In this document: positions 1 through 35,394 of the stretch, piece after piece
How positions within the stretch are numbered: the first letter of the stretch is position 1
Layout: the number at the start of each line of letters is the position of its first letter
NCBI GenBank assembly: GCA_008080735.1
Contig: SHMW01000025.1
Coordinates: forward strand, 12,398-47,791
Source of the DNA: Promethearchaeota archaeon
GTDB lineage: Archaea; Asgardarchaeota; Lokiarchaeia; Sigyniarchaeales; SOKP01
Direction: 5' to 3'
Length of the DNA stretch: 35,394 bases
Made by a program: the position numbers and the translations under genes
The notes under the pieces: generated by a model
Told to the model about the DNA's origin: nothing
What the model saw: the letters and a program-made list of their open reading frames with translations, nothing else
The model's database searches: none

Positions 1-101
1 ATATTAAAGACCCGGATAAATAATGACCTAGATTTTTATTTTAAAAAATTAGAGAATTGAAAGAATAAAATATAATTGGTATGTGAAGTTTTAAACCTTA
101 T

Positions 102-1196
102 ATGACTATGAGTTCTGAAAAAAGCTTTAATGTGGGAATTTTAGGGGAAAATCAAGATCTGAATATATTGATTGGAAAAGCATTCGGTGCTCCAGGTACT
201 CGATCCGATTTACACTTTTTTAATCGGTTGGACGAAACCTTAGGATATATCTTTTGCGCTGTTACACCGATAGATTATCCAGAAAAGATAAAATCGCTAT
301 TACAGACACTTATAATGACGGATATCTATGTATTAGTAATTGATTTAATAACTGGACTCAATTCTATTGTGGGTGAAATTTTAGTTGCTATGGACCAATT
401 TAATCGTGTATATCATAAGAAATCTGTTATTATTTTGGATAACATAAAAAATAATGAATGGAAAATCCCCGATATATCAAAAAAAATTAGAAACATCATA
501 GATAATACAAGTTTGAAACAAACTGAAATTATTACCATACAAAAGAGAGAAGATCTTGAGATTTTGAAAAAAAAAATAATTGAGATAGGGTTGGAGTTTT
601 TTATTGATCATAAAACTCAGTTCAATCATTCCTATACTAAAATTTTAATTGATCATATCTTTCCTGTTAAAGGTATTGGAACAGTTGCTTTGGCATTAAT
701 CAAGGGGGGAACACTTAAAAAGGGGCAAATGCTTGAAATCGTAGGATATAATGGCTCAGCTAAGAAAGTTCTCATTAAAAATATACAAAAACAAGATAGA
801 AATTTCAATATCGCATATATTAATGATAGAGTCGGGTTAGCACTTAAAGGTATTAAACCGAGTGAGATAAGTCGAGAAAATTTATTAGCAAGTCCCAATA
901 TCTTTATAAGAGAGAAGAATATTGAAGCTGAGGTGTATATCAATGAATATTATAAACCCAAAAATGGACAAATCACCCCAGGAGAAGAAAAACAATATCA
1001 CGCCTTAGTGGATTTAAAATTATCACCGCTAAAATTTATAGAAGGAAATAGTATAAAACCCGGAAATATTGGAACCGTAAAACTGCATTTTGATAAACCA
1101 TTGTTTCATGATGGAAGCGGACTTAAGGGAATTCTCGTGGAATTAAATAAATTCCAAAGTAAAAACCGAATTGTGGGATATTTCAAGCAAAAATAA
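102..1196 (+). CDS. SelB-like / EF-Tu-like translation factor with degenerate G domain (archaeal SelB-like family)
   Basis: EF-Tu domain II signature IDHIFPVKGIGTVAL and NDRVGLALKG. The N-terminal GAPGTRSD and PIDYPEKIKSL motifs fit aSelB-like proteins. There is no canonical GxxxxGK[ST]. Confidence 0.8.
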   Translation: MTMSSEKSFNVGILGENQDLNILIGKAFGAPGTRSDLHFFNRLDETLGYIFCAVTPIDYPEKIKSLLQTLIMTDIYVLVIDLITGLNSIVGEILVAMDQFNRVYHKKSVIILDNIKNNEWKIPDISKKIRNIIDNTSLKQTEIITIQKREDLEILKKKIIEIGLEFFIDHKTQFNHSYTKILIDHIFPVKGIGTVALALIKGGTLKKGQMLEIVGYNGSAKKVLIKNIQKQDRNFNIAYINDRVGLALKGIKPSEISRENLLASPNIFIREKNIEAEVYINEYYKPKNGQITPGEEKQYHALVDLKLSPLKFIEGNSIKPGNIGTVKLHFDKPLFHDGSGLKGILVELNKFQSKNRIVGYFKQK

Positions 1197-1407
1197 AGAA
1201 CTTAATTCAAAATCATAATAGAAAAACAAAAAATCTTTTTTCTAAACACCTTGAATGCCTTTATTGCTTCTTTAAATAGATATTTTATAGGTTTATTAAA
1301 TATCTCTTTTTAAATTGTTTAGTTTAATGCTTACTTTTTTTTAAAACGTTTAATTAAATATTAAAGAACAAAAAATTTTAAATTAAACAATATCTGAATT
1401 GATTAAT

Positions 1408-4323
1408 ATGGCATCGCAAAATAGCTACAGATATATTAAATTTTTCGATGATCTACGCGCTAATGATGTCGAGAGTGTTGGTGGAAAAAATGCATCATTG
1501 GGAGAATTGTTGTCCTTCAATATTCCTGTACCTTTGGGTTTTGCTGTGATGGCAAATGCCTTCGATTATGTATTAGAAAGTAATGATATTTTATATGAAG
1601 GAGAGCTCATTTCCCTTAAAGAGTATATCAAGAGACAAATCACTAAAATCTCTGAAGAATTACGTAAAGAAGATATTAAGTCCATCAAAACAGTTGATAA
1701 AATCTGCGCAAATATTAGGACACATATTGAGCAAGCACAGATGCCCGATTCATTACGAGATGAGATCATAGATGCGTATCGGAATTTATTAGATCGGATT
1801 GGAAACGATACTACATTCGCAGTCCGTAGCTCTGCTACCGCGGAGGACTTACCCGATGCATCTTTTGCTGGACAACAAGATACCCACTTGAATATTAGCG
1901 GAGAAAAGGAAATAGTTGATTATATTTTAAAAGATATGGCGTCCGTTTTTACTACTCGCGCAACAGCATATAGAGAACGGGCGGGATTTGACCATTTTTC
2001 CGTGAAATTGAGCGTGGGTGTACAAGAAATGGCAGGAGGCAGGGGCGGGGTAAAAGCTTCTGGTGTAATGTTTACAGAAGATCCAGATTCCGGAAATCCA
2101 AATGTAATTATTATTCGTGGTACTTGGGGATTGGGAGAGCTTATCGTCCAAGGAGTTGAGAAAGGAGATGAATTTATCGTATTTAAGCATAGCCCAGATC
2201 GCATGCGAATTATTAGTAAAACCTTAGCCAAGAAAATGCAAATGATGCAATTTGATGAAAATAAACAAGGAACCATCACCATTTCAGTTCCAGAGGAGCA
2301 ACAAAAAGAATACTGTTTAACCGAAGATCAAGTCCTCACTTTAGCAGAGTATGCTAAAAAGATTAGAGACCATTATGGAAAACGGATGGATATCGAATGG
2401 GCTTTAGGGAATAATGATAAGATTTATATTGTGCAAGCAAGACCTGAAACTGTACATAGTCAAAAAGGAGATAAAGAAGAGATATTTTATCTTATTGAAG
2501 ATCCCGACGAATTAATAAAAGAGGGAATGCTCATAGAGAACTCAGGAACAGCAATAGGAAGACGTATAGGTTATGGAAAATTAAAAATAATTGAATCGAT
2601 TAATGAAGCGCATCTTTTAGAAGACGGAGATGTCTTAGTAACAGAAGAAACAAATCCAGATTGGACTTCATATATGCAAAATTTAGGTGGTGTTATCACA
2701 GAACGTGGCGGTCCCACATGCCATGCTGCGATTGTATCACGAGAGCTGAATATTGCGGGAATTGTGGGCGCGGATAATATTGTTGAAAGTCTCAAAGAAC
2801 GTCAAAGAGATCAAGAATTAGGAAGCTTGACTATCGATTGCAGTGAAGGAGAACCTAGAATATGGGCTAAAGAGGTAGAATATGATTTCGATACTATCGA
2901 ATTCGCACAATTACCACATACAAACACCCAAGTGTTAGTCAATTTAGGAATTCCTAAAGGAGCGCTCTCTGCGGGAAAATATCCCGATGGCACGGGACTT
3001 GCGAGGCTTGAATTTATTATCAATGATGAGATTCAGATTCATCCAAATGCCTTATTAAATTATGATACTCTATTGATGCGGTATGACATTTTATTAGACC
3101 AGAGAAAAAAAATTGAGCGAATCAAAAAGAGTGAGCTTCATCCGAAAGACTCATTTAATGAGGAAATTAAGAAGTTAAAAAAGACCTTAGATGAAATTGA
3201 GAAGCTCACCTATGGATATGAAGATAAGGAAGAATTTTATGTGGAAAAACTCGCTGAGGGAATCGCCACGATAGCCGCGGGAGTCTGGAAAGAATTGCCT
3301 GATGGTTCCATCGCACCGTGTATTGTCCGTCTCTCCGATTTTAAGACAAATGAGTATGCGAATTTAATTGGAGGATGGATTTATGAAGGAGAAGAGGCAA
3401 ACCCCATGATGGGTTTTCGAGGGTGCTCTCGGTATGTCCATGAAGAATTTCAAAATGCCTTCATTTTAGAGTTACGGGCAATAAAACGTGCCCGCCAATG
3501 GGGGTTGACCAATATCATTCCTATGTTGCCATTCGTACGTTCACCCGAAGAGGCAAGCCGTATTATAGAAATAATGAAAACCGAAGCATTAGTGAGAGGA
3601 GAAAATAATTTAAAAATCTATTGTATGGCAGAGATTCCTTCGAATATCTTCTGCGCCGATATCTTTTGCCAATATTTTGATGGATTCTCAATTGGAAGTA
3701 ACGACCTCACCCAATTGACCTATGGAGTTGGACGTGATAACGAAAAACTAATCCCATTATCCGAACAGTTCTTATATACCGCTAATAGTGAAGCATTAAA
3801 ACGAGCTATTTCTCAACTCATCCAAACAGCCCATCAACATGGAAAGAAAGTAGGTATTTGTGGTCAAGCGCCAAGCGATTATCCGGATTTTCTGCGCTTT
3901 TTGGTTCAAGAAGAAATTGACTCCATCTCTCTAAATTTTGATACCTTCGCACGAGGTCGTATTAATACATGGAGAACAGAGATTATTGAAGACCAATTGC
4001 ATGATAATGATAAAGAACAAGCATATGAATTTCTGGCTAAATGCGATGATTTAATCGAACGGATTCGCGTCCCTCGTGGAAGAGTACGTAATCTCGTTAG
4101 GAAACAACGGAGACATGTCGAAGATAACCTTGTCAAAGCCTCAGAAGAATACGATAGAATATTTTCCGATATTCAAAGCATAACCTACAATTTTGTAAAG
4201 GAAATTAACAATGGCGCAGTGGATTTCGGTGAATTATTTTCCAAATATAATACTCAGATTAAAGAATTTAAAGAAAAAATACCCCAGTTAAAACGGACTA
4301 TCCGTAAATTTGGGATCTTCTAA
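1408..4323 (+). CDS. ppsA: Phosphoenolpyruvate synthase (pyruvate, water dikinase)
   Basis: VGGKNASLGE, AVRSSATAEDLPDASFAGQQDT, phospho-His motif GGPTCHAAIVSRE, SIGSNDLTQ and ICGQAPSD. ATG at 1408 is preferred; TTG at 1399 is an alternative start. Confidence 0.95.
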   Translation: MASQNSYRYIKFFDDLRANDVESVGGKNASLGELLSFNIPVPLGFAVMANAFDYVLESNDILYEGELISLKEYIKRQITKISEELRKEDIKSIKTVDKICANIRTHIEQAQMPDSLRDEIIDAYRNLLDRIGNDTTFAVRSSATAEDLPDASFAGQQDTHLNISGEKEIVDYILKDMASVFTTRATAYRERAGFDHFSVKLSVGVQEMAGGRGGVKASGVMFTEDPDSGNPNVIIIRGTWGLGELIVQGVEKGDEFIVFKHSPDRMRIISKTLAKKMQMMQFDENKQGTITISVPEEQQKEYCLTEDQVLTLAEYAKKIRDHYGKRMDIEWALGNNDKIYIVQARPETVHSQKGDKEEIFYLIEDPDELIKEGMLIENSGTAIGRRIGYGKLKIIESINEAHLLEDGDVLVTEETNPDWTSYMQNLGGVITERGGPTCHAAIVSRELNIAGIVGADNIVESLKERQRDQELGSLTIDCSEGEPRIWAKEVEYDFDTIEFAQLPHTNTQVLVNLGIPKGALSAGKYPDGTGLARLEFIINDEIQIHPNALLNYDTLLMRYDILLDQRKKIERIKKSELHPKDSFNEEIKKLKKTLDEIEKLTYGYEDKEEFYVEKLAEGIATIAAGVWKELPDGSIAPCIVRLSDFKTNEYANLIGGWIYEGEEANPMMGFRGCSRYVHEEFQNAFILELRAIKRARQWGLTNIIPMLPFVRSPEEASRIIEIMKTEALVRGENNLKIYCMAEIPSNIFCADIFCQYFDGFSIGSNDLTQLTYGVGRDNEKLIPLSEQFLYTANSEALKRAISQLIQTAHQHGKKVGICGQAPSDYPDFLRFLVQEEIDSISLNFDTFARGRINTWRTEIIEDQLHDNDKEQAYEFLAKCDDLIERIRVPRGRVRNLVRKQRRHVEDNLVKASEEYDRIFSDIQSITYNFVKEINNGAVDFGELFSKYNTQIKEFKEKIPQLKRTIRKFGIF

Positions 4324-4496
4324 TTTTATCTTGTATATTTCTTTCTTTCATTATATTTGCTTCTCTTTCCATCTGAGATAGTCAAATTTTTCTTAATTAT
4401 CAAATACAAATGGAAAAAATTATATTTCATTTTTAATTTGTCTAATAAGACAGTTTATATACTCTATTTTAAATCTAATTTTAAAGGGATTTTACA

Positions 4497-4778
4497 ATGT
4501 CTACGGGAAAGGAATTTACGGAAGAAGTAAAAGAAGCTTTTGAAAATGTTGAAAAATTATTGAACGGGATGATGAAGGACCGATCGGTGCCGCGAAATAT
4601 AAAGCGAGTCGCGCAAAGGGCTATCGATGCGCTTCATAATGAAAATGAGACTCCGGGGGTCATTTCCAGTAATGTTATCTATATGGTTGACGATCTCAGT
4701 CAAGATCCTAATATTCCATTCCATGTACGAACATCGGTATATCGTATCTTATCACTTCTCGAAAATATACAAGATTAA
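4497..4778 (+). CDS. UPF0147 family protein
   Basis: DRSVPRNIKRVA and DPNIPFHVRT motifs in a 93-aa helical archaeal protein. Confidence 0.85.
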   Translation: MSTGKEFTEEVKEAFENVEKLLNGMMKDRSVPRNIKRVAQRAIDALHNENETPGVISSNVIYMVDDLSQDPNIPFHVRTSVYRILSLLENIQD

Positions 4779-4842
4779 CTGGAAATAATTACTCAATTAT
4801 TGAGTTTTTTAACTATGGGAAGGTAGTCTAGCTTGGTATGAT

Positions 4843-4873
4843 TCTTAAAGAAATAATATCTTTATGGCATAAA
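4843..4873 (+). other. tRNA intron 1 (31 nt, BHB-type)
   Basis: Central 4-bp helix TATG(4837-40)/CATA(4868-71), 3-nt bulges ATT and AAT, intron hairpin TAAAGA/TCTTTA. Confidence 0.85.
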
Positions 4874-4906
4874 TCTTGGTTCGGAACCAAGAGACCGGGG
4901 GTTCAA

Positions 4907-4936
4907 GCTAATTTTCATTTCGAAAACGGAGAATAA
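4907..4936 (+). other. tRNA intron 2 (30 nt, relaxed BHB, in the T loop)
   Basis: Central helix GTTC(4901-04)/GAAT(4931-34), bulges AAG and AAA, internal hairpin TTTTC/GAAAA. Removal restores the TTCAAAT T loop. Confidence 0.85.
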
Positions 4937-5193
4937 ATCCCCCCTTTCCCATTATTCCTATACATATTACTAGTAAACCTTAATATCCTTTAAATTATAA
5001 TATAGTTCTTAAAAACACTAAAATATAAATAATTTTATTACCATTAAGTTGATGTAAGAACAATTCTATAGAGATTAAACAAACTTTATTTTTGAATAAG
5101 GGTTTATATGAATTGAGCGAGGTCAAACTTGCATTAAAATTATGAAGATAGTAATACAATATTACCATTTATACCGTAGCGAGCAAATAGAAC

Positions 5194-6240
5194 ATGATTG
5201 AAGGGTTGATAAAGGGTCTCGTCTATATAATATTCCATGATGTTCATGGGACGAATCCTAAAATCTGGGTACCAGATGAATTAGATGAGCAACTAAGAAT
5301 GCTCTGCGGTATTAAAGCAGTCTCGTTATTAACGGGAGAGGAAAGTTATATCCCTAAAAAACTTACCACAATTCCGATTCCCTCTAGAAATTTAAAGGCT
5401 ATGCTGAAGTTTTTGAAATGGGAAGATGAAAGCAGACGAGGAGGTATTGGAGAAGCCACACTCGTGTTATTATTCCACGAATCTGATGATGTCATTTTCT
5501 ATAAAGCAAAACAATATCTTGAAGATGTTTTTGAAGATACTGCTCAAAGAATAATTGAATTAGAAGTCAAAAAGGCGCCAGATGAGCAAACCCAAAAAGA
5601 AGTGTTGGATCTTCGAAGAAATATTAAATATGTTCTAAGAGATCTGAAAGACAAAGAACTTATTAAGAAAGAATCGGATGCGTTTCCTCTTGTTGATGAA
5701 ATTCGGCCTGAGGCAATAGATTTTAAATTCAAAATTGTTGTATGTGGGGATGCAAGGGTAGGAAAGACCTCTACAATTCTGAGGTTTACTGATAATGCTT
5801 TTACAAGGACTTATTTGCCCACCTTAGGAGTAAATATCTCGGAGAAAGCAATAAAAATAAATAATCATTTAGTCCAGTTGGTTCTATGGGATATTGCAGG
5901 TCAGAGCAAGTTTGAAAGAATGCGTGTTCATTTTTACCAAGGAATGGAGGCAACCTTACTTATTTTTGATTTAACAAATGCGGAAAGCTTCGAACATATT
6001 GAGGACTGGCACAATGATATTAAAAAAAATATGCTTCAGCAAAAACCTCTCATCGGGGCACTCATCGGAAATAAATCCGATTTAGAAGACCAGAGGGAAG
6101 TGTCTTATAATGAAGCGTCTCAATTTGCAGATGAATTAGATCTTTTTTATCTTGAAACATCTGCACTTACAGGTGAGAATGTTAATCAATTGTTTCTTAA
6201 GATCACTCGCGAAATCATAAAATCAGTAAAAGGCTCGTAA
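5194..6240 (+). CDS. Rab-like small GTPase with N-terminal longin/uDENN-like domain
   Basis: C-terminal about 170 aa carry G1 GDARVGKTS, G2 YLPTLG, G3 WDIAGQ, G4 NKSD and G5 ETSAL. The N-terminal domain starts with beta-strand + FHDVHGT. There is no C-terminal prenylation Cys. Confidence 0.85.
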   Translation: MIEGLIKGLVYIIFHDVHGTNPKIWVPDELDEQLRMLCGIKAVSLLTGEESYIPKKLTTIPIPSRNLKAMLKFLKWEDESRRGGIGEATLVLLFHESDDVIFYKAKQYLEDVFEDTAQRIIELEVKKAPDEQTQKEVLDLRRNIKYVLRDLKDKELIKKESDAFPLVDEIRPEAIDFKFKIVVCGDARVGKTSTILRFTDNAFTRTYLPTLGVNISEKAIKINNHLVQLVLWDIAGQSKFERMRVHFYQGMEATLLIFDLTNAESFEHIEDWHNDIKKNMLQQKPLIGALIGNKSDLEDQREVSYNEASQFADELDLFYLETSALTGENVNQLFLKITREIIKSVKGS

Positions 6241-6321
6241 GAAAGATTTATTCATTCCTTACCCATTCTAATTCAAATAGGATGATTCATTGATTATATC
6301 TAAACTATAATGTGAAAGAAT

Positions 6322-6894
6322 ATGGAATTTAAAGAACTTGTGAAGAAACGACGTACTATTCGAAGATTTAAACAAGACTCAATTTCGATTGATACATTAA
6401 AGTCTCTAATCGAGTATGCCCGATTAGCCCCATCTGCCGCAAATGTACAAAGTTTGCGTTATATTATCGTGAAAGATTCTGATGTATGTCAAAAGATCTT
6501 TCCATTAGTACGATGGGCAGCGAATCTTCCCGAAAGTGAGAGGGCTCCTGAAAGTGAACGCCGTCCTACAGCCTATGTCATAGTCCTGAACGATACTGAG
6601 ATTAAAAAAGGAGCGAAATATGATATTGGTGCTGCGGTTCAAAATATATTACTCGGAGCGACAGATGAAGGTTTAGGTGCATGTTGGATGGGCTCTATTG
6701 AACGGGATAAGCTTAGGATTGAATTTTCCATCCCAGAAAAATATGAAATCACTCATGTAATTAGTTTAGGTTACCCAGATGAAAAATCCAAGATCGAACC
6801 ATTTAAGGGGTCCTATAAATATTGGAAAGATGAGAATGGGCTAATGCATGTTCCCAAAATATCTGTAGAGGAGCTAATTTTCAAAATCGAGTAA
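6322..6894 (+). CDS. Nitroreductase family protein
   Basis: RRTIRRF, APSAANVQ, GLGACWMG and ISLGYPDE motifs. Confidence 0.92.
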   Translation: MEFKELVKKRRTIRRFKQDSISIDTLKSLIEYARLAPSAANVQSLRYIIVKDSDVCQKIFPLVRWAANLPESERAPESERRPTAYVIVLNDTEIKKGAKYDIGAAVQNILLGATDEGLGACWMGSIERDKLRIEFSIPEKYEITHVISLGYPDEKSKIEPFKGSYKYWKDENGLMHVPKISVEELIFKIE

Positions 6895-6953
6895 ACCTAT
6901 ACTATCAATTATAATTTTTACCGATGAGAAGAAAAGAAAATGAGATAATAAAA

Positions 6954-8399
6954 TTATTCAGCTATAAACTTTTTATCTTTTATTCGGTGATAAGGAGGTT
7001 TTAGCCCTTCTGGGAAGGGGGATGTGTAAGATTCGTCCTTGTGGTCTTTCTCGAATTGTTTCCATGCTTTTTCTACTAATTCAGGTTTATTCATAAATTC
7101 AAGGGCAGATAGAGTCAAAATTTTTGCTGCGGTTAACATCCCTTTATGTCCGATGCTCATCCCACTGGTGGCTACATTTTGCCAGGAATGACCAGGTGAA
7201 CCCATAACTTCACATGCTATCATAAACTCTGCCAATGGTGTAACCCAGGAGACATCGGCAACATCCGTTGAACCTGGCAATGATTGGCCCTCTCCTAATG
7301 GCGGTATTATGATTTTATTAAGTGGTTGACTCAGAACAGCTTTCGCTAAGTCCAAAAGAGAGGGAGGAACTAATTTCATATATCCTTCAACCGTGTCGGA
7401 CGGAACCGTTTTGAGAAGTTCTCGTGCGAATTGTTTTTCTTTAGCTTTGAAAGGCGGCGCCCCAATTTCGTTTAGTTTCGAGTTTACGACCTCTTGAACT
7501 ACTTTATTATATTCCGTATTATAAGTTCCACTTAAAAAATCGATTTCCAACTCTGTTTCTGTCATTAGGGTAGCTCCTTTCGCAATCTTTACCACACGTT
7601 CATATAGAGAATCTACTTGATGACGTTTTGGAGAACGGACGAAATACCAGACTTCCGCTTCATCTGGGACGACATTGGGCGCCATTCCGCCATTGGTGAT
7701 TACATAATGAATTCTTGCGTCGCTTATCATATGTTCTCGCATATAATTAACTCCTATATTCATTAGCTCAACCGCATCTAAAGCACTCCTTCCGTTTTGC
7801 GGATCACCAGCGGCATGCGCTGTTTTCCCATGAAACTTGAAAAGTACAGAATTCACTGCCAATGCTGACATCGCATTGAGCATATTTAAGAAACCTGGAT
7901 GCCATGTGAGGGAAATATCCACATCCTCAAAAAAGCCCGCGTTGACCATATATCCCTTAGAATTAAAAGTCTCTTCGGCTGGACAACCATAATAACGGAT
8001 TGTCCCTTTCACCTCTCCATTTTCAATTGCCTCTTTAACCGCCATCACCGCAGCCAAAGACCCGGTTCCTAAAAGATTATGTCCGCACCCGTGTCCAGGA
8101 GCCCCTTCCTCCAATGGTTTTCTTTCGGGCACAGCCTTCTGGCTTAGGCCGGGGAGTGCATCATACTCACCTAAGATTGCGATTGTTGGAGATCTATCTC
8201 CGTAGGAAGCAACAAATGCTGTAGGCATATCTGCAACCCCCTCTCGGACTGTAAAGCCATCTTCTTTTAGAGTCTTAATTAATAATTCCGCTGATTTATA
8301 CTCCTCTAATCCCGTTTCTGCATATCTCCATATAGTATCGGAGACTTCAATAAATTGCTCTCGATGTTCTTCAATCCATTTTGTATATTTTTCAAACAT
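6954..8399 (-). CDS. M20 family amidohydrolase (aminobenzoyl-glutamate utilization protein B-like)
   Basis: GEYDALPGLSQ, GHGCGHNLLG, GCPAEE, GRSALDAVELMN, GSTDVADVSW and HSWQ motifs. Confidence 0.9.
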   Translation of the reverse strand: MFEKYTKWIEEHREQFIEVSDTIWRYAETGLEEYKSAELLIKTLKEDGFTVREGVADMPTAFVASYGDRSPTIAILGEYDALPGLSQKAVPERKPLEEGAPGHGCGHNLLGTGSLAAVMAVKEAIENGEVKGTIRYYGCPAEETFNSKGYMVNAGFFEDVDISLTWHPGFLNMLNAMSALAVNSVLFKFHGKTAHAAGDPQNGRSALDAVELMNIGVNYMREHMISDARIHYVITNGGMAPNVVPDEAEVWYFVRSPKRHQVDSLYERVVKIAKGATLMTETELEIDFLSGTYNTEYNKVVQEVVNSKLNEIGAPPFKAKEKQFARELLKTVPSDTVEGYMKLVPPSLLDLAKAVLSQPLNKIIIPPLGEGQSLPGSTDVADVSWVTPLAEFMIACEVMGSPGHSWQNVATSGMSIGHKGMLTAAKILTLSALEFMNKPELVEKAWKQFEKDHKDESYTSPFPEGLKPPYHRIKDKKFIAE

Positions 8400-8744
8400 A
8401 ATAATCGAGTTTTTATTGTAAATCTATGTTTATAAAAAGTATTTATCACTAATGAAAAGTCAGTATTATATTGATTTTTATTATATAAAATCCCTTCCAT
8501 TTCCTAATTAGAGATGGGTTTACACTTTACTATTCCAATTTCTTATATCTTGGAAATCTTATATTTAAAATTCCGAGAATTTAAAGGTTTTGAATATTTA
8601 TAGAACTTAAGAAGAGATTAAAGTGTAAAGTGTTAGAAGAATATACAATTTTAATAAAATTTATAAAATTTAGTAGAATTTGATGAAATTTACCTTTTTC
8701 TAATAATGAAACTTTTTAGAAGACAATTTAAGAAATGAACTAAT

Positions 8745-9908
8745 ATGACAGAAGTTACTTTTAATAATTTGAATATAAGCGAAGAACATATAGAAGCGCT
8801 CAAAGAATTAGATATAGAAAAGCCTACGCCTGTACAGCAAAAGGCAATTCCATTAATCTTACAAGGCTACAACGTTATGGCACAGAGTAAGACTGGAACA
8901 GGTAAGACCTATGCCTATTTGATTCCAATTATCGAGAGATTGACAAACTCCAATAATGAATGCTTGATAATCGTACCCGTCCGAGAACTAGCAAAACAAG
9001 TCAAGAAATTTATAAAAGACTTGAATAAAAAAGTGAAAACTCTGACAATTTATGGAGGAACCTCCATTAATAGACAGATTAATAAATTGAGGCAAGGAGT
9101 CAATATAATCGTGGGAACACCGGGAAGATTAATCGATCTTTATAAACGAAGGCATCTGAAACTCAATAATTTACAATTTGTGGTATTGGATGAAGCCGAT
9201 CGTCTCTTGGATATGGGATTTTTGCCAGATATCAAGTATATTCTGGACCAAATTCACAGCGATTATCAATTTATGCTATTTTCGGCTACTCTTGATTATG
9301 AGTTAAAGGAATTGGTCAAAAAATATACCAAAAGTGATTTTAAATATCTTGACTTAAGCAGAGATGAGATGAGTGTGGAAAATACGCTTCAATTCTATTA
9401 TCTCATCGATCACTATAAGCAGAAATATAACACCTTTCGAAAAATTATCAAGCGCGAGCGTCCTGAAAGTGCGTTAGTATTTGTAAATACCAAAAAGACA
9501 GGTAATTGGTTGTTTAATAGAATTAAAAAAGATAGATTAGGCTATAGAGTAGGGTATATTTCCGGTGATTTAACCCAAAAACAGCGGGAAGAAACTTTAC
9601 GGCGCTTTCGACGAGACAGGATTAATTTATTAGTCGCCACGGACGTGGCTGCTCGTGGATTTGACATCGAAGATATTACACACGTCATCAATTATGATCT
9701 TCCGAAATATCCAGAAAATTATGTCCATCGTATTGGGAGAACTTCCAGGATGAATAAACGTGGTGTAGCAATTACTCTTTGTTTGAAAAGCGAATATGAG
9801 TATCTTTGCAGAATAGAAGGCTTAATTAATAAAGAGATTAGAAGAAAATCGTTCAAGCCATCTCCTCAACATCAGCGTACACGGGGCTTTCCCTTTCGGC
9901 AAATGTAA
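8745..9908 (+). CDS. DEAD-box ATP-dependent RNA helicase (core-only)
   Basis: Q motif PTPVQ, SKTGTGKT, PVRELA, TPGRL, DEAD, SAT, ARGFD and HRIGRTSR. Confidence 0.95.
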   Translation: MTEVTFNNLNISEEHIEALKELDIEKPTPVQQKAIPLILQGYNVMAQSKTGTGKTYAYLIPIIERLTNSNNECLIIVPVRELAKQVKKFIKDLNKKVKTLTIYGGTSINRQINKLRQGVNIIVGTPGRLIDLYKRRHLKLNNLQFVVLDEADRLLDMGFLPDIKYILDQIHSDYQFMLFSATLDYELKELVKKYTKSDFKYLDLSRDEMSVENTLQFYYLIDHYKQKYNTFRKIIKRERPESALVFVNTKKTGNWLFNRIKKDRLGYRVGYISGDLTQKQREETLRRFRRDRINLLVATDVAARGFDIEDITHVINYDLPKYPENYVHRIGRTSRMNKRGVAITLCLKSEYEYLCRIEGLINKEIRRKSFKPSPQHQRTRGFPFRQM

Positions 9909-10056
9909 TTTTTTTTCTTATGGTTTTAGAGTAATTGTTAAAATTCGTTATTTTTTTATATTTTCAAATAGCATTAGTTTGAAATAGGGTTAGTTCATAT
10001 TATGATAATTAGAGAGAATTTTTATTCTCAACATCGAAAAATTAAAGTCGATAATT

Positions 10057-12447
10057 ATGCAAATTGAACAAAAGGCACCCCCATTATTCGAGGAACGAAT
10101 AGATCGGATGAAGAAAAAAGTCGTTTCTCATTCTCGTGAAATATGTATTGAACGGGCAAAATTGTTTACTGATTCTTACAAGCAAACAAAAATAGAACCG
10201 CCAGTTATACGTTTTGCCAAAGCTGTGAGTCATTTTCTAACTAATATGACGATAGTAATCTGGGAAGATGAATATATCGTGGGCAATCGAACCACTAAGT
10301 ATGTGGGGACTCCACTTTATCCCGAAGTCCGCATTGACACCATAGAACAAGACATCGATACCTATGGAAACAGGTTTATTCAACAACTGCACCTTTCTGA
10401 AGAAGACAAAAAACTCTTGAAAGAGGATATCATCCCCTATTGGAAGAATGAAGAAATTACGGTTTACGAGAAGTTCAAATCTTCCTTAGATGATGATCTC
10501 AGAGAGGTAGTTGATAAATTGGTCTTTACGGTCGAAGTCCAATATACAAATGGTATTGGCCATTTCTTTCCCGGTCACCGAAATGTGTTGAGATATGGTT
10601 ATAATGGTTTAAAACAGATGGCGAAAGACAGGTTAGAATCTTTAAATGAAAATGAACAAGAGTTTGAGAAAAAGTGTAATTTCTTACAATCTGTAATTAT
10701 TGTATTGGACGCCGTCATAAAATTTGTCAAAAGGGTATCTCATCACGCACTCTCGATGGCGAATGAGACCGAAGATCCACAGAGAAAAAAGGAACTAAAA
10801 GAAATATCTGAGATTTGCCAAAATATAGCCGAAGCGCCGCCAACTACTTTTAAAGAAGCATTACAACTTATCTATTTCAACCAGCTTATATGCGGTCTTG
10901 AGGATGGTGGATTCGCAGTGAGCGTGGGGCGACTGGATCAAGACTTGTATCCCTATTATGCTAAAGACCTCAAAGATGGGATATTAGATCAAAGTGAAGT
11001 AGATTTTCTGCTCAAATGCTTTTTTATTAAGCTGACAGGTCTATGGAACTATATTTTTGCCTTAGGAGCTAATGCGGGAGAAGGACCGCCGATAGCTGAA
11101 AACTTGACCATAGGAGGATTAGATCGAGCGGGTAAAGATGCCACCAATGAACTCTCTTTTCAAATACTCGAAGCTTATACTCACCTCCAGACGGTTCAAC
11201 CGACTTTTTCGGCCCGAATTCATCAAAAAACATCAAAAAGATTTTTAGAGACTCTTTCCGACTCTATTAAAAATGGTACTAGCATCGCTCTATTTAACGA
11301 TGAAGTAATGGTCCCCGGACTCGTGAATCGCGGTTTTACCTTGGAAGATGCCAGGGAATATGCTCCTGTCGGATGTGTGGAGCCGCAACATCCATATAAA
11401 TCATTCGGGTCTACTAATTCTAATCAACTGAATATCGTGAAATGTCTTGAATTGGCATTAACCAATGGTATGGACTTATTTGCACGAAAAGAATATGGAG
11501 CTTCCAGTGATATAAAAATTGAGTCATATGAAGATCTATGGAAAGCATTTGAGAAGCAAGTTTCTTATTTCATTGAGAACATGGTGAAGTCAATGAATTA
11601 TCTTGACTGCGCAATAGCAGAACTCGATCCCCAACCTTTTCTTTCGGCAACTACGAGTAATTGTATTCAGAATGCTCAAGATGTGACTCAAGGTGGGTCT
11701 GTTTACAATTTTACGGGTCCTCAACTCATAGGACTCGCTACCGCAGCCGATAGTTTAGCAGTTATTAAAAAATTAGTATTTGAAGAGCAGCAACTGGAAT
11801 TAGAGGATTTAATTCAAATTCTCAAGAAAAATTATCGGGGCAATTATAAGGGAAAAACGGGAAAAGAATGGCGGGAGATTTTTATCAATAAAGTCCCTAA
11901 ATTTGGTAATGATATTGATTATGTAGATCAGATTGCTGTCAATGTCGCGGAACTTTTCTGCCGCGAGGTTTCCAAATGGGACAATTTTCGTGGAGGTAAA
12001 TATAATCCGGGTATTTACTCGACCTCACTCCATCTCGCTTTCGGGACTTTCACGGGAGCTTCGGCTGACGGCAGAAAATCTCGGGACACACTATCCAACG
12101 GAGTCGGTCCTACCCATGGGAGAGATACGAATGGGCCAACTGCAATCTTGAATTCAGTCAAAAAACTTAAAAATGAACTTATGACTAATGGACATTCCCT
12201 TATTTTAGCGTTTCATCCGAATAATTTAGAAAGGGAAATTTTTGTCCCGTTAGTTAAGACTTATTGTGAACCCGAGGGAGGGTTCCAAATACAGTTCAAT
12301 GTAATTGGAAAACAAACGCTTTGTGATGCGCAAGAACATCCTCAAAAATATCAGGGGCTTGTAGTCCGAATAGCTGGCTATAGTGTTTATTTCACAGAAT
12401 TAAGTAAGGCAGCGCAAGATGAAATAATTGCTAGAACAATATTTTAA
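10057..12447 (+). CDS. Glycyl-radical enzyme (PflD/PFL2-like, substrate unknown)
   Basis: Gly loop VRIAGYS near the C-terminus, Cys loop GCVEP (single Cys, unlike the CC of true PFL), SVGRLDQ. Confidence 0.9.
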   Translation: MQIEQKAPPLFEERIDRMKKKVVSHSREICIERAKLFTDSYKQTKIEPPVIRFAKAVSHFLTNMTIVIWEDEYIVGNRTTKYVGTPLYPEVRIDTIEQDIDTYGNRFIQQLHLSEEDKKLLKEDIIPYWKNEEITVYEKFKSSLDDDLREVVDKLVFTVEVQYTNGIGHFFPGHRNVLRYGYNGLKQMAKDRLESLNENEQEFEKKCNFLQSVIIVLDAVIKFVKRVSHHALSMANETEDPQRKKELKEISEICQNIAEAPPTTFKEALQLIYFNQLICGLEDGGFAVSVGRLDQDLYPYYAKDLKDGILDQSEVDFLLKCFFIKLTGLWNYIFALGANAGEGPPIAENLTIGGLDRAGKDATNELSFQILEAYTHLQTVQPTFSARIHQKTSKRFLETLSDSIKNGTSIALFNDEVMVPGLVNRGFTLEDAREYAPVGCVEPQHPYKSFGSTNSNQLNIVKCLELALTNGMDLFARKEYGASSDIKIESYEDLWKAFEKQVSYFIENMVKSMNYLDCAIAELDPQPFLSATTSNCIQNAQDVTQGGSVYNFTGPQLIGLATAADSLAVIKKLVFEEQQLELEDLIQILKKNYRGNYKGKTGKEWREIFINKVPKFGNDIDYVDQIAVNVAELFCREVSKWDNFRGGKYNPGIYSTSLHLAFGTFTGASADGRKSRDTLSNGVGPTHGRDTNGPTAILNSVKKLKNELMTNGHSLILAFHPNNLEREIFVPLVKTYCEPEGGFQIQFNVIGKQTLCDAQEHPQKYQGLVVRIAGYSVYFTELSKAAQDEIIARTIF

Positions 12448-12749
12448 TTATGAGTGATATAAATATACATCTTCGCTTAGCCTCTTGGTTTTGTTTTTTA
12501 GATCCTATATCCTTTTGCTAAGTTCTAATTCGGCTTTTAGGAATTCTTAATAGAAGAATTATCGATTTTCATCTTCTTATTTTTATCTGTATAGAAAATT
12601 GATAGAATAACATCTTTATATGATCAGAATTCTCAAAATCTCCTTTATGTAAAATCCTAATCCATTAATCTCTACAAGAATGTAAAAGGGAGATCTTAAA
12701 TAGGTTAAGGGTTAAATATGTATAATAAATCATTTTCTTTTTGATTTAA

Positions 12750-13466
12750 ATGACACATCTTACAAAAATGAAAAAAATAACAATCTTTATATCTTTTTTT
12801 ACTATTGTCGGGATTTTATTCTTAGCTGTTCCTGTTCAAGCATATGAAGGGTATCCCGCTTGGGAACTTGTTGGAGCTGATAATGAACTATTAGATAATA
12901 CTAATGATTTATATATATCAGATAGTGGTTTTCAAGACAGTTCTGAACAAATTCCTGCCTTAGATCTAATAAATGTAAGTTTCTCAGAAACGGGCAATAA
13001 TTATACGATGCTAATAGGATTAGGTGGAGATTATTCTGATCTTAATGCAACTATATATCTTTATGCTGAAATTACTGGAGATCAAGCTGACAACTTAGAC
13101 AGCCAATATTATCTTAGAACTAATTCAGATTTTTTTGTAACTATTGAAGAAGTGGAGGGAGAAATTAATAAGCTTATGGTTTGTCAAAGTATCCAGCATC
13201 AAGATGTTGCAGTGATTACTGGAAATATGATTAATATATCATTCCCTAAAGATAACGTCACAAGTAGAATCTCATCAGTTCAAGATATTTCACAATGGAA
13301 AGTATTAGTGGAATCTTATGCAGAATCTGGAGGAAATACTTATACTGATCTTATCCCTAATTTTGGTGCAGGTCCGAATGGAATCCCCGGATATCCACTT
13401 TTAATAGTTGGATTGATATCAATAATCTCGTTATTGATTGCTGTGAAAAAGATTCGTAAAAAATAA
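12750..13466 (+). CDS. Secreted/surface protein with Loki-CTERM-like C-terminal anchor
   Basis: Signal peptide ending VPVQA and an acidic beta-rich body. C-terminus is IPGYPLLIVGLISIISLLIAV followed by KKIRKK. Confidence 0.8.
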   Translation: MTHLTKMKKITIFISFFTIVGILFLAVPVQAYEGYPAWELVGADNELLDNTNDLYISDSGFQDSSEQIPALDLINVSFSETGNNYTMLIGLGGDYSDLNATIYLYAEITGDQADNLDSQYYLRTNSDFFVTIEEVEGEINKLMVCQSIQHQDVAVITGNMINISFPKDNVTSRISSVQDISQWKVLVESYAESGGNTYTDLIPNFGAGPNGIPGYPLLIVGLISIISLLIAVKKIRKK

Positions 13467-13642
13467 AGTAAAAAACAATATATTTATCTTTTTTTTATCT
13501 ATAGTAGTTTGTTTTAATCAATTTTGAAAATAGGCGCATTATTAAATGATTATATAAACCAAGAGATATAACATTTAAATATCATTTTAACAAAAGTATT
13601 AATAGATATTCAATAGAATTAATTAAAAAAATTTCTTAAAAA

Positions 13643-14140
13643 ATGATAAGCTTTGAAATAATTAGAAATTGGGCGTGGAAAATATCTCTATTCTCAGTTG
13701 TACTAATCATTTTGGCGCTCATTATTCCGAATATTATTTTTATTCCCACTAAAGATACCGAGATTACGGTATTCTGGATATGGAACTTTTACTACAGAGA
13801 AAATAATTTTGTAGTATTTCCTTATAGTGAAATCAATGATGCATTTAAAATATATATGATATTAGGGTATATGGTTGCCGCTTTTATAATCGTATGTATC
13901 TTATTAATCTTATTGGCATCTTTTAAAGAGAAAGGTGCGAGTTTAGGAAGATTATATTTACTATGGATTATTTCGGGAATTATATTAATTATAATGGGTA
14001 TAATTGCTTGGGGAGTAAGAGCTGCAATCATCACGACTGATATAGTAGGTATTCCCGTCCCGCTGGGAGCATTATTGATTTTATTATCAGGTGTTTTTAC
14101 AATATTAATTGGTGTAGCATCTTGGAAAATTCCAAGATAA
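13643..14140 (+). CDS. Hypothetical membrane protein (about 4 TM)
   Basis: 165-aa ORF with four hydrophobic segments, followed by a T-rich tract. Confidence 0.7.
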   Translation: MISFEIIRNWAWKISLFSVVLIILALIIPNIIFIPTKDTEITVFWIWNFYYRENNFVVFPYSEINDAFKIYMILGYMVAAFIIVCILLILLASFKEKGASLGRLYLLWIISGIILIIMGIIAWGVRAAIITTDIVGIPVPLGALLILLSGVFTILIGVASWKIPR

Positions 14141-14631
14141 ATCTCAAATATTAAAATCTTTTTCTTTTTCAATATAATTAGATTCTCAAGCTAATTAGAT
14201 TATATTTTAATATTGAGAATCTTTATCATTAAAAGTTTAGAAGATGTAGGAAAAAGATTTATAATAATTTCGAATATTATTTAAGATGCTATGAATTTAA
14301 ATCTTGATAATTAAACAAAAAAATATGAAAATGCTTAAAATTACTAATCCTATCGAAGATAACATTATAAAATAAGTATATTTGAGAAACACTTTTGATA
14401 ATTTACCGAAAAAAAGTGATCATAAATTAATTGAATTCAAAATAATGTATTATTACTTATTAGGAAGTTATAGAAATCTTTTTCCTAATTATTCCATTGG
14501 ATTAAAAACCATATATACTAAATCTCCCTAAATATTCTATAAATTTCACTAAATATTGGACTCTTAAAAGTTTATATTCTCTTTTTAATGTGTTTTAACT
14601 AAGAAAAAAATTTTAGAGGGGGGAATAAAAA

Positions 14632-14940
14632 ATGTCAAATAGAACTAAAATCCCATCATATAATCCCGGATTATTATTAGAAGAAGAACTAATAAAGTTA
14701 TTAGACCTTGAGATTAATATTTTGAAACAACGTTTTATGGAATCAAGCTCGCAATTAAATATAAAAAACTTACAAGACGCACTTTCAAAATTAGAAAAAC
14801 TAAAAAAAATGGTTTTAAACTCCAGTTCTATTATATCATTCCAAGATTTCCAAGAATATATTAATTTTATGATTGAAACAATTGAATTGAGCTTGAGTGA
14901 GAATGATAATATTTTTAATTTACTAAAATATGTCTCTTAA
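14632..14940 (+). CDS. Hypothetical helical protein
   Basis: 102-aa ORF with GAGGGGG SD-like site upstream and a T-tract after the stop. Confidence 0.6.
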   Translation: MSNRTKIPSYNPGLLLEEELIKLLDLEINILKQRFMESSSQLNIKNLQDALSKLEKLKKMVLNSSSIISFQDFQEYINFMIETIELSLSENDNIFNLLKYVS

Positions 14941-14964
14941 TTTTTTCCTATTCTTTTTAAATCA

Positions 14965-15111
14965 TCATAAATTCAGAAGTCGCCATTGTTTCATATGATC
15001 TTTAAATTCCTCTTCAGAAATCCCGATATTTGTTGGCTCAGTTAGTTTTTTACTTCCTCTCTTCTTGATAATTCTTTTTTCCCAATCATAATAAGAACTT
15101 GGTTCTGCCAT
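14965..15111 (-). CDS. Small hypothetical protein (48 aa; not in ORF track)
   Basis: Manual translation MAEPSSYYDWEKRIIKKRGSKKLTEPTNIGISEEEFKDHMKQWRLLNL, ending in tandem TGA TGA. Confidence 0.5.
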   Translation of the reverse strand: MAEPSSYYDWEKRIIKKRGSKKLTEPTNIGISEEEFKDHMKQWRLLNL

Positions 15112-15334
15112 ATAATTAATTATTTAGAACAAGCATAAATAATTAGAGAGACCGACGAATTTCTAAACTAAAATTATAATCGTGACAGAAAAACAAAAAA
15201 CGAGAGAAATCAGTCATCTCATAGAGATTAATTTCTGTCGATTCTGTTCCTCAATAGATGAACCCAAAAATCTTAGGAAAATCAAGTCAAGATTTCACAC
15301 TCTAAAATTATATAAATTGGGAATAATTTTATCA

Positions 15335-15529
15335 ATGAAGTATACATATTTTTGGAAGGGGATAATTATAACGACATATCGTACAGTGCGGATTCCCGAA
15401 GACTTAGTACAATCCTCACTAAAAGCTATGGAAATACATAAAGAATTAGGATATCGATCGCATTCTGAATTTATTATTGATGCGGTACGTCGAAGAGTCG
15501 AACAATTAATGGATCCACCGCAGGAATAA
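15335..15529 (+). CDS. Ribbon-helix-helix (CopG/MetJ-like) DNA-binding protein
   Basis: YRTVRIPEDLV...LGYRSHSEFIIDAVRRRV matches the RHH pattern. Start is uncertain (ATG 15335, or ATA/ATT near 15362-15368 after GGAAGGGG). The GTG at 15182 probably over-extends the gene. Confidence 0.75.
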   Translation: MKYTYFWKGIIITTYRTVRIPEDLVQSSLKAMEIHKELGYRSHSEFIIDAVRRRVEQLMDPPQE

Positions 15530-15609
15530 ATTTTAGATGCGATTAAAACTCTATTAAAGATATCTTGATTATAAGGTTTATACTTCCATATGAAATCTGA
15601 GCGTATTCA

Positions 15610-15804
15610 TCATTTTTTCGCATTTCTGGAACGTTTATATTCTTTATAACCACGATAAAGTATAAATAGTGAGAGGCCTAATACTATTCCGGAGCAAAAC
15701 AACGCCACGTGAGTATAATCATTTATAAAACTAATCCCGAGCATTAAAATCATAATAAGTATTACTCCGATGGCGGGTAAAATTTCACTATTATCTATTT
15801 CCAT
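15610..15804 (-). CDS. Small 2-TM membrane protein
   Basis: Two hydrophobic helices and a basic tail; co-oriented downstream of the kinase. Confidence 0.6.
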   Translation of the reverse strand: MEIDNSEILPAIGVILIMILMLGISFINDYTHVALFCSGIVLGLSLFILYRGYKEYKRSRNAKK

Positions 15805-15878
15805 TTTATTTAAGGCATCTAACTTTTAATTAGTCTTATAGAAAGTAAAAGCTAAAGCATAATCATATATCTTGTCTC

Positions 15879-18293
15879 TTAAGAGGTGGGAATCAGCATA
15901 ATGAATTTCGTCCCTTTGGAATAATCTCCCTTCACTCGATTTTTAACCCAGATTTTTCCCCCATAGCTTTTAATAATCTTATCAACGAGATAGAGACCTA
16001 AGCCCATCCCTTGTTTGGCATCTCCCCTCTCATAACCTTTTTGGAAAATGTTCTCTTTTCGCAAGTCCTTAATGCCTTTTCCGTTATCAATAAAGCTTAG
16101 CTTAACAAATTCTTTATCATTTAAGATTTCTCTACTAATCTGGATTTTAATTCTGGTTAAATCTCGGTCGGAATGTTTTATTGCATTTATCAGCAAATTA
16201 TCAAACACATCTTCCAAAAGATCATTTGCTTTAACACAAACTTGTTCTTCAGAAGAATCTATCATAATCTCTGAAAGAGATCCTTCATACATAGAGCGTA
16301 GTGAATCTATAGATTTATTCAAAACTCTACATAAGTCTACATCTTGTAAAACTTTGTCAGACTCTTCTAAATCGGAGATTTTTTGTACATTATTTATCAG
16401 TTTTGCCGCCTTATTGATTTGATCTTGCATAATATTTATCCATTCATCAACATATTCTTTCTCTTTTATATCACTTAATTCCATCGCAATTAATTCTGAA
16501 GCAGAATGAATATTTTGAAGAAAATTATTAATATCATGGGCAAATAAATCTTTATAAAAATTTGCTCGATTATAAGCTCTTTTATATTTGCGTTCGGATT
16601 GTTCTAATTTATTTTCCGCTTTCTTTTTCTCCGTGATGTCATCGAATAAAGTAACAAATGTACCCTTTTCAAAGGAGAACACAGATATTCTAAAGAATTT
16701 TTTTAAAGGTAAAAAATAATATTCAATCTGTTTGGATTTTAGAGTCTCCGCGACTTTACCATAGGTTTCAAGGAGTGGGGGTGGACTTATTCCGTAAACT
16801 TCGCTGGCTGATCTATTAATTACATATTTTTTTTTCTTATTAGTTAATTGCTCGAAAGCCGGATTCACATCTCGAATGATATAATCCACTGGGTTATTAT
16901 TCGAATTATAGATTATCTCATGGAAGGCGAGGCCCTCTATAGCATTATTATATAAGCTTCGATATTTCTTCTCTGAATCTCTGAATTTTCTAGTTCTCTC
17001 TTCAACTTTATCCTCTAAGTCCTCAATTAATGCATTTAATTCTTCTTGATGTTCCTTTAGATCCTTTTCTGCTTTTTTACGACTTGAAATGTCAGAGATA
17101 AACACCAAATCGGCGGGTTCTCCATCGTATCGTATGGATTTTGCAAAATTCTCCACCCAAATAACTTCACCCGATTTGGCTAAAGCTCTTGTTTCATAAC
17201 GGTTTGGAATATCATTAATCCCTTCTTGGCGCTTCCTTACATAGTTCAGAATCATTTCCCTATCATCTGGATGTATCGCTTCTATGAAATCTTCTATTCT
17301 CCAGCTTTGTATTTCATCTCTTTCATATCCCAATATTTGAGCAAATATTTCATTTACAAATTGAATTTTGTTGTTTTGAATAATAATTATTCCAATTAAG
17401 GCTTGTTCTGCCATAGCTCTAAAATTTCGTTCCTTTTCTCTGAGTTTTCTTTTTATTCTTATTTGCTCAGTAATATTTTGTAAATGCATTAGATAATGCG
17501 AAATTGAACTCTCAGAGTTAAGCTTTAACGGTGTAATTTGAATATCCAAGAAGATTTCATCGTCAAATTTGGGTTGGTATGATGATGATGCTCTTAATTT
17601 TCTTAAATTATACTTAATCGTAGTTCTAAATGTTTGTCCTTGATCCAATTTTTTTCGAAACTTATCTAAAACGTCCTGAACATCGAATAAATTATACTCT
17701 GAGATTTTGCCTTTATCTTTAACTCCAAATAATTCTATTGTCGCCTCGTTTAAATCTATCAGAATGCCCTCCTTATTAAATAAGATAATAGGAAATGGAC
17801 TCCTCATAAATAGCCCCTTAAACTTTTTCTTTGCTTGGTCCAATTCCTTTGTCCGTTTTTCTACTTTCTGCTCTAAAGTTGTTGTTAATTCTTTTAGTTT
17901 TTCCTCGAAGATTTTCTCCTTCGTAATATCTTGAGTTGCTACGATTATATAATTAGGGGGGATGAATTTATAATGGGCTCGTAAGAATTTTTTTTGCTCA
18001 GATCCTCTGAATTGATATCTGGTTTCTAAAAACAATTCCTTACGTTCCTCATAAGATTTCTTTAATAAATCTAGGAGATGAGGTTCGTCTCTATGGATAA
18101 CTGATGCCTTTTTTCCCACTGAACCTTCCAAAATATTTCCCGCAAGTTCATCATTCGCCCTATTATACCCCCAAAAGATAAAATCATCTCCAATCTTTTT
18201 CCAATAATGAATGGGGACGGGAAGGTCTTCAAACATCGCTTTAAAATTCTCTTTCTTTATCGCTTTATTATGCTCATTTTTATCAATTGTCAT
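15879..18293 (-). CDS. Cytoplasmic multi-PAS sensor histidine kinase
   Basis: Several PAS/PAC repeats (DIT/DIS ends, IHPDDR) and coiled linkers LEQKVEKRT and LEDKVEERT. H box FAHDINNFL, N box NLLINAIKH, DNGKG and GMGLGL. No TM segments. Confidence 0.93.
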   Translation of the reverse strand: MTIDKNEHNKAIKKENFKAMFEDLPVPIHYWKKIGDDFIFWGYNRANDELAGNILEGSVGKKASVIHRDEPHLLDLLKKSYEERKELFLETRYQFRGSEQKKFLRAHYKFIPPNYIIVATQDITKEKIFEEKLKELTTTLEQKVEKRTKELDQAKKKFKGLFMRSPFPIILFNKEGILIDLNEATIELFGVKDKGKISEYNLFDVQDVLDKFRKKLDQGQTFRTTIKYNLRKLRASSSYQPKFDDEIFLDIQITPLKLNSESSISHYLMHLQNITEQIRIKRKLREKERNFRAMAEQALIGIIIIQNNKIQFVNEIFAQILGYERDEIQSWRIEDFIEAIHPDDREMILNYVRKRQEGINDIPNRYETRALAKSGEVIWVENFAKSIRYDGEPADLVFISDISSRKKAEKDLKEHQEELNALIEDLEDKVEERTRKFRDSEKKYRSLYNNAIEGLAFHEIIYNSNNNPVDYIIRDVNPAFEQLTNKKKKYVINRSASEVYGISPPPLLETYGKVAETLKSKQIEYYFLPLKKFFRISVFSFEKGTFVTLFDDITEKKKAENKLEQSERKYKRAYNRANFYKDLFAHDINNFLQNIHSASELIAMELSDIKEKEYVDEWINIMQDQINKAAKLINNVQKISDLEESDKVLQDVDLCRVLNKSIDSLRSMYEGSLSEIMIDSSEEQVCVKANDLLEDVFDNLLINAIKHSDRDLTRIKIQISREILNDKEFVKLSFIDNGKGIKDLRKENIFQKGYERGDAKQGMGLGLYLVDKIIKSYGGKIWVKNRVKGDYSKGTKFIMLIPTS

Positions 18294-18724
18294 TTCTAAG
18301 GGGGAAATCTAATGTCAAAAAATCTCTATATCTATATTTTATTTCAATTTGCGTTTTTAATTAGAATTAGAATAGACTAATATGTTTTAAGTATTTCTAT
18401 TTTAATTTAATGATATTTGGCGATACAGAAAAATTATTATTGATATTTGACTTTCATTTTTGATGATTCAATAGTATTAGAATAATTCCACACATCTTTT
18501 TCAATTAAATGAGAAGAATAATATGAAATATTTTTTACAAATTTTTAATATTTCAGCAAATTGACACATTTTTATTAAAAAATCTAGTTCTTCTTTTCAA
18601 ACGCGTGATTTTCGGGAATTCCTTGCTAAGTTAAGCAAAAAGTTTAATAGGTTCTAATTCTTTAATAAGGTAGAATGGGCTGAATAAAAAGAAATTTTTA
18701 TTGGTCTAATTCTGTTTAAAGCAA

Positions 18725-18736
18725 TTTATATAAAAA
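18725..18736 (+). promoter_or_regulatory. Putative TATA box of the csp gene
   Basis: TTTATATAAAAA about 45-55 nt upstream of the csp ATG. Confidence 0.45.
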
Positions 18737-18779
18737 GTAATAAAACGTAAGTAAATTAAGAAGTGAAGTGTAGTAAGTA

Positions 18780-19075
18780 ATGCCCAAGGGAAAAGTCAAG
18801 TGGTTTAACAATCGTAATTTTTAAGAGATTCCCTCTTAAAGCGAAAAGGCTATGGCTTTATTACCCCTGAGGAATATGAGGACGATGAGTCTCAAGAACA
18901 CGATATTTTTGTTCACTACTCCGCTATAAAAGGAGAAGGAGATGAATATAAGACCTTATATGAAAATGACATCGTGGAATACGAAGTCACCGAAGGAGAT
19001 AAAGGCCCACAAGCGGCGAATGTTAAAGTAATTGAATCTGCCGGGAAAGAACAGTCTGGTGGATACTTTTACTAA
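18780..19075 (+). CDS. csp: Cold-shock domain protein (CspA family, 88 aa after splicing); exons 18780-18817 and 18847-19075
   Basis: Spliced product [88 protein letters not shown]. It contains RNP1 (KGYGFI), RNP2 (IFVHY) and KGPQAANV. The unspliced frame stops at TAA 18822-24. Confidence 0.9.
18818..18846 (+). other. Putative 29-nt BHB/BHL-type intron in csp mRNA
   Basis: Central helix TCGT(18812-15)/GCGA(18841-44), 3-nt bulges AAT(18816-18) and AAA(18845-47), intron stem TTTAAGAG/CTCTTAAA. Cutting after the 2nd nt of each bulge gives CGT AA|A GGC, which is in frame. Confidence 0.8.
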
Positions 19076-19270
19076 AACCCATATGAACACATATAAGCAA
19101 GGTTGTAAAGATCCTTATTCTTTATGAACCAAATAGTATATGAACGTGAATAATTTAAAGTAGAACGACTTTAAGTTTAAAATTCACATAATCTTTTTTT
19201 TATTATTTCTTCTTTTCAATATTTTGGAATCCTTAGAATTTTATATTCGTGCACTATACTTTTTATAAGA

Positions 19271-20050
19271 ATGGACTCACACTATCCCAAGGAATTAATT
19301 GCCTTAGCAAAAGAAACCAATTGGGAACGGATAAAAGAATTTATTGAACAGTTCATTCTTTCTACTCTCAAGGATGATCTACCCTATAATGTAATTTTAT
19401 TAGAGAAGAATAATAAAAATAAGAAAAAAGAAGCTGTAAAAGATTTTTCAATTCAAAATAAAAAAGATATTGCCCGTGTGAAGCAAGTTAACGGCTTTAA
19501 CACCCTTTCCATTTATCAATCGAATGAATTTATCAGTAATAATTTATATATCACCAAGAACAATGAGACAATTATTCTCATGGCAAAATTCATGGACCCT
19601 ATAAATATCAGAAATTTAGTATGTTTCGATTTTCTGATGATGATTGACAGCAGCAATACTCCCACCTTCATAAATCCATCGGGAGATACCTTGGAAAGTA
19701 ATGAGATAATTCAATTATTTAAAAACTATGGTTTTAAAAAACAACTAAAAAATATCAATGAGATTAAGGATGCAGAGTTAGAGATCTTTATCTTTGAACA
19801 AATTACAGAGAAAAATGCCATATGGGGCGGAGAAGAGACAAAAGCGTTTAAAAGCTGGAAGGACAAGATTTCGGATCTTTATCGAGAAGACACAGGAAAG
19901 TATTCATATTATGGGGGAAATGTTACGAAAAATTTTAGAAAATATTTAGAAGAGATGTATGAATTATGGAAAAGGCTGACGAATTGTGGGCAAAAACGAG
20001 TAGACGATATTCAATTGAACAGATTCTTTTCCTTTTTAAACCTTATGTAA
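19271..20050 (+). CDS. Hypothetical protein with two tandem about 24-aa C-terminal repeats
   Basis: 259-aa ORF. Repeats FEQITEKNAIWGGEETKAFKSW and YREDTGKYSYYGGNVTKNFRKY. Confidence 0.7.
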   Translation: MDSHYPKELIALAKETNWERIKEFIEQFILSTLKDDLPYNVILLEKNNKNKKKEAVKDFSIQNKKDIARVKQVNGFNTLSIYQSNEFISNNLYITKNNETIILMAKFMDPINIRNLVCFDFLMMIDSSNTPTFINPSGDTLESNEIIQLFKNYGFKKQLKNINEIKDAELEIFIFEQITEKNAIWGGEETKAFKSWKDKISDLYREDTGKYSYYGGNVTKNFRKYLEEMYELWKRLTNCGQKRVDDIQLNRFFSFLNLM

Positions 20051-20076
20051 GATGTTATAACTAATCCGCTCACTTT

Positions 20077-20976
20077 TTAATCCAGAATGCATTCCTCTGG
20101 AGACTTGTCTAATTTTAGACGCTGAAAACTGGGAGCTCTCAATTCTTGATTGTTAGTCATTTCCAAATACTCCACTTCACAAACCAATTTATGTTCAATC
20201 CAAATCTTTTCTTCTTCTTTTTTAACAATTAGAGTATCCATTTTTTGTTTCAATCGCTCAAGTTCTCGATCGGTCCATCCTGTTCCAACCTTCCCCAATT
20301 GGACAAGTTCACCATCTTTATATGCACCAAGTAATAATGCTCCGAATGTTTCTTCTCTTTTTCCCTCTCCTTTCGTATAACCGAGAATAATACAATCAAT
20401 AGTGCTCAGATTTTTAATCTTTAAACACGCTCGACTCCTCTTTCCTGGGTGATATCTACTATCTTTCTTCTTCGCCATAACTCCTTCGAGTCCGAGCTCC
20501 CTTATCCTGTTCCATAACTCAAGCCCATTTTCGGTTGAGATGATAAACTGTAGATGATCACTTTTTTTAGCTACTTTTTTTAAATATTCCATACGAATTT
20601 CTAAAGGTTCATTTATAATCAAATTCCCCCGATATTTTATACAATCAAATATCACATAAGTGGCGGGGTATCTGTCACTTAAAAGGTTTATTTTAAAACT
20701 ATCGCTAGTCTGCTCTCTCGATTGGAGAAGATGAAAATCTGGAAGACCTTTTTCATTATATACCACCACCTCTCCATCCACAATAGATCCTTCCTTAATT
20801 TTGAGATCTTCAAATTCTGGATATCTCTGACGAATATTTCTCCCACGACGATTTATTAATTTTCCCTCGATAAATAATGCTCTGGTGCCATCTAATTTAG
20901 GTTGAAAAATATATTTATCATTTGTTAAAAGATCTTGCGAGCCTTTATGGCAGAGCATCGGTTCCCATTTTTTCAT
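20077..20976 (-). CDS. ligD: ATP-dependent DNA ligase, LigD/LigC-type (ligase + OB domains only)
   Basis: Motif I PKLDGTR, III DGEVV, IIIa IFDCI, IV EGVMAK, V LKIK. OB fold GKVGTGW and LRAPSF. Lies 26 nt downstream of Ku. Confidence 0.88.
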   Translation of the reverse strand: MKKWEPMLCHKGSQDLLTNDKYIFQPKLDGTRALFIEGKLINRRGRNIRQRYPEFEDLKIKEGSIVDGEVVVYNEKGLPDFHLLQSREQTSDSFKINLLSDRYPATYVIFDCIKYRGNLIINEPLEIRMEYLKKVAKKSDHLQFIISTENGLELWNRIRELGLEGVMAKKKDSRYHPGKRSRACLKIKNLSTIDCIILGYTKGEGKREETFGALLLGAYKDGELVQLGKVGTGWTDRELERLKQKMDTLIVKKEEEKIWIEHKLVCEVEYLEMTNNQELRAPSFQRLKLDKSPEECILD

Positions 20977-21002
20977 TTTAGGTGCATTTAGTTCATTTCA
21001 GC

Positions 21003-21770
21003 TTATTTTTGCTTTAAACTGGCCTCTAACGATTCTATCAAATTCTCGGTTTTTTCGGCTTTTTTCTTGTGGATAGATACACGTTCTCCCTTTGCTTTCT
21101 TTTTAATGGCCTCTCTGAGGTTCTCTTGGAAAGTATTCTTATATTTAGAAAGTTCAAACCTATCAGCACTCATATTTTCGATTAATTGATTGGAAAGTTC
21201 TATTTCCTTGTCTTTCAATTCGGGTGGCTCATAGTCTATATTAGGTACATTTTCTATACTCCTTATATCATCCGCATAATTAAGCAATGTGAGTAATAAT
21301 CCTTTTTTGTAGCTTTTGACCATACATAAGTACTTTTTTTCTCGCATCACAAACGAACCTATTGCTACTTTATCTTGCGACTCTATAACCCCCTTGAAAA
21401 GTGTGTATGCCCTTTCAGCACCTTCTTGTAGACCTATAAAATAATTTTTATGAATATAGAGAGGATCAATTTCTTCAGAGGGGACAAATTCATGTATTTC
21501 GATAAGGTCATCTGATTCTGGTTTTAGTTCTTCGATTTCCTCTTGCGTTAATACATAAAATTCATCTTTTCCTACTTCTAACCCTTTTACAATATTGTCC
21601 CATTCAACCTCTTGTTCGCATTCTGAACAAACGCGCTTGTAATTAATTGGTCCATTATCCTTCTTATGGAGTAATCGAAAACTAATACCACTATCATCAA
21701 CCGCTGTATATAACGCCACGGGAATATTGACTAAGCCAAATCCTAAATATCCTTTCCATACAGCTTTCAT
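21003..21770 (-). CDS. ku: Prokaryotic Ku (NHEJ DNA end-binding protein)
   Basis: N-terminal WKGYLGFGLVNIPVALY, INYKRVC, IVKGLE, FVPSEEIDPLY and C-terminal NLIESLEASL. Confidence 0.95.
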   Translation of the reverse strand: MKAVWKGYLGFGLVNIPVALYTAVDDSGISFRLLHKKDNGPINYKRVCSECEQEVEWDNIVKGLEVGKDEFYVLTQEEIEELKPESDDLIEIHEFVPSEEIDPLYIHKNYFIGLQEGAERAYTLFKGVIESQDKVAIGSFVMREKKYLCMVKSYKKGLLLTLLNYADDIRSIENVPNIDYEPPELKDKEIELSNQLIENMSADRFELSKYKNTFQENLREAIKKKAKGERVSIHKKKAEKTENLIESLEASLKQK

Positions 21771-21825
21771 TTTCGAGTAAAAGAATTCATTTCTCGTTTT
21801 TAAAGTTAATTTAAATGAGTTATAA

Positions 21826-21970
21826 GAAAAAGAAGAAAGAAATATAGGAAATTTTTTTAGGAAGGTGTTTCCTATACTTCTTGTGGTTTGGTTGGAAAGA
21901 ATTGTTGAGAAGACTTAAAAATTATGTTAGAATACCTGTTTTATTCTAAGTTATAATTTATTCTTCTCAC
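21826..21970 (-). ncRNA. Candidate structured small RNA (two hairpins + U-tract)
   Basis: Long imperfect inverted repeat 21906-21969 and a second stem 21843-21876, followed on the minus strand by a pyrimidine/T tract. TTTTAAATA box near 21992-22000. Confidence 0.3.
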
Positions 21971-22141
21971 TTACATTATTGATATCAAATCTATTTAAAA
22001 GTTTTCTAAATATTTTATTAAAAATTAGAAAGATCATATAAACCGACAAGAGACGTGATCTTAGGATATGTAACAATTTATCTTTTTAATAAGGTTTGAT
22101 ATTCCAACTTATTTATTCAACTAAATACTCAGTAATAAAAT

Positions 22142-22672
22142 ATGACTGAAAAAATTAATCAGCTACGAAAATTCTTGGAAAATCACCCAGATGATCTTAT
22201 CACTTGGCAAGAATTAGGATATTTGTATTTTCAAGAGGGAGATATATCCAAAGCAATTGAAACGTATGAAAGAGCAATTCAGATATTTCCCGATGATCCC
22301 ATTATGCGACATAATTTGGGATTTATGCATTATGAAGCGGGTAATTATTCAGACGCAATTAAATCGTTGAAGAAAGCAACAGAACTAAACCCAAAATTGG
22401 CAATTTCATATTCCGAATTGAGCTCTGTGTATATAGATATTAAAAAATATGAAAAAGCCGCTCTGGTCGCAAAAAAGGCTCTCGAGTTGAACCCACGTGA
22501 TGTCGATGCGTTAATTAATTTGGGCTCTAGTTATTATAATCTTGACCGAACCGACGATGCTATTAAAGCTCTTAAAAAAGCTCTAGAGCTCGATCCGAAA
22601 AATATATTCGCTCATGATATTCTAGAATTAACACGAGAAAAGTTGAAAGAAAAGTGGAATGAAATACAATGA
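22142..22672 (+). CDS. Tetratricopeptide repeat protein
   Basis: About four 34-aa TPR units (WQELGYLY...AIETYERAIQIFP; NLG...AIKSLKKATELNP; NLG...AIKALKKALELDP). Confidence 0.92.
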   Translation: MTEKINQLRKFLENHPDDLITWQELGYLYFQEGDISKAIETYERAIQIFPDDPIMRHNLGFMHYEAGNYSDAIKSLKKATELNPKLAISYSELSSVYIDIKKYEKAALVAKKALELNPRDVDALINLGSSYYNLDRTDDAIKALKKALELDPKNIFAHDILELTREKLKEKWNEIQ

Positions 22673-22678
22673 ATAGCT

Positions 22679-22837
22679 TTACAATAAGATCATAGCAAAG
22701 ATTGTCAATAATATACCGCATAAGACAAAGAGAAATAATCCAAATCGATAACTATATGCTGTCGCTTGGGTTGATTGACTTGAAGTATCGTTAGAGTGTC
22801 TTTTGCTCGTTTGTTGATAATGTTTATTATCTCCCAT
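22679..22837 (-). CDS. Small tail-anchored membrane protein (52 aa; not in ORF track)
   Basis: Manual translation MGDNKHYQQTSKRHSNDTSSQSTQATAYSYRFGLFLFVLCGILLTIFAMILL. AGGTGGG SD-like site upstream. Confidence 0.6.
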   Translation of the reverse strand: MGDNKHYQQTSKRHSNDTSSQSTQATAYSYRFGLFLFVLCGILLTIFAMILL

Positions 22838-23171
22838 TTATTTTCCCACCTTTATAATTTTTTACTCTTAGTTAAGTAATATTTGCAAAATTTTTAGAAA
22901 TAACCTATATATTCTATATATTTGAATGTGAGATTTCCTCTAATAAAAAACGGATCATATGAAAAATTAATTTGGAAATCTTCCATCAGAACTGAAAGCA
23001 TCGGAATAATCCTCTTGGAATATTTCTCAATTTTGCCTTCCCCTTCTCTATCTTTAACGATATGATTGAATTACAAAAACTTAAAAAAATTCGACACTTA
23101 TATATTTTGTTAGGAACACTCAATTAACAAACAAATTCAACAAACAAACTCAAACAAGGAGGCAATATATA

Positions 23172-23450
23172 ATGGCTAAAGATGAGAACAGTGTGTACAT
23201 TGGCAAGAGACCCACTATGAATTACGTAATGGCTGCAATGATGATTCTGAACAAGGATGAGCCAGTTACGGTTAAGGCTAGAGGTCGAGCTATATCTCAC
23301 GCTGTCGATGTATGTGAAATTCTTAAAAATCGATTTCTGAAAGGAACGACTTATGAGGATATTCGAATCAGCACGGAAAAACTCGAATCTGATGATGGGA
23401 CCACGAACAACGTGAGTTCTATAGAAATCGTGTTAGCTCCACCTGAATAA
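23172..23450 (+). CDS. albA: DNA/RNA-binding protein Alba
   Basis: VYIGKRPTMNYV, KARGRAISHAVDV and VSSIEIVL. GGAGG SD site. Confidence 0.95.
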   Translation: MAKDENSVYIGKRPTMNYVMAAMMILNKDEPVTVKARGRAISHAVDVCEILKNRFLKGTTYEDIRISTEKLESDDGTTNNVSSIEIVLAPPE

Positions 23451-23655
23451 AAATAACACACTCAGCGGAATTAACAATAATTCACATAGTCCTAAAACGA
23501 TCAATTAGAGAAACGTTCTATTACTTCTCTTTCTTATTTTTATTTTTTCGCTTATTTAAGATTTATAGTTTTAGAAAGCATTATTTTCAAATTTGGAAGT
23601 AAAAATTTATATGAACGAGTTTCTGAACATTAATCATAGAGAAATTCAATAAAAA

Positions 23656-24660
23656 ATGAACTTTCCCGATGATTTATTGGATCTCCTACAAACCATATAC
23701 CACTTAGAGAAGGAATTTATGCCCGAGAGTAATGTAATATTAAACGAGATTAATAAAGTATTCATTCCGTGTCGTACCGTCTTAGAAATGGAAATTCTTA
23801 CATCCTTGCTATTGGAGAATAAAAACTTTGATGATATTAAACATATTCCCGAAACTCAACCAACTAGTGAACAACTAATAGATGCATATCACGTAAGCGG
23901 AATAGATGCACTTGAGCGTATCATTTCCCATTTTACAAATGTAATTCTCAATAAGTTGAAACCGATTGTAATGTATCAACGGGATTTTAAACAGAGATAT
24001 CGGATGAGTAATGTGGATGCGTATTCTAAGACACGTCTTTGCTTATTTCTCGCACTTCACCGCTTGAAATTAAAATTTCTCGTCATCAAAAGATTTATGC
24101 AGGAGCTAGTTCCCAATGAACTAAGGGATACCAATATCATAGAAGAATTTTATAAGTTTTATTATGAGAAGAATGAAATGAATTTGAAACTGATGCTTTC
24201 TACAAAACGCATGAGCGAGAGGGTTAAGAATTTAATGAATAGGGATGATGTTATTGAAAATAGCGATTTGCTAAATGCGCTCTCATTTAAGGTTCATTTA
24301 AATAATAATGAACGTATAAAATTTATAATGAGGGATATTAAAGCATCTATATTTATCTGTCGATTAATGTTCGCCAAGATGGACGTCATCACACCCTTTT
24401 CCAAATCGAAGGAACTAAATGTCAATCCCGAGCGAATGATGGTGAGTCAGGACTTTATTCCCGAATTAATTCCTGCTATATCAAAATGTATACGCGACAA
24501 TAATCCCCGACACTTACACACCTTATTAGAAGCATTTGATTTTATGATGGAGAACGTGTTTGAAAGTATAAATAATGCTTTTGAGATTGCTTCAGGAGGC
24601 GGTATTATGTTAGATGGGGATGAGACTATGTTTAGCCTTGGGAATGTTTTTTCCGTCTGA
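23656..24660 (+). CDS. Hypothetical protein (helical)
   Basis: 334-aa ORF with no motif I recognise. Confidence 0.7.
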   Translation: MNFPDDLLDLLQTIYHLEKEFMPESNVILNEINKVFIPCRTVLEMEILTSLLLENKNFDDIKHIPETQPTSEQLIDAYHVSGIDALERIISHFTNVILNKLKPIVMYQRDFKQRYRMSNVDAYSKTRLCLFLALHRLKLKFLVIKRFMQELVPNELRDTNIIEEFYKFYYEKNEMNLKLMLSTKRMSERVKNLMNRDDVIENSDLLNALSFKVHLNNNERIKFIMRDIKASIFICRLMFAKMDVITPFSKSKELNVNPERMMVSQDFIPELIPAISKCIRDNNPRHLHTLLEAFDFMMENVFESINNAFEIASGGGIMLDGDETMFSLGNVFSV

Positions 24661-24798
24661 GGGATTCCTCCAAGCATAGTTGACGAATGACGGGAAAAAT
24701 GTGTAAAATTTCTCATTCCCAAATTTATGAATAATGGATTAAAGCTTTAAATGTGAATTATATCTTTATAATATTATAGAAAAAAGGGGAACGAAAAA

Positions 24799-25068
24799 AT
24801 GGTAGAATTAAAAGTAATCAAAAAAGATGGATCAGTAGTCGATTTTGATAAGAAAAAGATTATTGAAGCTTGCAAGAGTGCGGGTGCTTCGAAAAAGGTG
24901 GCGGAAGAAGTCGCAGATAAAGTCACTGAAGAATTACCGAAAATCCAGAGCTCTAAAATACGAGAATTAACACTTAAAGAATTAGAGAAACTGGACCCTG
25001 AAGCTTCCAAATCCTGGATCCAATATGATATTAGAGAAAAGAAGCAAGAGTCTTCATTTCAAAGGTAA
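24799..25068 (+). CDS. Stand-alone ATP-cone domain protein
   Basis: KVIKKDGSVVDFDKKKI...SSKIRELTLKEL matches the ATP-cone pattern. Confidence 0.85.
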   Translation: MVELKVIKKDGSVVDFDKKKIIEACKSAGASKKVAEEVADKVTEELPKIQSSKIRELTLKELEKLDPEASKSWIQYDIREKKQESSFQR

Positions 25069-25140
25069 TCTATATCTATATTAAGATATGCATATTCAAA
25101 GAAGTTCTTTTGAATTTTTATTTTCAATTAAAAAATCGAT

Positions 25141-25809
25141 TCAATACTCGTTTGTATAAAACAGATTGTTCTTTTTTGCTTTTTCGATATAATCATATAA
25201 TTCTTCATCGGTATTTTGATGGAAGTCTTCATAATAGGCCCCAACGGCGAATGAATAGGACTCGCTTATGGTGGGACATACCACATCATCAAATACCTCT
25301 TTAACTTTTGATATACCTTTTTTAGGAGCTACAGGGATCGCGAGAATTACTTTTTTCGTACCTTGGTTTTTGAGATATTTTCCTGCAACTAGGGCAGTGA
25401 AGCCTGTAGCAATTCCATCATCTATAACAAATATATTTTTTCCTTGTACGTTTGGTAAACCCTCTTGGGTGTATTTATTAATTCTTTTTTTGACTTTTTC
25501 AAGAGCTTTATTTTTTATTTCGTTTAGGACATCATCAGTGACGCCATAAAATTGTACTCGTTCATTGAGATCATAGGTACCATCTGGCGCGATCGCTCCA
25601 ATTGCCACCTCAGGATTATTTGGATGTGATAATTTTTTAGTGATAACTAAATTGAAGGGAATGGTGAGTTTTTCGGCTACAATATATGCTACTGGCACCC
25701 CTCCTCGAGGGATAGCACATATTATGGAATCGCTGATGAGCTCGGGAAATTGTTCTTTTATAGCATCGGCTAATTTTTCTCCTGCATTGCTTCTATTTTC
25801 ATATTTCAT
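25141..25809 (-). CDS. Phosphoribosyltransferase (COG1926-like)
   Basis: AIPRGGVPVA, NPEVAIGA, PRPP loop VIDDGIATGFT and AVGAYYEDF. Confidence 0.9.
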   Translation of the reverse strand: MKYENRSNAGEKLADAIKEQFPELISDSIICAIPRGGVPVAYIVAEKLTIPFNLVITKKLSHPNNPEVAIGAIAPDGTYDLNERVQFYGVTDDVLNEIKNKALEKVKKRINKYTQEGLPNVQGKNIFVIDDGIATGFTALVAGKYLKNQGTKKVILAIPVAPKKGISKVKEVFDDVVCPTISESYSFAVGAYYEDFHQNTDEELYDYIEKAKKNNLFYTNEY

Positions 25810-26070
25810 TTGACCACTAAAATATTATTTGATTATGAATATTCCTATAGTCTATTATCCAATACAAGATTTTATAGGTTTTCTCTAAAAATTAAAAATC
25901 AAACTAATCTAAAACTTTAGGTGGAATCGCTTAAATTTGAAACTGATTATAACTTTTAAGCTTAAATTTTTTATAAATTCAACTACGTTTTAATTGTGTT
26001 AGGTTAGATAGGAATTAACCCTATTTATATAATAGAATTATGTTCAGATTTTTATCAAAGGTTTTTATAT

Positions 26071-26376
26071 ATGTCGAAAAATTTAACTCAGATTGAAGGT
26101 ATTACAGCAGCTTTTGCTAAGGAACTTACGGATGGGGGAATAGATACAATCGATCAACTTGCGAATTCAGCACCAAAAGAGATCTCCAAACTTACAGGTA
26201 TTTCTATACAGCTCGCTGAAAAATGGATAGCTAAAGCAAATAATTTCTCGGATAAATTAAGGGAAGAGAGAAATGAACCTATCGTCCCTCCCGGAGAAAA
26301 AATGACTAGCAGCTATTCTATGAAAACTACAACGAAACGAGATATGGAAGAAAATAAAGAAATGGAAGAACGGTAG
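26071..26376 (+). CDS. Helix-hairpin-helix domain protein
   Basis: LTQIEGIT...GIDTIDQLA...LTGISIQLAEKWI tandem HhH pattern. Confidence 0.75.
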   Translation: MSKNLTQIEGITAAFAKELTDGGIDTIDQLANSAPKEISKLTGISIQLAEKWIAKANNFSDKLREERNEPIVPPGEKMTSSYSMKTTTKRDMEENKEMEER

Positions 26377-26388
26377 AAGATTTTGGAT

Positions 26389-27084
26389 TTAAAGCATTAA
26401 TATCTCTTCTATCACGAAATAAAAGAAAGAACAGCTCCCGAGATAGAGCAACATAACCAAAAAACTTAGCGGGATTTTGTAGATCTCTGGCTTTTTTTGG
26501 AGATAGAGAAATACCCAATAACTGCTTACTCCCAGAATAAGTTCAGGAAAAATAATATAGAGCGCCAAATGACCGAATAAAGTAAAGACATTTTGGGCAT
26601 ACCAAGACCCGATCATCCAAATTGTAGTTTCTGATACCGTGAAAATCATCAATGTAACAAAACTCACTGCGAGATAACTCATTTTAAGATCTTTTCTCTC
26701 GTTAATACGGATTCCCGTGAATATTATTATGATCAAGGGAATAGACCATAACCCGAGCATATATCCAGAAACCGTCCCAATCTTAAACAAACCGTCTTCT
26801 GGAAATACCAATATATTAAGTTCTGCAGAGAGAAACCAATCCGGGAATACTTGAAACACACTAATTAAAATTGTAAAAATCCATATATCTTGCCAAAGTC
26901 TATATTCTCTCTGAATTGCGAAAAATATTATCCCCACATTATAGATAATGACTAAGATGAATAACTTCCAACCAATAGGAAGGAGGGGGATTAGTAAGAT
27001 TAAAGCCGCAATAAGACTAAAGATGATGTGAAAAATAATAAACTCTCTTTCTTGTCTGGCTAAATTTAATTCAAACACATTCAA
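26389..27084 (-). CDS. Polytopic membrane protein of unknown function
   Basis: About 7 hydrophobic segments; FQVFPDWFLS and LVFPEDG motifs. Confidence 0.75.
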   Translation of the reverse strand: MNVFELNLARQEREFIIFHIIFSLIAALILLIPLLPIGWKLFILVIIYNVGIIFFAIQREYRLWQDIWIFTILISVFQVFPDWFLSAELNILVFPEDGLFKIGTVSGYMLGLWSIPLIIIIFTGIRINERKDLKMSYLAVSFVTLMIFTVSETTIWMIGSWYAQNVFTLFGHLALYIIFPELILGVSSYWVFLYLQKKPEIYKIPLSFLVMLLYLGSCSFFYFVIEEILML

Positions 27085-27298
27085 TAGAGTGATTCTTAGT
27101 TATTATTATTATTACTATTAATTTGTTATGGAACTAATTAAGTATTTCTCTTGATCATTTTAAAATTCAACCAAAACCTTACTGATTTGGAGGAGTGAAA
27201 TCTCTTTAGATTTTAAAACAAAAATTAAAAATGAATCATTTATTTCATCATAAAAAGATTTACACATTCAATTGTATTAAACGAGGTTAACAAGTATA

Positions 27299-27883
27299 AT
27301 GGCAGATTTGGAGTTAGAAGCAACATATTTTGAAAAGGCAGGTCCCAATAATACGGATAAAGCATTGGATATAGCAAAAAAGTATGCCGAACAATTTGAT
27401 ATAAAGGATATCGTTTTGGCAAGCACCACTGGCACGACTGCTGAAAAAGCATCGGAATTATTTGATGTGAATGAATATAACGTCATAGTTATTACACATT
27501 CCTACTATTTTGTTGGAAGCAAGGTCCGACAGGAATTTGATGAGGAAAAAATGGAACAACTAGAACAGAAAGGGCTTAAATTTCTATCAGCCACCCATGC
27601 CATGAGTGGGATTGAACGTGGACTTCGTATTAAAAAACAACCTTGGATCTTTGTGGATCTACTTGCGAAAGTGATTCGAGAACAATTTAGCCAAGGTACT
27701 AAAGTCTGTATAGAGATAGCAAGTATGGCTGCGGATGCGGGATTGATTCCTGATTTAGACCGAGATATCATTTGTATAGCTGGAACTGGTCGTGGAGCCG
27801 ATACAGTATGCCTGCTCAAACCCGCCCCTACCAGTGAATTCATGGATGTTAGAGTAAAAGCAATTCTTTGCAAACCACTTTAG
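27299..27883 (+). CDS. Pyruvate-kinase C-terminal-like alpha/beta protein (COG1751-type)
   Basis: YFEKAGPNNT, VLASTTGTTA, QGTKVCIEIASMAADAG and AGTGRGADT. Confidence 0.85.
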   Translation: MADLELEATYFEKAGPNNTDKALDIAKKYAEQFDIKDIVLASTTGTTAEKASELFDVNEYNVIVITHSYYFVGSKVRQEFDEEKMEQLEQKGLKFLSATHAMSGIERGLRIKKQPWIFVDLLAKVIREQFSQGTKVCIEIASMAADAGLIPDLDRDIICIAGTGRGADTVCLLKPAPTSEFMDVRVKAILCKPL

Positions 27884-27965
27884 AACAACATTTTTTTTCA
27901 TCGATTTTTTTTGTTCTTAATTCTTTTTATTAGATAATGTCTATTTTTTATTAGGTGGAAATTTT

Positions 27966-29189
27966 TTGACCGATAAGACCTATTTAAATGAGATTCGATC
28001 GATCAGAGAACGGTTTGCAGATGTTGTTCACTATACCCCCCTTGAAAGAAGTACTACTCTCTCCAGAATGACGGGCAATGAAGTTTATTTAAAATTAGAA
28101 AATTTTCAGAGAACCGGATCTTTTAAAATCCGGGGAGCATATAATAAGATATCTTCTCTTTCTGAGAATGAGAGAAGCAAGGGAGTAATCACCGCATCGG
28201 CTGGTAATCATGGACAAGCTGTTGCTTTAGCTGCGAAATTATTTGGTATTAGATCTGTGGTAGTCGTGCCCGAAGATGCTCCCATTGTAAAAATAGAAGC
28301 GATTAAGAATTACAATAATAAAGGAAGAGTTGTCGAGCATGGATTAAAATATGATGATGCTTATGAAAAAGCACTTGAAATCCAAAAAGATGAAAGACTT
28401 ACTTTTATCCAAGCTTTCAATGATAAAGATATAATTAAAGGCCAAGCAACAATCGGAGTTGAATTGTTGGAACAACTCCCGGATATAGAGTATGTATTTT
28501 GTCCAATAGGTGGGGGCGGTTTAATAAGCGGAATTAGTTCTTATTGTAAGACGATGAAAAATGATATAAAAATCATCGGTGTTCAATCGGAAAATGCCCC
28601 TTCCATGTATCGCGCATACAAAAACAATAATATAAGGACATCAGAAATCAAAGATACAATTTGCGACGGAATTGCTGTAAAAAAGCCTGGAGATATTACC
28701 TATGAGTTTATTAAAAAATATGTAGATGATATTGTGCTCGTTTCGGATGAAGAAGTGGCTAATGCTATCCTCCTCCTATTAGAAAGAGCTAAATTATATG
28801 TGGAAGGTGCGGGAGCTGCGGGATTGGCCGCATTACTAAATAAAAAAGTCAATATTGCCAATAAAAAAGTGGCAGTGGTTATTTCCGGAGGAAATTTAAC
28901 CCCAAATCTATTAAATCGTATCATTACTAAAGGTTTAATTAAAGCTGGGCGCTTTTTAAAATTTAAAACTAAAGTCCCCGATGTTCCCGGTGCTCTTTTA
29001 GAAGTATTGAGGTTCATTGCGGAAGAAAAGGGAAATATCATTTCCATCACACACGAGCGTGAAAAATTGGAACTAGAGTATAAAAAAGCCGTAGTGGTTA
29101 TTGAAATTGAAACCCGTAATTTTGACCATATCGAACAAATATTAAACAAAATGCGGGAAAAGTTCGAAATTGAAATTTCTCAATTTTAA
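27966..29189 (+). CDS. ilvA: Threonine ammonia-lyase with single C-terminal ACT domain
   Basis: PLP Lys motif TGSFKIRGA, SAGNHGQ, PIGGGGLISG, SGGN and ACT PDVPGAL. TTG start with AGGTGG SD site. Confidence 0.93.
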   Translation: MTDKTYLNEIRSIRERFADVVHYTPLERSTTLSRMTGNEVYLKLENFQRTGSFKIRGAYNKISSLSENERSKGVITASAGNHGQAVALAAKLFGIRSVVVVPEDAPIVKIEAIKNYNNKGRVVEHGLKYDDAYEKALEIQKDERLTFIQAFNDKDIIKGQATIGVELLEQLPDIEYVFCPIGGGGLISGISSYCKTMKNDIKIIGVQSENAPSMYRAYKNNNIRTSEIKDTICDGIAVKKPGDITYEFIKKYVDDIVLVSDEEVANAILLLLERAKLYVEGAGAAGLAALLNKKVNIANKKVAVVISGGNLTPNLLNRIITKGLIKAGRFLKFKTKVPDVPGALLEVLRFIAEEKGNIISITHEREKLELEYKKAVVVIEIETRNFDHIEQILNKMREKFEIEISQF

Positions 29190-29326
29190 GTATATCAATA
29201 AGAAAGTCTTAAAATTTCGGTTTGTTTTTTAAGTGGGTAAAATATTTATATTTCGTGAATTCTAATTAGAATATACTCAATAAAATTCAACGCATTGTAA
29301 GAATTGAAATTAAGGTGGTCATTAAT

Positions 29327-30097
29327 ATGCAAATTGTGTTTCATGAAAAATATTATAATAGCGATTACGCTATGGACCCAGCAGCAGACCAAGGAAGAAT
29401 CGAGAGCATTATGGATATAATCTCTAATAACAAGTTATATGAGATTATAACCCCCGAACCAGCGACAGAAGAGGACATTTTGAGAGCCCATACGAAACGC
29501 CATTTAGACTCGATAAAACGGGATTCTCTATTATATGAACTTGCTTCCTTAGCCGCGGGAGGAGCAATATTAGCCGCAGAAGAAGCGTATAAGGGAATTC
29601 CTACATTTGCCGTAATCCGCCCTCCCGGACACCACGCGTCTGCGGACTCTTGCTGGGGATTTTGCTATTTCAACAATATAAGTATTAGTCTATTGAAGCT
29701 ATACGCAGAAAGTAAAATAGATTCTGCCTTTGTGCTCGATTTTGATCTCCATACGGGAGACGGAAATATTAACATCCTTTCTAATAGAGAAGATGGGTTC
29801 AGTGTGAAAATTTTAAATCCCAGATCCGGAGAACGTGTCGCATATTTAAACGAAGTGAGAGAATATATGGAAAACTTAAATGATATTGATGTTTTTGTCG
29901 CCTCGGCGGGTTTTGATGAAGGTATAGAGGATTGGGGTCATAAATTATATCCCGAGGATTATACTCGCTTGGGAGAATTGATGAAAGACCATTCCGAGCG
30001 TATATGTGAAGGACGCCGTTATGCTTTATTAGAAGGGGGTTATAATCATTCTGTACTCGGAAAAAATGTTGATGCTTTCTGTCAAGGATTTCAATAG
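29327..30097 (+). CDS. Histone deacetylase / acetylpolyamine amidohydrolase family protein (compact)
   Basis: RPPGHHA, GFCYFNN, DFDLHTGDG, SAGFD and LEGGY. ATG 29327 follows AGGTGG. Confidence 0.9.
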   Translation: MQIVFHEKYYNSDYAMDPAADQGRIESIMDIISNNKLYEIITPEPATEEDILRAHTKRHLDSIKRDSLLYELASLAAGGAILAAEEAYKGIPTFAVIRPPGHHASADSCWGFCYFNNISISLLKLYAESKIDSAFVLDFDLHTGDGNINILSNREDGFSVKILNPRSGERVAYLNEVREYMENLNDIDVFVASAGFDEGIEDWGHKLYPEDYTRLGELMKDHSERICEGRRYALLEGGYNHSVLGKNVDAFCQGFQ

Positions 30098-30137
30098 AAA
30101 CAAGGAATATGGATAATTTTCAAAAAAAAAATTTTTC

Positions 30138-30665
30138 CTAAAGGTGGATCGTATCTTTTTCTTCCTCATGCTCATGGTCGCAAGATTCACAGCTAATACC
30201 GAGTTGGAAGGGATTTGGAACAGGGTCTGGCTCTAAATCGGTTTCTAAAACTTTCACTTCAAAGTGCAGGGCTTTTCCTGCTAAAGGAGGATTCATATCT
30301 ACTACAATATAGTCATCTTCGATAATTCTTACCCACCCAGGAGAGGTCATTCCATTCGGAGCAACCACCACAACTTGCTGTCCTAACTCTAACTCGTGAT
30401 CGCCTTTAAGATTTTTCTTTGGGATTTTTTCCACTAACAATGGATTAAATTCTCCATACGCCTCTTGCGGGGTGAGCCAAAATTCTTTTTCCTCACCTTT
30501 TTCCATCCCGATAAGGTTTTTTTCTAATTCAGGAAGGACTTGACCAGTTCCCAGCTGAATTTTTACCGATTCTCCATTCACTTTTTCGTTGGAACTAATT
30601 AAATTCCCCTTTTTATCTCTAAGCGTAAACATAATCTTAATTACATCTCCATCTTCTACTACCAT
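30138..30665 (-). CDS. slyD: FKBP-type peptidyl-prolyl isomerase, SlyD-like
   Basis: LTPQEAYGE, VDMNPPLAGKALHFEVKV and a Cys/His/acidic tail (CESCDHEHEEE). Confidence 0.88.
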   Translation of the reverse strand: MVVEDGDVIKIMFTLRDKKGNLISSNEKVNGESVKIQLGTGQVLPELEKNLIGMEKGEEKEFWLTPQEAYGEFNPLLVEKIPKKNLKGDHELELGQQVVVVAPNGMTSPGWVRIIEDDYIVVDMNPPLAGKALHFEVKVLETDLEPDPVPNPFQLGISCESCDHEHEEEKDTIHL

Positions 30666-30941
30666 TTTAATTTACCTCTATGATTTGATAAAACTTGATA
30701 GTATTAATATTGAGTCATAGTTTAATTTTAAAACGCTTATGAATTAAATAAAAAAGTCAAGCAAAATTTTTAGAAAGATAATAAAATATTTCGTGATGAT
30801 TGTAAAATATAAATTGGTAATTAGATTTAAACTGGAGTATATCTTCAGGGGAAATTTAAATTCTTGGCTTATGATTCTTGAATTGTCAGATAATCTGAAT
30901 ATTGAAAAAGAAAACAAAATAAAAAGATGATAATGTAGAGG

Positions 30942-32261
30942 TTAGATTTGAAAAAATGCTTCTTCAAATTCGGGTTTTCCTTTATATTTTTGCATAAACA
31001 ATAAAGGTGCTTTATCAATATTTTTATAGAAATATGAAGGAACTCGGATTCCCGCCATTTTTAATCCTTCTTTCAATTCATCAAGAGAAGGAGGACATCC
31101 CTTAATCGCAATTAATTCATTTATATTTGGATGATCTTTATTTTTTGTGTATTGACATTGTCCCAGCAAGATTGTCTTGTTCATCCCTTCTGTGGGTTCC
31201 ATTTCCTTTCCCGTAAGAACTTCGATATTATCATAAGCTTCACCCTTATAGGCAGTCTTTATAGCAGTTAAAATAATTCCGTTTAACATTGAGCAGAATG
31301 TGCACATGGATTCATCATACTTATGATATTTTATGCCTTCGATCCCTGCTTTGGCATATGGGAGTGGTAAAGTATCATTTTCTTTATAAACATAATCCCA
31401 TTCATGGGGTTTTGCTAAAACCTCGATCTTTTCTCCTTTTATTTCGATTTCTGATAAATCTGTTGTTCTATTTCGGTCTTTTGCTGCTTGGACGAGATGT
31501 GGAACGGCGGAAGGGTCAATATCTAGCAGGTTTGCTCCGACCAGATCGGCAGAGAGTATATCCCTTGATGCCACGAGTATATTACTTCGATGAGCTTTCC
31601 CATCCATCGCAGGTCCTCTTTCAAGTGTATATATTCCATCAATAATAACTAAAGTAGGAGGTATTTTATTAGCTAATTGGGCAACATTATAATGTAAATT
31701 CTGCTCTGGATCCGCGCTGTGAAACTTTTTCCGAGATGGAATATTGATGAGACCCTTGATATTTTTTAAGCCCAGACTGACAACACATTGTGCGTGAGTC
31801 TTTAAAACGGGTAAATCAATAAGAAAATCTGAATTAAGCATATCTGTATTCATCTTTACTGATAAATTGTCAGTAAGGTTTATTCGATCAAAAGGTCGTT
31901 CAAATGTATTATAGACCTTAATTCCATATTTCTCTTGCAGATCATAATATCCAAGATATTCAAATGCTTGTTTAGCAGTTTCCTTATCGTCCTTATCTTC
32001 AGTGATGATTCCTTCCCCGATAGTGATATCAGAAAATCCGCTTTCATACAGAATTCTTACCACATCTTCTACAACTCTGCTGGTGGTAATCATCCCCCAT
32101 TTTGGGAAATCACAATGGCGATTCCAATAAACAACATTAGGCTTAATGAATATTTTAGAATCATTGGGAATATCCTTTAAACCGTCGATCAGATCGATCG
32201 CTTTCTTTACAGATTCGTATGGTTCCTTATATTCAACAATAGAAACGTGATATTTTGACAT
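30942..32261 (-). CDS. DUF362 domain protein with C-terminal Cys motifs (putative Fe-S)
   Basis: IKPNVV, LPVLKTH, SLGLKNIKG and IIDGI. C-terminal CTFC, GQCQ and GCPP. Confidence 0.85.
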   Translation of the reverse strand: MSKYHVSIVEYKEPYESVKKAIDLIDGLKDIPNDSKIFIKPNVVYWNRHCDFPKWGMITTSRVVEDVVRILYESGFSDITIGEGIITEDKDDKETAKQAFEYLGYYDLQEKYGIKVYNTFERPFDRINLTDNLSVKMNTDMLNSDFLIDLPVLKTHAQCVVSLGLKNIKGLINIPSRKKFHSADPEQNLHYNVAQLANKIPPTLVIIDGIYTLERGPAMDGKAHRSNILVASRDILSADLVGANLLDIDPSAVPHLVQAAKDRNRTTDLSEIEIKGEKIEVLAKPHEWDYVYKENDTLPLPYAKAGIEGIKYHKYDESMCTFCSMLNGIILTAIKTAYKGEAYDNIEVLTGKEMEPTEGMNKTILLGQCQYTKNKDHPNINELIAIKGCPPSLDELKEGLKMAGIRVPSYFYKNIDKAPLLFMQKYKGKPEFEEAFFQI

Positions 32262-32488
32262 ATCTAATTCAAATCCAGAATTACTTCTTTAATAAATTAT
32301 TAAAATCTAGTTCTTAATAAAATTAAACTCATTTAATTTAATAATTGATATGGATTTAATATTTTTATTTTATGAGGATTGTTTAAATTTAACTCAGAGA
32401 TAGGAGTATTTTTTAAAATAAAGCGGTTTTATTCAAGATTATAAAAGTAAAAAATAAAGTGTTTAGAAATTAGTAAGAAAAAAGAGGT

Positions 32489-35371
32489 TCAGAAGATTAT
32501 ATCCTTTTTCCTCGCAGAATATTTAACGATTTCAAAGCCTACTATACATATTAATGAAATTAGAAAACATACCAACCAATCAAACCAAGTGAGGTACATA
32601 AACATAAAATTTATTCCAATCTCGGCTAAGGTTATTTGGACTCCCGGAATATAGATCAATAAAAGTAACACTGAAAATAGAAATCCTGTGATATAAACCA
32701 TTAATCGATTCCGATCTTCGATTAAGCTTTTTATTAAGCTTTTATTTGGGCGTCTAATTTGAAAAACTAAAAAAGTCTCACAAAAGAATAAAGTAATCAT
32801 TAACATAGTCAACGATTTTGTCCTAATTCGGGAAATCGGAGAATCCAAGAAATTAGAAGATGAGATATACAAATCATTTAATGCCCCAAATTCATAATTT
32901 TCTGGGTAAACAGGATATATTCCTAATATTGTAATGAAATAGACTAAGAGCATGGAAATAGCTAATAATATTCCAAAAGCAAATAGTAAGAGTATAGTAT
33001 TTTTAGACAATATCTCCTCAGAATTTCTTGGTCTTTCATTCATAACATCGCTGGAAAATTTATCAAATGTAAGGATAAATCCCGGAAATGTATGAAGTGT
33101 GATCGAAAGGAAAATCCACTGAAAGTAAAATTCTTCGGTTAAAAAATAGGGTAAATCAAGAATAACTGCTAAAATAAACTGAACTATTCCTTCAAATAAA
33201 TTGATACAAATATAGAAAAATACCACTGCGCGGATTTTGGAAAATATTCCCCTTCCTTGTTCTATCCCCTTCACTATGGAATTGAAAGAATCATCAGAAA
33301 TAACCATATCAGAGGCTTCCTTGGCTACATCCGTACCTTGTATCCCCATTGCCACGCCGACATCCGCCATATTTAACGCTAAGGAGTCATTCACACCATC
33401 CCCAGTCATCGCCACCACGCGATTTTCATCTTTATATCGTTTCACAATATTTTCTTTATGTTTAGGAGAAACGCGAGCAAACACCTTGACTCGATTAAAA
33501 TCATAAGAAGATTCAATTTCATTTACTTGTTTTCCTTCGATTACCATATCATTTTTATTATCAATAATCGAGATTTGCCGAGCTATCGCTTCTGCTGTTA
33601 TAGTAGAATCACCTGTAATCATTAAAACTTTTACACCCGCATTTTTGCATTGTTCTACAGAATCTTTCACTCCTTCTCTGGGAGGATCCAATATGGTCAC
33701 GAATCCCAAATACACCATATCAGATTCGAATTTGTCTCTATTATCTTCTGTTGGTTCTGGCATCATATAAAAATCTTTATAGCAAAGACTTAAAATTCTG
33801 TAGCCTTGCGAGGCATATTCTTTGATAATTGTTTGAACCTGGTTCTTCAACTCATTTGTAAATTCTTTTTCCGTCCCATTATAATATATTTGATTACACC
33901 GAGGGATTAAAATTTCGCTTGCTCCTTTTGTAAAGGAAAAGTTTTTTTCATCTCTTCGATAAATTTTCGTCATTCGTTTAATAGAAGAATCGAAAGGATA
34001 TTCCTTTACTAAGTCATATTCCTCGAGCATATAATCGCCCATAATTTTTTGGAATAATACGACTAACGCACCTTCCGTGGGGGAGCCAATAACTTTCCAA
34101 TTATCTACAACTTTGCTTTCCTTTCCCGCTGTTTCTATTTCAGATTTAACTAAAGCTGAATTATTATTTAAAAAGGCAGAAATTAGTAGTAATTTAAGAT
34201 GAGGATAATCTTCTATATGTTTTACATATTCGGTATGCTTTCCTTCCCCTATTTTTATAATTTCCCCTTCCGGAGTGTATCCACTTCCAGTTACTTTATA
34301 TTTAGAACCATTCGACCATATATGCTGCACGGACATCTGGTTTTTTGTTAGAGTCCCTGTTTTATCAGAACAAACTATGCTGACACGACCTAAACTGTCC
34401 ACAGATGCCAAATTCCGTATAATTACACCTTTATGGGCCATCGCAAGCACTCCAGTTAAGAGCACTATTGTGGTTAATAAAGGAATATTTATAGGAAGAA
34501 TGTCAAGCGCTGAATTCAAGCTTTTCACAATCTCAAAACTTTTGAAACCACTAGCAAAAAAGATAAAAAAGAGTGTGACCAGCCAGAAAATAATAACTGC
34601 AATCCCTAACCATTTTCCAAAATTATTCATCTTTTTCTGGATAGGGATTTCGGTTGTGCCCGCAGACTTTAGTCCTTCAGAGATTTTCCCAATCTCAGTA
34701 TCTCCTCCAGTTTTCACCGCAATTGCTCTTCCATTGCCCATAGTGATATAAGTTCCATAAAAGATCATATTTTCTCTTTCTTGAATGGATTTAGGTCCAT
34801 GAATTGCTTTACCTTCAGAATCTTTTTTCACAGGCTCACTCTCACCCGTCAATGATGCTTCATTCACTTCAAGATTTGTACCGCTCACAATTCTCGCATC
34901 TGCGGGGATTTTGTCCCCTTGATTAAGAACGAGTAATTCTCCTAATGCAACCTCTCTTGTTGGGATCTCAGTTTTTTTCCCTTCCCTTATCACGGTTGTT
35001 GTAGGGGCTGCGAGCTCCTTTAAAGCCTCAAGTTTTTTCTGAGCGCGATATTGTTGTATTATTGCAACTAAACAATTTAGAAGAACAATTCCAAGAGTAA
35101 GGGCAATAATTAGAAAATTACCTCTAAATCCTAATAAACTAGCTACTAATAAGATAAGTGCTCCAACTAAATAGATTACAATTAACCAGTTAAATAGAGG
35201 AGCTAAATAAATTTTCACAAAACTTCTCTTATACTTTGGAAGTTCATTATATCCAAACTTTTCCAGTCTTTGATTTGCCTCGTCTTGATTAAGACCAGAG
35301 TGGGGATTAGTATCAAGTTCTGCATACAAATTATTTAGTGTTAAATTATAGTAATTTTGATTTGTTTCCAT
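32489..35371 (-). CDS. P-type ATPase, type II-like scaffold with atypical transport site
   Basis: TGES, DKTGT, KGASE, DPPR, MITGD and TGDGVND are intact; about 10 TM. TM4 reads PINIP instead of PEGL. Confidence 0.93.
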   Translation of the reverse strand: METNQNYYNLTLNNLYAELDTNPHSGLNQDEANQRLEKFGYNELPKYKRSFVKIYLAPLFNWLIVIYLVGALILLVASLLGFRGNFLIIALTLGIVLLNCLVAIIQQYRAQKKLEALKELAAPTTTVIREGKKTEIPTREVALGELLVLNQGDKIPADARIVSGTNLEVNEASLTGESEPVKKDSEGKAIHGPKSIQERENMIFYGTYITMGNGRAIAVKTGGDTEIGKISEGLKSAGTTEIPIQKKMNNFGKWLGIAVIIFWLVTLFFIFFASGFKSFEIVKSLNSALDILPINIPLLTTIVLLTGVLAMAHKGVIIRNLASVDSLGRVSIVCSDKTGTLTKNQMSVQHIWSNGSKYKVTGSGYTPEGEIIKIGEGKHTEYVKHIEDYPHLKLLLISAFLNNNSALVKSEIETAGKESKVVDNWKVIGSPTEGALVVLFQKIMGDYMLEEYDLVKEYPFDSSIKRMTKIYRRDEKNFSFTKGASEILIPRCNQIYYNGTEKEFTNELKNQVQTIIKEYASQGYRILSLCYKDFYMMPEPTEDNRDKFESDMVYLGFVTILDPPREGVKDSVEQCKNAGVKVLMITGDSTITAEAIARQISIIDNKNDMVIEGKQVNEIESSYDFNRVKVFARVSPKHKENIVKRYKDENRVVAMTGDGVNDSLALNMADVGVAMGIQGTDVAKEASDMVISDDSFNSIVKGIEQGRGIFSKIRAVVFFYICINLFEGIVQFILAVILDLPYFLTEEFYFQWIFLSITLHTFPGFILTFDKFSSDVMNERPRNSEEILSKNTILLLFAFGILLAISMLLVYFITILGIYPVYPENYEFGALNDLYISSSNFLDSPISRIRTKSLTMLMITLFFCETFLVFQIRRPNKSLIKSLIEDRNRLMVYITGFLFSVLLLLIYIPGVQITLAEIGINFMFMYLTWFDWLVCFLISLICIVGFEIVKYSARKKDIIF

Positions 35372-35394
35372 AAAAATCTACTATAGTTTTTAAT

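Follow-up and report, generated by a model that had tools for sequence, protein, structure and literature searches.

Introduction

In eukaryotes, HAC1/XBP1 mRNA undergoes unconventional splicing by IRE1/RtcB. Among the archaea, the intron of the crenarchaeal cbf5 pre-mRNA was reportedly studied by Watanabe in 2002 and by Yoshinari in 2006. This intron, in the gene for pseudouridine synthase, is of the BHB type and is found in Crenarchaeota of the Desulfurococcales and Sulfolobales (Yokobori 2009; PMC2738675); the cut rule for EndA places cleavage between bulge nucleotides 2 and 3 (PMC2738675). Besides cbf5, the sole other mRNA substrate in the literature searched is the 5′ UTR of Haloferax HVO_1309, and BHB introns in coding sequence are recorded there only for crenarchaeal cbf5. 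An initial annotation of the DNA considered here had called archaeal mRNA introns rare.

The splicing endonucleases are not equivalent in the motifs that they accept. The relaxed HBh′ motif is cut by (αβ)2 and ε2 endonucleases only, and the Asgard EndA is of the (αβ)2 type, with broad specificity and an L1 loop (PMC5829648). For pre-mRNA, a 2025 paper on EndA structure cites the cbf5 work only, and an October 2026 preprint on Asgard tRNA introns (10.64898/2026.10.13.758758) has no occurrence of the term mRNA. The literature that we searched, with incomplete coverage, contains no paper joining cold-shock protein, Asgard and intron.

Here we describe a cold-shock protein (csp) gene of the CspA family in a 35,394-nucleotide stretch of DNA, referred to below as the window, from a Promethearchaeota archaeon. 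We consider it very likely that 29 nucleotides at positions 18818-18846, within this gene, constitute an mRNA intron of the BHB (tRNA) type that would be spliced by EndA and RtcB.

Results

A CspA-family gene interrupted by 29 nucleotides

The gene occupies positions 18780-19075 of the + strand and is divided between KWFNNR and KGYGF by a 29-nt insert at 18818-18846. Read without splicing, it runs ATG CCC AAG GGA AAA GTC AAG TGG TTT AAC AAT CGT AAT TTT TAA, so that translation ends at the TAA stop codon at 18822-24 and gives a 14-mer. The rest of the protein (...FVHYSAI...GPQAANV...GGYFY*) is encoded in another frame, from 18848. This exon 2 frame matches the Pfam cold-shock domain PF00313 with E = 1.2e-17 over profile positions 13-65 of 66; exon 1 (KVKWFN) encodes the KWF strand, which accounts for the first 12 positions. 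The split, the frame shift and the 14-residue product had been described in the initial annotation, and the sequence and the profile match confirm them. A mechanical ORF list of the window contains no ORF spanning the cold-shock domain; the initial annotation had expected gene callers to miss the gene.

Excision of 18818-18846 gives ...AAT CGT AAA GGC TAT GGC... (N-R-K-G-Y-G) and an uninterrupted frame of 88 amino acids, colinear with intronless orthologues, which bears out the earlier statement that both exons are intact; RNP1 (KGYGFI) and RNP2 (VFVHY) are both present in this spliced product, as expected of a member of the cold-shock domain family. Exon 1 (18780..18817, + strand) comprises 12 residues and the first two bases, AA, of a Lys codon, and matches the N-terminus of the intronless orthologues (MPKGTVKWFNNRK...). 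Exon 2 (18847..19075, + strand), identified by the cold-shock domain match, extends from the third base of this Lys codon to ...GGYFY, with the stop codon at 19073-19075, and is 91% identical to the intact orthologue P0002. The predicted spliced junction is AATCGTAA joined to AGGCTATGG, and the intron boundary may be slid by up to 3 nt with the mRNA unchanged. Four uninterrupted csp paralogues in the host genome read SKKGYGF, SRKGYGF, YRKGYGF and EEKGYGF at the insert site.

The leader and start region are kept between the window gene and its orthologues, and the leader just before the ATG (aagtgta..agtaATG) is common to the intronless orthologues L006 and L007. Further upstream, a putative TATA-like A/T element, a candidate archaeal promoter, was picked out by eye at 18725..18736 of the + strand, 44-55 nt before the start codon.

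Fold and geometry of the insert

The minimum-energy fold of the RNA spanning 18790-18870, calculated with ViennaRNA, has an energy of -17.2 kcal/mol and reproduces the 8-bp stem, the TCGT/GCGA helix and the exon-exon pairing claimed in the initial annotation. In the central helix, the exon strand UCGU (18812..18815, +) pairs with the intron strand GCGA (18841..18844, +) through three Watson-Crick pairs and one G.U pair. The intron-side outer helix is a hairpin at 18820..18840 (+) in which UUUAAGAG (18820-27) forms 8 bp with CUCUUAAA (18833-40) around the loop AUUCC, worth -6.1 kcal/mol alone. The element is closed by two exon-exon helices (18792-98 with 18853-59 and 18801-06 with 18847-52), which span 18792..18859 (+). 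Along the transcript, the order is exon helix strand, bulge, intron hairpin, intron helix strand, bulge, and this is the order in the published definition of the BHB motif (10.64898/2026.10.13.758758).

The two bulges can be drawn with 3 nt each on opposite strands, as had been proposed, with AAU at 18816..18818 and AAA at 18845..18847 (both +); their sizes are not those of the minimum-energy fold, in which A18847 is paired and the bulges measure 4 nt (AAUU) and 2 nt (AA). With the bulges placed by fold and offset, the cut rule (PMC2738675) predicts cleavage after 18817 and after 18846. It thereby removes exactly 18818-18846 and gives CGT-AAA-GGC and the 88-residue protein, in agreement with the earlier prediction. 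The ends of the two central-helix strands are offset by exactly the insert length, 29 nt, and cuts placed symmetrically about the helix will therefore always remove 29 nt.

The motif falls short of the full canonical form. Five unpaired bases separate the exon-side outer helix from the central helix, so that the motif is the relaxed HBh′ and not the full hBHBh′; at least one flanking helix of at least two pairs is looked for in such a motif, and it is supplied here by the 8-bp intron-side helix. The stability of the element is also modest: its z-score against dinucleotide shuffles is only -1.87, with 9 of 200 shuffles as stable, and this counts against the BHB reading. When the window insert itself was shuffled, a central helix with 4/4 pairs in a valid register arose in 3% of trials.

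Both the 29-mer and its hairpin core occur once in the host genome at up to 5 mismatches. We therefore rejected a repeat or MITE origin, a unique insert not being a repeat element. A search of Rfam over 18500-19300 returned no relevant RNA family.

Processing enzymes and tRNA introns of the host

The host MAG amounts to 4.15 Mb in 140 contigs, with 33.6% G+C and 7% estimated contamination. It contains two genes of the EndA family (PF01974), one with the catalytic Tyr/His/Lys positions and the other with Phe for Tyr and no His, together with two RtcB genes (PF01139). The EndA pair fits the (αβ)2 type reported for Asgard archaea, and the host is accordingly predicted, from these family assignments, to encode both an endonuclease for relaxed motifs and an RtcB ligase.

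The window also holds a tRNA-Pro(CGG) gene with two non-canonical BHB introns, at 4817..4951 (+). Intron 1 (4843-4873, +) is 31 nt long, with helix UAUG/CAUA and bulges AUU/AAU; intron 2 (4907-4936, +) is 30 nt long, with helix GUUC/GAAU and bulges AAG/AAA. On the unspliced window, ARAGORN with default settings called no tRNA; after both excisions by the same rule as above, it recognised a 76-nt tRNA-Pro. A tRNA with two BHB introns of 30 and 31 nt argues that the host processes introns of the size and shape of that in csp. With its intron option applied to the whole genome, ARAGORN reported 20 of 47 tRNA genes as interrupted, with unreliable boundaries, and these calls were left out of the analysis.

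Covarying inserts at the same site in relatives

The initial annotation had raised the question of whether the insert position and BHB geometry are conserved, with covarying sequence, across Asgard genomes. A DNA pattern made up of degenerate KWF(N/D), 18-48 nt and GYGFI was run on 400 genomes of the phylum and gave five matches: the window, G003, another paralogue in G006, G001 and, in another genus, G261. The reversed-control pattern gave no match in the same 400 genomes. A relaxed pattern added G254, and a scan of a metagenome collection added L111 and L148. Among 185,579 species genomes scanned, intron-type matches occurred only in the same Promethearchaeia/Promethearchaeota MAGs. Other Asgard genomes thus do carry inserts at this csp position, and in these the geometry is conserved and the sequence covaries.

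The eight csp genes so assembled have inserts of 29-31 nt at an Arg/Lys-Gly junction, and excision gives an uninterrupted Csp of 70-89 aa in all eight. Their central helices are UCGU/GCGA in the window and G003, CCGC/GCGG in G006, CCAG/CUGG in G001, and CUAG/CUAG in G261, G254 and L111. A perfect 4-bp central helix, at an offset equal to the insert length, is accordingly present in seven of the eight genes; the insert of L148 has an imperfect one, with two A.A mismatches. AA(U/A/C) and AAA flank this helix, and the seven introns other than that of the window have them at the places of its two bulges. The inner stems also compensate, GUUUUCG/CGAGAAC in G261 being replaced by AUCCUCG/CGAGGAU in L111. 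Compensatory change is therefore seen at both levels, in four central-helix variants that are all complementary and in the inner stems, in 7/8 genes. Pairing between the KWF and KGYG codons of the two exons is predicted in five of the eight.

In the three helix variants that are not palindromic, the 3′ strand of the insert reads as the reverse complement of the adjoining exon sequence and does not repeat it directly, which excludes target-site duplication as the source of the pairing. With shuffled inserts, the chance of such a helix was 0.005-0.044 per gene for the seven genes with a perfect helix, and the product of these chances is ~3e-8 if the four helix types are taken as independent. In MAFFT alignments of the intron regions the helices fell out of step, since the position of the BHB cut shifts by 1 nt from one gene group to another, and the table of pairs was made by scripts instead.

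Most matches of the relaxed pattern were set aside as the conserved csp 5′ leader (TGGTTTTAAAATTG) or as chance, and the bacterial matches of the first pattern as a 5′ UTR, TGGTTCAATGG, followed by a normal csp. A search with full-length orthologues, in which broken genes were flagged by the query start, picked out only the window's gene among the matches listed. A human gut metagenome contig (L119) carries a bacterial csp with an in-frame 15-nt duplication (AEKINAEK) in the same loop, which is not an intron.

The leaders themselves merit a remark. In intronless csp genes of the family, at many loci (e.g. L173-L186), TGGTTTTAAAATTG runs into a TTG or GTG start, and TGGTTCAATGG stands at the start of many bacterial csp genes. 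Both repeat the UGGUU of the Trp-Phe codons, and a leader containing UGGUU could be a regulatory or Csp-binding element.

Gain and loss of the csp insert, and a second site

The nearest orthologues of the window gene, in G002 and G006, have an exon 2 that is 91% and 89% identical, respectively, and no insert, the sequence being AATCGAAAAGGC. The window insert is thus either recent or lost in those orthologues. Orthologues that never carry an insert had been named at the outset as an observation that would speak against an intron. This is what is seen in the closest orthologues; paralogues and more distant relatives do carry the insert, so that the pattern is one of gain and loss and not of absence.

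The csp intron is present in three paralogue groups. Within the window's own group it is found in the window only. In the group characterised by GFVKWFD...KDRRF, it is found in G003, G006 and G001, and the host's own copy of this paralogue, P0005, is without it. The third group, VKGTVKWFDSRKG, is in another genus. Measured against shuffles, the similarity of the window intron has z = 4.0 to that of G003 and 3.1 to that of G006, and the latter two compare with z = 6.1. The likeness between the window intron and those of the paralogues implies either an old intron that was lost many times or an intron that moved between paralogues.

The KDRRF group has a second intron site, between the Lys and Trp codons, which is occupied by 30 nt in G020 (L231, G020:C71:3390-3900) and by 54 nt in G183 (L233, G183:C22:19700-20210). 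The helices are GUAA/UUAU and GUGA/UCAU, respectively, the bulges are AAA/AAU, and excision gives ...VKWFDYKKG.... In four more genomes of the genus of G183, matches begin at the same residue, and these genomes may share the Lys/Trp intron.

Recurrence at the site may be explained by the partial self-complementarity of the conserved KWF and KGYG codons, from which the exon share of the motif can be drawn; by the same reasoning, exon pairing of these codons would make csp a favoured landing site. On the sequence comparisons presented here, the predicted csp intron belongs to a set of mini-introns that are gained and lost among the csp paralogues of this archaeal family.

A second split gene

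The host genome was scanned on both strands for a 4-bp helix at offsets of 14-70 nt with a closed inner hairpin and A-rich bulges. It was also required that excision join two open frames, the second without a start codon of its own. Strict filters left three loci, namely csp, one weak case and an AAA+ gene on contig C18 of the host (G000). The intron of this gene is 30 nt long and lies at 6895-6924 in + coordinates (L188:1096-1125, minus strand); it has the helix GAUU/GAUC, bulges AAU/AAA and a 9-bp hairpin, and it splits a MoxR-like AAA+ ATPase. Exon 1 (P0003) carries Walker A and covers AAA_5 positions 1-41, and exon 2 (P0004) covers positions 46-139. Read across the AAC junction codon, exons 1 and 2 encode ...YDTVQRL-N-DSRFG..., identical to continuous orthologues of 285-309 aa, and excision reproduces the ...YDTVQRLNDSRFG... 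of continuous orthologues in six or more relatives.

The orthologue in G005 (L198, G005:C10, ~139,000-139,700, minus strand) has a homologous intron at the same site and a second one inside Walker A (GEPG/TGKT), with helix CUGG/CCAG. A third insert in this gene, 31 nt at DKADIE/FPND, is less canonical and was rejected as a BHB intron, there being no 4/4 central helix at a frame-restoring offset. The AAA+ orthologue at G003:C136 also looks broken.

Two candidates of the host scan, on C27 (35 nt) and C1 (32 nt), were discarded as adjacent genes with their own start codons, that on C1 being rpoH-rpoB, and no convincing BHB was seen at nine further loci flanked by long ORFs. Because the scan is blind to in-frame introns and to imperfect helices, two split genes in the genome is a lower bound.

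State of the gene and alternative explanations

Compared with two intronless orthologues, the csp gene has pS 0.57-0.63 and pN 0.04, a pN/pS of 0.07. This ratio shows strong purifying selection in the aligned sequences as an average over the whole divergence, which is not in itself proof of selection since insertion. Some csp copies of other genomes have in-frame stops and no insert: those of G030 (G030:C30:6803-6862) and G206 (L235) have TAG for the Trp of KWF, and those of G191 (L234) and G208 (L232) have TAA inside the domain. These copies may be pseudogenes, sequencing errors or something else. Plain nonsense codons of this kind indicate that dead csp genes exist in the family and that decay is visible where it happens. 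Exon decay was looked for in the eight intron-bearing csp genes, and none was seen.

A recent 29-bp insertion might have killed the window copy, leaving a young pseudogene whose BHB-like fold is a by-product of an insertion that happened to contain a hairpin. The closest orthologues, in G002 and G006, have no insert; the four other csp paralogues of the host are intact, so that loss of this copy would be tolerable and its function could be covered; and nonsense codons do occur in csp copies of relatives. We nevertheless regard such an origin as improbable. It does not account for seven further csp genes with an insert at the same site and exons that are all intact, nor for the three non-palindromic variants in which the insert ends in a reverse complement of the exon and not in the direct repeat that a target-site duplication would have given. 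The low pN/pS ratio, the uniqueness of the insert in the genome, with no repeat element to which it could belong, and an AAA+ gene of the same design all weigh in the same direction. A fault of assembly or binning in the MAG is very improbable, even allowing for 140 contigs, 7% estimated contamination and the fact that no independent assembly of the same species was found in the collections searched, which may omit records of this genome. Inserts of the same design occupy the same site in independent assemblies from other projects, the AAA+ genes of G000 and G005 hold a homologous pair of introns, and complementarity of insert and exon would not arise from an artefact.

The insert could also be read through by the ribosome, either by a -1 shift on AAU UUU UAA, which would produce Csp with a 10-residue insertion, or by a bypass from CGU to the downstream CGA. 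A run of U followed by a stop codon is indeed found at 18818-18824, frame 2 has no stop from 18818 onward into exon 2, and a single Arg tRNA could read both CGU and CGA. What makes recoding very improbable is that the homologous inserts, of 29, 30, 31 and 54 nt, would need different and mutually incompatible events. In G003, a 30-nt insert with an in-frame TGA would call for stop readthrough; the 31-nt inserts would call for +2 or -1 shifts; and take-off and landing codons differ both in G001 (AGA and GGA) and at the Lys/Trp site (AAA and UAA). Neither a shared slippery site nor matched take-off and landing codons are found across the homologous inserts, whereas the single BHB rule accounts for all of them.

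Discussion

We therefore favour a spliced BHB intron in the csp mRNA. In the mechanism that we propose, the four exon bases UCGU ahead of the insert would form a helix with the four intron bases GCGA ahead of the 3′ junction, the 8-bp intron hairpin would stack on one side of this helix, and the A-rich bulges, AAU and AAA, would be placed on opposite strands. The host's two-subunit splicing endonuclease would cut after the second nucleotide of each bulge, and RtcB would ligate the exons and close the intron into a circle. The spliced mRNA (...N-R-K-G-Y-G-F...) would direct synthesis of the 88-residue Csp, where without splicing only a 14-residue peptide would be made. The geometry, the restoration of the frame, the covariation, the enzymes and the tRNA introns of like shape are matters of observation, from which we infer the cleavage and the ligation.

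It is conceivable, though in our estimation rather unlikely, that csp splicing is a regulated switch instead of constitutive housekeeping, with low temperature or free Csp setting the spliced fraction. The BHB would then form only when a weak, A/U-rich fold arises between the KWF and KGYG codons; low temperature would stabilise this fold, and free Csp protein would melt the RNA structure. Were this so, the Asgard archaea would have put the tRNA-splicing machinery to use in a post-transcriptional circuit for cold shock or autoregulation, a functional analogue of IRE1/RtcB splicing of HAC1/XBP1. A corollary would be that mini-introns move between paralogues and repeatedly settle where the exons supply half of the motif.

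The csp case is not isolated, since it extends to three paralogue groups, two csp sites, a second split gene and up to three inserts in the AAA+ orthologue of a sister species. If splicing is confirmed at the RNA level, standard gene finders under-call the protein genes of these genomes, Asgard gene expression makes wider use of the tRNA-splicing machinery than has been documented, and the closest prokaryotic relatives of eukaryotes have interrupted protein genes with a protein-only splicing route. The features common to the inserts provide a search rule: an exon that pairs over 4 bp with the 3′ end of the intron, AA-rich bulges and an intron of ~30 nt.

Of the systems with which the csp intron may be compared, IRE1/RtcB splicing of HAC1/XBP1 resembles it in being non-spliceosomal, in the paired stem-loop cuts in a coding mRNA, in joining of the tRNA-ligase type and in the change of frame. 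It differs in its nuclease, IRE1, in its RNA motif and in being stress-regulated, whereas regulation of the csp intron is only proposed. The BHB introns of Asgard tRNAs share the lineage, the enzyme, the motif definition and repeated gains with the csp intron (10.64898/2026.10.13.758758; PMC5829648), but their substrates are tRNAs and not mRNA. In Haloferax volcanii, HVO_1309 is likewise an mRNA substrate of the tRNA splicing endonuclease, with a circular excised intron; there, however, the intron lies in the 5′ UTR and is independent of the reading frame, and the organism is a euryarchaeon with a different type of EndA (PMC7714728).

The cbf5 intron, too, is short and interrupts a coding sequence; its BHB is unconventional and is cut between bulge nucleotides 2 and 3, hetero-oligomeric EndA is required, and close relatives differ by gain and loss (PMC2738675). 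For cbf5, cDNA and in vitro cleavage exist; the csp intron is a prediction from sequence. The csp case differs further in its gene and in its phylum, Asgard, in the several paralogues and two sites in one small gene, and in the AAA+ gene that is also split. The predicted csp intron extends the precedent of cbf5 to another gene and to the archaeal lineage nearest to eukaryotes.
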